A stretch of 64,000 bases of DNA from the sequence record NC_019406.1; one strand, given 5' to 3'. The notes under the pieces were generated by a model. The model saw only the letters and a program-made list of their open reading frames with translations. It did no database searches and was not told the origin of the DNA. The position numbers were made by a program, and so were the translations under genes. Shown one piece after another: positions 1-64,000 of this stretch. Every line of letters starts with the position of its first letter. Positions within the stretch are counted from its first letter, which is position 1.

Positions 1-45
1 CCCAGAGGCCGGTGGTTTCGGTGTCGAAGAACAGGATCGCCATGA

Positions 46-477
46 TTAACGACCACCCTTCGGCGGATCGGTGCGATTCATGCGATCGCGCAGGTAGGTG
101 ACAGCGGAGAGGTCAGCCACATCGATCTTGATGTTCGAGGTGACGCCGATGACCGGCTCCTCTTCGCTCTTGGCCTCTGCGCGGAACGGCGCGAGCGCAT
201 AGGCGAAGAATTCCGCCCAGGCGCGGATCGTGGCGTAGACCGCGTAGTCGATCAGGATGGCGACGCCATAGAAGATCAGCCAGAAGAGGCCGAGAACGAT
301 CGCGCTCTTGCGCAGGAAGGCGACGGTGTCGGCTGCGAACCAGTGCAGCCAAACATGACTGGTGTGGGCGCCGAAGTAGGCCAGAATGACGACGATCGCG
401 GTAATCGTCAGCATGTTGGCATACCCGTCAGCCTCGCGCTTGAGGCTCGTGATGAAGGGGGTCGGGTCGGGGGTCAT
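46..477 (-). CDS. hypothetical membrane protein
   Basis: 143-aa ORF with two hydrophobic segments; GGAG-rich SD and a TTGACA-N17-TTAACA promoter upstream. Confidence 0.7.
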   Translation of the reverse strand: MTPDPTPFITSLKREADGYANMLTITAIVVILAYFGAHTSHVWLHWFAADTVAFLRKSAIVLGLFWLIFYGVAILIDYAVYATIRAWAEFFAYALAPFRAEAKSEEEPVIGVTSNIKIDVADLSAVTYLRDRMNRTDPPKGGR

Positions 478-521
478 GTCGTTCTCGGAGGAGGCCCTTG
501 TTAACCATACTGGCGCCGGGG

Positions 522-538
522 TGTCAATAATCCTGGCC
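522..538. promoter_or_regulatory. 17-bp pseudo-palindromic operator overlapping a -35 box (one of about 11 copies)
   Basis: TGTCAATAATCCTGGCC; other copies at 3984, 7396, 7975, 8321, 13650, 21799, 23718, 27929, 51392, 56934. Confidence 0.55.
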
Positions 539-554
539 GCGAAATGTGACTCGT

Positions 555-2921
555 TTAGTGCGTGTCAGACCACCGATTACCGAACTGCACATCCACGTCG
601 ACGGGGCAGCGGAAACCGAACTGCATACCGGCGTCGTAGGCAGCCGTGGTGATGTTGCGCTTGCAGATTTCCATGATTTCTGGATCATCGCGGACCGCGA
701 CCTGGAGTTCGTCGTGAATCCACGCCAGGATGGCGAAGTGCCCATCCCATCCGTGGATCAGCCCGTCCTCCAAGCAGTAGTCGTAGAAGTTCACGCACCA
801 CTGCTTGGCGATGGTCGCGCCGGCGCCTTGCAGCAGCGTGTTCAATGCGGCGTGCTGGGCGCGGACGAACAACTTGCGACCGTCCAAGGCATCCAGCATG
901 CCAGACTTGGCCTCGCGCTGGATGTTCTTGACGACCTGACCCAGAGCGGGAATGCGCGTCATCAGGCGGCGGCGCATTTCGGCCCCGACGCGCTTGGCTT
1001 CCTGCGGCTTCATCGCCAGCGCCGGGTCGATGACGGTGCCCAGCTTGAAGTCCTGGGCGCCGTAGATCAGCGCGTAGATGAAGGTCTTGGCGGTGTCGCG
1101 GCTCTGGAGTTCCAGCGCGGCCGTGTGCAGGTCGTGGGGGTCGGAGTCAACAACCAGCTTGGCATAGACGCCGTTATCGAACTCGGCCATGAAGTGGCCG
1201 AGCGCACGCAGTTCAATGCCCTTTTGGTCGGCGCCCATGAGCTTCCAGCCCTTGGGGACATAGAAGAGCTTCCGGCAGTCGTAACCATGATCGCCGATGC
1301 GTCCGGTCAGCTTCTGCTTCTTGGTCTCGACCTTACCCTCGGCGTCCAGCACGAACTCGCCATGCTCGTCACGCTTGGGCGTGCCGAACAGTTGCTTGCC
1401 GTCAGGACCGCACAGCGGCGTCAGGTTCTCATCGTAGCCGATTTCCTCGCCGGCCTCGTTGAGGATCGGGATGCCGTAGATGATCTTGCCCAAGCGGAAG
1501 CGCGGCACGACGCCTTCTTCCACCCACTGCGCCAGCTTCTTGAAGACGACGCGCGGGACCTGCGCGATATTGGGATCGCTATGCGATGCACGATTCGTGA
1601 CTGTTCCGCCCACGTTGAAACGCGGGTGGATGCAGCCGTCATTACGCTCCATCGCCTTGCCGATCCAGCCGTTCTTGCCATCAACAAGCTGCCCAAGGCG
1701 CTTGTTCAGGTAGAACAGTTCGGCCAGTTCGTCGCAGATCGGGATCGTATGCGCCAGATCGCGCAGGACTTCGTCGTTAACCGCCGGCTGGCCGGTTTCC
1801 GTGAAGTCCTGAGGTTCCCACTGGTAGTTGAACTTCAAGCGGTCGATGATCTGCGGACGGCTGCCGGGGTTGAAGTCGGTGAGTTCCACCGGGCAGTACG
1901 GGCAACCTTCGGTGCGGTCGCCGCCCTTAGACCAGTCCTTGAACTTGACCGACTTCTTAGGGACCGTGATGTCGGCCCAGGCTTCACGCGAGTTGTCTTC
2001 GCCGTATTCGGTCTGCGGACGATAGGCAACCTTGGTCTTGAGCGGCTTGCCGTCGTCACCCAGGACAGGCTGGCCCGCCTCGTTGAGGACGGGCGTCGTG
2101 TACTCCTTGCCGATGACCTTTCGCTTGGACGGAATCCACCACTTGCCGAAGTGGGCGACAGCCTTGGCTTCCTTGACCTCGACTTCGGCGCGCAGTTCGG
2201 CTTCCAGTTCGCGGGCGGCATCGATGTCGAACGGGAAGCCGTTGTCGGTGACCTCGGCCATCAGCGCGTGGATGCGGTGCTCCAGCGTGATCGCGTCGTC
2301 CGAGTGGCGGCGCGGGTTGGCGACCATCAGGTGCCAGAGGGCTTCGTTGACGTTCAAGTCCTGAACGCAGTAGTCCTCCATCTCCTGGTTCCATTCGGAC
2401 CAGACGAGGCGGGTGACTTCGTCCTTGGCGAGGCCGGGATAGTTGGCCTTGATCTCCTCAGCCTTGGCCTTGGAGTAGTCGCCCTTGTGCAGGCCCAGAC
2501 GCTGACCCCAGGCTTCCAGGCCGTGACGACCGATCTGACCGCCGTCCAGTTCGCCACGCTTCCAGCGGCGGAAGTCCCGCTCCTTCTCGTCGGCGAAGAA
2601 GACGCGACTCAACACCATCGTGTCGCGGATCAGGGCGTTGACCTGGAACTCCGGATAGAAGAGTTCCAGCGCCGGGATATCGAACTCGACGATGTTGTGG
2701 CCGACGAGAACCTCGGCCTCGTTCAGCATCTGGATGCCGCGCGGGATGGTGTTCGTGCGCTTGTTCTGGCGGAAGACGTAGGTCTGCCGCGTGTCCAGGT
2801 CGCGGATCGCGAGGATATGGACACGCGACTTGACGGGATCGTCGCGATTGGCGCGCAGGTAGTCAAGAAGGCCCGTCGTTTCGATATCGAACAGGTAGCG
2901 CTTGCCGGCAGGGATGTACAT
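555..2921 (-). CDS. polA: family A (T7-like) DNA polymerase with 3'-5' exonuclease
   Basis: ExoI FDIETTGL, motif A GADQKGIELR, motif B RDTAKTFIYALIYGA, motif C HDELQV. Confidence 0.97.
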   Translation of the reverse strand: MYIPAGKRYLFDIETTGLLDYLRANRDDPVKSRVHILAIRDLDTRQTYVFRQNKRTNTIPRGIQMLNEAEVLVGHNIVEFDIPALELFYPEFQVNALIRDTMVLSRVFFADEKERDFRRWKRGELDGGQIGRHGLEAWGQRLGLHKGDYSKAKAEEIKANYPGLAKDEVTRLVWSEWNQEMEDYCVQDLNVNEALWHLMVANPRRHSDDAITLEHRIHALMAEVTDNGFPFDIDAARELEAELRAEVEVKEAKAVAHFGKWWIPSKRKVIGKEYTTPVLNEAGQPVLGDDGKPLKTKVAYRPQTEYGEDNSREAWADITVPKKSVKFKDWSKGGDRTEGCPYCPVELTDFNPGSRPQIIDRLKFNYQWEPQDFTETGQPAVNDEVLRDLAHTIPICDELAELFYLNKRLGQLVDGKNGWIGKAMERNDGCIHPRFNVGGTVTNRASHSDPNIAQVPRVVFKKLAQWVEEGVVPRFRLGKIIYGIPILNEAGEEIGYDENLTPLCGPDGKQLFGTPKRDEHGEFVLDAEGKVETKKQKLTGRIGDHGYDCRKLFYVPKGWKLMGADQKGIELRALGHFMAEFDNGVYAKLVVDSDPHDLHTAALELQSRDTAKTFIYALIYGAQDFKLGTVIDPALAMKPQEAKRVGAEMRRRLMTRIPALGQVVKNIQREAKSGMLDALDGRKLFVRAQHAALNTLLQGAGATIAKQWCVNFYDYCLEDGLIHGWDGHFAILAWIHDELQVAVRDDPEIMEICKRNITTAAYDAGMQFGFRCPVDVDVQFGNRWSDTH

Positions 2922-3961
2922 TAGGCGCGAGCCTCATGAAGGGCGCGGGCCACGCGTTCGCCGATGAAGCGCACGACGGGAACCGCCAGCGAGTTGCCAA
3001 TGGCGTAAAGGCGTTGGTCGCGGGTGGCGCCGGGGATGTCGGTGTAGCCGGGCGGCATGCCCATCAACACCTCGCACTCCTCCGGCATGATCACGCGGAT
3101 GTCGTAGCGGTCGGCGCCGCGATCCTTGCAGAGCACGTAGGCCTTGGACGATCCGCCTCCGGTGGTGCGCAGGCAGTTCGAGAGGGTGTCGCCTTGTTCG
3201 ATCTGCTGGCCGCTGAAGCCCTTGATCAGTCGACCACGGATGGCGATACGGTAAGCCGGGGCTTCAGTCCCTCCGTCAGTTCCGGGGAGAGATTCCGACC
3301 AGCGCTCCGCGCGTTCGCCAGCAGCGTCGCCTTCCGCTCGTTGCTCAAATAGGATGTCTCGGGGATCGATTCCGCCACGAGGGCACGCTGCAACGAAGAG
3401 GCGCGGCCGAGATTGGGCGAGGCCGAAATGTTGAGCGTCCAGGAGTCGCCATGCAACGGACCGCTTCGGCCCAAGCACGTAACCAGCGTTCGACCACCGA
3501 GACCCTGGCGGTCCTGGCGGGACGAGGGCGTCACCAAATTCTCCGCAGAGTTGAGCGAGGAATTGTCCGAAGGCGTTGTCGTCATCAGAGAGGAGGCCCT
3601 TGACGTTTTCGAAGATGAAGACCGGCGGGTCGATCTCATCGACGATGCGCAGGCCGGCGAGGGTGAGGATGCCGCGCGAACCGTTCAGGCCCTTCTTCTT
3701 GCCGGCGTCACTGAAGTCCTGGCAGGGAAACGAAGCCCAGAGCGCGTCGATTTTTCCGCGATAGGGGTAGCCGTCGATTTGCAGGATATCGCCCAGGTTC
3801 GGAACCGTGGGGTGACGCTCCTTGAGGAAGCGCGTAGGGAACGCGGCATTATCGGCTACGAAGCGCGGTTCATCCTCGAACCCAAGGCCCTTGAAGGCTA
3901 GGGAGGGGATTTCCACGCCCGAGCAGAGCGTACCGAGTGTGAGGAGAGGGAAGGTGGTCAT
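2921..3961 (-). CDS. dcm: DNA (cytosine-5)-methyltransferase
   Basis: motif IV SFPCQDFS, motif VI FENVKG, motif VIII QSRPRLF, motif X IGNSLAVPV. Confidence 0.95.
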   Translation of the reverse strand: MTTFPLLTLGTLCSGVEIPSLAFKGLGFEDEPRFVADNAAFPTRFLKERHPTVPNLGDILQIDGYPYRGKIDALWASFPCQDFSDAGKKKGLNGSRGILTLAGLRIVDEIDPPVFIFENVKGLLSDDDNAFGQFLAQLCGEFGDALVPPGPPGSRWSNAGYVLGPKRSVAWRLLDAQHFGLAQSRPRLFVAACPRGGIDPRDILFEQRAEGDAAGERAERWSESLPGTDGGTEAPAYRIAIRGRLIKGFSGQQIEQGDTLSNCLRTTGGGSSKAYVLCKDRGADRYDIRVIMPEECEVLMGMPPGYTDIPGATRDQRLYAIGNSLAVPVVRFIGERVARALHEARA

Positions 3962-3971
3962 CGGGGCCGGT

Positions 3972-4001
3972 ATGGTTAACGGGTGCCAGGATTCCTGTCA
4001 A
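3972..4001 (-). promoter_or_regulatory. promoter for the dcm-polA operon with operator and CtrA-type half-site
   Basis: minus strand TTGACA-N16-TTAACCAT; TGCCAGGATTCCTGTCA at 3984-4000. Confidence 0.65.
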
Positions 4002-4020
4002 GTCGGTGACAGGCAGGCCG

Positions 4021-4800
4021 TCACTGAATCTTGCCGGGCCACACCTTGTCCGCGTAGTGAAGCAACTTCTCGACGAACGACTGCTTGGCCGATCCGGAGA
4101 CGAAGAACGTCATCCCCGTCGGCCAGCCCGAGGGCAGCCCCAGGAACTGGAGCGGTGCATCCATCATCGTGAAGTGGTGGGCGACGAAGGAAGCGATCTC
4201 GTTCCACGCCAGCGCATAGGTATGCTCACCGAACCGGCGCTGGTTGTTCTCGTCGTAGAAGCCGAGGCCCAGGCGAATCTTGTTCAGGCCCGCATCGAAG
4301 GCCATCCAAACGAAGCGGCCGTCGGTGAGGTTCGCGTCTTCGACTTCCCAATCCAGAGGATGCGGAAAGACCGCGAGCTTGACGTCGCGGAGCGCGGCGG
4401 CGAACTTCCGACGGAAGCCTTCCTGATCCAGGCGCGTGGTATCTTGAGCGACGAGGTACTGACCCACGTACAGCGGGATGTACTGATGAGTCAGCAATTG
4501 CTCGTGGAAGTTGACGTCCATCGTCGAGGAGAACGGATGGATGCGCGGACGCTTCTCGTCCACGAGTTCGAACCCGCCTCCGTTTTCGAGCCATTCGGCC
4601 AGCGGCTCGATATGGAACTCGTGGACGTTAGGGCCGGCGATGTGGGCGCGCTGAAGGCCGGTCTTGGTTTCGTTGCCGAAGCCGATCTGGATGTGATTGG
4701 CCTCGGTGAAGTGGAGAGCGTAGATGAAGGAGATGGAGACGCGAGCCGATTGGATCAGCACGCGCTCGTAGCCGTCGAGGATATCGCTCACAGGCGCCAC
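4021..4800 (-). CDS. hypothetical protein
   Basis: 259-aa ORF packed in the operon, overlapping the upstream stop; phage-like codon usage. Confidence 0.7.
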   Translation of the reverse strand: MAPVSDILDGYERVLIQSARVSISFIYALHFTEANHIQIGFGNETKTGLQRAHIAGPNVHEFHIEPLAEWLENGGGFELVDEKRPRIHPFSSTMDVNFHEQLLTHQYIPLYVGQYLVAQDTTRLDQEGFRRKFAAALRDVKLAVFPHPLDWEVEDANLTDGRFVWMAFDAGLNKIRLGLGFYDENNQRRFGEHTYALAWNEIASFVAHHFTMMDAPLQFLGLPSGWPTGMTFFVSGSAKQSFVEKLLHYADKVWPGKIQ

Positions 4801-6620
4801 TTTCCGTTGTTCATGGTGAGGATCGCACGCTTCCCGTTCTGATAGGTAATGACATGCGATTGCGACCAGGACGACAGGCCCTTGTTGTAGCCCATGTCCA
4901 GCTTAGACGAGGTGCCCGAGGTATAGATGCCGTCGTGGATTTCGCACGAGTGGGTATGTCCAGTCGTCGCCTTCGGCCCCATCTTGGTGAAGGCTCGCGG
5001 ATTGCCACGGGCGCCGTTAGCGCCCAGGTGTCCGTGCATGCCCTTCTCGATGTCCAGGACCCGGAACGACTGATCTTCGCGAAGGAACTCGACGCCGGCG
5101 CAAGGCGTCTTTTCGAAGAACGTCGTCAGGACGTGGTTGAAGATCGAGAACTTCTTGGCCTTCTCGGCGATCTCGGGATCGCTGCTCTTCTTGTCGCGGA
5201 TCGCCTTGTAGGAGGCCAGTTGGCATTCCAGGAAAAAGATCGCGTTGGGAGGGTCTTGACGGTAGTCGGCTTCCTTGAGCCAGCGCTTCAGCGCCAGATC
5301 GTGGTTCGACTCGACGATCACCGTCTGGCAGAAGTCACGCTTCGTGTTGTCGATGAAGTAGGCGACCTCACGCAGTTCTTCTTCCACCAAGTCCACACCT
5401 TCGATGAACAACTCGAACATGTGGTGGGCGTCGCGGATGTTGTGGTGGTTGCGCGACTGGAAGTCGGCGACGTCGTGGAAGAACTGGTACTTAGGGCGCA
5501 GCACGTCAATCAGAGGCGTCTCCGCCAAACGTGACTCTCGCATGTCGATCCAGACGCGCGAGCCGTTCAGACCGACTTGCTCGGTCGGCGCGATACCGAA
5601 GCAGGTCTCGCTGACAACCGGGTCGATCTGTGCGACGTGCAGGTCGCCCCAATTCACCGCTTCGATGCGGTGACCGTGAGTGACCTCCGCGACGTTCTTG
5701 TACTCCAGGTAGTCGTCCGGGAACGACATACGCTCGTAGCTGCCGTCCGCGAAGGCTTCCCAATACCGGCTAGTCGCTTCGCGCTTCTCGGCGCGGCGCT
5801 CTTCGCGCTCTTCCTCGGTCAGCGGCGCCTTGTGCATCTCAACACGGGTGTCGAGGTCGTAGAAGGAGCCGTCGGCTTCGCCCAGGAGGTGACGACAGAA
5901 GAACGTACCGTCTGCCGCGATCTCGACCAGCACCGCGCCCAGGGCGTGGTGGAACGAAGCTTCGATGCCGGCGCGCATCGGAATGTAGTTAGGCTTGGTG
6001 ACCGCGCCGGTGGTCATGATGATCTTCGCCGGCTCGTGCTTCATGGTCGGCACGGACTTCAACTGCACCTTGGCGTGGGGAATGATGCCCCAGCGGTGGC
6101 GCGTGTAGGTCTCGAAGCCTTGAAGCGGCGACTTCGCGGTCGGACGCGTGTTCATCTCGCCGCAGAAGTCGATGCCGTCGCCCAGGCGGATGCGCTCCTG
6201 GACACGGTACTGGTTGATCCAGGGATGCCAGTACGGCACCTTCTTGGGATCGTTGTTACCGAAGAGGCGCTTGCTGTAGGTGAAGCCGGCGACGATCAGT
6301 TCGCAGGGGCCGAGCGCCTGAAGGCTGTCGCGGTAGGCTTCCAGCGCCGCCAGGAACTCGTAGTGGAGTTCGGTGCTCTCCTGGGCCGACGTCAGGATGA
6401 AGCGCGCCACCGGTTCGCTGATTTGGCGGACCGTGGTCGACGGCGCTGGGCGATGGGTGAAGCCGCCCTCGGCCGCCTTCGCCAGACGCAGTTGAAGGGT
6501 AGAGCGCGGCACGCCATACTTGCGAGAGAAGGCGCGCTGCCCGCCGATCTTGTTGACCAGTTCGGCCAGCTTGTCGGGGGTGACCGAATCAAGGTCGAAG
6601 GTCGGGGACTTAGCCGGCAT
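4788..6620 (-). CDS. N-terminal HTH plus calcineurin-like metallophosphoesterase protein
   Basis: HTH-like FSRKYGVPRSTLQLRL; phosphoesterase motifs WGDLH, ESNHD, HGH, GHTHS. Confidence 0.8.
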   Translation of the reverse strand: MPAKSPTFDLDSVTPDKLAELVNKIGGQRAFSRKYGVPRSTLQLRLAKAAEGGFTHRPAPSTTVRQISEPVARFILTSAQESTELHYEFLAALEAYRDSLQALGPCELIVAGFTYSKRLFGNNDPKKVPYWHPWINQYRVQERIRLGDGIDFCGEMNTRPTAKSPLQGFETYTRHRWGIIPHAKVQLKSVPTMKHEPAKIIMTTGAVTKPNYIPMRAGIEASFHHALGAVLVEIAADGTFFCRHLLGEADGSFYDLDTRVEMHKAPLTEEEREERRAEKREATSRYWEAFADGSYERMSFPDDYLEYKNVAEVTHGHRIEAVNWGDLHVAQIDPVVSETCFGIAPTEQVGLNGSRVWIDMRESRLAETPLIDVLRPKYQFFHDVADFQSRNHHNIRDAHHMFELFIEGVDLVEEELREVAYFIDNTKRDFCQTVIVESNHDLALKRWLKEADYRQDPPNAIFFLECQLASYKAIRDKKSSDPEIAEKAKKFSIFNHVLTTFFEKTPCAGVEFLREDQSFRVLDIEKGMHGHLGANGARGNPRAFTKMGPKATTGHTHSCEIHDGIYTSGTSSKLDMGYNKGLSSWSQSHVITYQNGKRAILTMNNGKWRL

Positions 6621-7365
6621 AGAACATCTCAGCCTTGGCGTGGGGAAGCGTCTGAGCCTTCTGCCAGTCCCACACGTAGAACGCGTAGGAGAAGCGCGGG
6701 CTCGCGGACTTTTCGCCTTCCTTCTTCTCGACCCAGACCGGGCGGAAGCGCAGGGTGATCTTGGCGGCGAAGGCGGGGTGGTCGATCAGGTCGGCGCGCC
6801 CCTTGGCGGCGTCCCATTCGTGGCGCATCAGGAAGGCGACGTAGCCGTGCTGCGCTTCCATCAGTTCGAGGGCCTTGCGGACCGCGCGATCGGTATCCTT
6901 GCCGTAGGGCGGGTTGGAGATGATGCAGTCAGGCGTGAAGCCTAGCATCTCGGTGATCTCCGAGAACGGGCGCGGGCGGACCGGTGCAGGCTCGGCACCC
7001 AGCCAGACGCCGTCGTCGCCAGTGTTCTTGTCGATCAGACGCTCCCACGCAGCCAAGGCGCTGTCGAACGCCTCGCCATCCGGGTAGATGCTGAAAAAGT
7101 CGACCAGCCCATGGAGGTCCAGACCATCGTATTGGACGATGTCCGTGGCGCCGGCGGAACGGCAGTAATTCTTGATGATGTGGTAGATGGCACCGTTACC
7201 TGCGAACGGTTCCCAGAATTGCATCGCCTCCAGATCGTCCTCGACGACCGAGACGTACGCATTCGTCGCTCGGGCCGGGGTGGGATAATGATCAAGGGGA
7301 GCACGCGCGTAGTTCGTGCCGCCCAGCATGGAAGGGTCCTTACGACCCGTGTCGGTGATAGCCAT
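6610..7365 (-). CDS. DNA N6-adenine (or N4-cytosine) methyltransferase
   Basis: WEPFAGNG SAM-binding motif and IISNPPYG catalytic motif; start placed at ATG 7365. Confidence 0.85.
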   Translation of the reverse strand: MAITDTGRKDPSMLGGTNYARAPLDHYPTPARATNAYVSVVEDDLEAMQFWEPFAGNGAIYHIIKNYCRSAGATDIVQYDGLDLHGLVDFFSIYPDGEAFDSALAAWERLIDKNTGDDGVWLGAEPAPVRPRPFSEITEMLGFTPDCIISNPPYGKDTDRAVRKALELMEAQHGYVAFLMRHEWDAAKGRADLIDHPAFAAKITLRFRPVWVEKKEGEKSASPRFSYAFYVWDWQKAQTLPHAKAEMFYAG

Positions 7366-7460
7366 GCCGGGATAACTGGCATGGTTAACCGAAAGCGTCA
7401 AGAATCCTGGCATTTCTCTCCAGGCTTGACCGTTACGGCCCTTACGGATAGGGAATAATC

Positions 7461-7735
7461 AACCGAGGCGGGTCCACCACACCAACCGCGCGCCTCACGC
7501 TCTGCGCGCGAATTTGACCGTAACTCGAAGTGGCCGGACGCCTCAGGTGGAGGAGGCTAAGGCAATGGGCGAAGGACGGGTGCGGCGAGCGTATAATTGA
7601 GGCCGGCTGAAGTTAGCTGGGAATGTAGGTGTCCTGCCACCGTTCCCACGATGCGCGGAATCGACAGGTCCGTGTGACGCGAACGCCGGCCGAGAATAGA
7701 CGACAAGGCGTGACGCCCGGAGAGAGTGCCGGACT
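7461..7735 (+). ncRNA. putative structured ncRNA unit 1, ending in the conserved module at 7675-7732
   Basis: no credible ORF; TTGACC at 7426 with a -10-like TAGGGA 17 nt later; multiple hairpins; 3' module shared with units 2 and 3. Confidence 0.5.
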
Positions 7736-8209
7736 TCTTGACACGAAGAACTAGATCGTAGACACCTTGGGCCGACTAGGGGACCTGGGGTGGTGCGAAT
7801 GGGCTTCCACCTACAGTCATCTGGCAGCCTCTGGGACCCCAGGCTGTCAGGCTCAACGGTGATGAGATGCCAACGGCTGGCTGGAATGCCGATATCACCT
7901 GACGCGAACGCCGGCCGAGACGATACGACCAGGGCGTGACGGGGGCCAGAGGCCTCAATCCATTACTTGACCGGCGCCGGGAGTTCTGGCATCCAGGCTG
8001 TGATGTCTCAGGAGCCTCCGTTCCTGAGGGACCTATTCAGGCGATCGTGACCGTCTCAAGGGTGCTGTCCTGCGAGAAGATCGTGAGCCCGCGTATGAGA
8101 CGTCATTTACGCGCGGGACACCCATGGTGGAAGGGAGCCGCTATGTGGCCCACCTGACGCGAACGCCGGCCGAAAAGTACGATCAGGCGTGACGGGGGCC
8201 AGAGGCCCT
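7675..8209 (+). repeat. three near-identical copies of TGACGCGAACGCCGGCCGA(G/A)A...GGCGTGACG
   Basis: copies start at 7675, 7900 and 8155; the intervening sequences are unrelated and about 170-200 nt long. Confidence 0.95.
7768..7960 (+). ncRNA. putative structured ncRNA unit 2, module at 7900-7956
   Basis: TTGACA at 7738 upstream; hairpins GGCAGCCT/AGGCTGTC and GGTGAT/ATCACC; conserved 3' module. Confidence 0.5.
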
Positions 8210-8210
8210 A
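7997..8210 (+). ncRNA. putative structured ncRNA unit 3, module at 8155-8209
   Basis: TTGACC at 7967 upstream; hairpins CTCAGGAG/TTCCTGAG and GGTGG/CCACC; conserved 3' module immediately before tRNA-Cys. Confidence 0.5.
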
Positions 8211-8215
8211 CACCT

Positions 8216-8302
8216 GCTACGGTGGACTGAGTGGTAAGGCGTGGGACTGCAAATCCCGCTGGCGAAAGCCTATCGTGGGTTCGATTCCCACTCGTAGCTC
8301 CA
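8216..8302 (+). tRNA. tRNA-Cys(GCA) with a long variable arm
   Basis: acceptor GCTACGG/TCGTAGC, anticodon loop CTGCAAA, T-arm GTGGG-TTCGATT-CCCAC, U73, encoded CCA; extra arm GGC-GAAA-GCC; 87 nt. Confidence 0.9.
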
Positions 8303-8320
8303 AAATTCCTGACATTTTTC

Positions 8321-8360
8321 TGCCAGCCTGCTTGACAAGCCGAAAAGCGTCCGGTACACA
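8321..8360 (+). promoter_or_regulatory. sigma70-type promoter for tmRNA
   Basis: TTGACA 8332-8337, 17-nt spacer, TACACA 8355-8360. Confidence 0.65.
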
Positions 8361-8366
8361 CCTCTC

Positions 8367-8712
8367 ATCGTCGTAATACGGCATACACGATTGGCGGCAA
8401 GACAGGGGTGCGATTCCCCTCGCCTCCACCAAGACCCCACCGGCCGGTGCTTCGGCGCCGCGATCTGCCCCAGCGACAGATCGAAATCTGAACGGTGCGG
8501 TGGGGTCCTGATGGGGGCGATCAGTTTCGATTGGCGCTGTGACTGGAAGACGCGACGTAGGGTGACCTCCTGGCTTAGGCTTCGGCCGAGGTAATTGGGT
8601 CAACGCTGACAAATGTCAACGACAACGACGCTCCCGTGATGGAGCAACTGCTGGCGGCCTAACGGCCTAAAGCGGCGCCCGGCGGGGGCGTGTCAACAGA
8701 ACCCCGCCACCC
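8367..8712 (+). ncRNA. ssrA: circularly permuted (two-piece) tmRNA
   Basis: acceptor piece ends GAC-AGGGG-TGCGATT-CCCCT-CGCCTCC-A-CCA (8431); hairpin intervening segment 8432-8512; coding piece starts GGGGGCG at 8513 and gives a G3:U70 Ala acceptor stem; tag ORF 8615-8662 VNDNDAPVMEQLLAA*; CAACAGAA near the 3' end. Confidence 0.92.
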
Positions 8713-8891
8713 TGCTTCCGCAGCCGGAGGCGACGACAACTAACGGCATGATCTGTCGGCAACCGATCAACCAGTTTTCGTCTCCGGCTTCGCAAGTAGG
8801 TTTGGGGAGTAGTCCTCCGAGGGATCGGAGTATAACGCTCTCCGGGGAGGCGCCTGGGACCATCCAGCCCAGACCGTCTCCCGAATTTTAT

Positions 8892-8954
8892 GCCGGGGAT
8901 AGGGTGGTCGCTCGCCCTAAACAGTTCGGGTAAGCTCCGACTGCCCCGGCTCCA
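8892..8954 (+). ncRNA. 63-nt tRNA-like RNA with a CCA end and only two internal arms
   Basis: perfect 7-bp GCCGGGG/CCCCGGC stem, then T and CCA; internal hairpins TAGGG/CCCTA and CAG-T-TCGG/CCGA-CTG. Confidence 0.55.
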
Positions 8955-8961
8955 AGTTTGA

Positions 8962-9038
8962 TGCGGGGTGGAGCAGTCCGGTAGCTCGTTTGGCTCATAA
9001 CCAAAAGGTCGAGGGTTCAAATCCCTCCCCCGCATCCA
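8962..9038 (+). tRNA. tRNA-Met(CAT) with an fMet-like D-arm
   Basis: TGCGGGG/CCCCGCA acceptor, D-arm GAGC/GCTC, anticodon loop CTCATAA, T-arm GAGGG-TTCAAAT-CCCTC, U73, CCA; lacks the three consecutive anticodon-stem G:C pairs and the C1:A72 mismatch of initiators. Confidence 0.9.
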
Positions 9039-9039
9039 C

Positions 9040-9530
9040 AAGCTGAAGCTCCGATGGCGGTCCTAGGCCGCAGCTTTACCCGGTCCCACGTCGGACAAGG
9101 CCGGGGTCTAGGTGGTGAGATATGATCGACGCCGGCGGAGCGCCAAGCCACCTTCCGCCACCAACGCCGTGTGCGTGACAAGCCTGGAGAGAACGGGCAC
9201 TCCAATCCGGGGTATGAGGCCGGATGTAGCGAACGCCAGCGAGATCGGCGTGACTGGTGGGGGAGAGGACCCACGCTGATTTCGATGAACGCATTCGGCG
9301 ATGTCGGCTTTCTCCATGGAGCCGCCGCCTGAGGCAGGAGCTACTGCCTCCGTCATGCGTTCTGCCAAATCAGCTTCGTCGCGGGGGTTCGATTCCCCAA
9401 GTTCGCGCCTCCTAGGGCGTAGGGCTGCATGGGACACCGACGGATAAACGGGAGTTGCCGGTTCGAGTCCGGCCTGGGCGGGGACTAGGAAACCCGGCCG
9501 GTGGAGGTAACTGGAGAACCTCGTCCGACC
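9040..9530 (+). ncRNA. highly structured non-coding region with two further module copies and two orphan T-arms
   Basis: modules at 9164-9198 and 9227-9274; T-arm hairpins at 9384-9398 and 9457-9473; GAACGCAT/ATGCGTTC multi-branch stem. Confidence 0.5.
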
Positions 9531-9536
9531 TATTTT

Positions 9537-9623
9537 GGTGTGGTGGCTCGACAGGTAAGGCGCCGGCCTCATAAGCCGGAGGGCGAAAGTCCTATGTAGG
9601 TTCGAATCCTACTCACACCTCCA
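9537..9623 (+). tRNA. tRNA with CAT anticodon (Met or Ile2) and a long variable arm
   Basis: GGTGTGG/TCACACC acceptor, CCGGC-CTCATAA-GCCGG anticodon arm, AGGGC-GAAA-GTCCT extra arm, GTAGG-TTCGAAT-CCTAC T-arm, U73, CCA; 87 nt. Confidence 0.88.
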
Positions 9624-9629
9624 ACTATG

Positions 9630-9815
9630 CGACGCCCCAGCGTCCGGACGACTCCCTGGCCGGTAACCACTCCGTCACAGGGACTCCCAGCCGGGGATAG
9701 CATGCCGAGGACGGAAGGCGCACGCCGTGACTGCCGGGAGAGTACGGTATCGAGTGAAAGCCGTGAGGCAGACCCTAGTGGCTCGACGGGGGACGTGAGG
9801 TGGAAGCCCTCACAC
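9630..9815 (+). ncRNA. putative structured ncRNA with the sixth module copy
   Basis: ACGG/CCGT-GAC-TGCCG-GGAGAGTA-CGGTA at 9711-9749; terminal GTGAGG-TGGAAGC-CCTCAC hairpin. Confidence 0.45.
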
Positions 9816-9820
9816 CTTCC

Positions 9821-10069
9821 TCAATTGAACAGAAGCTGCTTGCTGTCGGGCCGGAACTGTACGCCGAGTTCGACCAGGATGCGCTTGATCGTGGCGTAGA
9901 AGTTCAACACCGCGCGGTGATCCGAGATGGATGCGCCTGTCACCAATGTGCGGGTCTTCCCCTCGTGCTGAACACGAATCTTGCAGTGCTTGTTGCGCTC
10001 GACCTCGAACGCCACATCGTGGTGCTTGAGGATGCGTTTCGCCATTTCTACGGTGTCTCGGCCAGCCAT
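9821..10069 (-). CDS. small hypothetical protein, possibly HicA-like fold
   Basis: 82 aa from ATG 10069; KHCKIRVQHEGKTRTLV resembles HicA-type alpha-beta-beta-beta-alpha proteins. Confidence 0.6.
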   Translation of the reverse strand: MAGRDTVEMAKRILKHHDVAFEVERNKHCKIRVQHEGKTRTLVTGASISDHRAVLNFYATIKRILVELGVQFRPDSKQLLFN

Positions 10070-10070
10070 G

Positions 10071-12008
10071 TCAGGCTCCCATCGCTTGGTTGATATTGTC
10101 TTCCTTTTCCTTTGCTGCCTGCGCGATTCGCGCATCGAGCGAACCGTTGGCGACCAGGAAATAGGACATGATCTTCTCGGCCGTCTGCCCAATCCGGCAG
10201 GCCCGATCTTCACACTGCTCGATCATGCTCGGGACCCAATCGCCTTCGGCAAAGGCGACGTCGGCCGCGCGCGTCAGCGTAAAGCCCACGCCGGCGGCGG
10301 CGATGTTCCCGATGAAGAGTCGGCAGGATTCGTCGGTCTGGAAGCGGTCGACCTGGGCCTGCCGCTTGTGCATGGGCGTGCCGCCCCAGATCACCGCCGG
10401 ACACCAGTTATCCATCCGCTCTGCGATTGCCTTGACGACGTCGGAGTGATAGGCGAACAGCAGCAGCTTCTCGCCCCCTTCCAGGAAGTCGGAGACCCAC
10501 GGCGTGACGCAGGAGAGCTTGGCGATGCCGAGTTCACGGCGCACGGCCGCCATCTCCTCGAACAGGATCGCAACTGCCGGCGGCTCCAGGCCCGCGACGG
10601 CGGCGGCATAGTCGAGGTCCAGGGTACGCCAGTTCGGATGATCTGGGTCCATGTCGGCCGAGAAGCCGATGCGGGCGGCGTTGTCGATGATCTGGGCGCC
10701 GTGGACGATCTCATCAACGACCTCGCCCTGGCCGAGATGGACCTTCTCGTAGAGCTTCAGCATCTGCGCCAGTTCGTCCTCGCGGGCGACCAGGGCGCGG
10801 ATTTCCGGGCTGTCCATAGGGACGACGACGCGGCGCTTGGGCGGCAGTTCAGGAAGCACCTCGCGCTTGAGGCGTCGGACCATGAAGCTGCTGCGCATCT
10901 TCTCACCGAGTTCAGCGAGGTTGGTCGCGCCGTTCACAACCAGTGCGCCGTTCTTGCCACGCATGGGATCGTGATAGGCGCCGCAGTATTTGTAGACGTA
11001 GTCGAGATACTTGGAGCCCAGACCGTTTGGATCGAATGCCTTGACGATCGGCCACAACTCCACCGGCCGCGACATCATGGGTGTGCCTGACAGGAAGACA
11101 CGACGATTGGCGTCGATCGCGGTATGCCAGACCGATTCCGTCGACAGGCCCTTCGCGGCCCGCTCCTTCTTCTGCTGTTTGGTGTAGGTCTTCTGCCCGC
11201 CCAGCACGAACAACGTCCGGCCGCTCTGATCAGTCTTCAGGGCGTGACATTCGTCACACACGACGTAGTCCCAGGTCCGGCTCTTGATCTGATTGGTGAA
11301 CCGGTCCAGGATATCGTAGTTGATGATGACGATGTCGGTGTTAGGCCAATAGTCCTTCTGGACCTCGGCGACCCGATACTTCGGCTTGCCTTGGACTTCG
11401 ATCTTCTTGTACTTTGTTTGACCTGCCTTGGGGCCGGACTTGTAGACGCCGTCCTCGACCTTTTCGTAGGCCTTGGTGAAGCCGTCCTGCACGCGCTCCA
11501 CACGCGATGCCTCAGCGATCCCGAACGTCAAGTTCGGCACCATCCACTTGTCGATTTCACGCTTCCAGTTGACCTTCAGCGACGCCGGCACGATAAAGAT
11601 CGCGGACGTAATGGAGGTGTCGGCATTGAGGACGCCAATCGCTTGGATCGTCTTACCGAGGCCCGGCTGATCTGCGATCAGCGTATCCTTCCGCATCAGA
11701 GCGTACTCGATACCGGCGCGCTGATAGGGTAGATATTCGAGCCCAGGGGGCGACGGGGGCACGTAGTCCGTCGTCGCCTTCCACGACATCTCCTCGCTGA
11801 TCTTGGCGACTTCGAGCGTGTGCTGGACATGTTCCAGCGCTCGCTCGCGCCAGTAGACGCCAGTCACCTTTTGGGCGACGTCCAGGCGATCGGTGACCCA
11901 GGCGCGGCGCAGCTTCGAGAACGTGAAGCCCGCCTCCTTCCAGAGGTGACGTTCTTCGTACGTCCCCATCCCGTAGAAGAGGTTGTCGCGGAAGTCGATG
12001 TGAGCCAT
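10071..12008 (-). CDS. SNF2/HARP-family helicase
   Basis: Walker A DQPGLGKT, DECH box, SGTP, motif VI QCEDRACRIGQ. Confidence 0.93.
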   Translation of the reverse strand: MAHIDFRDNLFYGMGTYEERHLWKEAGFTFSKLRRAWVTDRLDVAQKVTGVYWRERALEHVQHTLEVAKISEEMSWKATTDYVPPSPPGLEYLPYQRAGIEYALMRKDTLIADQPGLGKTIQAIGVLNADTSITSAIFIVPASLKVNWKREIDKWMVPNLTFGIAEASRVERVQDGFTKAYEKVEDGVYKSGPKAGQTKYKKIEVQGKPKYRVAEVQKDYWPNTDIVIINYDILDRFTNQIKSRTWDYVVCDECHALKTDQSGRTLFVLGGQKTYTKQQKKERAAKGLSTESVWHTAIDANRRVFLSGTPMMSRPVELWPIVKAFDPNGLGSKYLDYVYKYCGAYHDPMRGKNGALVVNGATNLAELGEKMRSSFMVRRLKREVLPELPPKRRVVVPMDSPEIRALVAREDELAQMLKLYEKVHLGQGEVVDEIVHGAQIIDNAARIGFSADMDPDHPNWRTLDLDYAAAVAGLEPPAVAILFEEMAAVRRELGIAKLSCVTPWVSDFLEGGEKLLLFAYHSDVVKAIAERMDNWCPAVIWGGTPMHKRQAQVDRFQTDESCRLFIGNIAAAGVGFTLTRAADVAFAEGDWVPSMIEQCEDRACRIGQTAEKIMSYFLVANGSLDARIAQAAKEKEDNINQAMGA

Positions 12009-12011
12009 GCG

Positions 12012-12380
12012 TCAGGCTTGGACCTTCGAGCGGTTCTTCTCGCGGATGAGGTCCATCTTGTTCTCGACGCGGCGCCATTCTTCCACGCCGAGCGTCAGCC
12101 CATCGTAACCATAGGCTTCGGCCGTAAGGAGCGCGGCGTTCAGTACGCCGGCGATCTCCTGGTACGGACGCCCCTTAGGGCGCCCGTAGGTGTGATTGAG
12201 TTGCTCCAGAGCCTTCTCACGTGAGATGCCGGCGGCCTGGGCGAGTTCGATCGCTTCTTCCAGGACCCGGATGGCGCGGTCCTTTCGGCTATTCAAGGTC
12301 TTCTTGCCCAGGCAGCGCTCCAGCCAATCAGCCAAGTTGGTCTGGAGCAGCACCTTGATCTCGCTGGCGTGATCAAACAC
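12012..12380 (-). CDS. MazG-like nucleotide pyrophosphohydrolase
   Basis: all-alpha RVLEEAIELAQA...QEIAGV EExxE-type pattern. Confidence 0.6.
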   Translation of the reverse strand: MFDHASEIKVLLQTNLADWLERCLGKKTLNSRKDRAIRVLEEAIELAQAAGISREKALEQLNHTYGRPKGRPYQEIAGVLNAALLTAEAYGYDGLTLGVEEWRRVENKMDLIREKNRSKVQA

Positions 12381-12392
12381 GAAACGTGACTC

Positions 12393-13601
12393 CTACTGGA
12401 ACTCGGTGCCGCCCTTGCGGGTCAGGTACGCTTCCGAGACGTGCTTGAGGATCGGGCGCAGGCGCTTGCCCGAGTCGAGCGTACGCTTGCGCTGATCGCC
12501 GGCGGCCGTGACCACCACACCTTCGCGGATGTTGGGGCCTTCCTGCTGATCCATCTTGCGGCCGAGCGTAGTCGTGCCCGACGCCAGCTTGTCGATCACC
12601 GCGCGATCGAACGGCCCCTTGTAGAGGACGGGGACGCGGTCGACGCCCATGGCGGCAAAGAAGGCCATCTTGTCGGCGTCATCCAGGTAGGACGTGCCGT
12701 GATTGTCGGAGACCCCAACGTCGAACGCCGCGAACGCCTTGGTCGTGAGGCCGTAATGCAGGTCTTGCACGCCGGCGCCGTAGACTTCGCCCAGCAGGTG
12801 AACACGGCAGCCGGGGAAGCGGGTCTGAGCCACTTCCTGAAGCTTGTCCGCCAGAGGCGCCAGCACCTTGACGTACAGCGTCTTGTCCAGGTTCTTCTGG
12901 ACGTTGATGAAGGTCAGGCCATCGGCGCCCATGCCCTTCGTCGAGATCGCGACGCGGCCGTCGCCGAACAGTTCGGGATCGGGCGCGGCGTCATCGACGT
13001 GGCTGATACGGGCCAGAGTACCGTGCAGCTTTTCGGTTACCACGACTTCTTCGCCGTCCTCAAACAAGTCCGGGAACGCCTTGATGTTCTCGATGTCGTA
13101 GTCCAGGCGCGACTCAAAGACGCCCTTCATCAAGCCGTCCATGCTGGTCGGCACTTCGGGAACGTACTTGGTGATGCCGAAGAACGGGGCGACATCTTCG
13201 TACAGGCTGACCTTCTTTCGACTCGCAGGGAAGATGCCCGCGCCAGCGTCGCCGAAGCCGACGATGATGCGGCCATTGACGTCACTGGTCTTCCAGACAA
13301 GGCCCTGGCTCAGCACGCCACGCAGCGTGATCGCCTTGACGCGGTTTCCGCGCGCGCCGGCCAGGATACCGACGCCCTTATCGGCGTTCCAGTATCCGCG
13401 CTCTTTAAGGTGCTGATCTGGTACGACCGCGCCCTCAGGCACGTAGATGACGTACTCGCCCTTGACGTAGCGGTGAGAGCCGTCCGGGTTCTTATTGGCG
13501 ATCGCCTCGTAACCGCGAATGCGCAGGATCGAAAGGCGGTCGGCATTGGGGTGGTCGTAAACGTCGTCGACCAGCAGGATCGGGACTTCGAAAGTGCTCA
13601 T
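12393..13601 (-). CDS. RNA ligase (Rnl2/DRB0094-type) with N-terminal OB-like domain
   Basis: HPNADRL N-terminus, motif I TEKLHGT, GEVYG, FAAFDV, REGVVV, C-terminal LKHVSEAYL. Confidence 0.92.
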   Translation of the reverse strand: MSTFEVPILLVDDVYDHPNADRLSILRIRGYEAIANKNPDGSHRYVKGEYVIYVPEGAVVPDQHLKERGYWNADKGVGILAGARGNRVKAITLRGVLSQGLVWKTSDVNGRIIVGFGDAGAGIFPASRKKVSLYEDVAPFFGITKYVPEVPTSMDGLMKGVFESRLDYDIENIKAFPDLFEDGEEVVVTEKLHGTLARISHVDDAAPDPELFGDGRVAISTKGMGADGLTFINVQKNLDKTLYVKVLAPLADKLQEVAQTRFPGCRVHLLGEVYGAGVQDLHYGLTTKAFAAFDVGVSDNHGTSYLDDADKMAFFAAMGVDRVPVLYKGPFDRAVIDKLASGTTTLGRKMDQQEGPNIREGVVVTAAGDQRKRTLDSGKRLRPILKHVSEAYLTRKGGTEFQ

Positions 13602-13674
13602 AGGGTCCTCGGGGTTTTCCCATGGACCCTATGGTTAACGGCTAGGACGTGTCAAGAATTCTGGCGCCTGGGCG

Positions 13675-13887
13675 TCAGTAGGGCTGTCGCTTCAGCGCCT
13701 GGGCGTCGTCCCAGAAAAGGTAGGTGACCAGGACGATCAGCGCGGGGACAATCCACCATCCGATCAGATTGGCGAGCGCGGCCACGAGAGCCCACGACAG
13801 AAAGCCGGCGATCACGCCACCAAAGCGGTTCCAGTTGAGCCGCACTTCGCCGGCGACTTGAGACATCGAACGCATCGTTTCCTCCAT
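13675..13887 (-). CDS. small membrane protein
   Basis: 70 aa, two hydrophobic helices, coupled to the upstream gene. Confidence 0.6.
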   Translation of the reverse strand: MEETMRSMSQVAGEVRLNWNRFGGVIAGFLSWALVAALANLIGWWIVPALIVLVTYLFWDDAQALKRQPY

Positions 13888-14348
13888 TATTGTTCTTCCT
13901 TCCGCATGGCCGAGCGAAGGGCGGTAAGCCGGCGACAGAACTCCGCCTGGGTCAGGACCGTATCGCGCGGATCGCGCTTACCGATCGAGTGCGTCAGCAC
14001 CGCATCGCCGGTGGCGAGCAGGGCCTTGCGGAAACCCTCGTTGGTGGCGAGCGCCATGTAGGCGCGATCCAGCAGAGTCTGATACTCGGGACCGTGCCGA
14101 TCGTATTCGACGCCGTTCCACCACAGCTTCTGCACACGCTGCCAGTGCTTGGACCGGCCGGCGCCGCGTTTCTTCGCCACGAGGCCGACGTTCTTGACGA
14201 CCTCACGCTGCATGTGAACCTTGTCGAACTTGAACGCCTGGAGCAGACCTTCCATCGACGCGACCAAGAGCCCGTCAAACCAGAAAGGGTGCGGGGCGAA
14301 GTTCGAGAGCGCGGATGACGGGTAGCCGCGACCGGAGCCGATGTCCAT
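13887..14348 (-). CDS. NADAR-family protein (T4 gp30.3-like)
   Basis: LSNFAPHPF, SMEGLLQAFK and FRKALLAT...LTHSIG match the gp30.3/NADAR pattern. Confidence 0.85.
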   Translation of the reverse strand: MDIGSGRGYPSSALSNFAPHPFWFDGLLVASMEGLLQAFKFDKVHMQREVVKNVGLVAKKRGAGRSKHWQRVQKLWWNGVEYDRHGPEYQTLLDRAYMALATNEGFRKALLATGDAVLTHSIGKRDPRDTVLTQAEFCRRLTALRSAMRKEEQ

Positions 14349-14617
14349 CAGCGGGTGATCTCCACCGCCGGCGGACGCGGGAACGCACGCAGCGTGTCGT
14401 AAAGGACCGTGGGATGATAGAGCAGGTAGATGAAGCTGAAGATGCTCGCGATGCAGATCGCGTAAGCGCAGCGCGTCGCCACGGCATCTGAGCCGGTATT
14501 GCCACCGAAGGCCTTACCCAACAGCGACATGATGACGCTCGCCACGAGCGAGAAGAACGCCAGGATTCCGAGGACGACAAACACAGCGCCGTTCAGATTT
14601 GCGGCCCAGAACGGCAT
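14348..14617 (-). CDS. membrane protein
   Basis: 89 aa, two TM helices, TGATG-type overlap. Confidence 0.65.
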   Translation of the reverse strand: MPFWAANLNGAVFVVLGILAFFSLVASVIMSLLGKAFGGNTGSDAVATRCAYAICIASIFSFIYLLYHPTVLYDTLRAFPRPPAVEITR

Positions 14618-14958
14618 CAGAAGTCGAGTCCCAGGTCTTTACGCTGCTCAGGCGTCAGCGCCGCCATAGCCGCGCTCTTGGCTTCAGCCTTTTGCCGACC
14701 ACGCTGCGCGATGAGGTCGATATTGAGGTCCGAAGCGGGGAACCCATCCTGGGCGCCCTCGGCAAGCAGATAGTATCGGTCACCGACCTTGATTGCGTAG
14801 CGTTCGCGGACTGTGCCCATACCGCCGAAGTAGCCTTTTCCGGTCGCGGCATAGTCGGCTTCGCCTGACGAAGCGAAGTAGCCGACAATGCCGCCGACAA
14901 CGCCACGATCATCGGTGGTCGTATAGGTGACGTACAGGCGGACGATCTTCGCTTCCAT
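14617..14958 (-). CDS. hypothetical protein
   Basis: 113-aa ORF in the operon. Confidence 0.65.
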   Translation of the reverse strand: MEAKIVRLYVTYTTTDDRGVVGGIVGYFASSGEADYAATGKGYFGGMGTVRERYAIKVGDRYYLLAEGAQDGFPASDLNIDLIAQRGRQKAEAKSAAMAALTPEQRKDLGLDF

Positions 14959-15815
14959 TAGCCGACTCCTAGGGCATCGAGCAGAAGCTGATTAGCCTCG
15001 CGCTCGAAGGCGGCATTCGGCGGCAGCCTGTCGAAGCCCTTCTCCTTCACCCAGCCGATCGACGACTCCACGAAGCTGTCGAGCGCCGGGATACGCGTGC
15101 CGTGACCGACTTCGCCCATGGTCGCCTTGCGGCCCAGGAGCTTCGCCACTTCGTCGCGAGCGGCATCGGGAATGATGTCATGCGACATAAGCTGCGGCAG
15201 CGTCATCGGCGGGACTTCGCCGTAGCGCTGAATCCAAGCGATCGCGCAGGCGCCCCGGATGGCGTAGAGGTACTTCTTGAGGTTGACCGTGGTGATGCCT
15301 TTGATCATCACGCCGTCGCGCTCATGCTGGGCGAGCACCTCAGCCGTCGGACGGTTGTTGATCTCGCCCTCGTAGCACTGCCGAGTCAGCCCGAAGTAGT
15401 GGCGGGCGCTGGCTTCCGGGCTGGAGTTACGCTTGATCAGGTCGCGAAGCTTGTAGGGCAGCGGACCATGCTCGCGATAGATCAGCGGACTGGACAGCCA
15501 TTCGGCGACCGTGGCGTTGCCCTTGACGAGCAGCCCCAGGGCCTTACGCAGGTCCCAGCCATTCAGGTCCCAGACACCTTCAATCGGACGCTCGATCACG
15601 TCGCGCGGCGTCGTCAGCCCCAGATATTGCGAGAGCGGGCGAACGTAGAAGAACCGGACGTCGTTGTCGCTATCCGGCGACGGGAAGCCCCAGGCGCGCG
15701 AGCCGCTCTCCACCGCGAACACGATGGTGACGTTGTCCTCGGCTTCGACCCGCCCGAGACGGTTGTTGGCCTCGCCATAGACATCCAGCGGCAGGGTAGG
15801 GGCAGTGAACGACAT
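14958..15815 (-). CDS. Pol-beta superfamily nucleotidyltransferase (RlaP/YcgL-like)
   Basis: ESGSRAWGFPSPDSDNDVRF, GWDLRKAL, EWLSSPLIY, KKYLY; SD GAGGAG before ATG 15815. Confidence 0.88.
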   Translation of the reverse strand: MSFTAPTLPLDVYGEANNRLGRVEAEDNVTIVFAVESGSRAWGFPSPDSDNDVRFFYVRPLSQYLGLTTPRDVIERPIEGVWDLNGWDLRKALGLLVKGNATVAEWLSSPLIYREHGPLPYKLRDLIKRNSSPEASARHYFGLTRQCYEGEINNRPTAEVLAQHERDGVMIKGITTVNLKKYLYAIRGACAIAWIQRYGEVPPMTLPQLMSHDIIPDAARDEVAKLLGRKATMGEVGHGTRIPALDSFVESSIGWVKEKGFDRLPPNAAFEREANQLLLDALGVG

Positions 15816-15867
15816 AGGGCTCCTCTCGTCAGTCTGGACGGCAGTTACCCGCACTACCTGCCGGCTG

Positions 15868-16122
15868 TCAACTCTTGTTGTCTATGCTCGTGGCTGGGAA
15901 GTTGCGACCTTCAGGCCAGACCGCCGGCACCGCGACCGGCGTCAGGTCGTACTCTCGAAGGAGCGCGCCGGCCGCCTGGAGCGCAAGGCTCTTGTCGCCT
16001 GCGGTCGCGCGCTTCCAGCGCTCCTGGCGCAGTTCGTCCAGGGTCCAAGGCGTCCCCGGCGGCAGCGGCAGGTACGGGCCAAGTACCGCCCGAGCCACCT
16101 GCATCTTCAGGTCTTCACTCAT
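15868..16122 (-). CDS. hypothetical protein
   Basis: 84-aa ORF with ATGA overlap. Confidence 0.5.
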   Translation of the reverse strand: MSEDLKMQVARAVLGPYLPLPPGTPWTLDELRQERWKRATAGDKSLALQAAGALLREYDLTPVAVPAVWPEGRNFPATSIDNKS

Positions 16123-16496
16123 TTGCGCCGCTTCCGTGGCTTGACCGGCGCTTGGGTGACCGTCTTGTTGGTGAAGACCTGCTTCACGCAGGGTTCCCCG
16201 TTTTCGTCCGGTAGCACGATCGTGAACTTCGTGTAGGTGCTGTGCTGGCCGGTCTTGAAGTCCTCGGCCTCGCGCATCGTCATGGACGGCATCGGTTGGC
16301 CTTTGACGAGATAGCCATCCAGGGCGCTGGGCGGCCGATCCCAGGACATCGGGATGCCCTCTAGATAGGGTCCCGTCGCCAGCGCTTTGAGCTTGCTGGC
16401 GATCTCGTGAATCTTCGGACTGTCGGGCGAGATAAGATAGGCGTGCTGGACCGTCTCCTCGACGATCATGAGGACGCTGCCATTGGGATAGGTCAT
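16119..16496 (-). CDS. hypothetical protein
   Basis: 125 aa from ATG 16496, which overlaps the upstream TGA. Confidence 0.6.
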   Translation of the reverse strand: MTYPNGSVLMIVEETVQHAYLISPDSPKIHEIASKLKALATGPYLEGIPMSWDRPPSALDGYLVKGQPMPSMTMREAEDFKTGQHSTYTKFTIVLPDENGEPCVKQVFTNKTVTQAPVKPRKRRK

Positions 16497-17137
16497 GAGG
16501 CCTTCTTCTCCGCGTGCTTGTCCCACAACCCGCCGTGATACCGAATGTCCGCCTCGTAGTGCCACACCATCCTGCGAGCGTCCTTGGCGGCCTTGCGCCC
16601 GCGCACCGTATCCTTTTGGCGCTCGGCCTCGGCGGTGTACTGCGCGATTTTGGCCTCGTCGTAGGCGCGCTCAGCGGCTTTATGTCCGTACGTTACCGCT
16701 CGGAACTTCTGATAGAACCAGACGGCGCCGGGACCATCATCGTACATCCAACTCGGCGCGCCGAAGATGTTGATGAACAGCGGCGCCTTTTCGTTCTTCC
16801 GGATGATCACGCGGCCCCAGCCGCTAGGGGCGGTGTGCTGTGGACGCGAATCGTCCTTGGGATTGAAGTATTCGACTTCCCAGGTGTGATTGTCGTCCAG
16901 CACGTTGATCTCGCGCTCGGGCCGGAACGGATGCCACAACTCGCGCACTAGCCGATAGACCGTCTGGGCCGGGTCCTCGCCCGGCACCAGATCATGGGTC
17001 GTGATGCCGTAGTGATGGTCGCACTCGATCCCGATCACTTCGGTGGCATTCTCCGGACCTAGGCCGCCGGCCGAGGCCGGTGTCAGGTAGCTGGCGTAGT
17101 CCACGCCAAACCGAAGCGGGATGTACGAATGCGCCAT
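16493..17137 (-). CDS. hypothetical protein
   Basis: 214-aa ORF with SD. Confidence 0.7.
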   Translation of the reverse strand: MAHSYIPLRFGVDYASYLTPASAGGLGPENATEVIGIECDHHYGITTHDLVPGEDPAQTVYRLVRELWHPFRPEREINVLDDNHTWEVEYFNPKDDSRPQHTAPSGWGRVIIRKNEKAPLFINIFGAPSWMYDDGPGAVWFYQKFRAVTYGHKAAERAYDEAKIAQYTAEAERQKDTVRGRKAAKDARRMVWHYEADIRYHGGLWDKHAEKKAS

Positions 17138-17146
17138 CTCGGGCTC

Positions 17147-17845
17147 CTACAGCGTGCGGGACGGCAGCACGCGGCCCGGACCACCCGGTGGGCGGCGATA
17201 GGGCGTAGGCGCAGGAGGCGGCGCGACTGACGGCGTGCGCGCGGTCACAGCGGCGGTCGTGATCGGCTTGATCTTGCGCGGCTTCGGCGCCGTCAGGCTC
17301 TTGAACCACTTCAAGACGCCGGCGTACCACGGCGTATAGAGGCGCAGGCGGCCGTGCGGAAAACGCGAAGCGCTGGGCAGTTCGCCGAAAAAGTTGCCCC
17401 GCGTTCCGCGCTTCGGCTGGACTGCGAAGTAGACGCAGCCATTGGCGAACGTCCACTTCTCAACAGCGACGCCGCGATACCCCGACACATGATCGTAGAC
17501 ATAGTCGCCGATCTTGATCGTGACGGTATCGTCTTCGGCCGGCAGCTTGTCGGAGTAGCCGACGCCGATCTGCTCCAGCAGATGGTAGTCGACGAAGTGG
17601 GCGTCCATCACCTTCTCGGCATCGCCCTTGGCAGGGCGCGGCTGGATGGCGTACTGGATGTTGCCGCTCATGAATTCGAGCCGCGCCGATGCGAAGCCCT
17701 TGAGCGCCGACATCGGGTCGCGAATTTCGATGCCCAGACGCGTCTTTTCCGTGACCGGGATAGGCGTAAACGCAGGCTTCGCGGTGGTCTTACGCGTCGC
17801 CGTCGAGCGACGCGGCGTAGGCTTCTTCAGGTTGATGTCCGTCAT
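17147..17845 (-). CDS. hypothetical protein with a duplicated small beta domain
   Basis: two similar segments, IRDPMSALKGFASARLEFMSGNIQYAIQP and VYDHVSGYRGVAVEKWTFANGCVYFAVQP. Confidence 0.7.
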   Translation of the reverse strand: MTDINLKKPTPRRSTATRKTTAKPAFTPIPVTEKTRLGIEIRDPMSALKGFASARLEFMSGNIQYAIQPRPAKGDAEKVMDAHFVDYHLLEQIGVGYSDKLPAEDDTVTIKIGDYVYDHVSGYRGVAVEKWTFANGCVYFAVQPKRGTRGNFFGELPSASRFPHGRLRLYTPWYAGVLKWFKSLTAPKPRKIKPITTAAVTARTPSVAPPPAPTPYRRPPGGPGRVLPSRTL

Positions 17846-18261
17846 TGCTTCGTTTCCTTGTCGAACATGTTGGCGGTCCGAATGAGTGCCGAAATCTTGT
17901 CCTGGAGGTAGTTCCAGGTCTCGGGCGAGCGTAGGCGCAGTTCAGCGCGCTCGGTCCCGAGCCCGGCGGCAGGGATGATGACGATGCCACCCTGCTTGAC
18001 CTTGTCGAACAGCGGCTTCATGTCCTGGTCGATGATGCGGTTTTGCGCCTCGACCGCCGCAGGATCGTTCGTGAAGAACGCGTCCTCGGACATCGACGGC
18101 AGGTACTTGGTGGCGACGCCGATCCCGTTGGGCTCGTTGCGCATCTCGGCCGCCTGCCCGCCGTCGCCATATCGGGCGACGTTGTCGCCAAAGACGTAGA
18201 GGACGTCGATGTTGCGGCGCAGATCGCGCCGCGCGATGTGATGCTGGAACAGGACCGGCAT
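17842..18261 (-). CDS. macro-domain-like protein
   Basis: YVFGDN..RYGDGGQAAEMR, IGVATK, GLGTERAEL...PET pattern of phage macro-like proteins. Confidence 0.65.
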   Translation of the reverse strand: MPVLFQHHIARRDLRRNIDVLYVFGDNVARYGDGGQAAEMRNEPNGIGVATKYLPSMSEDAFFTNDPAAVEAQNRIIDQDMKPLFDKVKQGGIVIIPAAGLGTERAELRLRSPETWNYLQDKISALIRTANMFDKETKQ

Positions 18262-19556
18262 CACTTATCCTCGTCGGCCTTGGCGTTGAAGTGCGTGTGG
18301 TAGGCGTCGCGCAGCGCACGGTCATAGGCCGTAACAAACGGATGCTCCGCCCCGCCTTCACCTTCGCCGGCCGTACGCTCGCAGTAGTTCACAAGGCTGT
18401 CGCGTTGGGTGTCTTCCAAAGTGTCGGTGTTGTCGTAGTTGGGGTAGTCGGCCTTGGCTCGGCTGATGCCGGTTTCCTTACCGACCGCGATCGCACGCTC
18501 CAGCGTCCAGACGATGCTGTTGTAGCCCTCGCGGTAACCGTCCTCGTACCCTTCCTGATACCACTCGCGCTCGTGCAGTTCGATCGCATCGTTCGGGAAC
18601 TTGAAGTCGTTCTGCCAGTCCGCGTCGTAGCCCAGATTGGCATCCTTGGCGCCGTCGGTCTTGCCGTCCTCCAAGCCACGGGCGCCCCACCATTCGGCAT
18701 CGTGGGTTTCACGCTCTTCGGCCAGAGCCTCTTCGACGCGATCGACGATCTCGTCAGCCGGCTCGGTCACCGGGCGATACCGATTGTCGACGATGTCCTT
18801 GAAGTGGTTCTTGGCGTCCTCTTCCGGAATCTCGCCGGCGACGAAGAGTTCGCAGCAGCGCAGCTTCTGGTCGTCGTGGTCCGCCGGGATCGCCGTGACG
18901 TGCTCGGGATCGACGCGGATGATCATCACCCGACCACGCTGCGGGTACCAGAACTTCAGGTACTCGAAAGAACAGACGTGAAGACCGCGCGAACAGGTCT
19001 GATGTCGATTCGGGTCGCAGTCCTCGCGACGCATATTGGGGGTCGTACCCGGAAGATATTGGACCTTGCCGTTCTCGCCCGAGGCGTAGGACCAGTATTC
19101 GTCGTCGACCTTCTTGAAGCCGTAGAGGTAACCGTCCTCGTCGAGAGGCAGGTTGCCCTTCTCCATGAAGCGGTAGAGGTCTTCGGCCACGGTCGGGTCA
19201 GGATTGCGCGACAGCCGTTCGATGAAATTGGCGAGCGACACGAAGCTCATGCCTTGCTCGATCAGCTTGCTGATGCGCCCGGTGAGCCCGTAGTCGATGA
19301 GCTTGCCATCCAGGCGCAGACGATCGGTCTCGTCGACCGTGACGCGACCGTGACTGAGCTTGGCGACCCATTGGACAGCGTCGGCGATGTCACTGATCGC
19401 TTCGACGTCGTGAACCGGCGCGCGCAGCAACTCCTCCAACTGCCGACCACGCTCGGACGAGAGAAGGAAAGAACGCCAGCGCTGATTCACCAGGACGCCG
19501 ACACGGGCGTTGGGTCGGCCTCGGCCGCTGATCATGTAGGGCAGCTTGTCAGTCAT
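18261..19556 (-). CDS. rIIB: rIIB-like protein
   Basis: NPDPTVAEDLYRF, DGYLYGFKKV, CSRGLHVCSFEYL, KLRCCE; follows rIIA. Confidence 0.9.
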   Translation of the reverse strand: MTDKLPYMISGRGRPNARVGVLVNQRWRSFLLSSERGRQLEELLRAPVHDVEAISDIADAVQWVAKLSHGRVTVDETDRLRLDGKLIDYGLTGRISKLIEQGMSFVSLANFIERLSRNPDPTVAEDLYRFMEKGNLPLDEDGYLYGFKKVDDEYWSYASGENGKVQYLPGTTPNMRREDCDPNRHQTCSRGLHVCSFEYLKFWYPQRGRVMIIRVDPEHVTAIPADHDDQKLRCCELFVAGEIPEEDAKNHFKDIVDNRYRPVTEPADEIVDRVEEALAEERETHDAEWWGARGLEDGKTDGAKDANLGYDADWQNDFKFPNDAIELHEREWYQEGYEDGYREGYNSIVWTLERAIAVGKETGISRAKADYPNYDNTDTLEDTQRDSLVNYCERTAGEGEGGAEHPFVTAYDRALRDAYHTHFNAKADEDK

Positions 19557-19561
19557 GGTCG

Positions 19562-21724
19562 TTAGGCCTTGGACTTGGGCGGGAAAACGTTCTGGAGGTG
19601 GATCAGCAGGCCGACGTACTTGTGCGCCTGGGCCGGATCGTCCTTACAGTAGTGGAGGTTGGAGATCACGCCCGAGGCCGGATTGGAATGGAAGTTCCAG
19701 TCCGAAATGATGGCGAGCGCCTTCTTCAGCGAGGCGGCGGCCTTCGGACAGGCAGGCGTGACGACGCGGTCGTTGTTGTCGACCACCAGGGCGTCCAGTA
19801 CCTTCTTCTCGTCATCCTTGATCGCCGTAAGATCGATACCGAGGTAGCCCTTGGCGTATTTGGCGATCTTGGAATAGATGCCCGTACCCTTTTCGAGACG
19901 CGCATAGTCTTCCGGCGCGAGAAGCTGGAGGAACTTCACGAACGCCTTCGCAGTGCTGGATTGGAAGATTTCGTGGGTGTGGTACCACAGGTCGAATCCA
20001 CTACCCTTCTCCTTCAGGCGCAGATCGACAGCCTCCCGGAGATGCGGGATGCTGTGGTCATCCATCTGATGCTGGGCCTGAGGCGCGGCGATGTACAGGG
20101 CATCGAGCCCGAACGATTTCGCCAACTTGAACAGCGGCCCGGCCTGACGGCGATGCTGTGCGCTGCTGATCCAGGCGTACTTGCCCTCATCCGCCTTGAT
20201 CTCGAAGACCGGTTTCTGCTCACCGGCCGCCTTGGCGAACGCGAGGCCTCGAATGGGCGGCTTGGACTTGTCGGTGACCGGCGACACGCGACGTGGCATC
20301 GCATCGCGCAGTTCTTCGAAAGTGATGAACTGCCAGCGGTCCCCAAAGCAGGCCGTCCAGAACTCCTCTCGCGGTTCCGCGAAATTCATGAGCAGCGTGA
20401 CAAGCGACAGCGAATTGCGTTCCATGTAAGAACGCACGAAACGGGCGATGCGGCGTTGTTCGCTGAACGACAGGGTGCTCGAAGTCGGATCACGCGATGC
20501 GTCCAAGAAGGCCGAACCATCGTTCAAGATCAGGTACTTCTCGGCCTGACGACCGTTGGGTCCAGTTTCCAGGTTGAAGCTCTGGGGGACGCTGAAGTCC
20601 CAGCGGCCGTCCTTTTGGCGGAAGCACTCGACAAAATAGCGATCGCCGGTCGCCGTCATCACCGTCGATTTCATGCCGGTGATGGGATGTTCATAATTTC
20701 CGGTCACGAACGTCGGGGTCAATTCCTTGGCCTTGGCGAAGAACGACTTGACCGACTTGATGTCCTTGATGGCTTCCCAGACGGCCGACGCCACCTCTTC
20801 ACGCAGGCGCTCAACGCGGTTGTTGAGGTAGCCTACGACTTCCTCGCTGTATTCGATCGATTCACGCGAGGGCGTGACCTTCACGGTGCCGATCGGACAG
20901 TCGAGGATGAAGCGGCTCTTGGAGTCGTAGTTCACCTTCGGCAGCGTGATCTTGTCTCGGGCGATCGGATAAATCACGCACCCCTGCCGAGCATACCACC
21001 CAGGCGGCAGGGCGCACTCGTCCACGACGAACCAATCGTCACCGGCGAACTTGGGCTTCGGGTTTTCGCCGAGTTTGACATTGGTCTCGAAGGCGCCGTT
21101 GTGCGCCAAGGCCACTTCGCGGATCGCCTTTTCGAAGGCATCGAAGTCCCGCGCCTCCACGGCGAAAGCGACTCGAACACCGCGCGGTTCGTCGCACGGC
21201 TCTTCGCTCATGAGGTAGAGTGTGGGGATATCATCTTCAGCCAGACCATAACCGTAGTGGCGGACGGTCTCGCCGTCGTAACAGGAGATCGTGTACTGAT
21301 CAGTGTAGGCATACGGCGCCTGGGCGCCGTGGCCCCACATGCCGACCTCGTCGTTCGACTTGTCCTTATCAGACTCGCCCAGGACGATGTAGACCTCCTC
21401 CATGACTTGGTCCGTCATGCCGACGCCGTAGTCGCGCACTGCGAATTCCGGCTGGAGGGCGGTTGGGGCCTGAACGTAGAAAGGCTTGTCGTTGCCTGCG
21501 CGCAGATGGGAGTCCCAGGCGTTCGAGGCGAGTTCGCGAACCGGCGCCTCGATCTTCTTCGAGTATTGCGCGTCGATGTGCATCTTGAAGGTCTTCGCCG
21601 ACAACTTGATCGACGATTTACGTGCCTTCATGATGCCGTGCGCTTGGAAATCGTTCGGCTGGGTCTCAATGAGCATGGGCGGTTCGAACTCGAAGGGCTG
21701 GGTCTGATAGTTGCCGACTGGCAT
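19562..21724 (-). CDS. rIIA: rIIA-like protein (N-terminal GHKL ATPase)
   Basis: YSKKIEAPVRELASNAWDSH, VRDYGVGM, GMWGHGAQAPYAYT; true start may be the downstream ATG (MLIETQ). Confidence 0.9.
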   Translation of the reverse strand: MPVGNYQTQPFEFEPPMLIETQPNDFQAHGIMKARKSSIKLSAKTFKMHIDAQYSKKIEAPVRELASNAWDSHLRAGNDKPFYVQAPTALQPEFAVRDYGVGMTDQVMEEVYIVLGESDKDKSNDEVGMWGHGAQAPYAYTDQYTISCYDGETVRHYGYGLAEDDIPTLYLMSEEPCDEPRGVRVAFAVEARDFDAFEKAIREVALAHNGAFETNVKLGENPKPKFAGDDWFVVDECALPPGWYARQGCVIYPIARDKITLPKVNYDSKSRFILDCPIGTVKVTPSRESIEYSEEVVGYLNNRVERLREEVASAVWEAIKDIKSVKSFFAKAKELTPTFVTGNYEHPITGMKSTVMTATGDRYFVECFRQKDGRWDFSVPQSFNLETGPNGRQAEKYLILNDGSAFLDASRDPTSSTLSFSEQRRIARFVRSYMERNSLSLVTLLMNFAEPREEFWTACFGDRWQFITFEELRDAMPRRVSPVTDKSKPPIRGLAFAKAAGEQKPVFEIKADEGKYAWISSAQHRRQAGPLFKLAKSFGLDALYIAAPQAQHQMDDHSIPHLREAVDLRLKEKGSGFDLWYHTHEIFQSSTAKAFVKFLQLLAPEDYARLEKGTGIYSKIAKYAKGYLGIDLTAIKDDEKKVLDALVVDNNDRVVTPACPKAAASLKKALAIISDWNFHSNPASGVISNLHYCKDDPAQAHKYVGLLIHLQNVFPPKSKA

Positions 21725-21993
21725 ACGCCCCGCCCGGTTAGCTTGTCAACTCACGCTGTCACCGCCCTGCCGGCTTTCTTGACGCTGGACCCTTTCGGTG
21801 TCAGGATTCCTGGCATGTTGGTGATGCGCGATATCACGGGCGAGGCGACGGCCACCGTGGCCAGCTTCTATGGGTATGAGCCGATCCCGCCGCGTGGAGT
21901 GGAAGGCTGTCCATGTCTGGAGCCCATTCCGACGAATGAACTGATCACCATCCACGACCGTAACAATCAAATTGTCTGGTATGCGAGGAAGAA

Positions 21994-22431
21994 TTGTCCG
22001 ATCCACGGAATCCTGATCACGGACCTGCCCGAATCCCCTCCTACGGACACAAGTACGGACTCCTCCACGATCGAATCGTAGGCGATAAGGACCCGGACTC
22101 GACCTTCCATAGCAAGATCAGCAACCACGCCAAGACCGAGTACATCTGTCAGGCGCTTCGGCTGGACCCGCGTGCGTTCAACCTCGATCTCCCATTCCCG
22201 CTGGAGGACTGGAATTCGAGCAGCGACATGTCGCTGATCAACGCCGGCCTCTACTTCACCGACATGCGCCGTCAGTTCTTCGAAGCGCTCGTCGCCGAAC
22301 ACGCCGAGCACCGCCACGGCGACGCCTGGGTGAAGCAGGGTGAAGCCGAGTTCTGGTGCGTCGAGTTCAACCGCACGCTGCACAAGCGCCTCAGCGGTAT
22401 CGTAATCGGCGACTCGCGGGTGCTGAATTGA
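21994..22431 (+). CDS. hypothetical protein
   Basis: TTG start after GAGGA; phage-like codon usage; start uncertain. Confidence 0.6.
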   Translation: MSDPRNPDHGPARIPSYGHKYGLLHDRIVGDKDPDSTFHSKISNHAKTEYICQALRLDPRAFNLDLPFPLEDWNSSSDMSLINAGLYFTDMRRQFFEALVAEHAEHRHGDAWVKQGEAEFWCVEFNRTLHKRLSGIVIGDSRVLN

Positions 22432-22802
22432 GCAAGACCATCACCATCTATGACGGCGCGATCGAGGCCAATCACGTCGGGTCGTTCGTCAAGATGGGCG
22501 AGGCCTTCCAGGTGATCCGCCCTGGCTACGACGCGCAGGGCAACCCGCGCGCAGCGTGGACGCAGATCGTCCACGACGGCATCCCCATCTTCGAGGAGAA
22601 GGTGAAGGGGCCGCTATCGGCCGCGACGCGGTCCTTCGACCGTCAGTGGGCGCAAGTCATCGGCGACGATCGTGACCTGATGCTCCGTGCGCTTGAGGCC
22701 TGCAAGAAGGAGCACCGGGCCAAGTTCCGGGATGGCCGTTCCGGTGTGGAGCCGGCGCCTACCATCCACGACACCCGCATCGGCACGAACTATGTCGCCT
22801 AG
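22428..22802 (+). CDS. hypothetical protein
   Basis: TTGA overlap with the previous gene; 124 aa. Confidence 0.65.
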   Translation: MSKTITIYDGAIEANHVGSFVKMGEAFQVIRPGYDAQGNPRAAWTQIVHDGIPIFEEKVKGPLSAATRSFDRQWAQVIGDDRDLMLRALEACKKEHRAKFRDGRSGVEPAPTIHDTRIGTNYVA

Positions 22803-22858
22803 GCGACAAGTTGACGCAGAGAGTTGACAGCCGGCACAAGCTGAGCCATAACCCTGCT

Positions 22859-22940
22859 CGTAAACCAGCAGCCGTCCCCTCCGAACCGATAGCTGCTGGA
22901 CTGTAGGAAGCCGGGGATCACTGCGATCTCCGGCTTTTTA
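22859..22940 (+). ncRNA. putative ~80-nt sRNA with an anti-SD loop
   Basis: TTGACA 22824-22829, N17, CATAAC; CCAGCAGC/GCTGCTGG hairpin with CCCCTCC in the loop; intrinsic terminator. Confidence 0.5.
22908..22940 (+). terminator. intrinsic terminator
   Basis: AAGCCGGGGATC/GATCTCCGGCTT stem followed by a T run. Confidence 0.75.
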
Positions 22941-23017
22941 GTTTTCTGGGCATCAGGAGTTGACAGACGTGACTCCTCGGAATATGTGACTCCTCGACGA
23001 TAACGAAGGAGGCCCCG

Positions 23018-23680
23018 ATGGCTCAACGTTCCACTTCTCGCAAGCGCGCCAAGGTTCTCGACCGCGCGCAGTTCGACGCCCTTCTACCGATCGTGCGTGC
23101 GTCCAAGACGCCGCTGCGCGATGAAGTCGCCCTGCGTCTCTCGTTCAGCGCGGGGCTGCGCGCCTGCGAGATCGCCAACCTGCGCTGGTACAACAACCTT
23201 CTGGGTCCGACCGGCAAGCTGCTGGAGAACATCCACATTACCGGCGACGTCGCCAAACGCTCTATTGAGCGCGTGATCCCGATCGAGCCCGAACTGGCGA
23301 AGCTGCTGCGCCGCCTTCGCCGGCAGCGGCCGGAAGACGAATACGTTTTCTTCGCGGTCCACAACTACCAGACCCCTATGGTGCAGGACCCCAAGAACCC
23401 CAAGAAGAAGATCATCAACCCGACCTTCACCTTGGGCAAGGTCCAGCCGACAGCAGTGATCCAGTTCTTCCGCCGCCTGTATCGTCAGGCGGGCTACGTG
23501 GGCTGCTCCAGCCACAGCGGCCGGCGTACGTTCACCACGGTCAAGGCCCGTCAGGTCGGCAAACACGGCTGCTCGATCGAGGACGTCCGTGATCTGGTCG
23601 GCCATAAGCGCCTGGACACCACGGCCTCCTATATCGAGCCGTCGGACAACCGCCGCGCGCTGATCTCGGCGGACTGGTAA
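23018..23680 (+). CDS. tyrosine recombinase (catalytic domain only)
   Basis: GLRACEI, HSGRRTF, GHKRLDTTASY with the R-K-H-R-H-Y set intact; SD AAGGAGG. Confidence 0.92.
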   Translation: MAQRSTSRKRAKVLDRAQFDALLPIVRASKTPLRDEVALRLSFSAGLRACEIANLRWYNNLLGPTGKLLENIHITGDVAKRSIERVIPIEPELAKLLRRLRRQRPEDEYVFFAVHNYQTPMVQDPKNPKKKIINPTFTLGKVQPTAVIQFFRRLYRQAGYVGCSSHSGRRTFTTVKARQVGKHGCSIEDVRDLVGHKRLDTTASYIEPSDNRRALISADW

Positions 23681-23794
23681 GCGGCGCCGGCGCCCTTAAC
23701 AGGGGGCCGGTTTAAGCTGCCAGTATTCTTGACATTCGTGAACGGATGGACGAGGGTGACGCCTCGTCCATCACCCCCGTCCAAACGTCCCCGT

Positions 23795-26700
23795 ATGACC
23801 GCTTTGCAAGATTTCCTCTCGGCGCTCTTCGCCGCGTGCCCTGAGTCTCCGGTACCGCTGACGGTGGGGGAGGATGCCTACGAAGCCTACACCGCCGACG
23901 AAATCGCCAGTGTCGTCAGCGCGGCGGAAGAAGCCGGAGAGGCCCTTTATACCGCGCCCGTGACGCAGGGACTCGTCGCCTTCATGCCGGCGGTGACCGA
24001 AAACGTGGCCGACCCCGACGAGTGGCGCGACGCCACGATCCAACCGACAGCGGTGTTGTTCCGGGACGGGATCATGCTGTCGCTTTACGCGCTGGACGCG
24101 GCCGTCGATTTGGAAGCTTCGCCCGAGGTCCAGAGCCTGTTCGGCTGGATGGGCAGTGATCCCTCCGACCTCATCCCTACCCCTGATTCGAACGGCTGGA
24201 CCCTGGCCCATTGCGACCCCAACGTCTACCAGACGCTGGCGACGCTCATGGATGCGTATGCCCCTGAGACGCCGGTCACAGGCGCTGTCGGCGCACCAGC
24301 CGAAGGCGCTCCGTGGGACGAGGACTTCGGGACCCTGCATGATGCGCATATCCTGACGTATTACGATCCGACCGATGCCTACTATGCCCAAGAGATGACG
24401 ATCTCGATCGGCGGTAACCGCGAATCGAAGAAGTGGGTTCCCAAGACGATGCCGATCGCGGCGTTCGTGGAACTGCTGTCGATGCACCGCGAGGACCCCA
24501 AGAAGGACGGCTTGGCGTTCGTCCTGGCCGAGATCGTCGGCGACCAGCGCCGGAAGCAGGCTGTGAAGACCTGCTACGGCGTGGGCCTCGATATCGACGT
24601 TGGCGTCTCGGGCGCCCAGATCGACGCAGCCCTGAAGGAAATGGGCTGCCTCGCCGTCCGCTACACCACCCACAGCCACAACAAGACGTCGACGTTCCTG
24701 AACAAGGACCGTGTGACGAAGTGGGCGGCGAAGAATGGCCAGGAGGAACTGGACGAGGCCGTCATCAAGCGCTTCCTCCGCGAGGAAGAAGATTGGGTTC
24801 CGGAACTGATTGAATCCGTCGCCTACCTCGGGGATGATCACCGCCCTGAAGGCCTGATGATCCAGCTTGAGCACGATCCGATGCCCAAGCACCGCGTCGT
24901 CGTGCCGCTGGCTACGCCTTACGAGGTCGCCAAGATCGCCAAGACCCACGAAGAGGGCATGCGCAAGTGGAACGAGATTCCCAAGGCGCTGGCCCGCGCT
25001 TTGGGCGACCTGCCGCTCGACAAGGCGGCTCTGGACCCCTCGCGCCTCTTCTATTTCCCGCGTCACGCTCCCGGTCGCGCCTTCGAAACGACCATCTTCG
25101 GCGGACCGATGCTGGACTGGTCGACCCTGGACCTGGACGGTCCGCCGAAGGACGCCTTCGAAGCGGCCCTGGAGGCTGAGATCGGCGGCTCCAACAAGAG
25201 TGGCGGTGGTTCGCGGTCTACGACCAAGGAAGGCCGCGACCTCGGTCGCTGGTCTATCAAGCGCGCGCACGGTTTCCAGATCGTCGACGTCATTCGTGAC
25301 TTCGACCCCGATCGCATCCGCACCAATGGCGCGCACAAGATCGACATCGAGTGCCCCTTCGACGATCATCACTCCAATCCCGGCGATCCCGAAGACAAGG
25401 GATGCTTCGCGGTCAATGCCGGCGACGGGCCGTCGGGTATCTTCACGATCAAGTGCCAGCACGATTCGTGTCAAGAGCGTACGAACCTGGACTTCCTCGG
25501 CAAGATGCTGAAGGACGGCTGGTTCGAGGACGATGTCCTGGAAAGCGACATGTACAACGCTGTCCTCGACGAGGAGGACACCAGCATTCCGGAGGCCGCG
25601 AAGAAGATCGCGGCCCAGGATGAAGCGCGCGACGAATATCAAGTTAAGATCAGCGCCTTGTCTCCCGAATCGAGCGAGAGCGATATCGAGGACGCGTTGC
25701 GTGCTCTGATGGAAGCTGACCTCGGGCCGCTGGCCCAACAGCGAGCAGAATCCGAGATCAAGCAGAACCTGAAGATCAACCAGTCGACCCTGACCCGCAT
25801 GTTGAAGACGATGCGCCGCGTGGTTGAACGCGATCGCAACCAGTCCGGCGACTACCGCGACCCGAAGGGCCGTCTGGTGTTCTCGTTCCAGGGCGACTTC
25901 AACTTCGACGAAGCCGTCGACATGTGCTTCAAGGCGCTGCGCAACACCAACACCAAGGATGCCGAGCCCACCTTCTCGTGCGTCCAGGACAAGCCTTACC
26001 GCCTCAAGCGCCACCCGAAGACCGGCCGGATTGTCTTCGAAGAACTGCCCAATCAGGCTCTGTGGTCGGAATTGAATACGCGTCTGACCTTCGTGCGTCG
26101 CGGCGACAACGGCGACGGCGCCCGTCAGGCCGTACCGAAGGAAGTGGCGACTCACGTCTACGAGCAGGTCTACAACGAACTGCCGCAGTCGCCGGAAGTC
26201 ATCTACACGCCGCTCTACACCAATGACGGCGCCCTGGTTCTGCACCCCGGCTACTACGCTGACCTGAACATCCTGATGGCGAACACGCGCTTCGAAATCG
26301 ACGTCCCGGTCAACCCGTCGGCGGAAGATGCTCTGGCGGCCGTGGACTTCCTCAAGCATGAACTGCTGGTCGACTTCCCGTTCCTGGACTACGACACCCA
26401 GGGGAACGAACGTCGGGAGCCGTCGGAAGCCAACGCTCTGGCGATGCTGCTCACCCCCTTCATGCGCCGCATGATCAATGGCTGCACGCCGGTGTTCTTC
26501 GTCGCCAAGCCTACGCCGGGTACTGGCGGCACTCTGCTGGGCAAGCTGCCTATGCTCATCTTCGACGGCGTCGAGAGCGCGCCCATGAGCTACACGCAAA
26601 ACGAAGAAGAAATGCGTAAGGCGCTGCTGGCGGCGATCATCGAGACCCGCTCGCACCTCTTCTTCGACGACGTGCGCGAATTCAACAACCGCGTCCTGCT

Positions 26701-27397
26701 GCAATCCATCACGGCGCAGGAGATCGGCGGCCGGCTGCTGGGCTCGACGCGCAACGTTACCCGTCCGAACACCTTCAATTGGGTGGGCACCGGCAATAAC
26801 CCGCTGATCGGCTCCGAAATGGAACGCCGCATCTGCTGGATTCGTTTGAACCGCAAGACCTCCAACATTCAGGAGATCACCTACACCCACGACGACCTGC
26901 CGGGCTGGATCGCGGACAACCGTGCGAAGATCATTCGCGCCATCCTGACGATGGTCCAGTATTGGATCGACATTGGCCAACCGACTTTCACCGAGCGTAA
27001 GCGTGTCTCGTTCGAGGACTGGTCGCGTAAGGTTGGTGGCGTCCTCCAGGCCTGTGGCGTGGAAGGCTTCCTCGACAACCGTCGCTCGGCCGGCGCCGAT
27101 ATGGACGAGACGGCGATCCGCACCTTCGTCAAGGAGTGGTTGAAGAAGTTCGGGTTCGAGAAGACCGCCCCGGCGAAGCTCTTCGAGTACGCGACGTCGA
27201 TGGAACTGGACATCATCGAAGGCAACAACGACGACCAGAAGAAGCAGCGCTTCCCGAAGCGCCTGCACACCATGGATGGCCGTGTCTTCTCGATCGACAG
27301 CGTCGACTACATCGTCCTCACGAACTTCGACGACGACAACAACTTGGTCTACTCGCTCACTCCGCTGGAGACGGCGAAGGAAGCCGAAGCGGCATAA
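23795..27397 (+). CDS. large primase/helicase-like replication protein
   Basis: 1200 aa; primase-like region (GLDID, YTTHSH, DPSRLFYFP), CPFDDHH/KCQHDSC Zn-like motif, C-terminal P-loop-like PTPGTGGTLL and FFDDV, TGNN. Confidence 0.75.
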   Translation: MTALQDFLSALFAACPESPVPLTVGEDAYEAYTADEIASVVSAAEEAGEALYTAPVTQGLVAFMPAVTENVADPDEWRDATIQPTAVLFRDGIMLSLYALDAAVDLEASPEVQSLFGWMGSDPSDLIPTPDSNGWTLAHCDPNVYQTLATLMDAYAPETPVTGAVGAPAEGAPWDEDFGTLHDAHILTYYDPTDAYYAQEMTISIGGNRESKKWVPKTMPIAAFVELLSMHREDPKKDGLAFVLAEIVGDQRRKQAVKTCYGVGLDIDVGVSGAQIDAALKEMGCLAVRYTTHSHNKTSTFLNKDRVTKWAAKNGQEELDEAVIKRFLREEEDWVPELIESVAYLGDDHRPEGLMIQLEHDPMPKHRVVVPLATPYEVAKIAKTHEEGMRKWNEIPKALARALGDLPLDKAALDPSRLFYFPRHAPGRAFETTIFGGPMLDWSTLDLDGPPKDAFEAALEAEIGGSNKSGGGSRSTTKEGRDLGRWSIKRAHGFQIVDVIRDFDPDRIRTNGAHKIDIECPFDDHHSNPGDPEDKGCFAVNAGDGPSGIFTIKCQHDSCQERTNLDFLGKMLKDGWFEDDVLESDMYNAVLDEEDTSIPEAAKKIAAQDEARDEYQVKISALSPESSESDIEDALRALMEADLGPLAQQRAESEIKQNLKINQSTLTRMLKTMRRVVERDRNQSGDYRDPKGRLVFSFQGDFNFDEAVDMCFKALRNTNTKDAEPTFSCVQDKPYRLKRHPKTGRIVFEELPNQALWSELNTRLTFVRRGDNGDGARQAVPKEVATHVYEQVYNELPQSPEVIYTPLYTNDGALVLHPGYYADLNILMANTRFEIDVPVNPSAEDALAAVDFLKHELLVDFPFLDYDTQGNERREPSEANALAMLLTPFMRRMINGCTPVFFVAKPTPGTGGTLLGKLPMLIFDGVESAPMSYTQNEEEMRKALLAAIIETRSHLFFDDVREFNNRVLLQSITAQEIGGRLLGSTRNVTRPNTFNWVGTGNNPLIGSEMERRICWIRLNRKTSNIQEITYTHDDLPGWIADNRAKIIRAILTMVQYWIDIGQPTFTERKRVSFEDWSRKVGGVLQACGVEGFLDNRRSAGADMDETAIRTFVKEWLKKFGFEKTAPAKLFEYATSMELDIIEGNNDDQKKQRFPKRLHTMDGRVFSIDSVDYIVLTNFDDDNNLVYSLTPLETAKEAEAA

Positions 27398-27399
27398 AA

Positions 27400-27434
27400 G
27401 GAAACCCCGGTGGAGCGATCCACCGGGGTTTTTG
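27400..27434. terminator. bidirectional intrinsic terminator
   Basis: AAACCCCGGTGGA/TCCACCGGGGTTT between convergent genes. Confidence 0.85.
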
Positions 27435-27435
27435 C

Positions 27436-27669
27436 TTAGAGGAAGACGATTTCAGGAGGCTTGCCGCGCCGGCGGACGATCTTGATAAGACCCGCCTTGA
27501 TTTCGGCGGCGAACTGCTCCTCCAGGGTCTTCTGTTTACCGCGCCGGTGCTTCGATTGGCCCCAGGGTGTCTTGGTCTTGCCGCCCCGCCGTCTCGGCTC
27601 CGAGGGTTGCTCAGGATCGGGCAGAAGGGTCGAGGACCCCTCCATGCCATTGTAGCTCGCCATGCCCAT
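27436..27669 (-). CDS. small basic hypothetical protein
   Basis: 77 aa, TGATG coupling to the upstream gene. Confidence 0.5.
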   Translation of the reverse strand: MGMASYNGMEGSSTLLPDPEQPSEPRRRGGKTKTPWGQSKHRRGKQKTLEEQFAAEIKAGLIKIVRRRGKPPEIVFL

Positions 27670-27896
27670 CAGGGACGGCCCGCCTTGCGGTAGCGACGCT
27701 CCGTAGCCCACTCATGGTGAGCGCAGCCGAGCGCGACCAACAAGCCCGCGACGATCGTGAAGCCCCCGAGCACCCAGGGAAACGCCAGCGGCGCGGCCAG
27801 GAGGATGAACGCGGCCCACACGACGGGCCAGGACCAAACGAGCGCGCCGGCGAGCTTGAACACCATGATGAACACGGCGGTGATGAAAGCAAGCAT
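27669..27896 (-). CDS. small membrane protein
   Basis: strongly hydrophobic, two TM helices. Confidence 0.65.
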   Translation of the reverse strand: MLAFITAVFIMVFKLAGALVWSWPVVWAAFILLAAPLAFPWVLGGFTIVAGLLVALGCAHHEWATERRYRKAGRP

Positions 27897-28017
27897 ACGC
27901 ATTTCCAATTTGCCTCAAAAGGTATAGGCGCCAGGATTTACGGCGCCTCGATGTCCTGTGTCAACGCCATACCGCTAAAAGCGTTGACAGCCGACACCGC
28001 GAGGGCTACTTCCTGAA

Positions 28018-28632
28018 ATGAGTATTACAGGAGTTTCCATGGCTTACGAGGCGGAGGATCACGAGGACGATTTTGTTGCGCATCCCTCTCGTCGCGGCGT
28101 CCCTTTGGCGGATGCGGACTTGATCGCCGCGCAGCCGGCTCGCCGTCGTCTCACCGGACCGACGCAGGCCGCGCTCGACTCCAATCGCGAATCCGTCCTG
28201 ATCCGCAAGGAAGGGTCGCCCGCGATGCGTTTTTCCCTGAAGCACGCCGACGTCTATCAGGCGCTCTGGAAGCTGTGGGCCGAAAAGCGCGTTGAGGGAC
28301 TCGACGATCCCGGCGTAACGCTGAGCGATCTCTACGCGCGTCTGGATGACCTCGGTCACGCTTATCCCAAGACGACTGTGGCCGCCATGGTGCAGGGCTT
28401 TGTGCGCAGCGGGCTCGCGAGCGTCGTCAGCCAATTCGTGGGTTTTGGAGCCGCGCGTGCTCGCTACTACCCTTCGGCTGAAGGCGTCCAGGCCTTCGCC
28501 CTGGCGGCCCATCTAGGCTACGGCGCCATGGTCCAGGTTGGACACACGGCGTCCGCGTGGGCTAATCGCAAGGAATCCGAACCCAGCAATTTGTTTCAAC
28601 ATGCCGCGCTGCTCGCGCGCGTCATGCCGTAA
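28018..28632 (+). CDS. hypothetical protein, possible winged-helix
   Basis: helix-turn-helix-like VTLSDLYARLDDLGHAYPKTTVAAMVQGFVRSGL; start may be ATG 28039. Confidence 0.65.
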   Translation: MSITGVSMAYEAEDHEDDFVAHPSRRGVPLADADLIAAQPARRRLTGPTQAALDSNRESVLIRKEGSPAMRFSLKHADVYQALWKLWAEKRVEGLDDPGVTLSDLYARLDDLGHAYPKTTVAAMVQGFVRSGLASVVSQFVGFGAARARYYPSAEGVQAFALAAHLGYGAMVQVGHTASAWANRKESEPSNLFQHAALLARVMP

Positions 28633-28649
28633 TGCGGAGAGTGCATGAA

Positions 28650-29084
28650 ATGGCAGAAAACTCGCAGGCCCAAACCAAAACCATCACAGCCCCAGGGCGA
28701 GCGCGAGAAGCGCGCGCTGGAAGTGCTGGCCAAGATGCCGGCGCCGGTAAGGAGGTTCTGACGAAGGAGAGCCTGCGGAAGATCGGCGAAGGGCTGAACG
28801 GCCGACACTGGCAGACCGACATCGCCAGCCGCCTAGGCGATTCCAAATCGCAGATGTCGCGTTACCTGAAGGGCGATCGCCAACTCAGCCCCCTTCTCCC
28901 GCGTCACCTCCAGTTCATCCTGAACCAGCGCATCGAAGAGATCGCGGCTCTCCTGAACACACCGGGCATGCCCTATGCGGGCACTCAGGAGGCTCAGGAA
29001 GTAGAGGAGATCATTCGGACGGCGCTCGGTAAGGTCCCAGGCTCTCGACCGCCCCGTAAGCGCGCTGGAGCGACGCTCGCGTGA
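28650..29084 (+). CDS. HTH DNA-binding protein (Xre-like)
   Basis: WQTDIASRLGDSKSQMSRYLKGDR. Confidence 0.7.
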   Translation: MAENSQAQTKTITAPGRAREARAGSAGQDAGAGKEVLTKESLRKIGEGLNGRHWQTDIASRLGDSKSQMSRYLKGDRQLSPLLPRHLQFILNQRIEEIAALLNTPGMPYAGTQEAQEVEEIIRTALGKVPGSRPPRKRAGATLA

Positions 29085-29560
29085 CGCAGATCATCAAGCC
29101 AACCCTACGCCGTTACAAGACGACAAACCAGCCGTCGGTGTTCCTCGCGGGGAGTATCGAGATGGGGACAGCGTCACCCTGGCATGACGAAGTGGCCGAG
29201 CATCTCAACGGCTATGCGTCGCTGGTTTACAATCCGCGACGTGACGATTGGGATTCGACCTGGGTCCAGGAAATCGGTGCGGAGCAATTCAACGCCCAAG
29301 TCAATTGGGAGTTGGACATGATCGAAGCCGCCGATGCGGTTTTCTTCTACTTCGAGCCCAACACCAAGTCGCCGATTACCCTACTGGAGCTTGGCATTGT
29401 AGCTGCATCCAAGCCGGCGAGGGCAGTTGTGGTCTGTCCTGCCGGGTTCTGGCGTAAGGGGAATGTCGACATCGTCTGTGAACGAGCCGGGCTACCGGTC
29501 CGAGAGACGATCGACGAAGGGCTCAAGCGTTTCCAGGCACTTCTCGGGACGCTCATTTAG
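29081..29560 (+). CDS. nucleoside 2-deoxyribosyltransferase-like protein
   Basis: VFLAGSIEMG, NPRRDDW, QVNWELDMIEAAD, SPITLLELG. Confidence 0.88.
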   Translation: MTQIIKPTLRRYKTTNQPSVFLAGSIEMGTASPWHDEVAEHLNGYASLVYNPRRDDWDSTWVQEIGAEQFNAQVNWELDMIEAADAVFFYFEPNTKSPITLLELGIVAASKPARAVVVCPAGFWRKGNVDIVCERAGLPVRETIDEGLKRFQALLGTLI

Positions 29561-29567
29561 ATCAATG

Positions 29568-29598
29568 AAAAAGGCCCCGGATCGCTCCGGGGCCTTTC
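29568..29598. terminator. bidirectional intrinsic terminator
   Basis: AAAGGCCCCGGA/TCCGGGGCCTTT between convergent genes. Confidence 0.85.
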
Positions 29599-29618
29599 CT
29601 TTAGGATAGCGAGTCGAC

Positions 29619-30080
29619 CTAGACGCCGGCAGCGATCATCTGCTTCACGTCGTTGCCGTCGATCAGCGCCCGGCCGTGCTTCTCGATCAGGTACTTCATG
29701 ATCGGTCCGATCGCCTTGGGGGAGATCGTGACATCGGCGGCCACGGCGGCTTCCTGGATCGCACGGCGCAGGTCGTCGCCCTTGACCATCTTCGGCACGA
29801 GGCCTTGCAGCAGGGCCACCTTGGCGGTCAGGTCGAGCGCGATCGCCGAATCCCCCGGCAGTGGCGCGGTACCCGACTCAGGATCGCCGGCCAGCACCTT
29901 CTCGTAGGCCTTGATCTCGGCATAGATCGCCGTGAGGGCGTCATCGTCCGACGGCTCACGCAGCTTCGTCTTTGCGGCCGACTGAGCGTTCGACAGCACC
30001 ATCGACAGGAACGCCGCGTAGATGCCCTTTTCCTTGCGCTGTTCGAGCGAGGCGTCTTGCAGGTTTTTCAGGGTGCCCAT
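29619..30080 (-). CDS. yqeY: GatB/YqeY domain protein
   Basis: helical YqeY pattern with C-terminal IGPIMKYL...DGNDVKQMI. Confidence 0.7.
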   Translation of the reverse strand: MGTLKNLQDASLEQRKEKGIYAAFLSMVLSNAQSAAKTKLREPSDDDALTAIYAEIKAYEKVLAGDPESGTAPLPGDSAIALDLTAKVALLQGLVPKMVKGDDLRRAIQEAAVAADVTISPKAIGPIMKYLIEKHGRALIDGNDVKQMIAAGV

Positions 30081-30091
30081 GATATCCTCTT

Positions 30092-30661
30092 CTAGGCAGC
30101 CGCCGGCAGACGCTGATAGCTCTTCCAGACGGCGAGATCGTAGTCCGACGGAGTTTGACCCGCAGCGTCTGCCAGGGTCAGGAACTCCAATTCGAGGCGA
30201 CGGTACTCACGGGCTGATCCTGGTGTGACGAGAGGCGCTTCCACGCCGTTCGCTCGCAGGTGCTTCAGCACGTGAGTGTCGATCGCCGCGAGACGCTGGT
30301 CGGGACGGCTGTGCATGAGGAACATGCGCGCCGTCTTCGGCCCGACGCCGTGGATAGCCTCAAAGGCTTCCAGCGGGTCATTCCGCAGGTCTAGCTTAAG
30401 GCTCTCGACAAAGCAACGGTGAAGACGGGAATACTGGCCGAGGCGCGACTCCTGGAGACGCTCCATCAGTTCGCCATCGGTCCAAGATCGCGCCATGGCG
30501 TCGAAGGGGCGCTCATAAGGAGGAAGAGACCGGATGAAGTTTTCCAGCAGCCGGGCCTGCGTCGCGGCGGTCTTCCCCGCTACGACAGTGCAAAACAGCC
30601 AGAACTCTTCAAGTTCCGCGTCGGTGCGATCGTATTTGATGACGTCAGCGGGGTCGATCAC
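30092..30661 (-). CDS. HhH-GPD DNA glycosylase-like protein (OGG-like)
   Basis: IHGVGPKTARMFL HhH motif and AIDTHVLK; GTGA overlap with the ligase stop. Confidence 0.8.
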   Translation of the reverse strand: MIDPADVIKYDRTDAELEEFWLFCTVVAGKTAATQARLLENFIRSLPPYERPFDAMARSWTDGELMERLQESRLGQYSRLHRCFVESLKLDLRNDPLEAFEAIHGVGPKTARMFLMHSRPDQRLAAIDTHVLKHLRANGVEAPLVTPGSAREYRRLELEFLTLADAAGQTPSDYDLAVWKSYQRLPAAA

Positions 30662-31845
30662 AGTACGCGCTCTTCCCCGTGCCACTTGGTAGCGACGCCC
30701 ATGCGCGGCACGCCGGCGCCGCCCTGAGTCAGGCCGAAATACTTGATCGTGACGATCTTGTGGTCCGCGTGCAGCAGATCGCGCAGCCACTGATCCTTCT
30801 TGCCCTTGATGCCGGCCTCGAACTCGCGACCGTCATCCATGGCGCAGACGACCCGCTTAGCGTAGCCGGCGTAGTTGCCCTTGCCTTCCTCGATACGCAG
30901 CACGGCGAACTCGGCGTCGTCGAACGTCTTGATCTTGATCACCGACCAGGAGCGCTTGGCCTTCTCGTACGGCAGGTGCAGGCGCCCGATGCCGCCCTCA
31001 TAGCCGTCCTCGACGGCCTGGGCGGTCAGTTCCAGCAGGTGCTCCTCACTTTCGACCTTCGTGGTCTTGACGCATTCGATCGGGTGCGCCCACAGGCCCA
31101 TATCGGCGAAAGTGGTGTAGAGTTCGTAGCTGCGGTAGCCGAAGCCCTCATGCTCGCCGGCGCCCGGATAATCGTAGATGTGGTACTGGACCTTGGCGAC
31201 GACCTCGGCGATATGTTCGTCGGTGATGCCCTTCTGCTTCTTCAGCAGCGAGCCGAGCTTCTCGAACTCGTCCTTGAGGTCGTGATTGTAGAGTTCGCCA
31301 TGCAGTACCGCGTCCGGGTAGCGTTCGAAGAACGGGACCAGGGCCTGGATGATGTGAGGCGCCGTCAGGATCGGCAGACCCTCGCGAGACTGAAGGCCCT
31401 TGGCGGTCGCGATGCAGCAGTAGCCGTCCAGCTTCGGCTGGAAGTAGACGCCGGTCTCCGTCGGGCCGAGCGCAGCGCCAGCCTTGGCGAGACGCGCGGT
31501 CCACTTCTCCCAGGTCGTGTCCTTCCAGCCCTCGGCGAGCATTGGCAGGTAGTTGCGCGGCGGGCCGTTGGCTTCCTCCGGCGTCTCGTAGTAGTCGCGA
31601 TCGAGCGCCTTCTTGTAGAGGGCGGCGACCTCCTTAATGGCCTGTTCTTCGGGCGTGGTTTGGGCCTTGCCCTTGCCCTTTGAGACGCATTCGGTCCAGG
31701 CGTTTTCGACCAGCGAGCCGCCGTCGAAGCCCGCGACCACGCGATGCTTGTGACCCTGGCGTTCCATGTACCAGACGCGCATCTTGCCGCTGGCGTCCTT
31801 CTTGTAGATTGGGCGTCCGCGCTCGATCGGCAGTTCTTCAGTCAT
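30658..31845 (-). CDS. lig: ATP-dependent DNA ligase
   Basis: QPKLDGYC, LHGELY, YHIYD, YEGGIGR, KIKTFDDAEF. Confidence 0.93.
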   Translation of the reverse strand: MTEELPIERGRPIYKKDASGKMRVWYMERQGHKHRVVAGFDGGSLVENAWTECVSKGKGKAQTTPEEQAIKEVAALYKKALDRDYYETPEEANGPPRNYLPMLAEGWKDTTWEKWTARLAKAGAALGPTETGVYFQPKLDGYCCIATAKGLQSREGLPILTAPHIIQALVPFFERYPDAVLHGELYNHDLKDEFEKLGSLLKKQKGITDEHIAEVVAKVQYHIYDYPGAGEHEGFGYRSYELYTTFADMGLWAHPIECVKTTKVESEEHLLELTAQAVEDGYEGGIGRLHLPYEKAKRSWSVIKIKTFDDAEFAVLRIEEGKGNYAGYAKRVVCAMDDGREFEAGIKGKKDQWLRDLLHADHKIVTIKYFGLTQGGAGVPRMGVATKWHGEERVL

Positions 31846-31855
31846 GTCGTTTCCC

Positions 31856-32263
31856 CTATTGCGGCCACCACTTGATGGTGTACTCACCATCGGCCTCGAT
31901 CTCGATGTCACCCACCGGCACGCCGGCCTTGTGACAGATGTCCATCATGTTGAGCGTGCCGTTCCCTCCAGGGAACCCAAGGCATTCATCCACGACTGCC
32001 TGCTCGTCAAACATGCGCTGGTTACGATTGAACGGCGCCTTCTCGCGATAGCCGTCCAGGTCTCCACGGATCGGGACGCGCTTTTCACGATGCCCTCGGA
32101 ACACCGCCCATTGTCCGGCCCACTGATCCGTGTACACGGCGTCGCCGTGAACGATCGTGATCGGCTTGACCCAATCCTTGGATCGCTCATCCAGGATTCG
32201 CCACACGCGCCCCTTGGTCAGGTTCCGGCCGACACGTCCGCCGGCGACGATGACGACCGTCAT
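31856..32263 (-). CDS. SLOG/YspA-related (DUF2493-like) protein
   Basis: VIVAGGR, IVHGDA, RNQRM, FPGGNGTLNM. Confidence 0.8.
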   Translation of the reverse strand: MTVVIVAGGRVGRNLTKGRVWRILDERSKDWVKPITIVHGDAVYTDQWAGQWAVFRGHREKRVPIRGDLDGYREKAPFNRNQRMFDEQAVVDECLGFPGGNGTLNMMDICHKAGVPVGDIEIEADGEYTIKWWPQ

Positions 32264-32781
32264 CGGCGGCCTCCACCGTAGAAGTGGGAATCGTCGATGA
32301 ACTCGTTGGAGATCATGCGGGGTTCCGGGTACACACCGCCACCATAGGTGCGCATGCGCGCCGACGAGAAGCGTTGATGCTCGCGCTCCGCCAGCACCTT
32401 GCCCTCCAGCAGCGCCGTTGCCAGCCCTGCCAAAGTGGCGCCGTTGTCAGCTTCTCGCTGGAGTAGTGCTTGAAGTTCGACCAAGCGTTCGTCTAGGCAG
32501 GAGCCCTGCGCGCCCAGCCATTCTTTGATCCGAGCGGCGGACAGTGTGTAGACCTCACCTTCGAAGGCCCACGCCTCATCTCGTTCATCCCAGGTCCAGT
32601 CGACATCGTTGACGGCCGCCAGGACGCCCATCGGGTCGTAGGTGTTGTCGGCGCTGCGCAGAACACCGGCGCCGTCGAGGTAAGCGCCACTAGACAAGGC
32701 GCCGGCCCACATGACCCATGCGCTTTCGCACGGCTTGATCAAGTTGTAGAGCGAAGACAGTTCGATAGTGAGGGCCGACAT
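32260..32781 (-). CDS. hypothetical protein
   Basis: 173 aa in the operon. Confidence 0.65.
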   Translation of the reverse strand: MSALTIELSSLYNLIKPCESAWVMWAGALSSGAYLDGAGVLRSADNTYDPMGVLAAVNDVDWTWDERDEAWAFEGEVYTLSAARIKEWLGAQGSCLDERLVELQALLQREADNGATLAGLATALLEGKVLAEREHQRFSSARMRTYGGGVYPEPRMISNEFIDDSHFYGGGRR

Positions 32782-33518
32782 CAAAAACGCTCCAGAGGGG
32801 TTTGAACGCGCGTGTGATCGCGAGACGCCATGTCAGCCCACGCCGCCATATCCTTGTAGGTCTTGAACCGGATATGGAATTCGTAGCTGCTATGCGGCGC
32901 CGGCCATCGGTAGGGGTCCGCCAGCAGTCTCGCTTCGAATTCAACCCCACGAAGCGAGAAGTCCAAGGTAACATTCAGGCCGTGCTGGACCGCCTGTCGG
33001 GCACTATAGAGAAGTTCACCGTTCTCGTAGTCTTTAATGGCCTTAACCTTGGCGAAGGATACAGTCTCGCAGCGTGGGCCGAAAATCCAATGAGCGGCAA
33101 GGTCTGCGTCGCGGAAATGGGGTCGAACGATTTCACCCGCGCAATAATGGGGCGTGCTCTGCATCGCTTCCATGAAGGCCTGAACGAAGTTGTAGTCTCC
33201 GTGACCGCCACGATACGAGGCTACATCTGCGATCATCCCCTTACCCATGCGATCAAGCTCTTTCTTAATATCAATCATCTGAAGCATGCACTGATCTAGA
33301 GTGGCGGGATCGAGGTATTTGATCTTAGGCACCACAGTCCAATCACACGCCGATTTACGATCGACGCGTGACTTGGCCTGATCTACTGCGTTAGGCGACC
33401 ACGCCGGCGGGATCAGATAGACGGGCTCCGGCTTGTCGTCGACCACGGCGAACTGCTTGATCCAATCGGCCCAATGAGGTCCCGTGGGGAATAATGCTGC
33501 TAGAGCCGAGGACGCCAT
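32781..33518 (-). CDS. hypothetical protein with low GC content
   Basis: 245 aa, TGATG-coupled on both sides; visibly AT-richer than the flanks. Confidence 0.6.
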   Translation of the reverse strand: MASSALAALFPTGPHWADWIKQFAVVDDKPEPVYLIPPAWSPNAVDQAKSRVDRKSACDWTVVPKIKYLDPATLDQCMLQMIDIKKELDRMGKGMIADVASYRGGHGDYNFVQAFMEAMQSTPHYCAGEIVRPHFRDADLAAHWIFGPRCETVSFAKVKAIKDYENGELLYSARQAVQHGLNVTLDFSLRGVEFEARLLADPYRWPAPHSSYEFHIRFKTYKDMAAWADMASRDHTRVQTPLERF

Positions 33519-34042
33519 CACGCCTCCGGGCGCCAGACGAACGGCTTGGTGTCTCGGGGAATGCGGTGGTGGCCTCGCGCGAGCGGATGCTTGGGATAGC
33601 CATCCTTGGTGACGCCGAAGCACATCACGTCTAGCCCGGTGCGCTCGATCATCTCGGCGACCTGCTCAGCGCGACCCAGATAGTCGCCGTTCGCGCCCCA
33701 GGCGGCGACCACCATGCCTCCGTACTCCGAGATCGATTCGAACAGTTCGTCCAGTGTGCGATCGTTGTCGGGTCCGATCGGATCAGCCGCCTGCTTCAAC
33801 ACCTTCGGATGCGGCGAGCGGAACGCGAATAGGTTGACGACACGGATCGACCCGAAGCCGTTGCGGCGCGCGAAGTCGATGCAGGCGAGGATCGTAGGGT
33901 CGTCCTTCTCGTGGTCAGCGGTGCTCGGATTGAGCATCACCCAGACCATCTCCGGGAGGCTATGATCCCAGCCTCGCACCAGATCGTAGCGGTAGGTCCC
34001 ACACAGGGACAGCGTAGCGGAGGTGTAGCGGGGCGCCGTCAT
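33518..34042 (-). CDS. DUF1643 family protein
   Basis: CGTYRYDLVR, VMLNPSTAD, VNLFAFRS, AAWG, PKHPL. Confidence 0.88.
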   Translation of the reverse strand: MTAPRYTSATLSLCGTYRYDLVRGWDHSLPEMVWVMLNPSTADHEKDDPTILACIDFARRNGFGSIRVVNLFAFRSPHPKVLKQAADPIGPDNDRTLDELFESISEYGGMVVAAWGANGDYLGRAEQVAEMIERTGLDVMCFGVTKDGYPKHPLARGHHRIPRDTKPFVWRPEA

Positions 34043-34280
34043 GGCTGGCAATTAACGATGCGCCGTGTCGGCTGTCAACTCTTAAAGCGGAGGCCGGCAG
34101 CCCTAAGCTACTGCCGGCCTCGCTCCCAGGTCTTGCACCCCTTCGCCGGTTCGTCTTTCGACCCCGGAGCGCCCCGGAGGGATGCCAGTGTCCGCCCGTT
34201 GACCTGGGACGGATATCGGGTCCATCGGGCCATGATGAAGCCCTAGGGACTAGGAGTCCGGCGCTCCGAAACTCAATCTC

Positions 34281-34616
34281 TCATGCCAAGCCTGCGAAAC
34301 GCAAGACCGTCTTGAACAGTCGCGTGTGCAACGGCTTGGTGAGCTTTTCCCCAAACTGGTAGTTGCGCGTCGCTTCCCACCCCTCGGGATCGGCCGCCAG
34401 CAGGAATTCGGCATAGGCCCTGGGATCGACTTCCCAATAAGGTCCCTCAGGCGTACGCGGTGGGCGAATGTGGAAGCCCGTTGGGATATGGATAACCTGC
34501 CCGTCATCCGTCCATCCCAGAAGGTCATTCAGCACGGTGCCGCGTTTGCGGGCCTCGCCGAAATGGGTACGGATGAGCTTGCGCTGTTCCTGTACTGGCT
34601 TACTCGGTCGCGCCAT
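34281..34616 (-). CDS. hypothetical protein
   Basis: 111-aa ORF. Confidence 0.6.
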   Translation of the reverse strand: MARPSKPVQEQRKLIRTHFGEARKRGTVLNDLLGWTDDGQVIHIPTGFHIRPPRTPEGPYWEVDPRAYAEFLLAADPEGWEATRNYQFGEKLTKPLHTRLFKTVLRFAGLA

Positions 34617-34851
34617 TCATCTTCGCCTGCTGGACCAGCCGTTCGTTCGCTTCCAGGAATTTGCGGGCGTCCGCCACACCTTCCTGAAGGCGATCCTCCG
34701 AGAAGTTGGACGGGGCGTCATTGATGCCCGCCATTGTCAGGGCGTTGATGACGTCCATCGTGTCGTACTCGCGAAACAGGGCACGGATCGCCGGCGGCGC
34801 GTCGTCGATGCGCTCATCGCTCAGCGCGGGATTTGCGCGGCCGTCAGTCAA
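34600..34851 (-). CDS. hypothetical protein
   Basis: 83-aa ORF in the operon. Confidence 0.6.
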   Translation of the reverse strand: MTDGRANPALSDERIDDAPPAIRALFREYDTMDVINALTMAGINDAPSNFSEDRLQEGVADARKFLEANERLVQQAKMNGATE

Positions 34852-35287
34852 CGTCCAGGCCCTTCTCCTTGTCGATGCGGACGGCTTCGGCCACCGTTCC
34901 GCGCCGATAGTTGTTCCAGTGTTGGTTGTCGACGAAGCGATTGTTCGGACCGGTACGCATGATGTGCAGATTCTCGGGAATCTTCAGGCCGTGATCCTGC
35001 TGCGCCTCTTCGACCAGAGCGAAGAACTTCGCCTGCCAATCCGGCGGCATCTCCTGGAGGGAGAGGCGTGGGATCGCGAGCCAGGACGCGCGGGTCAAGC
35101 CGAAGAAGTAGTCGGCCGGCGGATCAAGCATGATCGCGCCGTCGAAGTTGTAATGCACGGGGAAACCATGCTCGTTGACGATGGAATGCGAGTGACGCAT
35201 CCAATCGTTCCAGCGATGATCGACGTAGTCTTTCGGTTGCTGGACGGTGCCGGCGTCTACGGTGACGGTTACGGGTGCGATGCCCAT
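34844..35287 (-). CDS. conserved phage hypothetical protein
   Basis: FGLTRASWLAIPRLSLQEMPPDWQ motif typical of a phage family. Confidence 0.7.
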   Translation of the reverse strand: MGIAPVTVTVDAGTVQQPKDYVDHRWNDWMRHSHSIVNEHGFPVHYNFDGAIMLDPPADYFFGLTRASWLAIPRLSLQEMPPDWQAKFFALVEEAQQDHGLKIPENLHIMRTGPNNRFVDNQHWNNYRRGTVAEAVRIDKEKGLDVD

Positions 35288-35298
35288 CTGCGATCTCT

Positions 35299-35523
35299 CT
35301 AGTCCCAGCCGACAGCTTTACTGAGTTCAGGTGTCCAGCCTCCGGCCTCCCGGAAGCGCACCATAATACGGTCCATGATCGCGGCCTCACGCACTAGAGC
35401 CACCTCAAAATCGTGTTCGTCGCGGGCTACCGCCGACATGCCGGGAGACGGCAAGTGGCGCGCCCATTTCGCAAGCTGGAAGTGCGAGGCGGTTTCAACG
35501 GCGGTGAGTTCGGGATAGGTCAC
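35299..35523 (-). CDS. hypothetical protein
   Basis: 74 aa, GTGA overlap. Confidence 0.65.
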   Translation of the reverse strand: MTYPELTAVETASHFQLAKWARHLPSPGMSAVARDEHDFEVALVREAAIMDRIMVRFREAGGWTPELSKAVGWD

Positions 35524-35705
35524 GGCTTCACCGGCGTGTAGTGGTAGCTGGTGTACTGGCTATCGCCGCCGGTCGTGCGGGTCAGCAAGCCGCGTTCAAC
35601 CAGATCGTCCGCCTCGCCGAGGTAGTCGGCGTTGTGATGCGAGTCGATGTAGAATGCGCCCGTCAGCATTTGCTTCTGGACGGTCGTGAGGTCTTCAGTG
35701 GTCAT
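35520..35705 (-). CDS. hypothetical protein
   Basis: 61 aa from an ATG overlapping the upstream TGA. Confidence 0.55.
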   Translation of the reverse strand: MTTEDLTTVQKQMLTGAFYIDSHHNADYLGEADDLVERGLLTRTTGGDSQYTSYHYTPVKP

Positions 35706-35896
35706 CGCAGTAGCGCCCACAGCAGCCAGCTTAACGAGGAGACCAGCGCCGCCAGTGTCCAGATGATGAACTTGATTCCGCCTCCGAAGGCGGTGAACCA
35801 AGGGTCATCATCCAGAAACGTCAGCCAGATAGCCACTCCGGCGGCGACCACGGTAATGATCAGCGGGAAGACCCACGTCTCGATATGAATGTCCAT
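35702..35896 (-). CDS. small membrane protein
   Basis: 64 aa, two TM helices, SD GGAGG. Confidence 0.7.
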   Translation of the reverse strand: MDIHIETWVFPLIITVVAAGVAIWLTFLDDDPWFTAFGGGIKFIIWTLAALVSSLSWLLWALLR

Positions 35897-35913
35897 GATC
35901 GCCGCCTCCAGGC

Positions 35914-36354
35914 TTAGAACGGGTCTTCGCCGGCAGCCTCGACGCGGGCGCTGGTCACCTTGGCGTCCTCGATCTCCAGCACGGCGCCATACGAGCGGCT
36001 CAGGTTGTCGCGGACGACCTGTTCGGCGCGATCCTGGGCTTCGACCAGCGTCAGGTTGTGCAGCGTGAACTGCATGCTGATCTCGCCTTCCTTGGCGGCG
36101 CCTTCTTCCTCGGTGAACGCGCGGAGATAGCTGCCGACCAGGGCGCCGGCGTCGTTGCGGGTGATGGTCAGCACGCCGCCCAGATAGTCAGCGGTCGCGG
36201 ACTTGGCCTTGGTATCGACAGTCCAGGCCGACTGCGAGATGTGCGGCTTCTTGCTGTCGGTAGTCACAGTGGCCTTGCCGTGGATCGGCGCCGGCTTGGC
36301 GATCGGCGCGGTTTCGACGGCGACCTCGGCCGCCTTGGTGTCATTGGTGCTCAT
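35914..36354 (-). CDS. hypothetical protein
   Basis: 146 aa with SD GAGGA. Confidence 0.7.
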   Translation of the reverse strand: MSTNDTKAAEVAVETAPIAKPAPIHGKATVTTDSKKPHISQSAWTVDTKAKSATADYLGGVLTITRNDAGALVGSYLRAFTEEEGAAKEGEISMQFTLHNLTLVEAQDRAEQVVRDNLSRSYGAVLEIEDAKVTSARVEAAGEDPF

Positions 36355-36365
36355 GGAGTCCTCGC

Positions 36366-37790
36366 TTACAGTTGAGCCGCGACGCGTTCGCGGATTTGGT
36401 TGAGAGTGTGGGCGTTGATGACCTCGGCGCCGTTATAGCGCGGCTCCAGAAGGTCAGCGATATCTTCGGCGTCATTGACGCGGTTGATGGTGTGGAACTC
36501 ACCTTCCTCGTCACGCAGCAGGGCGAATCGGCCGCGCTTCGATTGCTTGCCGGGATCGGTGATCGGGTCCTTGTAGATGTCGACGCGCTCGCCGTTGATC
36601 ACCATCTCCGAAGCCTTCATAGCCCAACGATTGGTATCGCGGTCCAGATCGGCGGTCATCAGCCCGCCGCCGGCGGCCGTGATGATGCTGTCCGGGGCGA
36701 TGCCCAGCGAGTCGGCGATCTCGAACGGCAGCATGTGCGTGTGTTCGTTCATGCCGTCGCCTTGCAGCACCTTGGCGCCGTACCGAATGACCTCGCGGCC
36801 CTTGCTGTTGCGGTCGGTGCCCAAGCCGTCGGCCAGGATTTGGATCACGCGCGGCAGGACGTCGCGCAGTTCGCCAGAGTCCGGACGAGCGACGAACGAG
36901 ATGCCCTTGTTGATGATCTCGTTTTGGTGATTGTTGACGGCCTTCTTGACGAACTCGAAGATGTTCCAGGTATCGCCGACGAGGCTCAGGATCGCGCCGG
37001 GATCGGTCGCGGCGATCGAGTTGGCGATGTAGTCGTCATCATTGTCGCGGCCGAACGAGCACGAGATCGAGTGCTCCGACGCCATGACCGAGAAGGCCGA
37101 CATCGGGTGGAAGTAGTAGTAGTTGGCTTCGCGCACCGCCGGGACGTTGTCCGAACCCTGGAAGTGGAACAGGTGAGCAATGCCGCCGATGACCGAATGG
37201 TCGTAGCCCATCGTGCCGCGCGACGAGAAATCAAGCAGAGCGAACGGCGACATCGGATTGTCGCTGTACTTGATCCAGTTGGCGTTGATGCGGCCGGTCA
37301 TCTCGAAGATGCGCGTGGCGATCGTGCAGGCCGTCCACAGGTCACGCAGGATCATCGTTTCGAGATAGCTGGTCAGCCAGGGCAGGCGCGGGTCCAGGTT
37401 CTCGATCGAGAACAGGGCGTTCTTGACCGGCACCACGAGGCCTTCCGGAACCGCCTTGATCAGGACCGGCAACTTGCCGCCGTATTCGTTCAGGATGATC
37501 TCCCAACCATCGCGGTTGAACGGCAGGCCGTGCGCCGGGCAGAACTGCGCGATCTCTTCGATGTTGTCGCGGGTGATCGGCTGGCCCAGCTTGGAATAGA
37601 GCAGACGCTGGAGGCCCGCGAACATGACGCGGCCGTAGCGCCCTCCTCGACTCTCGATGTAGCTGTAGACGGTCGTGGTGCCTTCGCGATAAAGGCGCCA
37701 GTGGCCGAACTTGTAGCTGTCGGTGTCGGCGATCAGGTTATAGGCGAGCGGCGGCAGATAGCCGGGCAGATTATCGTGGTCGATGATCAT
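36366..37790 (-). CDS. nadV: nicotinamide phosphoribosyltransferase
   Basis: TDSYKFGH, ASEHS, RPDSG, QGDG, KDPITDPGKQSKRGR. Confidence 0.95.
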   Translation of the reverse strand: MIIDHDNLPGYLPPLAYNLIADTDSYKFGHWRLYREGTTTVYSYIESRGGRYGRVMFAGLQRLLYSKLGQPITRDNIEEIAQFCPAHGLPFNRDGWEIILNEYGGKLPVLIKAVPEGLVVPVKNALFSIENLDPRLPWLTSYLETMILRDLWTACTIATRIFEMTGRINANWIKYSDNPMSPFALLDFSSRGTMGYDHSVIGGIAHLFHFQGSDNVPAVREANYYYFHPMSAFSVMASEHSISCSFGRDNDDDYIANSIAATDPGAILSLVGDTWNIFEFVKKAVNNHQNEIINKGISFVARPDSGELRDVLPRVIQILADGLGTDRNSKGREVIRYGAKVLQGDGMNEHTHMLPFEIADSLGIAPDSIITAAGGGLMTADLDRDTNRWAMKASEMVINGERVDIYKDPITDPGKQSKRGRFALLRDEEGEFHTINRVNDAEDIADLLEPRYNGAEVINAHTLNQIRERVAAQL

Positions 37791-37799
37791 GGGAGACCC

Positions 37800-38942
37800 C
37801 TAGAAGCTGGCGTGATGGGTGAGCATGTAGTCGATGATGTGGGCGTGGTCCTCGAAGGTCTCCTGCGGACGGATTTCCGAAGTGGCCTTCCAGTATGCGT
37901 CCTTGGCGTCATCCATGCCCTGGACCGGCGGGAAGCCCAGGCCGACCGGCAGGTCGAACAAGTAGGCTTCAGTGATCAGGTGACCGCGACGCGAACGGTT
38001 CGGATCGTCGAAGCGCTCGCCTCGGCCCACGAGGTAGCCGATCAGCTTGCGGATCGCTTCGATCACGAAGTCAGGCATCTGAGGTTGCGGTAGGTTGTGC
38101 TGCTCCGCCTTCTTGCAAGCGGCGAGCCACGTGCGCAGGAAGCCCAGGTTCTCCGGCGTGATGAAGAGCCCGGTTTCCTCGATCACTTCGCGGGCCGCGC
38201 CCCACAGCGTCTTCTCGCCGGCGTTGAGGAAGCCGCCCGGCAGGCCGCACATCCCGGTGCCCTCGGGGCCGCCGCGTTCGATCATCAGGATATGGTCGCC
38301 GTAGCGCACGACGCCGTCGACGGTCTGGAACGGTCCCTCGCCCCACTTCTTGCGGTAGGCGATCTCGGCCGCCAACTGCTTCATCAGGTAGGCGTAGACC
38401 GGCTTGTCGCGGAACTTGCGCAGGAAGTCGACCGTGGGTCGCGGCACATCGCGCCAATCGACCTCGTCGCTCCACGAGTCGAAGTCGACGTGGCCCGAGA
38501 AGAAGGCGCGGCGAATAGCGGTCGCATTGGTGCCGCTGTCGGAGACCGGGATATAGTCGTACGCGGGAAACCACGTCAGGTACTCGCTGGTCGCATCGCG
38601 GATGTTGCCGACCAACGAGTAGCGAGGCCGCAGGGCGCTCGACGCCGAACGCATGACCATCTGGACTTGCTCGATCCAGGCCTTCTTGTTGTAAGGCGTG
38701 TCATCGAGCGGAGCGATGCGGATGCGGTGAGCCTCGTCCGGGAAGCGCTCAGCGATACATTGGCGCAGCACTTCCTCACGCTCTTCGAAGGTGAAGGGAT
38801 TGCGGGTGTCACGCGCCACGTTACGCGACCCGATCATCACCTGGACGATCTGCGCCTTCTCCAGACCCTTCTGGATGTTGCGCAAGTGTCCATCCTGGAC
38901 GCCCTGAAGGCGGCCGATGAACCCGGCGACGTCATATTTCAT
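37800..38942 (-). CDS. nadM: bifunctional NMN adenylyltransferase / Nudix hydrolase (NadM-Nudix)
   Basis: FIGRLQ, RNPFTFEER, NATAIR; Nudix box GGFLNAGEKTLWGAAREVIEETGL; FEDHAHII. Confidence 0.93.
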   Translation of the reverse strand: MKYDVAGFIGRLQGVQDGHLRNIQKGLEKAQIVQVMIGSRNVARDTRNPFTFEEREEVLRQCIAERFPDEAHRIRIAPLDDTPYNKKAWIEQVQMVMRSASSALRPRYSLVGNIRDATSEYLTWFPAYDYIPVSDSGTNATAIRRAFFSGHVDFDSWSDEVDWRDVPRPTVDFLRKFRDKPVYAYLMKQLAAEIAYRKKWGEGPFQTVDGVVRYGDHILMIERGGPEGTGMCGLPGGFLNAGEKTLWGAAREVIEETGLFITPENLGFLRTWLAACKKAEQHNLPQPQMPDFVIEAIRKLIGYLVGRGERFDDPNRSRRGHLITEAYLFDLPVGLGFPPVQGMDDAKDAYWKATSEIRPQETFEDHAHIIDYMLTHHASF

Positions 38943-38968
38943 GTCGGTGGAACGGGGTTGAGCGGGCA

Positions 38969-39358
38969 TCATTCGTCCGTGATTCGGCATTTGCGGCGAG
39001 GTGGTGAGCAGTGGTAGCCGTCGCGGCGACCTGTATAGCTGTAGCCGGTATCCCACTTGCAAAACCCGGCCAGAGTGATCTCAATCAGGCAATCCGCTTC
39101 TTCTTCGATCAGCGGCGAGCCTTCGCGCTTACTGCGGAGCACGGTGGTCAACTCGATCCCTTCACCCAGGACTGCACCATGGAACAGTTGCCGGCGCGCC
39201 CAGGCGATCGCTGCTCCGAAATGGGCGAAGCGCCGCGTACGTTCGTAATCTTCAATGCGTGCGACTTCCGAGGCATCTGCCATCTGGGGGTCCAGCCACT
39301 TCAAATCGAAGACAGGCCCAAGGGCCTCTTGCTTCGATTGTGCTTTCGACTTCGCCAA
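38969..39358 (-). CDS. hypothetical protein
   Basis: ORF below a TTGACA-N17-TAGGTT promoter; start uncertain. Confidence 0.5.
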   Translation of the reverse strand: MAKSKAQSKQEALGPVFDLKWLDPQMADASEVARIEDYERTRRFAHFGAAIAWARRQLFHGAVLGEGIELTTVLRSKREGSPLIEEEADCLIEITLAGFCKWDTGYSYTGRRDGYHCSPPRRKCRITDE

Positions 39359-39533
39359 CGCGGCGTCCCCACTGACTAGGCTGGATAACTTGGAGCGGAA
39401 CCTAGATGGCTCGGCGCCGGCTGTCAACTCTCGGCCTCGCCATTTTGGCCGGCATGTCAAAGTTGGTTGCATGATCGACCGGAGGTGGGCCGGCGGCAGC
39501 CGGTCACGAGCGCCGCCGAAGGCCAGCGAGTGA

Positions 39534-40301
39534 TCACGCGTGATCGAAAACGCGTGCCTCGAAGTTGCTCTCGATCTTCAGCCCCGCCGCCATGGCAAGG
39601 TCGATGATCTCCTCGCTCATGTGACGAGGGAAGTCACGCGAAGCCTGCCTGATTTCCGCAACGGTTCCTGGTCCCACGATCTGGCGGATTTGCCGCTCCA
39701 TCCGATCGAGGTTCTCGAATGTCTCGCACAGGCGGACCATGGTGCGCTCCAGGACACGCTCGGGAGAGACCCAAGAAACACCGTTAGGCAATCGGGGCGA
39801 GTTCTGACCACTGCGCCCATAGACGATGCGTACGTGCCGTCGCGCTTCATTGACCTCGGCGCCGAGGTCTTCGAGCGAGTGGTCCAAGGCCGAGCCGAGA
39901 TGCCAATCGAAGATCATGTCTTCGAGGCGACAGCCGAACTGCCAGAGCATCGCCATCGAGACCAGAAGCGACTTCACATCGGCCTCAGGGAGAGGGCAGT
40001 CTGCTAGACTGAGCAGCGCTTCGGCGCGCTCGAAGGCCGCCGACGCCACTGAAAGCATCCGATTGATCGGGCGCTTCATAGGGTGCAGATCGTCCCAAGC
40101 GTCGTAATTGAAGGGCTTATTCTCCTCGGAACGCAGGTAGGTATCGAACATCTGTTCCTGGTCACGCTTCACTGCGGCGCCGATGATGGATTTGAACATG
40201 GCCGAGTTACCCCAGGCGGACATGGCCTGTGCCGAAATGGCGGCTGCGGTAGACATCGACCCTAAGGCCGCTATCATCTGAGCGTTCTTGGACGTTTTCA
40301 T
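39534..40301 (-). CDS. hypothetical protein
   Basis: 255-aa ORF, GTGA overlap. Confidence 0.65.
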   Translation of the reverse strand: MKTSKNAQMIAALGSMSTAAAISAQAMSAWGNSAMFKSIIGAAVKRDQEQMFDTYLRSEENKPFNYDAWDDLHPMKRPINRMLSVASAAFERAEALLSLADCPLPEADVKSLLVSMAMLWQFGCRLEDMIFDWHLGSALDHSLEDLGAEVNEARRHVRIVYGRSGQNSPRLPNGVSWVSPERVLERTMVRLCETFENLDRMERQIRQIVGPGTVAEIRQASRDFPRHMSEEIIDLAMAAGLKIESNFEARVFDHA

Positions 40302-40558
40302 CGCACGGCGTGAAGCGGAAGGTTGTTGCTCAGTGGTAGGAAGAAGTCGACCTTGGGCGAAGCTCCACCGGCAATCGCCTTCGTCTCAGCGTCGAAGACC
40401 GAGGTCAGCGCCTCTTCCCGCGTCACGAAGACGCCGGCTGCATGCCCCTTGGCGCGGATCATCTCGGCGAGCAGTTCGCGCGCCATCACCAGCTTCTGAT
40501 CTTCCGTCATCCCCAACAACGTGCGGATATGGTGATCGCGGGCCGACAACTCAGACAT
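40298..40558 (-). CDS. hypothetical protein
   Basis: 86 aa with SD. Confidence 0.6.
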   Translation of the reverse strand: MSELSARDHHIRTLLGMTEDQKLVMARELLAEMIRAKGHAAGVFVTREEALTSVFDAETKAIAGGASPKVDFFLPLSNNLPLHAVR

Positions 40559-40895
40559 GGTGCTCTTTATCCTTGTAGATGATCAGGGCGCTGAGCGTGC
40601 TGTAGAGGCTCAGGAACTGGTCAAGGCTCTCCGTTTCGGCAACCCTGCACATGCCGCCGAAGAACTCGTCGGGTCGGCGTAACTCGGGCCACGTCTCCCA
40701 ATTGATCAGATCACTTTCGGTCACCCGAGAAGCGTCCAAGAAAATCTGGAAGATAGGATCGGTGAACCAGCAGTACGCGACCTGATCACCCTGCTGGATC
40801 GCCAGGATATTTCCGACACGCAAGATGCGGCCGTCCGCGCGCGTCATGTCGCAGCGGTATTCGGCTTCGTAGGAGGTGATCCTGAGGTGGCGCAC
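40551..40895 (-). CDS. hypothetical protein
   Basis: 114 aa in the operon. Confidence 0.6.
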   Translation of the reverse strand: MRHLRITSYEAEYRCDMTRADGRILRVGNILAIQQGDQVAYCWFTDPIFQIFLDASRVTESDLINWETWPELRRPDEFFGGMCRVAETESLDQFLSLYSTLSALIIYKDKEHHV

Positions 40896-40900
40896 CCGAA

Positions 40901-41392
40901 CTAGGCCTTCTTCCAGTTTAGCAGGCGGTAGACGCTGTTGCGCGTGCGGATGATGCCCTTATCGTCGGGGCCAGCGAGGATGTAGCTGGTCGTGATGATC
41001 TCGCCGCGCCGGAAGCGCCCCTTGCGATCCTCGCTGACCAGGACGCCGCGCGCGATGTTGTACTTGTCGACCTTGAAGATCGTCGCGCGATCCAGTTCAC
41101 CGTCGACTTCCAGGGTGAGATCGACGACATGCGGACCCCAAAGGTCGCGCGACGTATAGATCGTCGCCTTGCGGTTCAGGTTGAGACGTTCGATGAACGT
41201 GGGCCACCAGGGTTGCAGGCTGTAGATGAAGTAGAGGTTGTTCACCTCCGTATCGGTCAGCGCGTCGCCCGGTGTGAAATCGATGGACACGTGGTGCCAC
41301 GCGATCGTGTTGTCCTCGTCCGAGAGGAAGGCGCGATATAGGGGCCGTTGGCGGTCGAACGCGGGCGCTTCGGGGCTGGTGTCGTAAGGCAT
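40901..41392 (-). CDS. hypothetical protein
   Basis: 163 aa; C-terminal DRKGRFRRGEIITTSYI...IIRTRNSVYRL phage motif. Confidence 0.7.
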   Translation of the reverse strand: MPYDTSPEAPAFDRQRPLYRAFLSDEDNTIAWHHVSIDFTPGDALTDTEVNNLYFIYSLQPWWPTFIERLNLNRKATIYTSRDLWGPHVVDLTLEVDGELDRATIFKVDKYNIARGVLVSEDRKGRFRRGEIITTSYILAGPDDKGIIRTRNSVYRLLNWKKA

Positions 41393-41404
41393 CTTGGTCT
41401 CGAT

Positions 41405-41647
41405 TTAAGGCTTGGGTTTGTACTCGTCCCAGAACTGCGAGGTGTCCATGAACAGGAATCCATGAAGCACCCGCAGCCAGTCATGGACTTCCGACGGCGG
41501 ACCACCTGGAGCCACACCGCCGTAATAGGCGCAGTAGCAAGGTCCGGGGCCTGCTCCGATACAATCCTCACAATCGTAGGATGGCCAGCCCAGCCGATCC
41601 AACCAAAGGAAGATTGCCCAGAAGAGGCGCGAGCGTCGGAAGCCCAT
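41405..41647 (-). CDS. small Cys-rich hypothetical protein
   Basis: CEDCIG...CYCAYYG. Confidence 0.6.
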   Translation of the reverse strand: MGFRRSRLFWAIFLWLDRLGWPSYDCEDCIGAGPGPCYCAYYGGVAPGGPPSEVHDWLRVLHGFLFMDTSQFWDEYKPKP

Positions 41648-41653
41648 CTGCGG

Positions 41654-42076
41654 TTACTCAGGGGAGGCTTCGGCGGCCGGGGCTTCCGGAGCAGCTTCAG
41701 CCGCCTGGGCGCCGCGCCCACGCGGAGCCTTCGCAGCCGGGGCGGCTTCCGCAGCCGGCTTCACATCTTCGGCGACGCCGGCCTGGACTTGATCGACGGC
41801 TTCGATCGCCTCGAAGGCGACTTCGAACGCATCCGGCTTGACGACCGACAGGATGGCCGGCGAGAAGGTCTCGTCCAGCACCAGCCATTCGCCGGCTTCG
41901 GCGTTCTGGGTGACGCCCGACTTGGTCGGCACCAGGAGCACGCCTAGGCTGTCGACGACCGGCGTCTCCCCCGTCGGCGTGAAGACGCGGAACTCTTGCA
42001 GCCATTGGGGCTTCTGGGCGCCGGGCTGGTATTGCCACGCCTTCACGGGCGTGGACTTGCGGCGGTATTCGGTCAT
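41654..42076 (-). CDS. conserved phage hypothetical protein
   Basis: YRRKSTPVKAWQY N-terminus and Ala/Pro/Glu-rich tail. Confidence 0.7.
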   Translation of the reverse strand: MTEYRRKSTPVKAWQYQPGAQKPQWLQEFRVFTPTGETPVVDSLGVLLVPTKSGVTQNAEAGEWLVLDETFSPAILSVVKPDAFEVAFEAIEAVDQVQAGVAEDVKPAAEAAPAAKAPRGRGAQAAEAAPEAPAAEASPE

Positions 42077-42102
42077 GGGAACTCCGTTGTGACCTGAGTG
42101 GA

Positions 42103-43026
42103 TTAGGTAGCCAGAAGCGAAGGCGACTGGATCGTCTGGGCATAGCGTTCGATCGCGCCGGAGATGCGGTCACGAAGCTCCTGCGGTTCGAAACGCCGGG
42201 AGGGTCCGTGCATCTCCAGCAGGCGCATGGCGCCAGTGAGGAGACGCACCCGCATCGCCGCCGAGACGTAGATACCGACGTTGTCGTCGAAGTCGATGAT
42301 CTCGTCGAGGTACATCGGTCCCTGCGGCGAGTTGAATTCGATGCAAGCCTCGATGTTGGCGATGCGATCGGCGACCTTGACCGGCGCCGCCTTGGGCAGG
42401 TCTGCGATTTTCGCGTACTGCTGCTTATTGCGGGCCTTGCGGTTCTGCTTGACGCCGTCGATGTACATCTCGCCAGTGACGGCCCAGACCAAGTCTTCGA
42501 TCTCGTCACCATAGCGGGCGCGAACACGGACGCGGCGCGATACCATCGCTTCGTCTTCCCAGCAGTCCTCTTCCACGTCATGGAGCCAGCCCACGACGAG
42601 GTAGCGCCAGCCGGCATCGAAGTCGCGCAGCACTTGGACGACCTTGCCCAGGTGATAGCCGTGCCGCAACTTACGCGCCTCGTCGTACCATTGCTCACCG
42701 TGGTGCATGACGGCGAAACGGCGCGCGTCTTCGATGATGTGCGTACCGTCGGTGTGATACGTCTCCTGTTCGCCCGTATCCGGATCGATGAAGTACATCA
42801 TCGGCAGGCCGCTGAGACGAATCGGGTGATGCGTCTTGCCCGAGGCGATCGAGAACCAAACCTCGCCGGTACGTGCGACTTCAGCCGCCTCCTCGGGGGT
42901 CAGCTTCCAGCACGAGATGTTCTCGATACCGTTGCCGTGGACGTAGAGAGGCCGCACATGGTCCTCGGTGCCCGGCGCCGGATTGAGCACCTTGTTCCAG
43001 CCGCAGAAGTCGATGGGGTCCGCCAT
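42103..43026 (-). CDS. HD-domain (SpoT/Mesh1-like) hydrolase with an extra N-terminal domain
   Basis: FAVMHHGEQ, YHLGKV, WLHDVEED, VKVADRIAN. Confidence 0.85.
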   Translation of the reverse strand: MADPIDFCGWNKVLNPAPGTEDHVRPLYVHGNGIENISCWKLTPEEAAEVARTGEVWFSIASGKTHHPIRLSGLPMMYFIDPDTGEQETYHTDGTHIIEDARRFAVMHHGEQWYDEARKLRHGYHLGKVVQVLRDFDAGWRYLVVGWLHDVEEDCWEDEAMVSRRVRVRARYGDEIEDLVWAVTGEMYIDGVKQNRKARNKQQYAKIADLPKAAPVKVADRIANIEACIEFNSPQGPMYLDEIIDFDDNVGIYVSAAMRVRLLTGAMRLLEMHGPSRRFEPQELRDRISGAIERYAQTIQSPSLLAT

Positions 43027-43577
43027 CAGAGCGCCTTTCGCATCGCCAGCACCTCGTCCAGGTGCAAAGGCGTGAAGTTAGTCTGCTCGACACAGACGTT
43101 GATGTAGCGTGGGTCCGTCTTGTTCATCAGACGGGGCCAGCGCGGGTGGGGCACCTTCTTGGCGTGGAGATGCCCGTGAACATTCCACCCGAAGCGGTCG
43201 ACTTCCGACGTGTGGATCGGCACGTGCGTCAGAGCCAGTCGGTGTTCTGGCATCACTCGGATGCCGTAGACCTCCTTAAAATACTCCAGGTATTCCGTGG
43301 TCTTGAAGACGTCGTGGTTGCCCCGGATCAGGCGCTTACTGCCGTTGAGGCGGCCGACCAGATGCAGGTTGCGTTTCGTGATGACGATGTCGCCCAGCAG
43401 GTACGCCTTGTCCTGTGGCTTCACCAGGGCGTTCCAGCGGGAGATGATCGCTTCGTTCATCTCATCGGCGTTCGCAAACGGCCGCAGCGGCGTAACGCCG
43501 TCGGGCATCTTGAACTCGGTACAGGTCTTCTCGTGACCCAGATGCAGGTCGGACAGGAACCAGATGTCAGCCGGCAT
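43026..43577 (-). CDS. calcineurin-like phosphoesterase
   Basis: SDLHLGH, LGD, GNHD, THVP, HGHLH. Confidence 0.9.
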   Translation of the reverse strand: MPADIWFLSDLHLGHEKTCTEFKMPDGVTPLRPFANADEMNEAIISRWNALVKPQDKAYLLGDIVITKRNLHLVGRLNGSKRLIRGNHDVFKTTEYLEYFKEVYGIRVMPEHRLALTHVPIHTSEVDRFGWNVHGHLHAKKVPHPRWPRLMNKTDPRYINVCVEQTNFTPLHLDEVLAMRKAL

Positions 43578-43840
43578 CAGTCACCTCCACCGCCGCCATC
43601 GCAGGCTCCGGCATCACCACCACCCGAGCAGGAACTGCCCGAATGACTACCGCCGGACCAGCCGCCATCGGCGAACATGTAGGCCCAGCCACCATCTCCG
43701 CCCGACGATGAGCCGCTTCCGCCACCACGGCGCGCGCCGCGCCGATCATGCTGGTCGTCGAGAGCCTGAAGCTTCGAGACGCCCCAGATGAGGAAAGCAG
43801 CGATCAACAAAACGCCGACAATGATCAAAGGCGTGGGCAT
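43577..43840 (-). CDS. small membrane protein with a Gly/Ser/Asp-rich tail
   Basis: N-terminal TM helix, C-terminal GGGDAGACDGGGGGD. Confidence 0.65.
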   Translation of the reverse strand: MPTPLIIVGVLLIAAFLIWGVSKLQALDDQHDRRGARRGGGSGSSSGGDGGWAYMFADGGWSGGSHSGSSCSGGGDAGACDGGGGGD

Positions 43841-43854
43841 TGGTTCTCCTTGGG

Positions 43855-44244
43855 CTAGATCAGCCCGAACTTGATCTTTTCGTCGTCCTTGCGCCGGCAG
43901 GCGTCGGGGTCGAGTGCATGGATACGGTTGAGGGTGTCGGTCAGACAGGAGTCGACCGACAAGCCCAGGTTCTCCGCCAGGATCAGCAGACTGATCGCCA
44001 GATCACCCACTTCACCCCTGGTCTCACCGGCCTTCTTGGCGGAGACGTATGCGGCGACGAGGACGAAATCGGCTTCGGTCAAACCTTGGGTCTGGCCCAA
44101 CTCCATCGCCTCCTCTACGAGGCGAAGCGCCTGATAGCGGGAACCGAGGGCACGGTTCCCGTAAGTGTCCAGAGCCCACTGGTAGGCGGTCTCCTGACGC
44201 TTACGAAGCCGATCGTGAACGATCTGCGCTACACCCTCAGACAT
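43855..44244 (-). CDS. MazG-like nucleotide pyrophosphohydrolase
   Basis: RLVEEAMELGQ...GEVGDL; similar to 12012..12380. Confidence 0.65.
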   Translation of the reverse strand: MSEGVAQIVHDRLRKRQETAYQWALDTYGNRALGSRYQALRLVEEAMELGQTQGLTEADFVLVAAYVSAKKAGETRGEVGDLAISLLILAENLGLSVDSCLTDTLNRIHALDPDACRRKDDEKIKFGLI

Positions 44245-44268
44245 TACTTCGTCCCCCACAAACGGAGC

Positions 44269-45498
44269 CTAACCCTTGACGCACAACACCTGCTTGAGGG
44301 TGGCGACGATCTCCACCATTTCTTCCTGGGCCGCCATGACGAGTTCGATCGGCTTGTAAGCCTTCGGCGTCTCGTCGATCACGCCTTCGTCCTTGCGGCA
44401 CTCGACGCCCTTCGTGGCTTCGACGTGCTCGTCCAGGGAGACGAGCTTCTTCGCCGCCGAACGCGACATGACGCGGCCGGCGCCGTGGCTGCACGAGCAG
44501 AAGGCGTCAGCGTGGCCCTTGCCGCGCACGATGAACGACTTGGCGCCCATCGAACCCGGAATGATGCCGAGTTCGTCCTTCTGCGCCGACACCGCGCCCT
44601 TGCGGGTCACGAAGATGTCCTCGCCGAAGTGGCGTTCCTTGTTGACGTAGTTGTGGTGACAGTTCACCGCTTCCTTGTCGGTCTTGAACGCCGGCACGAA
44701 CTCCCGGATCGCCTTGAGCACGCGGACCATCATCATGTCGCGGTTCAGGCGCGCGAAGTCTTGCGCCCAGCCCACGGCTTCGATGTAGTCGTCGAAATCC
44801 TGCTCGCCCACTTCGAGCCACGCGAGGTTCTCGTCCTGCGGGCGCACATGGCGCTTTGCCAGGGCGTTCTTCGCCTTCTCGATGAAGTAGTTGCCGATCA
44901 CGTTGCCGACGCCGCGCGATCCCGAGTGCAGCATCACCCACACGTTCGGGTCCGTCGTCCCCTGATCGGTCTGGATGCAGATTTCGATGAAGTGGTTGCC
45001 GCCACCCAGCGACCCGAGTTGGGTCACGTTGTTCGACGTCTCCAAGATCGGATGCTTTTCGCACAGCTTCTTGAACCGCGCCTCCAGCCCAGAATCGATC
45101 CAGGCACGCATGATAGAGTTCGGGATGCCATGACGACCCGGTTCCTGCCACGAACCCTTCGCGCCCGGCCCGCCGTGCGGAACCGCACGTTCGATCGCCG
45201 AACGCATCGCCGCCAAGTTGTCCGGCAGTTGCGAAGCAGTCAGCGTGGTGCGCACAGCCATCATGCCGCAGCCGATGTCGACGCCGACCGCGTACGGGAT
45301 CACCGCATCCTTGGTCGGGATCACCGAACCAACGGCTGCGCCGTACCCGGCGTGGACGTCGGGCATCACCGCGACGTGCTTGAACACGAACGGCAGCCCG
45401 GCGACGTTGTGGGCCTGATCTTCGGCGCCGCGCTCGAAAGGCACACCGTCGACCCAAGCCTTGATTTGCCCGCCGTAGCGGCCGTCGATTTCGAGCAC
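44269..45498 (-). CDS. rtcB: RtcB RNA ligase
   Basis: MPDVHAG, GVDIGCGM, GGGNHFIE, HSGSRG, HHNY, RKGA, SHGAGR, YKPI. Confidence 0.97.
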   Translation of the reverse strand: MLEIDGRYGGQIKAWVDGVPFERGAEDQAHNVAGLPFVFKHVAVMPDVHAGYGAAVGSVIPTKDAVIPYAVGVDIGCGMMAVRTTLTASQLPDNLAAMRSAIERAVPHGGPGAKGSWQEPGRHGIPNSIMRAWIDSGLEARFKKLCEKHPILETSNNVTQLGSLGGGNHFIEICIQTDQGTTDPNVWVMLHSGSRGVGNVIGNYFIEKAKNALAKRHVRPQDENLAWLEVGEQDFDDYIEAVGWAQDFARLNRDMMMVRVLKAIREFVPAFKTDKEAVNCHHNYVNKERHFGEDIFVTRKGAVSAQKDELGIIPGSMGAKSFIVRGKGHADAFCSCSHGAGRVMSRSAAKKLVSLDEHVEATKGVECRKDEGVIDETPKAYKPIELVMAAQEEMVEIVATLKQVLCVKG

Positions 45499-45529
45499 CG
45501 TTCTCTCCTATGCCAGTCAGACTGGCACT

Positions 45530-45754
45530 TCAACCATGTCCGGGCTCATCCGTCAACACTTGGCCGTCATTCGCCAGCAGTTTGCGTATCGCTTCCGCCT
45601 GGAACTGAGCGTTCCGTTCCTCGATCGGGTTGACGCCGACGAGGTGCTCTAGAAACTCGGCGCTGTCGTCGAGCATCGCACGAAGTGTGGCGATCCGCTT
45701 GGTCAGTCGCTCCTCGACAGTCATGGCGCCTGGAAAGGCTTGAACGTTCGACAT
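45530..45754 (-). CDS. hypothetical protein
   Basis: 74 aa. Confidence 0.55.
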   Translation of the reverse strand: MSNVQAFPGAMTVEERLTKRIATLRAMLDDSAEFLEHLVGVNPIEERNAQFQAEAIRKLLANDGQVLTDEPGHG

Positions 45755-45756
45755 CT

Positions 45757-46839
45757 TCAAGCCTTAGACATGGCAAGCAGCCACTGAGGGATGGTGACGT
45801 TCAGGCGATCGTTGACCGCCGCCGCCTGGGTGGAGATCGTGTTCGCCAAGTCTCGGGCCGACTGCATGATCATCATGATCGTCTGCTGGCCCTGGACGAG
45901 ACTGCCCAGGCGCTGGCCCGCGATGATCTGCTGGTTCGGCACGGTCAGCGCGGTGGTCGCCACCTCCAGCACCAAGGTATCCAGCCGCAGCGTTTCCAGG
46001 CGAGGCTGCATCTCTTCGATCTGCCGATTGACCTCGGCATCCAGCTTCTGGAGGATATCGCGGGCCTGCTCCAGGCGCACACGATAGAACTCGGGCTTCG
46101 ATCGGGCGAAGCGATCCAGGAACGACGGCGGTCGCGAATAGGAGTGCTCGCACTCCTGCGCCCATTGCACGGCGTTTGCGGTCGACAGCTTCGAGGTGTG
46201 GTCCTTGTGACGCTGAGCTTGATCGGTCAGCGCACGCATTTCCTTCTCGCCCCAGGTGATCCACTCGGAGGGCGACTGCTTCAGAAACATCTCCAGACGG
46301 CCACGGAAACGTGGATCGTTCGCCAGCTTTGCGTCCTTTGCAACAGCCGCTTCCATCATGGCGGGCGCTCGGGGATCGCCGCCGATCACCTTGTTGCTGG
46401 GACCTTCGAATCGGCGCGGAGCACCGCCGCCCCCCGCACCCGACACAGGTCGAGCCTGAAGCGGGAGGGCAGCCGGGATGTGAACTTGTCGAGTCGGTTG
46501 ACCAATCTGGTGCAGGTCCAGTGTGGTGCCGCTGTCCCCGCGCGTACCGGGCGTGCCATTGCTCATGCTGGGTACATGACGTTCCCGACCGGCGTTGGCG
46601 ATAATATCGGCGGCTGGAAGACTCAAGGCGCGCGGCGGCGACGCATTTTCTGGACGCGAAGTCGTCTTGGACGGCGCGGCGGGGAGATTGCCGAAGTTCA
46701 AGGCCTTTGGGATCGCATCCTTTTCCATCGGCATGGTACGCGCTCGCTGTAGCTTAGAAAGGTCCAGCGGACGGGGTTCATCCCCGTCCGCCGGCTTGGC
46801 CGGGAACACGAGCGGCTTAGGCTCGTAGTCCCCCGCCAT
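45757..46839 (-). CDS. TelA-like coiled-coil protein with a Pro/Ala-rich N-terminus
   Basis: C-terminal helical region ending LNVTIPQW resembles TelA; located in the ter cluster. Confidence 0.55.
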   Translation of the reverse strand: MAGDYEPKPLVFPAKPADGDEPRPLDLSKLQRARTMPMEKDAIPKALNFGNLPAAPSKTTSRPENASPPRALSLPAADIIANAGRERHVPSMSNGTPGTRGDSGTTLDLHQIGQPTRQVHIPAALPLQARPVSGAGGGGAPRRFEGPSNKVIGGDPRAPAMMEAAVAKDAKLANDPRFRGRLEMFLKQSPSEWITWGEKEMRALTDQAQRHKDHTSKLSTANAVQWAQECEHSYSRPPSFLDRFARSKPEFYRVRLEQARDILQKLDAEVNRQIEEMQPRLETLRLDTLVLEVATTALTVPNQQIIAGQRLGSLVQGQQTIMMIMQSARDLANTISTQAAAVNDRLNVTIPQWLLAMSKA

Positions 46840-47496
46840 TTACGAGACGGTGGTGCCGGCCGGGGCCAGCAGCTTCACGAAGTCCGCCAGCGACGCAGCG
46901 GCGGGCACGCCCAGCGCCTTGAAGCGGAATTCGCCGTCCTTCTTGTAGAACGTGCCGAACTGGAGAGCGGTGGCGCCGCCGGCGTCTTCTTCCAGGTCGT
47001 AGTTGGCGATGGCCAGGGCCTTGTAGTCGGCTTCGGTCATGCCCGGATTGGCGGCTTCGGCGGCGAGCAGAGCGGCTTCTTCGTAGACGCGCACGTAGGC
47101 GTTGCGGACCAGACCGAAGTTCTGGTTGCGGGCAGCGGCTTCGTGGATCGTCACGGCGACGATGATCTCGTCGACGGCCGGGTTCAGCAGGCTGGTGTCG
47201 ATGGTGATGCGCTCATCATCGCCAGCGCCGTCGCCGGTCAGGTTGTCGCCCGAGTGGACGATCGCGCCGTCGGCGGACTTCAGGTTGCCGTAGAACACGA
47301 AGCTTTGCGAGGCCGGCGACAGCAGCTTGGGATCACCGTTGGCGTCCTTGACGCACGGGAACGCCGAGGCGTCCAGGTCCGGCGGGTTCTGCGGGTTCGG
47401 GTTCCAGCCCAGGCCCACCACGAAGCGCGAGACGCCCGGCGCGGTCTTCGACAGGTTCACGTTCGAACCCTTGGTCAGATTGATGGTGTCGGTCAC
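46840..47496 (-). CDS. terD: TerD-family stress protein
   Basis: VGLGW, DLDASA, VFYGN, HSGDNLTGDGAGDDE, NFGLVRNAY, FRFKALG. Confidence 0.95.
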   Translation of the reverse strand: MTDTINLTKGSNVNLSKTAPGVSRFVVGLGWNPNPQNPPDLDASAFPCVKDANGDPKLLSPASQSFVFYGNLKSADGAIVHSGDNLTGDGAGDDERITIDTSLLNPAVDEIIVAVTIHEAAARNQNFGLVRNAYVRVYEEAALLAAEAANPGMTEADYKALAIANYDLEEDAGGATALQFGTFYKKDGEFRFKALGVPAAASLADFVKLLAPAGTTVS

Positions 47497-47572
47497 GACA
47501 TCCTCTCCTTTTCGTCAGATCAGGGCGAAGGTTGACCCGACGGCGTTCGCCCTTTCGCCGTCAGGTATAGTT

Positions 47573-48604
47573 TTACTCGCCCGCGACGGCTTGCTTCAAG
47601 GCGGCGCGGTTGGCGAGCAGCGAGGTGATGAAAGCCGCGCCGATGAAACCAGCGCCAGCGAGACCCTTGACGATCTCGGGCAGTTCGTAGATCGGACCGA
47701 TCAGCATCATGCCGGCGAGCGCCAGGATTGCCCAGAAGGCTCCCATCTCCAGGTGCGGGAACTCGGTCAGCGTGCCGCGATCAACCGCCAGCAGCGTCAG
47801 TTCCCGAACGGCCAGGGCGCCCACGCCGAGACCCACCATGATCCAGACGATGTTGCTCGTCAGTGCGAAGGCGCCGATGACGCCGTCAAACGAGAAGCTG
47901 GCGTCCAGGACTTCCAGGTAGATGAAGCCGCCGATGCCGGCGCGGATGACCTTGTCGGCGCCGCCGCCTGCGATCGTGCCGAGCGTCTTGGTGATCGAGA
48001 AGAGGACGATGCCGACGAGACCCGCCGTCAGGTAGCTGTAGCGGAGGGCTTCGGGAACGAACGGAGCGATCACGAGCAGGGCGATCACGGCGATGACGGC
48101 TTCAGCCATGGTCGCGAGGCCCAGCTTGTTGAACAGGGCTTCGATCGGGCCGAGCCAATGGCTTTCCTTTTCCTGGTTCAGGAAGTATTCCAGGCCGACC
48201 AGCAACAGGAACGTGCCGCCGAACGCCGCGACGATGTGATGCACGCCTTCCAGCGTGTGGCCGTATCGGTTCGGGTCTTGGAACGCCATCTCCAGCACGG
48301 CCGCCGGCGACATGTGCGCCGCGAAGGCGACGATCAGGATCGGGAAGATGAAGCGCATGCCGAACACGGCGATGATGATGCCGACGCCCAGGAAGAGCTT
48401 CTTCCACTTCTCGTCCCAATTCTGAAGAACGTGGGCGTTGACGACGGCGTTGTCGAACGACAGCGAGATTTCCAGGATCGCCAGAAAGCCGACCGTGTAG
48501 GCCAGCGTCAGGCCGCCCATGAAGCCGGCGACGCCGACCGCGAGAACGAAAGCGATCAGCGGGACCGCGAAGTAGCTCCAGATGGAGCGGTGTTGGGTGG
48601 GCAC
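47573..48604 (-). CDS. TerC-like integral membrane protein (DUF475)
   Basis: LEISLSFDNAVVNA, YLEVLDASFSFDGVIGAFA. Confidence 0.92.
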   Translation of the reverse strand: MPTQHRSIWSYFAVPLIAFVLAVGVAGFMGGLTLAYTVGFLAILEISLSFDNAVVNAHVLQNWDEKWKKLFLGVGIIIAVFGMRFIFPILIVAFAAHMSPAAVLEMAFQDPNRYGHTLEGVHHIVAAFGGTFLLLVGLEYFLNQEKESHWLGPIEALFNKLGLATMAEAVIAVIALLVIAPFVPEALRYSYLTAGLVGIVLFSITKTLGTIAGGGADKVIRAGIGGFIYLEVLDASFSFDGVIGAFALTSNIVWIMVGLGVGALAVRELTLLAVDRGTLTEFPHLEMGAFWAILALAGMMLIGPIYELPEIVKGLAGAGFIGAAFITSLLANRAALKQAVAGE

Positions 48605-48666
48605 GAAGGTGAACTCCTATGCTTGAGGGCTGGAAGGGCGTCGGCTCGACCGACGCCCCAGCGGGA

Positions 48667-49371
48667 TCAGGCGGCGCCGTGCTTCTTCAGGAAGGCCAGG
48701 AACTCTTCCGTGGCGAGCGCGTCGTACATCTGCTCGTCGGTCATCTCGATCGAGCGCATGTGGATGAAGCCGCAGTTGTCGTAGTCGTCGGCCAGCTTCT
48801 TCAGGCCCTGGAAGGTCGCGCCGGTGCCGATACCGATCAGGTGGAAGTAGACGGGCTTGCCCGTCTTCTCGGCCTCGCCCAGCAGCTTGCCGGTCTCGTT
48901 CACGTCACGGTCGCTGGTGTCGCCGTCCGTGAAGAACAGCACCAGGGCGGGGTCCTTGGCCGAGGTGGCAGCCTTGGAGAAGATGTTGGCGAACGCGCCG
49001 GCCTTCGGGAAAAGCTTGGCGAGGTTCGCGGCCACAGTCGGAGCGTATTGGGTGCCACCGCCGACGAGACGCCGAACGTGGTTGCCGATGTAGGAGCCGA
49101 AATCCGAGGCGGTGGCGCCCGGCAGTTCATGCGGACGTTCGTCGAACGCGACCACTTCGATCTCGCCGTTGTCGTCGAAGGTCAGCGCGTAGCCGATCAG
49201 GCGCTTGAACACTTCTTCGACGACGCCGCGCGAATAGAGGCCGTTCATGGAGCCGGAGACGTCGAGGTCCGCGAGGACGCGCATCGTCGGCAGCTTAGTG
49301 AGGCCCTTCTTGGCGAGCGAGATGGTAACCTTCTCGGCCTTCTCTTTGGCCAGATTGATAACGTCGGACAT
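48667..49371 (-). CDS. vWA-domain protein (TerF/TerY-associated type)
   Basis: MIDAS DVSGSM, GGGT, FFTDG. Confidence 0.88.
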   Translation of the reverse strand: MSDVINLAKEKAEKVTISLAKKGLTKLPTMRVLADLDVSGSMNGLYSRGVVEEVFKRLIGYALTFDDNGEIEVVAFDERPHELPGATASDFGSYIGNHVRRLVGGGTQYAPTVAANLAKLFPKAGAFANIFSKAATSAKDPALVLFFTDGDTSDRDVNETGKLLGEAEKTGKPVYFHLIGIGTGATFQGLKKLADDYDNCGFIHMRSIEMTDEQMYDALATEEFLAFLKKHGAA

Positions 49372-49407
49372 GGGTTCTCCCCTGGAAATGTTGATGTGAG
49401 GGTACGC

Positions 49408-50496
49408 TTACGCGGTCGCCGCCAGCTTGGCCGCGAGATCGCGGCTCATCTGTTCGACCAGAGGACGCTGCGTGGTGACGCGAGTGACCATGTCCTCTTG
49501 AATCTTCTTGGAGGCGTCCAGGGTGCGGAACAGTTCGTCGCGGACGATCTGGAGCGTCTGGATGTCGACCGAACCACGCGCCATCTGCTCCCGGATCAGG
49601 ACGGTGCCGGTGCCGAGTTGCTTGGCGTTCGCCTGGATGATCGCGTTGTTCATGTCCTTGACCTTCTTCGCGAACTCGGCGGTCTGGACCTGCTCCATAT
49701 TGATGATGTACTTCGCGAAGGCCATCTGGAGTTGCGGCAGCGTGGTCTCGCGGACCTCGCCCAGCGTCATCACGAGCATGGCGCCGTTCTGCTTGGCCGT
49801 GTCGAGTTCGACAGCCGACATCTCGCCCAGCAGAAGGCCGTCACGCAGGTCGCCGACGCGCTTCTTGGCGAAGGCGATCGTGGTGGTCCACGCATTGAGG
49901 CGCTGGGCCGCCAGGGCGTCGCCATCCGCCACCGTCGGCATGTTGGCCTCCATCCAGGCGATCCGGCGCTCGCCCTCGGCGATCTTGGCCTTGGTGGCTT
50001 CGTAGCGCTGGTTGTTCTCGACCGCCAGCGCGTCGATGTCCTTCTGGCGTTGCGTCATGCGCACCGCGTGCTTGTCGACGTCGGCGGCCAGGGTGTTGAC
50101 CTGCTTGTCGACCGAGGAGAAGTGCGATTCGAGTTGACGCTTCGATCGCTTCAGGAACCCGAAGATGCCGCCCTTGAACTTGCCGGGATCGTACTGCTGG
50201 GCGCCGATCACCAGAGCGTTCAGGGATTTCCCCATCTCACCCAGGTCGTTGGCGAGCATTGACTGGTTGATCTTCGAGACGATGTTGGTCTGAGCCATGG
50301 CTTCGGTGCGGCCGAAATCCATGACGCTGGTCATGTCGAAGGCTTGTTCGGGAGCCAGCGATGGCGTCAGCGCGGGCGCTCCGTAGTTAGCGCCCATCGC
50401 CATCGGTTGGACCTGCGGCGCGGCCGGGGCTGGGGAAATGGGAGCGGTCGGCGTCGCGACCGGCTTGCCCAGGTTGAGACCACGCGGTTCGGTCAT
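49408..50496 (-). CDS. telA: TelA/KlaA toxic anion resistance protein
   Basis: long coiled coil; LESHFSSVDKQV, ETTLPQL; located in the ter cluster. Confidence 0.75.
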   Translation of the reverse strand: MTEPRGLNLGKPVATPTAPISPAPAAPQVQPMAMGANYGAPALTPSLAPEQAFDMTSVMDFGRTEAMAQTNIVSKINQSMLANDLGEMGKSLNALVIGAQQYDPGKFKGGIFGFLKRSKRQLESHFSSVDKQVNTLAADVDKHAVRMTQRQKDIDALAVENNQRYEATKAKIAEGERRIAWMEANMPTVADGDALAAQRLNAWTTTIAFAKKRVGDLRDGLLLGEMSAVELDTAKQNGAMLVMTLGEVRETTLPQLQMAFAKYIINMEQVQTAEFAKKVKDMNNAIIQANAKQLGTGTVLIREQMARGSVDIQTLQIVRDELFRTLDASKKIQEDMVTRVTTQRPLVEQMSRDLAAKLAATA

Positions 50497-50508
50497 CGAT
50501 GAGGCTCC

Positions 50509-50790
50509 TTAAGCCTTGGGAAGGTAAGAGGTGACGATGCGCGCCGACGATTCGGCGGCGGCGGCGAACTGCGACAGCGCTTGGCGCAGTTCCTTGGGGT
50601 AGACATCGAGTTGCCCCAAGTCGGACGCTTCCTGCGTCAGGCCGGCGAGGCGGCGAAGCAGGCTGTCGACTTCAGCATAGGCTTCCGCCTTGATGCTGGC
50701 TTGGCGCTCGCGCAGCGTTTGGGCGGGCGACTTGTACGTTTCGGCGGGGGTCAGGGCAGGTGCGGCGCTCAATTGGGTCTCCTGTGTCAA
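50509..50790 (-). CDS. hypothetical protein
   Basis: 93-aa helical ORF at the head of the ter operon; promoter TTGACA-N17-TAAGAC upstream. Confidence 0.6.
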   Translation of the reverse strand: MTQETQLSAAPALTPAETYKSPAQTLRERQASIKAEAYAEVDSLLRRLAGLTQEASDLGQLDVYPKELRQALSQFAAAAESSARIVTSYLPKA

Positions 50791-50826
50791 TCGTCTCGGC
50801 GGTCTTAGAGGGTGTTTTGCTGTCTG

Positions 50827-51348
50827 TCAACTCTCGGCTTCAAGACTGCGTCCGACCCAGATGCGCGCGCTTTCATCGTAGAACAAATTCTCGATCAAAA
50901 CCTTTGCGCGCATGCCCTTGAGGGACACGAGCACACCGGTCAACGAGTTCATCAGCGCCTGCCCCGAAAACACCGCGCGCGGCTGGCCGAGAAGGTGAGA
51001 GATGAAGCCCATCTGCCCGTCGATGAGCGCCGGTTCGCCGAAACGCGGAGAAAGTCCGCTGATCGGAAGAGTCGCCTTGTCGACCTGAGAGGCCGATTGG
51101 ATCACCTTCTGAGGCCAGTACACCCAGACACGTGACTTGGGCTTCCAGGTCATACGCTTGAAGTCGAGCGTGACCTTGGTGTGGCCGTTCTTATCCTTCG
51201 GCACCAACACCGTAACTCGCCCGCCCAGATAATGCTGAACCGTGCCGTTGACGTTCTCGTCCAAGAAGAGTGCCGCCTGGACCTTGTCACCGCGCCGAGG
51301 TAGGCGCAGCGGATGGGCATCACGCCCAGAAGCTTCTACTGCATTCAT
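50827..51348 (-). CDS. hypothetical protein
   Basis: 173-aa ORF. Confidence 0.55.
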   Translation of the reverse strand: MNAVEASGRDAHPLRLPRRGDKVQAALFLDENVNGTVQHYLGGRVTVLVPKDKNGHTKVTLDFKRMTWKPKSRVWVYWPQKVIQSASQVDKATLPISGLSPRFGEPALIDGQMGFISHLLGQPRAVFSGQALMNSLTGVLVSLKGMRAKVLIENLFYDESARIWVGRSLEAES

Positions 51349-51518
51349 GTGGGAACAGGCCGCCTCCGAACGGCACTGGAAGGCGGCAAAATGCCGGTCT
51401 TATTGACAAGGCCACAGCCCCGGCGCCAGCGCAAGCGGAATCCTCTGTGCGTCAAGAGTTGACAAACGACAGCTTCACCAGCTAGGTGCTCGCTTCCGCA
51501 ACAGCGCCTGGAGGTTCG

Positions 51519-51632
51519 ATGTCCTTGCCTGAATGTCTCACTCGACCTTGGACGTTTCAGCGTTTCCTCATCATCCTCGGAAGCGGCGCCGGCGGCCTGT
51601 TCGCGGCACTCTATCTCCATGGCCGCTTCTGA
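51519..51632 (+). CDS. 37-aa membrane peptide (not in ORF track)
   Basis: GGAGG SD; MSLPECLTRPWTFQRFLIILGSGAGGLFAALYLHGRF; downstream of TTGACA-N17-CTAGGT. Confidence 0.55.
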   Translation: MSLPECLTRPWTFQRFLIILGSGAGGLFAALYLHGRF

Positions 51633-51804
51633 TCTGACCCCTGAAGAGCGACGACTTGCCGCAGCGATCGATGCGATGGAGAAGCGGCGCGCTCTCGCCA
51701 AGACCGAAGGTGACATCGTGACCGACGCCGAGATCACGAACTGGTTTCGAGAGCATGCGGCGGTCATTCGCCCGCTGCGTGACAAGCTCGAAGGTGACTG
51801 GTGA
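51619..51804 (+). CDS. hypothetical protein
   Basis: 61 aa. Confidence 0.6.
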   Translation: MAASDLTPEERRLAAAIDAMEKRRALAKTEGDIVTDAEITNWFREHAAVIRPLRDKLEGDW

Positions 51805-51871
51805 AAAAGGTGCTTGACGCCTGCTGAGTGTTTCTTTACAAACCACTCCGACGACAACGCCAGGAGGCACC

Positions 51872-52900
51872 ATGCAACCGACCGACTTCCCGCTTATCCG
51901 CGCCGCCATCTCGCCCCGTCGGGCCGCTCAATTCGACGCCGCGCTGGCGAACGTCAAGGCGTTCACCGAAGAGGGCGTCCTGATCAAAGCCGAGTGGAAC
52001 GACATCAAGGATACGTTCAGCCGCGCGATCGACGAAACCTGGAGCGCCTTCAAGGATGCGGAATACTATCCCCGCGCGCGCGCCGGCGAAACCGAAGAAG
52101 TTGGGAAGCTCTATTGGGGTCTCCTGAGCCCCTATCCGCATGTTCTGGCGAGCTACCTGAAAAAGGTCCAGGCCGCCAAGAACATCGAACCGGCCGTCCT
52201 GCGCGACTTCCCGATCGCTTTCTTCACCGAGGCGCTGCCGCTGAACGACATGCTCGTCGCGCTGAAGCCGCTGATCGGTAAGCGCGCTCCGAAGAAGACC
52301 AAAGTCCAGATCGAGCGCGAAGGCAAGGAGCGGACCTGTCAGGTCTGCGGGCGCGGCATCCTGGCCGAAAACGGCCGAATCGCCCACCATGGCTATCAGC
52401 GCCCCGGCATGGGCTATCAGACCGCCTCATGCTCGGGCGCCCTTCATGTCCCCTTCGAGATCAGCCGCGACGCCCTTGGCGACGACATCAAGAATCTGGA
52501 GCGCTACCGCGCCCGCCGTCAGGCTTATCGCGTCGAGGTCGAGACCGAGACGGTCAGCCTGCCGATCAACTACGAAGTCTCCGAGCAGGACCCGCGCCGA
52601 GCGCTGGGCTTCAAGCACGTCGTCAAGAAGATGATCCACGTCACCCGCGACGACTTCGACGCCCAGAAGGTCACGACGCCCGAGGCGTTCGCCGGCAAGT
52701 ACGGGCCGCGCAAGCCTGAAGGCTACGGCTGGATGCCGTTCGATTTCGACGCGCTCAAGACCCAAATCCTGGGTAGCATCGACAACGAGATCGACATCAT
52801 CACCAGCACGATCAATCGGCAACAGGCGCGCTACGACGGCTGGAAGCAGACGCTCGTGTTCGTCGACGGCGCCTATCAGGCTTTCACCGGGGAGAACTAA
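51872..52900 (+). CDS. hypothetical protein with a Zn-ribbon
   Basis: TCQVCGR...HHGYQRPG...SCSG; SD AGGAGG; own promoter. Confidence 0.8.
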   Translation: MQPTDFPLIRAAISPRRAAQFDAALANVKAFTEEGVLIKAEWNDIKDTFSRAIDETWSAFKDAEYYPRARAGETEEVGKLYWGLLSPYPHVLASYLKKVQAAKNIEPAVLRDFPIAFFTEALPLNDMLVALKPLIGKRAPKKTKVQIEREGKERTCQVCGRGILAENGRIAHHGYQRPGMGYQTASCSGALHVPFEISRDALGDDIKNLERYRARRQAYRVEVETETVSLPINYEVSEQDPRRALGFKHVVKKMIHVTRDDFDAQKVTTPEAFAGKYGPRKPEGYGWMPFDFDALKTQILGSIDNEIDIITSTINRQQARYDGWKQTLVFVDGAYQAFTGEN

Positions 52901-52903
52901 ATC

Positions 52904-53140
52904 ATGAACCAGCGCGCCAACTTCTACTGCCCGATCGGCGGCCAGCCTCTCGTGGCGATCCACAACGACGTCCTGAATGCGCTGACGATTAGAACCCTCC
53001 AGCATGAGCATTCGACCGAGGACACTCAACTCTGGCTCGCCAGCATCGGCTGGGGACTGGAACGCAATATCAGCCTCAAGGGGGCCAAGACGCTCCTGGC
53101 CATGGGCGGCGTGCGCGACATCGAGTTCGAGGGCATCTGA
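52904..53140 (+). CDS. hypothetical protein
   Basis: 78 aa. Confidence 0.6.
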   Translation: MNQRANFYCPIGGQPLVAIHNDVLNALTIRTLQHEHSTEDTQLWLASIGWGLERNISLKGAKTLLAMGGVRDIEFEGI

Positions 53141-53493
53141 TGGCCTTCGTCAGCGACATCCAGCCCCTGTGCCGCTACTGCGGCTGCGGCATAGGCAAGC
53201 ATACGACGACGGTCTGGTTCGATTCGACCAACGGTCGCCTGAATTCAGGGTGGTTTTCCTACCGGCCCGAGAAGCCCACTTCGAAGGCCGAGGCGCAGGC
53301 GCTGCTGAACCAGCAGATCGTTTCGGTCCGCTGGGCCACGAAGTCGGCTTACCAATACGGTGACGATGAGGCCGGCGAACGCCTGTTCATCAATCAAGTC
53401 ACCATCTGGGACGGCGTATCCTATCGTGACGAGTTCTTCTGCAAGGATGAACACGCCAAGCTATTCGGCTACGCGGCGGCGCGGGGCGGGTAA
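53140..53493 (+). CDS. hypothetical protein with Cys motifs
   Basis: CRYCGC...FFCKDEHA. Confidence 0.65.
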   Translation: MAFVSDIQPLCRYCGCGIGKHTTTVWFDSTNGRLNSGWFSYRPEKPTSKAEAQALLNQQIVSVRWATKSAYQYGDDEAGERLFINQVTIWDGVSYRDEFFCKDEHAKLFGYAAARGG

Positions 53494-53598
53494 GCCATGA
53501 GGGAATACAATGACGCGCTCGCGCGTCGTGGTTCCAAGAGTTGACAGACAACTCTTACTCGCCTATCAGGCTAACTTCATAGCAGAAGGACCCACTCC

Positions 53599-54201
53599 GT
53601 GACCGCACCGGTTACCTACATCGCCGATTTTATCCCGCCGGGCATCGTGAGCGCGCTGTTCGACAGCCTGCGCTCCGAACTGGCGTGGCAGCGGCGCGTG
53701 ATGCGTAATGTGCGTATCGTGGATGGCGTCGAGCACGTTACGGAACAACCGGTCCCTCGCGCCGAATATTGGACCAACACGTTCAATCGCCCGTACACCT
53801 ACGGACGCGGCGCCGGCATTCGGACGTATCAGCCCCAGCCTGATCACGAGATCATTGGGAACCTGCGCTCCGCGCTGGAAGCCCAACACAACTCGTATCT
53901 AGAGGGATGCTTCCTGAACATGTACGAGAACGGTCGCGATGCTTTGGGCTGGCACGCCGATGACGATCCAGGCATCGACCACTCCAAGCCGATCGCTGTG
54001 ATCACGCTCGGACAAGGTCGCGAACTCCGCTACAAGGCACAGGAGCCCGGCTCCCATCCTATCAGCATCTTCCTGGAGCCCGGCTCCCTGCTGCTGATGC
54101 ACGCGGGAATGCAGCAGACCCACTATCACATGATCCCGGCCGTGAAGGACCGCGAGATCGGCACCCGCATCTCTCTAACCTACAGGGGACTCATTCAATG
54201 A
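53599..54201 (+). CDS. alkB: AlkB-family 2OG-Fe(II) dioxygenase
   Basis: YENGRDALGWHADD (HxD), HMIP, RISLTYR. Confidence 0.92.
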   Translation: MTAPVTYIADFIPPGIVSALFDSLRSELAWQRRVMRNVRIVDGVEHVTEQPVPRAEYWTNTFNRPYTYGRGAGIRTYQPQPDHEIIGNLRSALEAQHNSYLEGCFLNMYENGRDALGWHADDDPGIDHSKPIAVITLGQGRELRYKAQEPGSHPISIFLEPGSLLLMHAGMQQTHYHMIPAVKDREIGTRISLTYRGLIQ

Positions 54202-54320
54202 CCGAGCCGCACGTCATCGAGCACAAGCATACGGTGAAGTTGGAGATCAGCTTCGATCTGTTCGGAATGTTCTCCAGTCTCGTCGGCATCGGCGTCATCT
54301 GCTGGCTTTTCCTGAAGTAG
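54198..54320 (+). CDS. 40-aa membrane peptide (not in ORF track)
   Basis: ATGA overlap; C-terminal hydrophobic helix. Confidence 0.5.
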   Translation: MTEPHVIEHKHTVKLEISFDLFGMFSSLVGIGVICWLFLK

Positions 54321-54321
54321 G

Positions 54322-54555
54322 ATGCCGGCCGACCGGTACGTCGTGGTGCATGCGCTCGAAGGGGAAGATGAACAAGAAGTCCCCTTCGAGCGCAAAGGCC
54401 TAGCCTTCGCTTACGCAAAGCGAAAGCTGAAGCTCATCGACACAATGGAACGTTGTGTCGCAGTTCAGTTCCAGGTGGAAGAGAAAGGCCGATGGGTTGC
54501 GCTCGACACCTGGAAGTTCTTCTACAACGGAGACATCGACCACATCGCCCACTAG
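54322..54555 (+). CDS. hypothetical protein
   Basis: 77 aa. Confidence 0.55.
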   Translation: MPADRYVVVHALEGEDEQEVPFERKGLAFAYAKRKLKLIDTMERCVAVQFQVEEKGRWVALDTWKFFYNGDIDHIAH

Positions 54556-54569
54556 CTGAAGGAGTCCTC

Positions 54570-55049
54570 ATGAAACTCGCCATCCTGCTCGCCGCTACCT
54601 TGATCGCAACGCCCGCGCTGGCGCAGTGCCCCATCGGAGGCAACTGCATGAGCGATCCTCAAGCCTGGAAAAACATGTTCGGTGCGTCGCCGGCGCAGCG
54701 AGCCGAGCAATCCAGCGCACGCCGCGCAGCCGAATCGGTGATCCAGGACCGGCAGACGCAAGCCAATGCCGATCTGCTGGGCGACATGGGGCAGGTCGAG
54801 CGCTATCGCCTGACCTACTCGGTCGAGGATACCCTGACCAGACTCAGTGGAGCGCCTACCACTGTTCTGCGCGCTACCGTGCTGGCGCGGGGTGGTGGGT
54901 ATCTCTTCTGCGGTTCGGCGCTCTACGGCCAGAGCGACAACGGCATCTTCGTGCTGGACACTCGGCCCGGCGGGATCGCGACGCTCCACGCATCTAAGGA
55001 TGCGTTCATCGCCGCCGGCTGCGGACAACCTGCGACAATCTTGCGCTGA
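54570..55049 (+). CDS. secreted hypothetical protein
   Basis: signal peptide MKLAILLAATLIATPALA; SD AAGGAG. Confidence 0.75.
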   Translation: MKLAILLAATLIATPALAQCPIGGNCMSDPQAWKNMFGASPAQRAEQSSARRAAESVIQDRQTQANADLLGDMGQVERYRLTYSVEDTLTRLSGAPTTVLRATVLARGGGYLFCGSALYGQSDNGIFVLDTRPGGIATLHASKDAFIAAGCGQPATILR

Positions 55050-55111
55050 GACTGTTGACAGGGTGTTCTAGTTTCTTTACATCGTCTCCTGACGATCAGA
55101 GGAGACTAGAC

Positions 55112-56587
55112 ATGTTCGCCGAAGCCATGACCGACGACAGCTACCTTGCCGCCCTGGAAGCCGATGCGCAAGACCAGGGCGCGCGCGTCGATGAAGCCGA
55201 ATGGGCCGCCGGCCTGATCGAAGACGTCGACCGTGAGGAGTGGGTCTGGAAGAATCCGCGCATCGGCGAGCGTCTCGACCTCGAAAGCGGTCGGCAGGTC
55301 TACACGATCCTGTGTGATGATGGTCAGGAGGAGGAGATCAAGGCCCTCATCCTGAAGCTCAACAAAAAGCTGAAGAAGTGGGACCAGACGATCAATATCC
55401 TCGCCGAGGATGAGGTCATCAAGGAACACTGGCTGCGGGGCCACCACGTGGGGGCCGAGGTCACGGACGCTGAACGCTCTTCTGACCAGAAGATGAAGTT
55501 CGATTACAACATCAACAGCATCGCCTATCGCGGCAAGGTCCGTCAGGTGCTGTTGACGATCGACAGCCCCGCCGTGGCGGGCAAGAAGACCAAGGTGATC
55601 GGGTCGTTCGAACTGGCTGAGGATGGCGTCGAGGTCTATCGCCACGCCCTGAACGGCGCGTCCCAGGCCGATATCGAGCCCTTCATCAGCCGGTGGCGCG
55701 ATTGCGATCACTGTGGCTATGTGCGTAATCGACGCGCTTCGTTCGTCTGCGAAGACGCCGAGGGCAATCGCTCGATCATCGGCCGACAGTGCTCGCGTGA
55801 CTTCCTGGGCCTGGATGCGGCCGAACTCCTGGCCCGTGAAGCGATCCGGAAAGTCCTGTCGAACGGTGGTGAAGAGGATGAGGACCGCGTCGGTGGAGGC
55901 GGCCCGGTCTACATTCACGTCGAGACCCTGGTGCAGCGCGCCTATCTGGTGGCGAAGCGCATGGGCGGTTACTCCAAGGACCAGCGCGACACTTTCCTGG
56001 ACCACCTCGCGGCGCTGGAAGGCGCGCGGGACTACGGCCGCAGCGACCACTACGCGACCCTGCGGGCCGAGTACAAGGAATGGGTGGCGAAGGCCAAGCC
56101 GGAACCGCTGAATTTCATGAAGTTCGCCGACTACGTATTTTCAGCGTCGGGCGACTTCGGCCATAACCTGCAAATCGCGTTCTCGTTGGAGTGGGCCAAG
56201 CAGAAACGCCGGACCCTTCTGGCCGCCGGCGTCGGCCTCTATATCGGCCGACTGCTGAAGCTGGAGAAGGAAAAGGCGGCGCAGGATCGTTTGCCGGCGA
56301 AGCATCTCGACGCGGTCGAAGGCAAGCGCGTCGACTTCAACGGCACGGTGGAGCGCACCATTCCCTTGTCCTCGGACTACGGCCTCAAGACCCTGGTGTC
56401 GATCGTCTGTCCGGATGGCTCGCGCTGCGTTCATTTCTGCACCAGCCATGTCGTTCCCGAGGCCGGCAAGACCTACGCGATCCGTGCGACCGTGAAGGAA
56501 CACAAGACCAACAAGCGCTTCGGTACGCCGGAAACGGTGATCTCCCGCGCTATCTACGAAATCGCAAATCAACCCGCACTACTGTAA
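55112..56587 (+). CDS. hypothetical protein with CxxC motif and C-terminal OB-like domain
   Basis: CDHCGYVRNR...GRQC; C-terminal KRVDFNGTV...RATVKEH; SD GAGGAG. Confidence 0.8.
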   Translation: MFAEAMTDDSYLAALEADAQDQGARVDEAEWAAGLIEDVDREEWVWKNPRIGERLDLESGRQVYTILCDDGQEEEIKALILKLNKKLKKWDQTINILAEDEVIKEHWLRGHHVGAEVTDAERSSDQKMKFDYNINSIAYRGKVRQVLLTIDSPAVAGKKTKVIGSFELAEDGVEVYRHALNGASQADIEPFISRWRDCDHCGYVRNRRASFVCEDAEGNRSIIGRQCSRDFLGLDAAELLAREAIRKVLSNGGEEDEDRVGGGGPVYIHVETLVQRAYLVAKRMGGYSKDQRDTFLDHLAALEGARDYGRSDHYATLRAEYKEWVAKAKPEPLNFMKFADYVFSASGDFGHNLQIAFSLEWAKQKRRTLLAAGVGLYIGRLLKLEKEKAAQDRLPAKHLDAVEGKRVDFNGTVERTIPLSSDYGLKTLVSIVCPDGSRCVHFCTSHVVPEAGKTYAIRATVKEHKTNKRFGTPETVISRAIYEIANQPALL

Positions 56588-56600
56588 GGAGAACGCGTAC

Positions 56601-56948
56601 ATGCCCCGACCCAGGACCATCGATCCGCAGGAGGTCGTCACCAAGATGCGTGACGGCACGTTCGCCTATGCGGCCGAGGCGGCGCGCTACTTCAAGTGCT
56701 CGCGGGTGCGTATCCAGCAAATTCTGGACGAACACGCGCCCGACCTCCGCGCCGGCAAGGTATCCAGCACGCTGGCTACGCCGAAGGAGCGCAAGGCGCG
56801 CGAAGCCGCTCTCCGCAAGGAGACCCAGGCGGCGCTGAAGTCGACCAAGTCGATCAACGAGGCCGCCGCCGCCCTGAAGCTGACTCGCTCGGGCCTCTAC
56901 AGCCGTATGCGACGTCTCGGCATCGAATACGGTCGCCAGCCTGCTTGA
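56601..56948 (+). CDS. double-HTH DNA-binding protein (Fis-like C-terminal HTH)
   Basis: AEAARYFKCSRVRIQQIL and INEAAAALKLTRSGLYSRMRRLGI. Confidence 0.75.
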   Translation: MPRPRTIDPQEVVTKMRDGTFAYAAEAARYFKCSRVRIQQILDEHAPDLRAGKVSSTLATPKERKAREAALRKETQAALKSTKSINEAAAALKLTRSGLYSRMRRLGIEYGRQPA

Positions 56949-57001
56949 CACCATTGTGCCAGTTTGGTTAACACTCGGGGCCTCACAGCCCCGAGTGATT
57001 C

Positions 57002-58228
57002 ATGTACGATCAGCTTCTCCGCCTCTTCCAAGGCAACCCGATTCTAGCCGGCGGCGCCGGCATGGCAATCATCGGCTGGCTCCTCGTGCAGGCGCGGACC
57101 GTACCCGTCAAAGTCTTCCGACTGATCCGCGATCAGTTCGTGACGACCATGACGGTCTACACCGAAGACGTGATCTTCCGCCGCTTGGATTACTGGCTGA
57201 GCCGTCACCCCAGCACGGAGCACTCGCGTCGTTTTGGGGTTACGCATTGGCACAATCGTCGTACCGATGCGGATGACTTCCTCCTGACCCCCGGTTCGGG
57301 CTCGCACTTGATCAAAGAAGTCGGCCGCTACTTCCTGGTCCACCGCCACGTCGAGGATAAGACGACCCAGGAAGACTTCGCCAAGATTCGTCGCCAGACG
57401 ATCACGATCGCGACCTACGGCCGATCCACCGCACCTCTGAAGAACTTGATTTCCAAGGTGCAGCACATCGACGAAGACCGCACGGCCATTCCGATTTTGA
57501 ACTGGCAGGGCCACGGCTTTGCCCGAGTTGAGCGCCGCACCAAGCGTCCGCTAGACACGGTCTACATCAACGCTGCGATCAAGCAGCATATCATCGACGA
57601 CCTGACGAAGTTCTTTGCGCAGCGCGCCGACTATCATGCACGAGGCATCCCCTACCGCCGGGGGTACATGTTGGAAGGTCCGCCCGGAACCGGTAAGTCG
57701 ACGCTGATCTTCGTTCTCGCCTGCCTGTTCGATCGTCCGGTCTACATCATCAATTTGGCGAGCATCAGCAACGATTCTGAACTGCTGCGCGCCATCAACG
57801 AAGCTGGCCGCAACTTCGTCGTCATCGAAGATATCGACGCGATCAAGGTCGCCGAAGAGCGCGAGGGCAAGGACTCCAGCTTGGAAGTGCGCGTCGGTGA
57901 TGCGTCTCGACAAGGCATCACGACTTCGGGCTTGCTGAACGCCATCGACGGGATCGCCTCGGCCGAGGGCCGAGTGCTCTTCATCACCTCGAACCGGCCG
58001 GATGTGCTGGATTCTGCCCTCATCCGTCCTGGCCGCATCGACGTGCGCTATCGCATCGACTATGCCAAGATGCCCGAGGCCCTGGCGATGTACCGCAAGT
58101 TCTTTCCGGAGGCCTCTGCCGAGGCGCAGGCGGCGTTCGCGAAGGAAATCGCGCCGCTGCTTCCGATTTCGCCGGCCGCGCTTCAAAATCGCCTGTTGGG
58201 CGAGTCCATGGAAGTGGTGATGTCGTGA
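57002..58228 (+). CDS. BCS1-like AAA+ ATPase
   Basis: N-terminal TM; YRRGYMLEGPPGTGKST, IEDID, GLLNAIDG, RPGRID. Confidence 0.92.
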   Translation: MYDQLLRLFQGNPILAGGAGMAIIGWLLVQARTVPVKVFRLIRDQFVTTMTVYTEDVIFRRLDYWLSRHPSTEHSRRFGVTHWHNRRTDADDFLLTPGSGSHLIKEVGRYFLVHRHVEDKTTQEDFAKIRRQTITIATYGRSTAPLKNLISKVQHIDEDRTAIPILNWQGHGFARVERRTKRPLDTVYINAAIKQHIIDDLTKFFAQRADYHARGIPYRRGYMLEGPPGTGKSTLIFVLACLFDRPVYIINLASISNDSELLRAINEAGRNFVVIEDIDAIKVAEEREGKDSSLEVRVGDASRQGITTSGLLNAIDGIASAEGRVLFITSNRPDVLDSALIRPGRIDVRYRIDYAKMPEALAMYRKFFPEASAEAQAAFAKEIAPLLPISPAALQNRLLGESMEVVMS

Positions 58229-58286
58229 GTTGACAGCCGACATTCGGGCTGCTTAGTGTCAACCTAACTGGCAAGCGGAACCATTC

Positions 58287-58694
58287 ATGCCACTCTCCGA
58301 AGACGAAGCCCTCCTCCTCCGCGACGGTGATATCGTGCTCGTGCCTATCAAGGTGGTGCGCTCGAACAATCACTTTGATCGCGATGGCGTCTCGCTTCGA
58401 GTTCAGTCCCCGCAGATTCTTCACGGCCGGGATGAGATCGAGAAGGGGCAGCCGGAATTCAGCATCAAATCCTCGCAGGTCCACAGCATTGCTGTGATGC
58501 CCCTGCGCCTGAAGGATCACGTGAAGTGGGATGCGTCCGGTCCGGGCGCCGATTACATGCCGGAGACCGGCGTGGTCGTCCACATCGATGGCGACGACAT
58601 CACCGTGAAGCAGGACAAGGAACGCACGCCGCGAAACCGAGTGATCCTCCGCAGTGCCCTCACCCGTTACAACCCTAAGCCCAAAGAGGCCTGA
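58287..58694 (+). CDS. hypothetical protein
   Basis: 135 aa below a TTGACA promoter. Confidence 0.65.
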   Translation: MPLSEDEALLLRDGDIVLVPIKVVRSNNHFDRDGVSLRVQSPQILHGRDEIEKGQPEFSIKSSQVHSIAVMPLRLKDHVKWDASGPGADYMPETGVVVHIDGDDITVKQDKERTPRNRVILRSALTRYNPKPKEA

Positions 58695-59278
58695 TGACCT
58701 CCCCGCAATCCTCGACGCACCGCGTCATTCGTATCCTCAGCCGCGTGATCTTTGAGACTCGGTGGCTGCTGGTCCCGATCTATCTGGCGATGATCATCGC
58801 CATCGCGGCCTATGTGATCCTGTTCACGAAGCAGGCCATCGATATGGGCCTGGGCGTATGGCATTGGGATGCGGAGCACTTGCTGCTCGCCTCCCTCGCG
58901 CTCGTCGACATGTCGATGGTCGCCAACCTGATCGTCATGATCCTGGCCGGCGGTTTCTCAACCTTCGTCGCCGAGTTCGATCAGAGTCTGTTCCCGAATC
59001 GCCCGCGCTGGATGAACGGACTCGACAGCACCACGCTGAAGATTCAGATGGGTAAGTCGCTCATCGGCGTCACGTCGGTTCACCTTCTCCAGACGTTCAT
59101 GCGCCTGCATGACATTCTGAAGGAAGAGAACGGCAAGTTCCTCGTCGCTACCGAGATCATCATCCACATGGTCTTCATCATCACGACGGTCGCCTACTGC
59201 TACATCTCCAAGCTCACCCACGGCCACAAGGTCGCGCCGGCAGCCCTGCCGACGCCGGCCTCTGCGGAAGGACACTAA
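58694..59278 (+). CDS. UPF0114/YqhA-family membrane protein
   Basis: SRVIFETRWLLVPIYL, LVDMSMVANL, SLIGVTSVHLLQTF. Confidence 0.9.
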   Translation: MTSPQSSTHRVIRILSRVIFETRWLLVPIYLAMIIAIAAYVILFTKQAIDMGLGVWHWDAEHLLLASLALVDMSMVANLIVMILAGGFSTFVAEFDQSLFPNRPRWMNGLDSTTLKIQMGKSLIGVTSVHLLQTFMRLHDILKEENGKFLVATEIIIHMVFIITTVAYCYISKLTHGHKVAPAALPTPASAEGH

Positions 59279-59280
59279 AC

Positions 59281-59793
59281 ATGAAGCTCCTGCGAGCTAT
59301 CCTCCTCGGCGCGACCGCCGGCCTGCTGGTCGCCGGCCCGCTCGCCCTCTCGGGCTGTACGGACCCCGTCGCCCGTCACCACGTCGTGCGTGGCAAGCAC
59401 AAGGTCCACAAGCTCTCAGACGGCCGCTATGCCTTCCAAGGCGACAACGGCGTCTGGTACTGGTACATCTACAGCGCCAACAACTCGGCGCGGCTGGAAG
59501 ACGGCACGCTCGCCATGCCGGGCGCCTGGACCGCCGGCGGCGAGCCTGACGCCAGCGACCTCGCGGCTGGGTTCGACTTCGACTTCGACATCCCGACCCT
59601 GGACGGCGGAGCCCCGATCTCCGAATCGCAAGCGGCTTCGATCGAGAGCGGCGCCGCTGAAGCGACGTCGGAAGCTGGCGGCGGTATGTCGGACACTTCG
59701 TCGGGTCCCTCGGACTCGTCCCCGTCGGTCGACTCCAGCGTCGATTCGGGCGGCGGCGGCGACTCCGGTGGTGGCGGGGGCGACGGAGGCTGA
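59281..59793 (+). CDS. putative lipoprotein with a Ser/Gly/Asp-rich tail
   Basis: signal with LSGC lipobox. Confidence 0.7.
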   Translation: MKLLRAILLGATAGLLVAGPLALSGCTDPVARHHVVRGKHKVHKLSDGRYAFQGDNGVWYWYIYSANNSARLEDGTLAMPGAWTAGGEPDASDLAAGFDFDFDIPTLDGGAPISESQAASIESGAAEATSEAGGGMSDTSSGPSDSSPSVDSSVDSGGGGDSGGGGGDGG

Positions 59794-59795
59794 TC

Positions 59796-60356
59796 ATGGG
59801 TCAGTACATCTGGCATGATCTGCCGCTCGACGAGCGGCTTAGCAAGCCCAAGATCGATGATCGCCCTGGAGCCCGGTTGAAGGCGGAGGATGCCCGAGGG
59901 CTCCTTCATTTCCCGGACCGTCTTGGCGATCTCCTGACCCTCAAGAGCTGCCTCGCCGGCGCCAAGATCGTTTTCAGTGGAAACGGTTATGCGCCGTCGG
60001 TGACGGCCTGGGGCTGGACACCGCGCGACCAAGAGGTCATCGAAGACTACGTCAAGCGTCGCGTCGAGAAGCACATGAGCAGTCTGACCGAACGTCAGGG
60101 CCTCGTACTCCTCGCTGTACGTAATGACGGCAGCGTCGATGTTGCGACCTGGGGCAAGTCGTCCCAGGACTGCAAGGTGCTCGGTGACCTTGGCAGCAAG
60201 GAATTGGGCGCACTGCCGTCGTGTCCTTTCCAGACTTGGTGGGGCTGGGGCAATGGAGGCGTGCCCAAGCGTTTCCCTGCGCAGACCCTCAAGACGCTGT
60301 CGGAGAACGCCCAGGCCTACGTCAAGAAGAACACGCATCCTGGCGCGGTAGGCTGA
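59796..60356 (+). CDS. hypothetical protein
   Basis: 186 aa in the operon. Confidence 0.7.
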   Translation: MGQYIWHDLPLDERLSKPKIDDRPGARLKAEDARGLLHFPDRLGDLLTLKSCLAGAKIVFSGNGYAPSVTAWGWTPRDQEVIEDYVKRRVEKHMSSLTERQGLVLLAVRNDGSVDVATWGKSSQDCKVLGDLGSKELGALPSCPFQTWWGWGNGGVPKRFPAQTLKTLSENAQAYVKKNTHPGAVG

Positions 60357-60718
60357 TGGAGGGTACCTCCTACTGTTGCCCAGACTGTGGTGAGGGTTTT
60401 CCCAGCCGCTACAGTCTGGGCCAGCATATGAAGGCAGCGCATCCGGTCGTGCCTCAGGTCTTGAACATCCGCGACTACCCTGATGGCCTGCCGCCTAACT
60501 CGACTTATGTCGGGCGGGGCACGTTCGCTGGAAATCCCTATCGCATTGGAATCGATGGGACGCGAGATGAGGTCATCAACCATTATGAGGACACGCGCGA
60601 ACTGGATGAAGCCTTCGTAGCCAGGGTGCGCAAAGAACTGCGCGGCCGGCATCTCGTATGTCACTGCGCGCCAGAGCGATGTCATGCCGACTGGCTGCTC
60701 AGGATCGCCAACAGCTAA
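60356..60718 (+). CDS. C2H2 zinc finger fused to a DUF4326-like domain
   Basis: CPDCGEGFPSRYSLGQHMKAAH; YVGRGTFAGNPY, LVCHCAPERCHADWL. Confidence 0.8.
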   Translation: MEGTSYCCPDCGEGFPSRYSLGQHMKAAHPVVPQVLNIRDYPDGLPPNSTYVGRGTFAGNPYRIGIDGTRDEVINHYEDTRELDEAFVARVRKELRGRHLVCHCAPERCHADWLLRIANS

Positions 60719-60901
60719 GCCCTTGCTTTCGCGAGAAATCATCGTTATCCATGTGGCGAGTTTGGGGCCAGATTAGGGCTTCATTAACCATGTGGCTGAA
60801 AAATAACGATAAATCTTGAACCCGAAAGTTGACAAACGCCGTAATCTCGAAGATGAAGGCGTCAAGTTCAACTTCAAACGCGAAAGGGGAGTCCTCACCA
60901 C

Positions 60902-61393
60902 ATGAAGCTCAAGATCATCGCCATGGCCGGCATGCTCGCTGGCGTCGCTATCGCCGGCGCGGCCTGTGCCCAAGCGGTCGGGGAGGACTCCACCTGGAAA
61001 TTCCGCACCCCGTCCGAGAACGTCATCCTCCAGCAGAACCTGGACAAGATCGACCTCCAGAAGGCCGGCTACTACGACAAGCTGAAGAACGGCGCCTATG
61101 GCCTGGGCGGCAGCGCCGGCGCGGCCGGCGGGCTGCTCGGAGGCGGAGCCTCGACCATCAGCAACTACTACTCGATCACGAACCAGACCACGAACAACTG
61201 CTCGTCGTCTGGTTCGGTCGGTTCGCCGATCTCCTGCGGCTCGGGCTCGATCACGAGCAGCGGCGTCTCGCAGTCGACGGTCGGCTCGTCCCTGGACTCC
61301 AACACCGCGCTGACGGGCAACACCGTCACCAGTACGGGGAACAAGACCCAGGTCGGCGGCACCATCAACAACAATCAGCAGCCGCAGCAGTAG
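60902..61393 (+). CDS. secreted Ser/Asn/Thr/Gly-rich protein (possible HfaA/curlin-like subunit)
   Basis: signal peptide ending ACA-QA; low-complexity beta-prone C-terminus; first gene of the operon. Confidence 0.75.
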   Translation: MKLKIIAMAGMLAGVAIAGAACAQAVGEDSTWKFRTPSENVILQQNLDKIDLQKAGYYDKLKNGAYGLGGSAGAAGGLLGGGASTISNYYSITNQTTNNCSSSGSVGSPISCGSGSITSSGVSQSTVGSSLDSNTALTGNTVTSTGNKTQVGGTINNNQQPQQ

Positions 61394-61402
61394 GGGGCGA
61401 AC

Positions 61403-62248
61403 TTGAACCGCAAGGTCTACATCCGCGCCGCCCTCGCGGTGGCGCTGCTGGCTTCGGCCGCCGCTATGCCGGCCCAAGCCGCTTCCAAGAAGAAGCCGAT
61501 CGCCACGAACCTCGGCAGCACGCCGACGGTCAACGCCGATCCGCTGGCCGCAGGCTTTGCCTGCACGAGCCAACTCACGGCCCAGGCTGCGCATCCGCTG
61601 CGTATCGCCGTCGGCAAGGTCGGTGACTTCACCGGCAAATTCTCGAACGAAGCCTCCGAAGGCGGCTTCCGCGTGACGCAGGGCGGCGCCCTGATGATCT
61701 CCAGCGCCCTGGGCAAGCTGGCCAACGTCGACCAAGTCGAGCGTCTGGACACGCAGGTCGCCGACATCGACACGCTGCTGGCGAAGTCTCAACTGCTTCG
61801 CGACGGTGACGCCCTGCGCGGCCTGACCGCCGGCCAGTATGACGGCTCCGACTACTACATCATCGGCGGCATCACCGAGGTGAACTACAACATCCGCTCG
61901 GGCGGCGGCAAGGTCGGCGTCTCGAACATCTACGGCGGCAAGCGTACGTACACGATGAACGTCGCGGCCGATCTGAAGATCGTCGAAACCAAGTCGCTGA
62001 AGGTCGTCAAGACCATCAGCGTCCAGAAGCAAATCACGGGCTACGAGAACACGTTCGGCCTGTTCACCTTCAAGGGCGACTACCTCTTCGACCTGGACTT
62101 CGGGTCGAAGGGGCAGGAGCCGCTCCAACTCGGGGTTCGCTCCGTCCTGGAGTACGGTACCCTGGAACTCGTCTCGGCGGTGGCTCCGAATCGTGACTAC
62201 TATGTCGCGACGTGCCGCCCCTACGCCGAGGCGATGTTCGGGAAGTAA
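61403..62248 (+). CDS. hfaB: CsgG/HfaB-family secretion channel
   Basis: IAVGKVGDFTGK, VTQGGALM, VERLD, GSDYYIIGGITEVNYNIRSGG, QEPLQLGVR. Confidence 0.88.
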   Translation: MNRKVYIRAALAVALLASAAAMPAQAASKKKPIATNLGSTPTVNADPLAAGFACTSQLTAQAAHPLRIAVGKVGDFTGKFSNEASEGGFRVTQGGALMISSALGKLANVDQVERLDTQVADIDTLLAKSQLLRDGDALRGLTAGQYDGSDYYIIGGITEVNYNIRSGGGKVGVSNIYGGKRTYTMNVAADLKIVETKSLKVVKTISVQKQITGYENTFGLFTFKGDYLFDLDFGSKGQEPLQLGVRSVLEYGTLELVSAVAPNRDYYVATCRPYAEAMFGK

Positions 62249-62336
62249 AGGGGAGGGGCAACCCAACCTGACAGCGTTTGGTGCGGACGCTGGTTTCTCC
62301 CCGCACTTTTCCCTGAAACAAACGACGAAGGACCCT

Positions 62337-63266
62337 ATGCGCAAGCTCATCCTCGCTTCCGCCGCCCTGGCGGCCCTCTTCGCGGCGCCCGCCGCGTTTG
62401 CCGGCAACATCACGACCGGCGTGAATGGCTTCAACCAGAACAACACCACCCCGCAACTGTCGGGGACCCTGCTGACCAACATCAAGGTCGGCGACAAGAT
62501 CGACGCCTCGGCCGCCGCTGTCGGCAACAACCTGAGCCTCGAAGCCAACGGCAACATCACGATCTCGGCCGGCAACCTGGACCAGCAGAACAGCGGCCTG
62601 CAAGTCGGCGCCCTGATCGTGAACGACTCGAAGCTGAACAAGGGCTCGCTGGAAGCCAAGGCCATCGGCAACTCGATCTCCCTGAAGGCCGGCGGCACCG
62701 TCGACGGCGGCAACAACGGCATCGAGCAGATCAACAGCGGCCCGCAGATCGGCGCCCTGGTCGTGAACGACGTGAAGGCCTCGGGCAACATCGACGCTTC
62801 GGCCGTGGCCGTCGGCAACGCTGTCTCGGTCAATGCCGGCACCGACTTCTCGGTCTACGGTGGTGGCTTCGATCGTCAGACCAACTCGGCCCTGCAAGTC
62901 GGCGTCGCGCTGGTGAACGACTCGAAGTTCGGCGGCAAGCTGGACGTCCTGGCCCAAGCCGTCGGCAACAGCCTGTCGACCGACACCTCGTCCACGACCC
63001 TGCAATGGTCGCAGCGCAACACCGCGCCGCAGTTCGCCCTGGCCGCCATCACCGACGTCAAGGCCTCGGGCAACACCTCGATCTCGTCCGTCGCCGCCGG
63101 CAACCTGATCAACGTCTCGACCAACAACATCGGCCAGACCGCGATCTTCCAGACCAACTTCGCGCCGCAAGTCGCCGCCACGTACATCGCCGGCAGCAAC
63201 TTCTCGGCCGACCTGACCGCCGGCTCGACCGCGATCGGCAACTCGGTCAGCGTCAAGGCCCACTAA
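62337..63266 (+). CDS. secreted repeat protein, HfaD/amyloid-like
   Basis: signal peptide; six ~48-aa repeats QxNxxxQ...AxGN. Confidence 0.75.
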   Translation: MRKLILASAALAALFAAPAAFAGNITTGVNGFNQNNTTPQLSGTLLTNIKVGDKIDASAAAVGNNLSLEANGNITISAGNLDQQNSGLQVGALIVNDSKLNKGSLEAKAIGNSISLKAGGTVDGGNNGIEQINSGPQIGALVVNDVKASGNIDASAVAVGNAVSVNAGTDFSVYGGGFDRQTNSALQVGVALVNDSKFGGKLDVLAQAVGNSLSTDTSSTTLQWSQRNTAPQFALAAITDVKASGNTSISSVAAGNLINVSTNNIGQTAIFQTNFAPQVAATYIAGSNFSADLTAGSTAIGNSVSVKAH

Positions 63267-63298
63267 GCCTTCGATCTGAACTGAGATACTGGACTACG

Positions 63299-63331
63299 GA
63301 AAGCCCGGCGCGAGCGCCGGGCTTTTCTTTC
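63299..63331 (+). terminator. intrinsic terminator
   Basis: AAAGCCCGGCG/CGCCGGGCTTT followed by a T run. Confidence 0.85.
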
Positions 63332-63402
63332 GGCTGACACCGAGTGTTGACAGCCGGCGCCGGGGCAGTCTAAAACCGACATCTGATCTGACAGGAGACC
63401 TC

Positions 63403-64000
63403 GTGACCAAGAAGAGCCGATACATCGCTCCGACGCTTGCCAAGGACGTGCTCGAAAACAGCCGTTTCTTCGGCTCGGACTCGGTCTTCAATGGTAAGCT
63501 CTTCGAAGGCGACGAGCGCCTCGTGGTCATCGTTGGCGAGAATGCGTCGGGCAAGAGCCTGCTCTTCCGTTCAATGGCGGCCTGGGTCAAGAAGGACTAT
63601 AAAGTCACCGGTATCACGATCTCGATTCGAGAGCGCACGGACAGTACGGTCCCGTTCCGCCGCTCGTTCATGTTCGGCGAAGAGTCCGAGAAGTCGACCG
63701 GCGCCAATTCCTTCCAAGTGATCGAGGCTGGACTCAGAAATGCCGAGGGCGGCGGCCACGGTCAGACCCTACTGATGCTGGATGAGCCGGAGATCGGCCT
63801 GTCCGACGGCTACGCGCGAGCGCTCGGTGAGTACCTGGGCCAACGCGCCTTGACCCTAACCGACGCCTGTCAAGGCCTAGTGGTTGTGACCCATAGCCAC
63901 AGTCTCGTACGAGGTGCTGTGGAAGGCCTCAAGACGGCCCCGACCTTCGTTCACGTGGGCAGCCAGCCGAAGCCTTTGGACGAATGGCTCGGGACCACTG
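63403..64000 (+). CDS. ABC/AAA-type P-loop ATPase (truncated by the window end)
   Basis: GTG after AGGAGA; VGENASGKS Walker A, LMLDEPEIGL Walker B; not in ORF track because it runs off the window. Confidence 0.8.
   Translation, partial: MTKKSRYIAPTLAKDVLENSRFFGSDSVFNGKLFEGDERLVVIVGENASGKSLLFRSMAAWVKKDYKVTGITISIRERTDSTVPFRRSFMFGEESEKSTGANSFQVIEAGLRNAEGGGHGQTLLMLDEPEIGLSDGYARALGEYLGQRALTLTDACQGLVVVTHSHSLVRGAVEGLKTAPTFVHVGSQPKPLDEWLGTT

Follow-up and report, generated by a model that had tools for sequence, protein, structure and literature searches.

What is encoded between positions 8303 and 8961 of the window (i.e., the whole 64,000-nucleotide stretch of DNA analysed here), and is its product functional? 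The window comes from CcrColossus, a Caulobacter jumbo phage, with which it is 100% identical, and this interval carries no annotation in the CcrColossus database record. The original prediction placed a circularly permuted, two-piece tmRNA at 8367-8712, which was borne out by Rfam covariance models, ARAGORN with the -ps option, folding and covariation. When the whole 64-kb window was searched against 4227 Rfam families, RF04321 was matched over its full length (model positions 1-213) with 83.8 bits (gathering score 47, E=1.5e-14). RF01849 (alpha_tmRNA), the alphaproteobacterial model with which the original prediction had proposed to check the gene, gave 53.5 bits, above its gathering threshold of 50. 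Because both scores exceed the respective gathering scores, the identification as tmRNA is far beyond chance. Two results speak against a functional tmRNA: the gene passes the alphaproteobacterial model only marginally, and ARAGORN rejects the gene at its default thresholds, at which no tmRNA is called anywhere in the window. The ARAGORN check was thus negative at default thresholds and positive with -ps (95% thresholds), which called the same permuted gene at 8339-8753 with the claimed tag, VNDNDAPVMEQLLAA. At -ps80 ARAGORN made three further calls, all of them implausible and rejected as false positives; two overlap the real gene. That the interval was left blank in the record is explained by the default thresholds of ARAGORN, which miss the tmRNA. 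Two independent covariance models, ARAGORN at relaxed thresholds, thermodynamic folding and covariation among relatives agree in supporting the identity as tmRNA. At the level of sequence, a complete and conserved circularly permuted (two-piece) tmRNA gene is confirmed at 8367-8711 on the plus strand, and it probably specifies a functional, phage-encoded, two-piece tmRNA.

All parts of the gene and the promoter-like elements described below are on the plus strand. The predicted positions of the CCA, the 81-nt intervening segment, GGGGGCG, the G3:U70 pair and the tag frame are all exact on the sequence, and the permuted order is confirmed: the T-arm, the 3' acceptor strand and the CCA precede the intervening segment, which is followed by the 5' acceptor strand and the tag frame. 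The acceptor piece, delimited by Rfam alignment, MFE folding and cofolding, spans 8367-8431 with a presumed 5' end. It contains the 5' strands of the long-range P2 helices (8369-8374, 8393-8396 and 8398-8400), the T-arm (8404-8420), in which AGGGG (8404-8408) pairs with CCCCT (8416-8420) around the loop TGCGATT, the 3' acceptor strand CGCCTCC (8421-8427), the discriminator A8428 and the encoded CCA (8429-8431). The coding piece starts with the 5' acceptor strand GGGGGCG (8513-8519), and all seven of the seven pairs of the acceptor stem form, including G8515:U8425, which corresponds to G3:U70. The T-arm is accompanied by the long-range P2 helix, which stands where an anticodon arm would be. The T-arm, the acceptor stem and the P2 helices all reappear when the precursor is folded without constraints (MFE) and when the two pieces are cofolded; the computed cofold energy of -111 kcal/mol describes the foldability of the pair only.

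The coding piece spans 8513-8711, where 8711 is the end of the RF01849 alignment and the 3' end is uncertain. Downstream of the acceptor strand are the D-loop analogue ATCAGTTTCGA (8520-8530), the 3' strands of the P2 helices (8531-8557) and the pseudoknot PK1 (8560-8602), which is upstream of the tag, aligns with the host PK1 region and carries an inserted hairpin in its loop. In PK1, S1 is formed by GGG (8560-8562) and TCC (8568-8570) and S2 by TGACC (8563-8567) and GGTCA (8598-8602). An alternative hairpin, ACCUC:GAGGU, is possible inside PK1 in CcrColossus and CcrPW, and the corresponding positions are gapped in the other genera. The tag frame (8615-8662), identified by ARAGORN -ps and by translation, starts with the resume codon GUC (Val), contains 15 codons and ends with the stop codon UAA (GTC...GCC TAA, translated as VNDNDAPVMEQLLAA*). 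The stop codon is in the loop of helix 5, a GGCC/GGCC hairpin read from the sequence (8656-8667), which is retained in CcrPW and found in a different register in other genera. The 3' pseudoknot (8675-8708), whose loop contains the conserved CAACAGAA, consists of S1 (8675-8678 with 8688-8691) and S2 (GGCGGGG, 8681-8687, with CCCCGCC, 8702-8708). The resume point at GUC 8615 is assigned by homology, as the phage context AAAU|GUC aligns with AAAU|GCG of the host. An alternative reading of AAAUGUC|AAC, in which GUC is the triplet preceding the resume codon as in E. coli, would give the tag (A)NDNDAPVMEQLLAA.

Syntenic orthologues scoring 70-90 bits are found upstream of tRNA-fMet in all four Caulobacter Dolichocephalovirinae genera, i.e., Colossusvirus, Shapirovirus, Poindextervirus and Bertelyvirus. 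A BLAST match in the Brevundimonas phage Bambus was rejected: it covers a tRNA T-arm only, and there is no tmRNA at that locus. A covariation test on 11 distinct sequences gave 421 canonical cells among 469 pair cells (90%) and double compensatory changes at 20 of 44 pairs, compared with 44-49% canonical cells and 6-8 compensatory pairs in partner-shifted controls. In the 11 relatives the acceptor stem is canonical throughout (77/77, with one compensatory pair), and G3:U70, A73 (A8428) and CCA are invariant. The covariation test also gave 55/55 canonical cells for the T-stem (two compensatory pairs), 33/33 for P2a (all three pairs compensatory), 34/43 for P2b and 51/66 for P2d. The middle P2 helices (P2c) are poorly supported, with 9/36 and 27/36 canonical for the proposed versions, and the lower value counts against a functional tmRNA. 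The two pseudoknots flank the tag frame, PK1 upstream and the other downstream, and shifted controls scored far lower than either: S1 and S2 of PK1 are 26/30 and 47/50 canonical, the latter with two compensatory pairs, while S1 and S2 of the 3' pseudoknot are 35/38 and 63/77 canonical, with 6 of the 7 S2 pairs compensatory. Compensatory changes relative to the host are also seen in the alignment of the 3' pseudoknot. In every copy the tag frame is open, begins at AAAU|GUC, includes NDN and has L/I-A-A before the stop codon (LAA-UAA in CcrColossus). Phage tags have 15-21 residues, compared with 13 encoded by the host, and their middles vary by genus; NDN and the terminal AA are constant.

The gene appears to have its own promoter. 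A comparison of upstream regions revealed a conserved promoter-like signal, CTTGACA-N15/16-G(C/G)TAnAn, which in CcrColossus consists of a -35-like element, CTTGACA (8331-8337), and a -10-like element, GGTACAC (8353-8359), about 7 nt before the presumed transcript start. CTTGACA precedes the gene by an equal distance in Colossus, PW, Magneto, phiCbK, BL10, RBC8, Rogue and IMG/VR L128, and RB23 and BL9 have it upstream as well. Conservation across genera extends to the G(C/G)TAnAn element, which resembles the -10 consensus of Caulobacter sigma-73; the spacers are divergent. A promoter scan with the E. coli consensus found nothing at the gene, and the accompanying terminator scan found no intrinsic terminator or defined 3' end.

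Based on these results, we propose that host RNA polymerase initiates at about 8367, using the conserved promoter-like element of the gene itself, and that the intervening hairpin, as folding and covariation show, sets the CCA-bearing 3' strand (to 8431) beside GGGGGCG at 8513. Processing would then resemble that of host ssrA, with host RNase P and 3'-end trimming excising the intervening segment and the acceptor and coding pieces staying joined through the acceptor stem and the P2 helices. Host AlaRS could charge the phage RNA via G3:U70 and A73, after which host SmpB and EF-Tu may carry it to ribosomes stalled on broken mRNAs. Translation would resume at GUC 8615, adding (A)VNDNDAPVMEQLLAA, and the C-terminal Leu-Ala-Ala should send the product to ClpXP. 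As originally predicted, there is no smpB in the window, where the best tblastn match of E. coli SmpB has E=0.76, and no SmpB homologue was found in any Caulobacter phage record searched; the phage tmRNA must therefore use host SmpB. The window also encodes the RNA-repair enzymes RlaP, RNA ligase and RtcB as well as tRNAs. The likely benefit to the phage would be sustained ribosome rescue in an infected host in which tmRNA is limited or cell-cycle regulated. The searchable literature contains no reports on expression, processing, charging or tagging of the tmRNA of CcrColossus or related phages.

Altered SspB dependence, bridging of the cell-cycle dip in host tmRNA and resistance to RNA-targeting defences, all raised in the original prediction, are reasonable proposals. 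Host SmpB is itself cell-cycle regulated, which weakens the rationale for bridging. In the broadest form of these proposals, which we consider possible but rather unlikely, the Dolichocephalovirinae tmRNA would be an ssrA for host takeover, whose invariant Val resume codon and retuned tag alter the hand-over of rescued proteins to SspB and ClpXP and whose dedicated promoter, and perhaps elaborate intervening RNA, release ribosome rescue from the cell-cycle control of host tmRNA. If this were true, the phage gene would be needed for full burst size in swarmer or early stalked cells.

A narrower reading concerns the tag alone. The tag features claimed earlier (NDN, a terminal AA, a Val resume codon and a different middle) are borne out by translation and alignment. 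Val is not peculiar to CcrColossus, for GUC is invariant in the examined copies from the four Caulobacter Dolichocephalovirinae genera. It could be that the RNA is a real tmRNA in which Val at the second tag position and the divergent middle change SspB-alpha and protease handling, so that rescued products would be degraded with other kinetics or by another route than host-tagged ones, possibly for faster amino-acid recycling or to avoid competition for the adaptor. Consistent with such retuning are the invariant GUC (GCG, Ala, in the host), the length of the phage tags and the difference of their middles among genera, and the rarity of Val as the first residue, which ARAGORN placed there in just 10 of the 98 viral permuted tmRNAs sampled and in none of the 45 host calls. 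One such call, in IMG/VR L097, is probably wrong, its resume codon being GCU by homology. Against it, NDN and the hydrophobic-Ala-Ala end are kept, and neutral drift would equally give a divergent middle. NDN and the hydrophobic-Ala-Ala end are generally held to be important for SspB and ClpX, and from their retention ordinary ClpXP degradation is predicted. The general roles of the parts of the tag in SspB and ClpX recognition have been described (PMC8138137), and a literature search on the tag determinants of Caulobacter SspB gave general statements only. We regard retuning of the tag as unlikely.

The phage RNA might also act mainly as a competitor or decoy that soaks up host SmpB, EF-Tu, AlaRS or stalled ribosomes and thereby blunts host trans-translation. 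Since the phage encodes no SmpB, it must compete for that of the host, which would suit a decoy. There are precedents: a tmRNA-like RNA of mycobacteriophage DS6A that has no CDS is reported to inhibit endogenous tmRNA in E. coli (PMC11915505), and a counter-tagging role has been suggested for Lacusarx (PMC5648845). A decoy, however, would need no tag frame, PK1 or 3' pseudoknot, all three of which are conserved in the Caulobacter phages, with compensatory changes and an AA-stop end in every genus, which makes this role improbable.

The intervening segment (8432-8512; 81 nt), which is excised in the predicted maturation, consists of an outer stem of 10-14 bp around two hairpins. GACCCCACCG (8433-8442) pairs with CGGTGGGGTC (8498-8507), and the segment folds with -41.4 kcal/mol. 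Because the Colossus-type hairpins do not align across genera, the hairpins were analysed per group. In five relatives, 9 of the 14 pairs of the outer stem show compensatory changes on both sides, and the motifs CAGCGA and ATCTGAAC are unpaired and invariant; Shapirovirus and Poindextervirus have a different, equally conserved four-way junction. The segment is 81-105 nt long in most phage copies, compared with 28-33 nt in 54 host genomes, as measured directly by motif in place of unreliable ARAGORN values. Together, its length relative to that of the host, its multi-helix structure, the covariation of the outer stem, the invariance of the unpaired motifs and the conserved junction in the other two genera could be taken to mean that the excised segment is itself a selected small structured RNA and the tmRNA only part of the output of the locus. 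Long segments are, however, common among the permuted tmRNAs of viruses, where the median is 82 nt and the range about 20-242, the clade member L128 has one of only 51 nt, a stable stem joining the two acceptor strands would by itself explain the covariation, and an Rfam search gives no match for the segment, so that a separate small RNA is very improbable.

It is also scarcely credible, and disfavoured by the sequence comparisons, that the gene is a non-functional, decaying relic of a host ssrA copy or attachment-site fragment from a once-temperate ancestor, as might be suggested by the ssrA fragments that ssrA-integrating phages often carry (PMC9004378), by the putative tyrosine recombinase gp182 encoded in the window and by an RF01849 score far below that of host ssrA, given that the gene is complete, has an intact frame and a conserved promoter-like element, has no more than 13 consecutive bases in common with host ssrA and occupies a single syntenic locus in four genera, where 20 pairs are compensatory and the identity elements invariant. 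An attP-type ssrA fragment was rejected on the same grounds of completeness and an exact run of at most 13 nt in common with C. vibrioides ssrA.

A functional two-piece tmRNA is the reading that we prefer, and its practical value is an annotation correction for CcrColossus and related records, as a tmRNA feature is absent from the CcrColossus record and from every related GenBank/RefSeq record inspected. ARAGORN at default thresholds misses four of the nine phage copies tested (Colossus, BL10, RBC8 and Rogue); ARAGORN-based counts of phage tmRNAs are consequently underestimates, and such counts should rely on covariance models such as RF04321. Trans-translation in Caulobacter is well characterised, non-essential and cell-cycle regulated, with the SspB adaptor and ClpXP. 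For these reasons, Caulobacter and its phiCbK-like phages may be the best system in which to study what phage tmRNAs do; the gene is conserved in the phages, comes with a promoter-like element of its own and encodes a distinguishable tag that could be traced by mass spectrometry.

Compared with the ssrA of the host C. crescentus/vibrioides, the phage gene has the same order of acceptor piece, intervening segment and coding piece, the same G3:U70, A73 and CCA, T-loop UGCGAUU and D-loop analogue GAUCAG..UCGA, the AAAU resume context, NDN in the tag, the AA-stop end, PK1 and a 3' pseudoknot with the CAACAGAA loop. The two differ in the RF01849 score (234-246 bits for the host, 53.5 for the phage), in the intervening segment (28-33 and 81 nt), in the hairpin after the tag, which the phage gene lacks, in the resume codon (GCG for Ala and GUC for Val) and in the encoded tag (ANDNFAEEFAVAA and VNDNDAPVMEQLLAA). 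They are 72-79% identical in the tRNA-like domain and only 32-48% elsewhere, and their longest exact run in common is 13 nt. The host tag quoted in the original prediction is present as a string in Caulobacter papers, and 55 Caulobacter-lineage genomes contain its coding pattern. The statement that permuted tmRNA is the alphaproteobacterial form holds for the Alphaproteobacteria and fails as an exclusive one, as permuted tmRNAs are also known in one betaproteobacterial and one cyanobacterial lineage (PMC11915505, PMC9004378).

Nor is a permuted tmRNA in a phage new. ARAGORN "Permuted" calls are listed for CcrPW, phiCbK, CcrMagneto, CcrKarma, CcrSwift, CcrSC and CcrBL9 (PMC9004378, Table S1), and permuted tmRNA genes are abundant in IMG/VR, where we found them in about 100 of 120 sampled contigs. 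The CcrColossus copy is missing from that table and from the GenBank/RefSeq annotation because the default threshold of ARAGORN misses it. In the listed Caulobacter phages, as in CcrColossus, the gene lies upstream of tRNA-fMet and is preceded by the promoter-like element; its architecture is that of the CcrColossus copy, with GUC as the resume codon and a tag that has an NDN core and ends in L/I-A-A. The tag middle and the fold of the intervening segment differ by genus. For instance, the copy of CcrPW, which belongs to the same genus, is 88% identical to that of CcrColossus, and its tag is one residue apart. Pelagimyophages, the methylophage Melnitz (PMC9004378) and the IMG/VR contigs also have phage permuted tmRNAs of the alphaproteobacterial type with a long intervening segment and, like CcrColossus, no reported phage SmpB. 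Most of these have an Ala resume codon and an ALAA end, whereas CcrColossus has Val and LAA, and the Melnitz-type genes contain a glutamine riboswitch in the 3' domain (PMC9004378), which Rfam does not find in the CcrColossus gene. The CcrColossus tmRNA is thus a sound addition to the annotation; it represents no new type of system and reveals no new mechanism. The one-piece tmRNAs of mycobacteriophages (Bxz1-type and DS6A) are likewise phage-borne and found beside large tRNA sets in big genomes, but unlike that of CcrColossus they are not permuted; the RNA of DS6A has no tag frame and inhibits host tmRNA (PMC11915505), whereas that of CcrColossus has a conserved tag frame.

A 1.5-kb stretch spanning the gene matches Caulobacter phage CcrColossus (JX100810/NC_019406, 279,967 bp) at 100% identity, and positions in the window equal those in the record minus 124,000. 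The CcrColossus RefSeq annotation places tRNA-Cys (GCA) at 8216-8302, tRNA-Met at 8962-9038 and a second tRNA-Met (CAT) at 9537-9623, all on the + strand, and leaves 8303-8961 without any feature. Because the protein genes on either side are all on the - strand, the tmRNA/tRNA stretch forms a small + strand RNA-gene island. Base-by-base checking of the + strand reproduces the permuted order of the original prediction exactly: a T-arm (8404-8420), the 3' acceptor strand CGCCTCC (8421-8427), A8428 and an encoded CCA (8429-8431) come first and are followed by an 81-nt intervening segment closed by GACCCCACCG/CGGTGGGGTC (8432-8512) and the 5' acceptor strand GGGGGCG (8513-8519). The alanine determinant G3:U70 is present as G8515:U8425, and the tag frame reads VNDNDAPVMEQLLAA-stop at 8615-8662.

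The permuted tmRNA identity holds in Rfam, where tmRNA_permuted (RF04321) matches 8369-8662 with 83.8 bits (E=1.5e-14; gathering score 47) and the alphaproteobacterial covariance model alpha_tmRNA (RF01849) matches 8328-8711 with 53.5 bits, exceeding its gathering score of 50. ARAGORN, the other suggested check, gave a divided answer: no tmRNA is reported in the window at default thresholds, while thresholds lowered to 95% yield one permuted tmRNA at 8339-8753 with a tag identical to the predicted one. The genome paper nowhere mentions a tmRNA (PMC3556154), and its absence from both paper and record is explained by this narrow miss at default thresholds. The tmRNAs of phages BL10, RBC8 and Rogue are missed by default ARAGORN as well, and ARAGORN-based phage tmRNA censuses therefore undercount. 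No GenBank or RefSeq record of CcrPW, Magneto, BL10, RBC8, Rogue, RB23, BL47 or phiCbK carries a tmRNA feature.

BLAST homologues of the gene were found in 38 records, all of Caulobacter phages. Representatives were fetched from all four genera: CcrPW (Colossusvirus), phiCbK and Magneto (Shapirovirus), BL10 and Rogue (Poindextervirus, with a near-identical copy in RBC8, whose record gives no genus), and RB23 and BL47 (Bertelyvirus). Each contains an RF04321 match of 70-90 bits at the equivalent position, upstream of tRNA-fMet. The tags are VNDNDAPVMEQRLAA in PW, VAANDNDVVAFASAREAIAA in phiCbK, VADNDNDVVAFASAREAIAA in Magneto, VASNDNDVVAYASAREAIAA in BL10, VAANDNAPFAVREAIAA in RBC8 and Rogue, and VNASNDNDVVVSTMTSVKLAA in RB23 and BL47; all begin with Val, contain NDN and end in L/I-Ala-Ala before one or two stop codons. 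Also conserved upstream is a promoter-like element, CTTGACA (8331-8337, +) and G(C/G)TAnAn (8353-8359, +), separated by 15-16 nt of spacer whose sequence diverges between copies. In copies of the Colossus, Shapiro and Poindexter types its distance to the first helix is constant, and Bertelyvirus has the same element upstream of its tmRNA gene. From its position, transcription would begin at about 8362-8368, in agreement with the predicted gene start. A scan with the E. coli consensus found no intrinsic terminator, and the 3' end is thus placed only provisionally, at the pseudoknot (8708-8711).

When 8367-8560 is folded without constraints, the minimum free energy structure contains the T-arm, an acceptor stem that closes over the intervening hairpin, and the long-range P2 helices. 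Cofolding the two presumed mature pieces (-111 kcal/mol) joins them through acceptor and P2 pairings, as expected. When the proposed CcrColossus helices are tested on 11 distinct sequences (isolates and the IMG/VR contigs L128, L156 and L097), 421 of 469 pair cells (90%) are canonical, and in 20 of 44 pairs both partners have changed in a compensatory way. In controls with the 3' partner shifted by 1-3 columns, the canonical share drops to 44-49% and the number of compensatory pairs to 6-8. Canonical pairing is complete in the acceptor stem (77/77, with G3:U70 invariant), T-stem (55/55) and P2a (33/33, all three pairs compensatory), and reaches 47/50 in PK1-S2 and 63/77 in S2 of the 3' pseudoknot, where six of seven pairs are compensatory. 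The proposed middle P2 helices were unsupported by covariation in this alignment. The intervening segment, which folds alone at -41.4 kcal/mol, is more elaborate than a spacer requires: nine of the 14 outer-stem pairs are compensatory among five relatives, the unpaired motifs CAGCGA (8472-8477) and ATCTGAAC (8486-8493) are invariant in Colossus, PW, RB23, BL9 and L156, and the stems around them covary. In Shapirovirus and Poindextervirus it has a different fold, with a four-way junction. Against reading much into this elaboration, long intervening segments are the norm in viral permuted tmRNAs (median 82 nt in 98 IMG/VR examples).

The reading with most support is that of an ordinary two-piece tmRNA that depends on host factors. 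The prediction had noted no smpB in the window, and tblastn with E. coli SmpB agrees (best E=0.76); the same query matched 68 phage records, none of them from a Caulobacter phage, and the tmRNA must therefore use host SmpB. By established tmRNA biology, the RNA would be transcribed from its own promoter, cut by RNase P at G8513, trimmed at the 3' end of the acceptor piece to the encoded CCA, alanylated via G3:U70 and A73, and brought to stalled ribosomes by SmpB and EF-Tu. The tag would then be added, and its Leu-Ala-Ala end should direct ClpXP degradation. A retuned tag, with Val and a longer, different middle, is a possible alternative reading. The resume point is uncertain: homology with the host (AAAU/GCG AAC GAU AAC in the host, AAAU/GUC AAC GAC AAC in the phage) assigns it to GUC 8615, and translation may instead resume one codon later. 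A pure decoy was considered but leaves the conserved tag frame and pseudoknots unexplained, and both conservation and covariation rule out a non-functional relic.

As supporting context for a tmRNA working on host factors, the window also encodes, on the - strand, RNA ligase gp167 (12393-13601), an RlaP-family RNA-repair nucleotidyltransferase, gp172 (14958-15815; 224 bits), an HD phosphohydrolase and a metallophosphoesterase (gp212 and gp213, 42103-43577) and RtcB gp216 (44269-45498; 416 bits). CcrColossus evidently devotes resources to the upkeep of translation RNAs, and this toolkit fits a theme of maintaining tRNA and tmRNA function.

Several other features of the window were observed. The tRNA-Cys at 8216-8302 and the tRNA-Met at 9537-9623, each 87 nt long, appear to be paralogues. 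Both have a class-II-like long variable arm (GAAA-loop hairpin), which is an unusual feature for tRNAs of Cys or Met, together with a long D-loop and U73 as discriminator. The records of CcrPW, BL10, Rogue, RBC8 and Magneto annotate counterparts of 85-89 nt. At 9240-9545 (+) there are two further T-arm-like motifs, GGGGGTTCGATTCCCC near 9384 and GCCGGTTCGAGTCCGGC near 9458, within stretches that fold strongly (-85.8 and -43.9 kcal/mol), and a weak Rfam match to YrlA (Y RNA-like; 23 bits, E=0.07) at 9433-9545. They probably correspond to the Y RNA-like RNAs that work cited in PMC12135203 describes for CcrColossus. Hypothetical gp163 (9108-9317, - strand), which overlaps this region and has no Pfam match, may not be a genuine ORF. 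Predicted terminators flank gp182 (220 aa; 23018-23680, +), a putative tyrosine recombinase in a phage that is generally regarded as virulent. The phage also carries gp219-gp222 (46840-50496, -), which encode TerD-like, membrane, vWA (TerF-type) and TelA-like proteins and make up a stress module resembling those for tellurite resistance. The CsgG-like curli assembly protein gp242 (61403-62248, +) adjoins a putative lipoprotein; curli pore genes are also reported in marine myophages with two-piece tmRNAs (PMC9004378), which may be coincidence.

That survey found tmRNA in 402 phages, with ARAGORN calling 53 of these two-piece, and its Table S1 lists CcrSC, CcrBL9, CcrPW, CcrSwift, CcrKarma, CcrMagneto and phiCbK as 'Permuted' and does not include CcrColossus (PMC9004378); a 2025 tmRNA database reported 79 phage sequences. 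One pattern scan of IMG/VR matched at least 120 contigs, of which about 100 contain complete permuted tmRNAs with tags mostly of the form ANDN...ALAA. Among 98 such viral tmRNAs, ARAGORN called Val first in 10. The CcrColossus tmRNA is thus correctly identified as belonging to a class already catalogued, although it had so far gone without annotation. The searchable literature contains no experimental work on Caulobacter-phage permuted tmRNAs, and the chief worth of the finding is an annotation fix and a tractable model for what phage tmRNAs do.

The host tag named in the original prediction is borne out by the coding pattern NDNFAEEFAVAA-stop in 55 Caulobacter-lineage genomes. Host ssrA scores 234-246 bits against RF01849, whereas the phage gene scores 53.5; the longest exact run common to both is 13 nt, and identity falls from 72-79% in the tRNA-like domain to 32-48% across P2/PK1 and the tag. 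The intervening segment is 28-33 nt in host ssrA (54 genomes) and 81-105 nt in most phage copies, and the hairpin after the host tag is absent from the phage. Aligned with each other, phage and host genes share the T-loop (UGCGAUU), the D-loop analogue (GAUCAG..UCGA), the resume context and the 3' pseudoknot loop CAACAGAA. On this comparison the phage tmRNA gene is old, diverged and selected, and is neither an attachment-site fragment nor a recent capture.

Follow-up and report, generated by a model that had tools for sequence, protein, structure and literature searches.

A three-gene cassette of Caulobacter phage CcrColossus resembles the holdfast-anchor machinery of its host

Background

The holdfast of Caulobacter crescentus is anchored to the cell by HfaA, HfaB and HfaD, to which HfaE has been added. 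The gene order hfaA-hfaB-hfaD is conserved in Caulobacterales (10.1101/523142) and places a small secreted protein ahead of a CsgG-like pore, which is followed by a larger secreted repeat protein. HfaA and HfaD need HfaB to get to the surface (PMC6707917; 10.1101/2022.07.20.500906), and the holdfast is shed when any one of the host anchor proteins is missing (PMC6707917). Through its pore, this machinery is related to the curli system of Escherichia coli. Meanwhile, phage phiCbK encodes TgrL, a repressor of hfiA that raises holdfast formation (PMC10688885).

Gene content and organization of the cassette

Caulobacter phage CcrColossus, a giant phage, encodes a compact three-gene unit which, judged from its sequence, resembles this host holdfast-anchor machinery. 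Before this analysis the pore alone was annotated, and the cassette as a unit had not been described. It lies in a 64,000-nucleotide stretch of record NC_019406.1, referred to here as the window, of which positions 60700-63400 were 100% identical to positions 184700-187400 of JX100810. The region contains the following features:

60719..60901, + strand: upstream non-coding region, conserved, probable regulatory region of the cassette
60784..60791, + strand: TTAACCAT, motif match to an ungapped variant of the CtrA-binding motif
60808..60815, + strand: -10-like element with the highest score, agreeing with the Caulobacter RpoD -10 consensus at 6 of its 7 informative positions and lying 16 nt downstream of TTAACCAT
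60829..60834, + strand: TTGACA hexamer, sequence match
60902..61393, + strand: gp241, open reading frame with ribosome-binding site, 163 aa, secreted protein rich in G, S, T and N, in the hfaA position
61403..62248, + strand: gp242, 281 aa, outer-membrane channel protein of the CsgG/HfaB family with a signal-peptidase-I-type leader and no lipobox
62249..62336, + strand: gp242-gp243 spacer, 88 nt
62337..63266, + strand: gp243, 309 aa, secreted, HfaD-like, all-beta protein with six repeats of about 48 residues
63298..63331, + strand: intrinsic terminator annotated in the record, hairpin core at 63303-63322 followed by a U-tract

The three open reading frames lie on the same strand. Only 9 nt separate the gp241 stop codon from the gp242 start codon, which is TTG, and gp243 is followed by a strong terminator and then by a new promoter-like match, as would be the case for a single unit. 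The leaders of all three proteins, read directly from the sequence, consist of a basic n-region, a hydrophobic stretch and an A-x-A-type site. No second copy of gp241, gp242 or gp243 was found within the 64-kb window.

A first-pass annotation of the window, made from the sequence alone, had read this region as a phage-borne operon of the holdfast-anchor or curli-like kind, composed of a secreted S/N/T/G-rich protein, a CsgG/HfaB-family pore with a signal-peptidase-I-type site and without a lipobox, a secreted protein with six QxNxxxQ...AxGN repeats of about 48 residues, and a terminator. These components were all recovered by the analyses given below. The identification of the operon as such is supported by an HfaB-type pore, an HfaD-like third protein and the hfaABD order. 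Other parts of the reading did not hold: the curated HfaB and HfaD cut-offs were missed, and curlin repeats, CsgE and CsgF are all absent from the cassette. The roles suggested in that annotation, namely shedding or re-anchoring of the holdfast, export of an amyloid and masking of receptors, are speculative.

The resemblance to the Caulobacter system extends from gene order to the proteins themselves, as HfaB is the best named match of gp242 and the gp243 family carries an HfaD signature. In addition, the hosts of the cultured phages that carry the cassette are holdfast formers. There are also clear differences. The cassette is encoded by a phage, it has no HfaE-like gene, and gp243 contains no cysteine, whereas the HfaE preprint mentions cysteines in both HfaA and HfaD.

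The pore protein gp242

gp242 matched the Pfam CsgG model (PF03783) over residues 58-259 with 51.3 bits, above the cut-off of 20.8 (E 1.2e-13). Against the NCBIfam HfaB model (NF037935) it scored 206.9 bits (E 3.1e-61), under the equivalog cut-off of 300, and its relatives scored 206-251 bits against the same model. The match to the CsgG equivalog reached 23 of 505 bits (E 4.3e-5). These profile scores place gp242 far nearer to HfaB than to the CsgG of curli. The protein also aligned with solved CsgG chains (4uv2, 4uv3, 3x2r, 6si7 and 6lqh) over residues 66-258 at E values of about 1e-5, and it was placed in phrog_20175, a family labelled as function unknown.

The leader of gp242 ends at an A-x-A site, and its first cysteine is residue 54. 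Since no cysteine precedes this position, gp242 lacks a lipobox, unlike HfaB, which is described as a lipoprotein. The lipobox cysteine at the end of the leader is kept in most relatives of gp242, including P0004, which is 92% identical to it, and several pores of the phage clade have a lipobox, for example those of Brevundimonas phages. Two cysteines, Cys54 and Cys271, are invariant among gp242 and its relatives.

A lipid anchor is described for both HfaB and CsgG, and its absence from gp242 counts against the reading of the cassette as an anchor module of the Hfa type.

The secreted proteins gp241 and gp243

The composition of gp241 is dominated by small and polar residues (G 15.3, S 13.5, A 9.8, T 9.2 and N 8.0%). 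The protein matched no named family, and no HfaA-named model was among its matches. Its N-terminal domain (residues 12-64) matched a family of proteins encoded upstream of cellular CsgG/HfaB genes (hhalign probability 96.6%, E 5.9e-10), a position that members of this family hold, directly adjacent to the pore gene, in 91 of the 103 loci examined. gp241 occupies the hfaA position, and the homology shown for it is with this upstream-encoded family. By this profile match, the small first gene is a member of a widespread unnamed family, which in Proteobacteria nearly always accompanies pores of the CsgG/HfaB type.

These cellular two-gene modules, found in Sphingomonadales and other Alpha- and Betaproteobacteria, consist of a small secreted protein and a CsgG/HfaB-OmpA fusion whose pore is 42-50% identical to gp242. 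They differ from the phage cassette in that their pores usually combine a lipobox with a peptidoglycan-binding OmpA domain at the C-terminus, lie outside the phage-type clade, and are not accompanied by an HfaD-like third gene.

Within the gp241 family, Cys100 and Cys112 are invariant, and Cys22 is present in just 4 of 8 relatives, the others having plain A-x-A leaders. Lipidation is therefore unlikely as a feature of the family, and we did not retain the GenBank label of putative lipoprotein for gp241.

The six repeats of gp243 span residues 32-80, 81-128, 129-178, 179-223, 224-269 and 270-309. Their QxN motifs start at residues 34, 83, 131, 181, 226 and 272, and their AxGN motifs at residues 61, 109, 158, 208, 253 and 299. 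The mean pairwise identity between repeats is 35%, and the self-similarity of the protein (z = 5.8) was reached by 0 of 2000 shuffles. AlphaFold modelling, which the first-pass annotation had proposed, was informative for one of the two secreted proteins: the AF2 model of gp243 is confident and all-beta (pLDDT 91.9, pTM 0.87), and that of gp241 is too unreliable to be used (pLDDT 36).

A fold search with gp243 in PDB and BFVD gave no match with both E < 1e-3 and a meaningful TM-score, and no sequence relative was found in PDB. All of its weak structural neighbours are beta-helix or solenoid proteins, tailspikes among them. The strand pattern of the model and the kind of structural neighbours suggest a solenoid geometry, which fits the earlier idea that the Q/N-ladder repeats form a beta-solenoid.

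gp243 is related to HfaD at the level of family signatures. It matched the NCBIfam HfaD model (NF037936) with 24.5 bits (E 1.5e-5), missing the cut-off of 100, and its relatives scored 15-31 bits against the same cut-off. This model was the sole or best NCBIfam match for gp243 and for 5 of the 10 relatives tested. Precomputed hits to the Pfam family PF27277:HfaD were present in relatives of gp243, namely P0002, P0123, P0124 and, weakly, the third gene of L014. Because the phage proteins fall below the curated HfaB and HfaD cut-offs, they may be altogether incompatible with the holdfast machinery of the host.

The likeness to curli is of a more general kind. Besides the alignment of gp242 with solved CsgG, gp241 and gp243 would be, as putative substrates, Sec-exported, Q/N/G-rich, beta-forming repeat proteins. 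Unlike the curli proteins, neither has a curlin repeat, the repeat unit of the cassette being about 48 residues long, and no match to curli families was obtained for gp241 or gp243 in Pfam or NCBIfam at E values up to 1. CsgE and CsgF genes are absent from the cassette, which holds three genes only between the upstream region and the terminator, and gp242 differs from CsgG in its low equivalog score and in having no lipid anchor.

Distribution and evolutionary constraint

Among 50,697 phage records, a pore gene of this kind was found only in phages of Caulobacter and Brevundimonas. HfaB-like genes are already annotated in related phages, as had been guessed from the sequence; this is so in CcrPW and Kabachok. 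The complete triad is carried by CcrPW, five Brevundimonas phages and several phage-like contigs; the loci in which all three genes were seen side by side include CcrPW, Kabachok, L013, L014, L024, L025/26 and the P0123 locus. The cassette is missing from phiCbK and its close relatives. In the pore tree, the pores of the cassette form a clade of their own, which contains triad loci only. At database scale, gp241 and gp243 had matches in CcrColossus and CcrPW only; their Brevundimonas phage counterparts were seen only in the local comparison. The gp243 family is rare, with 34 cluster representatives among 1.84 billion proteins.

Outside phages, plasmids yielded only distant CsgG/HfaB genes. Among the matches listed, the closest cellular relative of the pore is L002, a Stellaceae MAG that has the same triad, and none of the closest relatives listed in the genome search with gp242 came from Caulobacter. 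In the metagenome search, the HfaB and HfaD cut-offs were missed by every locus scored among the best 80. Since close cellular relatives such as L002 occur in bacteria not known for holdfasts, the pore family is not specific to holdfasts.

The product of the third gene varies between loci in both sequence (31-57% identity) and length (309-500 aa). The dN/dS ratios were 0.014 for gp241, 0.031 for gp242 and 0.143 for gp243, values which indicate that all three genes are under strong purifying selection.

Proposed role during infection

Based on these findings, we favour, with some reservation, the reading that gp241-gp243 form a self-contained phage export and anchor module of the HfaA-HfaB-HfaD type, which is produced inside infected cells and does not belong to the virion. 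The cassette probably acts on the polar adhesion of that cell. According to their leaders, gp241, gp242 and gp243 would cross the inner membrane via Sec and be cut by signal peptidase I. gp242, as expected of its family, may then build a CsgG-like outer-membrane channel, and by analogy with the HfaB-dependent export of HfaA and HfaD, gp241 and gp243 would pass through it to the cell surface. gp241 is predicted to be largely unstructured, and its conserved N-terminal domain may target it to the channel. gp243 would form an all-beta repeat rod resembling 12 rungs, in which Q/N and G-N positions are stacked. Both proteins could then make up a stable anchor-like or fibre-like structure on the surface.

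The most likely purpose would be an alteration of the infected cell's adhesive pole: the holdfast, or a different polysaccharide, could for example be kept tethered during the takeover of host gene expression. Such tethering would fit the behaviour of the related phage phiCbK, which switches on holdfast synthesis early in infection (PMC10688885). TgrL belongs to a phage of the same subfamily and acts early on the host holdfast programme. It is, in contrast to the cassette, an XRE transcription factor that targets holdfast synthesis and supplies no envelope hardware, and it shows no sequence kinship with gp241-gp243. If our reading is true, the cassette would add a second, independent indication that host adhesion is a target of phiCbK-like phages, and would be a rare case of a lytic phage with a whole outer-membrane secretion unit. 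In addition, a minimal and diverged phage version, with three genes, a pore free of a lipid anchor and a short HfaD-like rod, could reveal the essential features of HfaA-HfaB-HfaD.

The same exported proteins could serve a purpose that does not involve the holdfast. At the pole, gp241 and gp243 might mask the pilus-portal and flagellar receptors of phiCbK-like phages or trap incoming virions, so that superinfection is blocked and progeny spared. The module is complete, with pore and substrates, and well diverged from the curated Hfa models, as expected if it does not dock to host holdfast parts. The pole is the place where phiCbK-like phages adsorb (PMC3556154), and phage T7 is bound and trapped by curli fibres in E. 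coli biofilms (PMC8346279). The third gene, moreover, is the most variable of the three in identity, length and dN/dS, which is typical of exposed surface proteins; its dN/dS of 0.14 nevertheless indicates purifying and not diversifying selection. Such a barrier or decoy also leaves unaccounted for both the restriction of the cassette to phages of holdfast-forming genera and its hfaABD-like order, and we consider it unlikely. An opposite effect on the holdfast is less probable still: the non-lipidated pore and the divergent subunits could mix or compete with HfaA, HfaB and HfaD, so that the holdfast is shed and infected cells remain or become planktonic. Loss of any host anchor protein does lead to shedding (PMC6707917), the products of the cassette show kinship with the curated Hfa models yet stay under their thresholds, and gp242 has lost the lipobox that P0004 keeps. 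However, a single poisoned subunit would suffice for this, with no need for a conserved full triad under strong purifying selection; several relatives of the phage clade, such as those of Brevundimonas phages, retain the lipobox; and the effect would run against that of phiCbK TgrL, which promotes holdfast formation (PMC10688885).

A role of gp241-gp243 in the virion, in its assembly or in lysis, instead of at the host surface, seems very improbable. The first-pass annotation had set its own reading against that of virion structural components, and we found the genes at a large distance from the structural module, which runs from gp38 to about gp125, as well as outside the lysis cassette (gp134-137) (PMC3556154), with no counterpart among the eight listed virion proteins (PMC3556154). 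Those virion proteins were analysed for phiCbK only and not for CcrColossus (PMC3556154), and the beta-rich repeats of gp243, with tailspikes among its weak structural neighbours, would suit a virion protein. On the other hand, all three proteins carry cleavable Sec signal peptides, the middle one belongs to an outer-membrane channel family, and phiCbK and its close relatives make the same virion without gp241-gp243. There is a similarly slim chance that the cassette is a passenger from a bacterium with no role in infection. Its location is the right arm of the genome, where conservation is poor and the surrounding genes have unknown functions (PMC3556154), and the closest cellular pore relative listed has the same triad. 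A passenger would not be expected to show strong purifying selection on all three genes, conserved flanking non-coding DNA and a common regulatory motif upstream, or to be kept as a triad across phages sharing as little as 31-57% protein identity.

Regulation of the cassette

The upstream region showed 2 differences from CcrPW in a covering 195-nt alignment (99% identity), whereas at synonymous sites the neighbouring genes have diverged by about 0.2. Within it lies TTAACCAT, a motif published for C. crescentus CtrA (PMC6180460). The window holds 5 copies of this motif against 0.35 expected, a count reached in 0 of 100 shuffles. Half-sites of the TTAAC type are over-represented in the upstream regions of 6 of 7 related cassettes. 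Their density upstream of cassettes is 11.1 per kb, compared with 0.26 per kb elsewhere (observed count reached in 0 of 2000 shuffles), although locus L024 alone contributes 7 of the 15 half-sites. The full canonical CtrA site, TTAA-N7-TTAA, is absent from the window. Activating CtrA sites lie near -35 (PMC6180460), and phiCbK-like phages have documented CtrA sites (PMC9437464). The link between the cassette and CtrA rests on these motif statistics, which suggest that expression is probably CtrA-dependent via TTAACCAT, placed at -35 distance from the -10-like element.

A broader view, which we put forward tentatively as a possible but doubtful extension of the reading as an anchor module, is that a lineage of large phages infecting stalked and related Alphaproteobacteria has its own host-independent, CtrA-wired secretion system for anchors or fibres. 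The polar structure would then be built only in the cell type infected, as part of a wider reprogramming of adhesion that includes TgrL, and the lipobox-less pore would reach the outer membrane without lipidation.

Promoters were scored with the Caulobacter RpoD consensus from PMC8144410. The best score in the upstream region, 10 of 14, equals the median of random 183-nt windows, and the score of the -10-like element is by itself not above background. A promoter with a TTGACA box had been claimed at about position 60828. The hexamer is present, one base off, at 60829-60834, with no -10 partner within 10-19 nt, and a scan for E. coli-type sigma-70 promoters gave no site on the + strand. Given the missing -10 element and an RpoD score at the random median, we treat TTGACA as a hexamer match and not as a demonstrated site, and rejected it as an established promoter.

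Neither the 5' leader nor the gp242-gp243 spacer has a more stable predicted fold than shuffled sequences (spacer hairpin z = -0.37), and the spacer is 99% identical to that of CcrPW. The terminator hairpin after gp243, in turn, has a folding energy of -26.6 kcal/mol (z = -4.2), and an RpoD-like promoter match for the next gene, with a score of 12 of 14, starts at 63347.

A phage-borne cassette of the CsgG/HfaB type

The genes gp241, gp242 and gp243 of Caulobacter phage CcrColossus form a cassette that is co-oriented, closely spaced, selectively constrained, bounded by a terminator and co-inherited. It is best classed as a CsgG/HfaB-type system in a new form that is carried by phages. The region at 60700-63400 of the window is 100% identical to positions 184700-187400 of JX100810 (CcrColossus) and contains no broken genes. 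Its features are:

60902-61393, + strand: gp241, 163 aa
61403-62248, + strand: gp242, the pore, 281 aa, with a TTG start 9 nt past the gp241 stop
62337-63266, + strand: gp243, the repeat protein, 309 aa
63303-63322, + strand: terminator hairpin core, followed by a U-tract (-26.6 kcal/mol, z -4.2)

The three same-strand reading frames and the strong hairpin with its U-tract, also annotated as a terminator in the record, bear out, apart from its promoter, the operon layout proposed in the first-pass annotation. Read off the sequence, each of the three N-termini has a basic n-region ahead of a hydrophobic core, with a cleavage site of the A-x-A type. The genome paper lists these genes only in a supplementary table, without discussion (PMC3556154), and our literature search found no paper describing the cassette.

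The neighbours of the cassette include further envelope-directed genes (gp237, gp238 and gp245 in the record). The gene at 58694-59278 encodes a UPF0114 membrane protein, and that at 59281-59793 a product whose lipobox is clear and whose tail is acidic and rich in Ser and Gly; another "putative lipoprotein" is encoded two genes downstream. Directly upstream lies gp240 (60221-60718), a DUF4326-type protein with a zinc-finger-like N-terminus, whose counterpart holds the equivalent position in phage CcrPW and in the uncultured contig L014 (4960-5337). A BCS1-type AAA protein farther upstream and an AAA_21-like ATPase downstream are likewise syntenic. A 689-aa antisense frame spanning the cassette (60773-62842, minus strand) and an annotated 42-aa gene within the conserved upstream region of CcrPW (L016, 2371-2499, minus strand) look like by-products of high G+C rather than genes.

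The three proteins

The gp242 protein passes the Pfam CsgG threshold, and its residues 66-258 align with solved CsgG chains. HfaB is by a wide margin its best named family, with E 3.1e-61 where the curli CsgG equivalog gives 4.3e-5; the score of 206.9 bits stays under the curated HfaB cut-off of 300. No cysteine precedes residue 54, so the leader lacks a lipobox, and the earlier description of a CsgG/HfaB-family protein with an A-x-A-type site holds. Most relatives, one of them 92% identical, keep a cysteine at the leader end. Cysteines 54 and 271 are invariant. PHROGs files the pore under "unknown function" and lacks gp241 and gp243. In CcrPW the pore gene is labelled "transcription activator protein hfaB", at odds with the outer-membrane pore role of HfaB in papers; the label looks like an older name.

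The secreted repeat protein noticed at first pass was recovered in full in gp243, with its signal peptide and six repeats of 40-50 residues (mean pairwise identity 35%). The Q-x-N motifs start at residues 34, 83, 131, 181, 226 and 272 and the A-x-G-N motifs at 61, 109, 158, 208, 253 and 299; self-similarity lies 5.8 sd above 2000 shuffles. The family is rare (34 cluster representatives among 1.84 billion proteins). For gp243, and likewise for five of the ten relatives tested, the only or best NCBIfam match is HfaD, with scores always far below the cut-off; precomputed Pfam matches to HfaD exist for several relatives. An AlphaFold2 model built with 35 family members is all-beta, with three strands per repeat (pLDDT 91.9, pTM 0.87). 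Foldseek searches of PDB and BFVD gave no significant match; the weak neighbours are nearly all beta-helix or solenoid proteins, including the functional amyloid FapC, autotransporter passenger domains, ice-binding proteins, tailspikes and phage "curlin associated" proteins. Because the all-beta model is confident and its neighbours are of this kind, it is plausible that gp243 forms a rod resembling a beta-solenoid, in which Q, N and G-N positions are stacked. The gp241 model (pLDDT 36) allows no fold to be assigned.

As first described, gp241 is secreted, to judge by its signal peptide. Abundant residues in it are G, S, A, T and N. It matched no named family in Pfam or NCBIfam. A profile of its relatives, built from few sequences, aligns across residues 12-64 with that of the proteins whose genes immediately precede cellular CsgG/HfaB genes (hhalign probability 96.6%, E 5.9e-10). 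Conversely, an HMM of these cellular proteins ranks gp241 best among the 698 reading frames of the window (E 0.0013). The mature part holds two invariant cysteines. The leader cysteine of gp241 occurs in only four of eight relatives, which argues against its "lipoprotein" label.

The cellular counterparts (L003-L012 and L028-L106) form a widespread, unnamed pair, in which a secreted protein is directly followed by a lipoprotein CsgG/HfaB-OmpA fusion. The first protein (~190-250 aa) belongs to no Pfam or NCBIfam family; its N-terminal domain is conserved, and a cysteine lies close to its C-terminus.

Distribution and evolution

Among 50,697 phage records, a CsgG/HfaB gene occurs only in CcrColossus, CcrPW and five Brevundimonas pondensis phages, all seven of them Dolichocephalovirinae. 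In CcrPW and the Brevundimonas phage Kabachok, counterparts of gp241 and gp243 flank the pore gene. The triad is also present on the uncultured contigs L013, L014, L024 and L025/26 and at the locus of protein P0123, which appear phage-like in gene content because they carry dense, same-strand small genes without family matches. L014 is syntenic with CcrColossus, and L024 carries tRNA-synthetase fragments and a homing endonuclease.

The small upstream family adjoins the CsgG/HfaB gene in 91 of 103 loci, and a gp243-like gene lies downstream in only 14 of the 103. Cellular pores are mostly OmpA-fused and lipobox-bearing. A neighbour-joining tree built on the pore domain, without bootstrap, groups eleven triad loci in a single clade that contains no OmpA-fused pore; one of the eleven, L002, is a cellular locus that has EutB and LarA genes close by. 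The triad genes diverge out of step: identities of the third protein, pore and first protein are 57%, 42% and 32% in L013, and 31%, 67% and 66% in L014. This suggests that the third gene has been swapped between cassettes.

Between CcrColossus and CcrPW, dN/dS is 0.014 for gp241, 0.031 for gp242 and 0.143 for gp243 (dS 0.10-0.21). Identity is 99% in the 183-nt upstream region and again in the 88-nt spacer, so both are better conserved than synonymous sites, which points to a regulatory function. Predicted RNA structures in these two stretches were not significant.

Possible role during infection

The order of the cassette (small secreted protein, pore, repeat protein) is like that of hfaA-hfaB-hfaD, the holdfast anchor genes, which is conserved in Caulobacterales (10.1101/523142). 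By analogy, it may be likened to both HfaABD and curli as a secretion-assembly system. Judged by the curated thresholds, its proteins belong to neither HfaB nor HfaD, and it has no curli-specific part.

We propose that gp242 would form an outer-membrane channel. Since HfaA and HfaD depend on HfaB (PMC6707917; 10.1101/2022.07.20.500906), gp241 and gp243 may by analogy be its substrates. The conserved N-terminal domain of gp241 could target it to the channel, and the exported products would build a stable surface structure.

We favour a role in polar adhesion or holdfast tethering, because the genera infected by the cultured carriers form holdfasts, the cassette is built like the anchor operon, and early in infection the relative phiCbK both represses hfiA and increases holdfast formation (PMC10688885). 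Alternatively, the same surface products might act as a barrier against superinfection, which we consider possible but improbable, or the cassette might interfere with the host anchor and cause holdfast shedding, which is less likely still. A virion or lysis role fits poorly, since the proteins carry signal peptides and the genes sit outside the structural and lysis modules, and we regard it as very unlikely. Equally slight is the chance that the cassette is a functionless passenger, given the purifying selection on its genes.

Upstream region and CtrA-type regulation

The TTGACA hexamer earlier taken as the promoter is present at 60829-60834 and has no -10 partner. The E. coli-type promoter scan found no + strand site in the upstream region, and against the Caulobacter RpoD consensus (PMC8144410) the region scores 10/14, the median of random windows; the hexamer therefore does not count as an established promoter.

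At 60784-60791 the upstream region holds TTAACCAT, a published ungapped CtrA-site variant (PMC6180460), present in 5 copies in the window against 0.35 expected. The best -10-like element (60808-60815) lies 16 nt downstream of it; activating CtrA sites are found near -35, and repressing half-sites over -10 (PMC6180460). TTAAC-type half-sites occur upstream of six of seven related cassettes, with a total of 15 over 1354 nt; this density of 11.1 per kb compares with 0.26 per kb for the remainder of these sequences. None of 2000 shuffles reached 15, of which one locus supplies seven. CtrA sites have been reported, and CtrA binding shown, in phiCbK-like phages (PMC9437464). On these grounds of site enrichment and placement, together with the phiCbK-like precedent, host CtrA may drive the cassette.

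The other TTAACCAT copies lie at:

501-508, + strand: adjoins TTGACA in opposite orientation
3972-3979, minus strand
7381-7388, minus strand
13631-13638, minus strand

The three minus-strand copies follow a TTGAC(A/G) hexamer at a distance of 7-16 nt and stand just before minus-strand gene starts, the layout described for CtrA-repressed promoters with a half-site over -10.

A further promoter-like pattern on the + strand consists of TTGACAGCC followed 14-15 nt on by a Caulobacter RpoD-type -10 element; three sites score 12/14:

22824, + strand: promoter-like site
27984, + strand: promoter-like site
63347, + strand: promoter-like site
58230, 51459 and 53541, + strand: additional promoter-like sites

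These resemble promoters that the host RNA polymerase would use in this phage arm.
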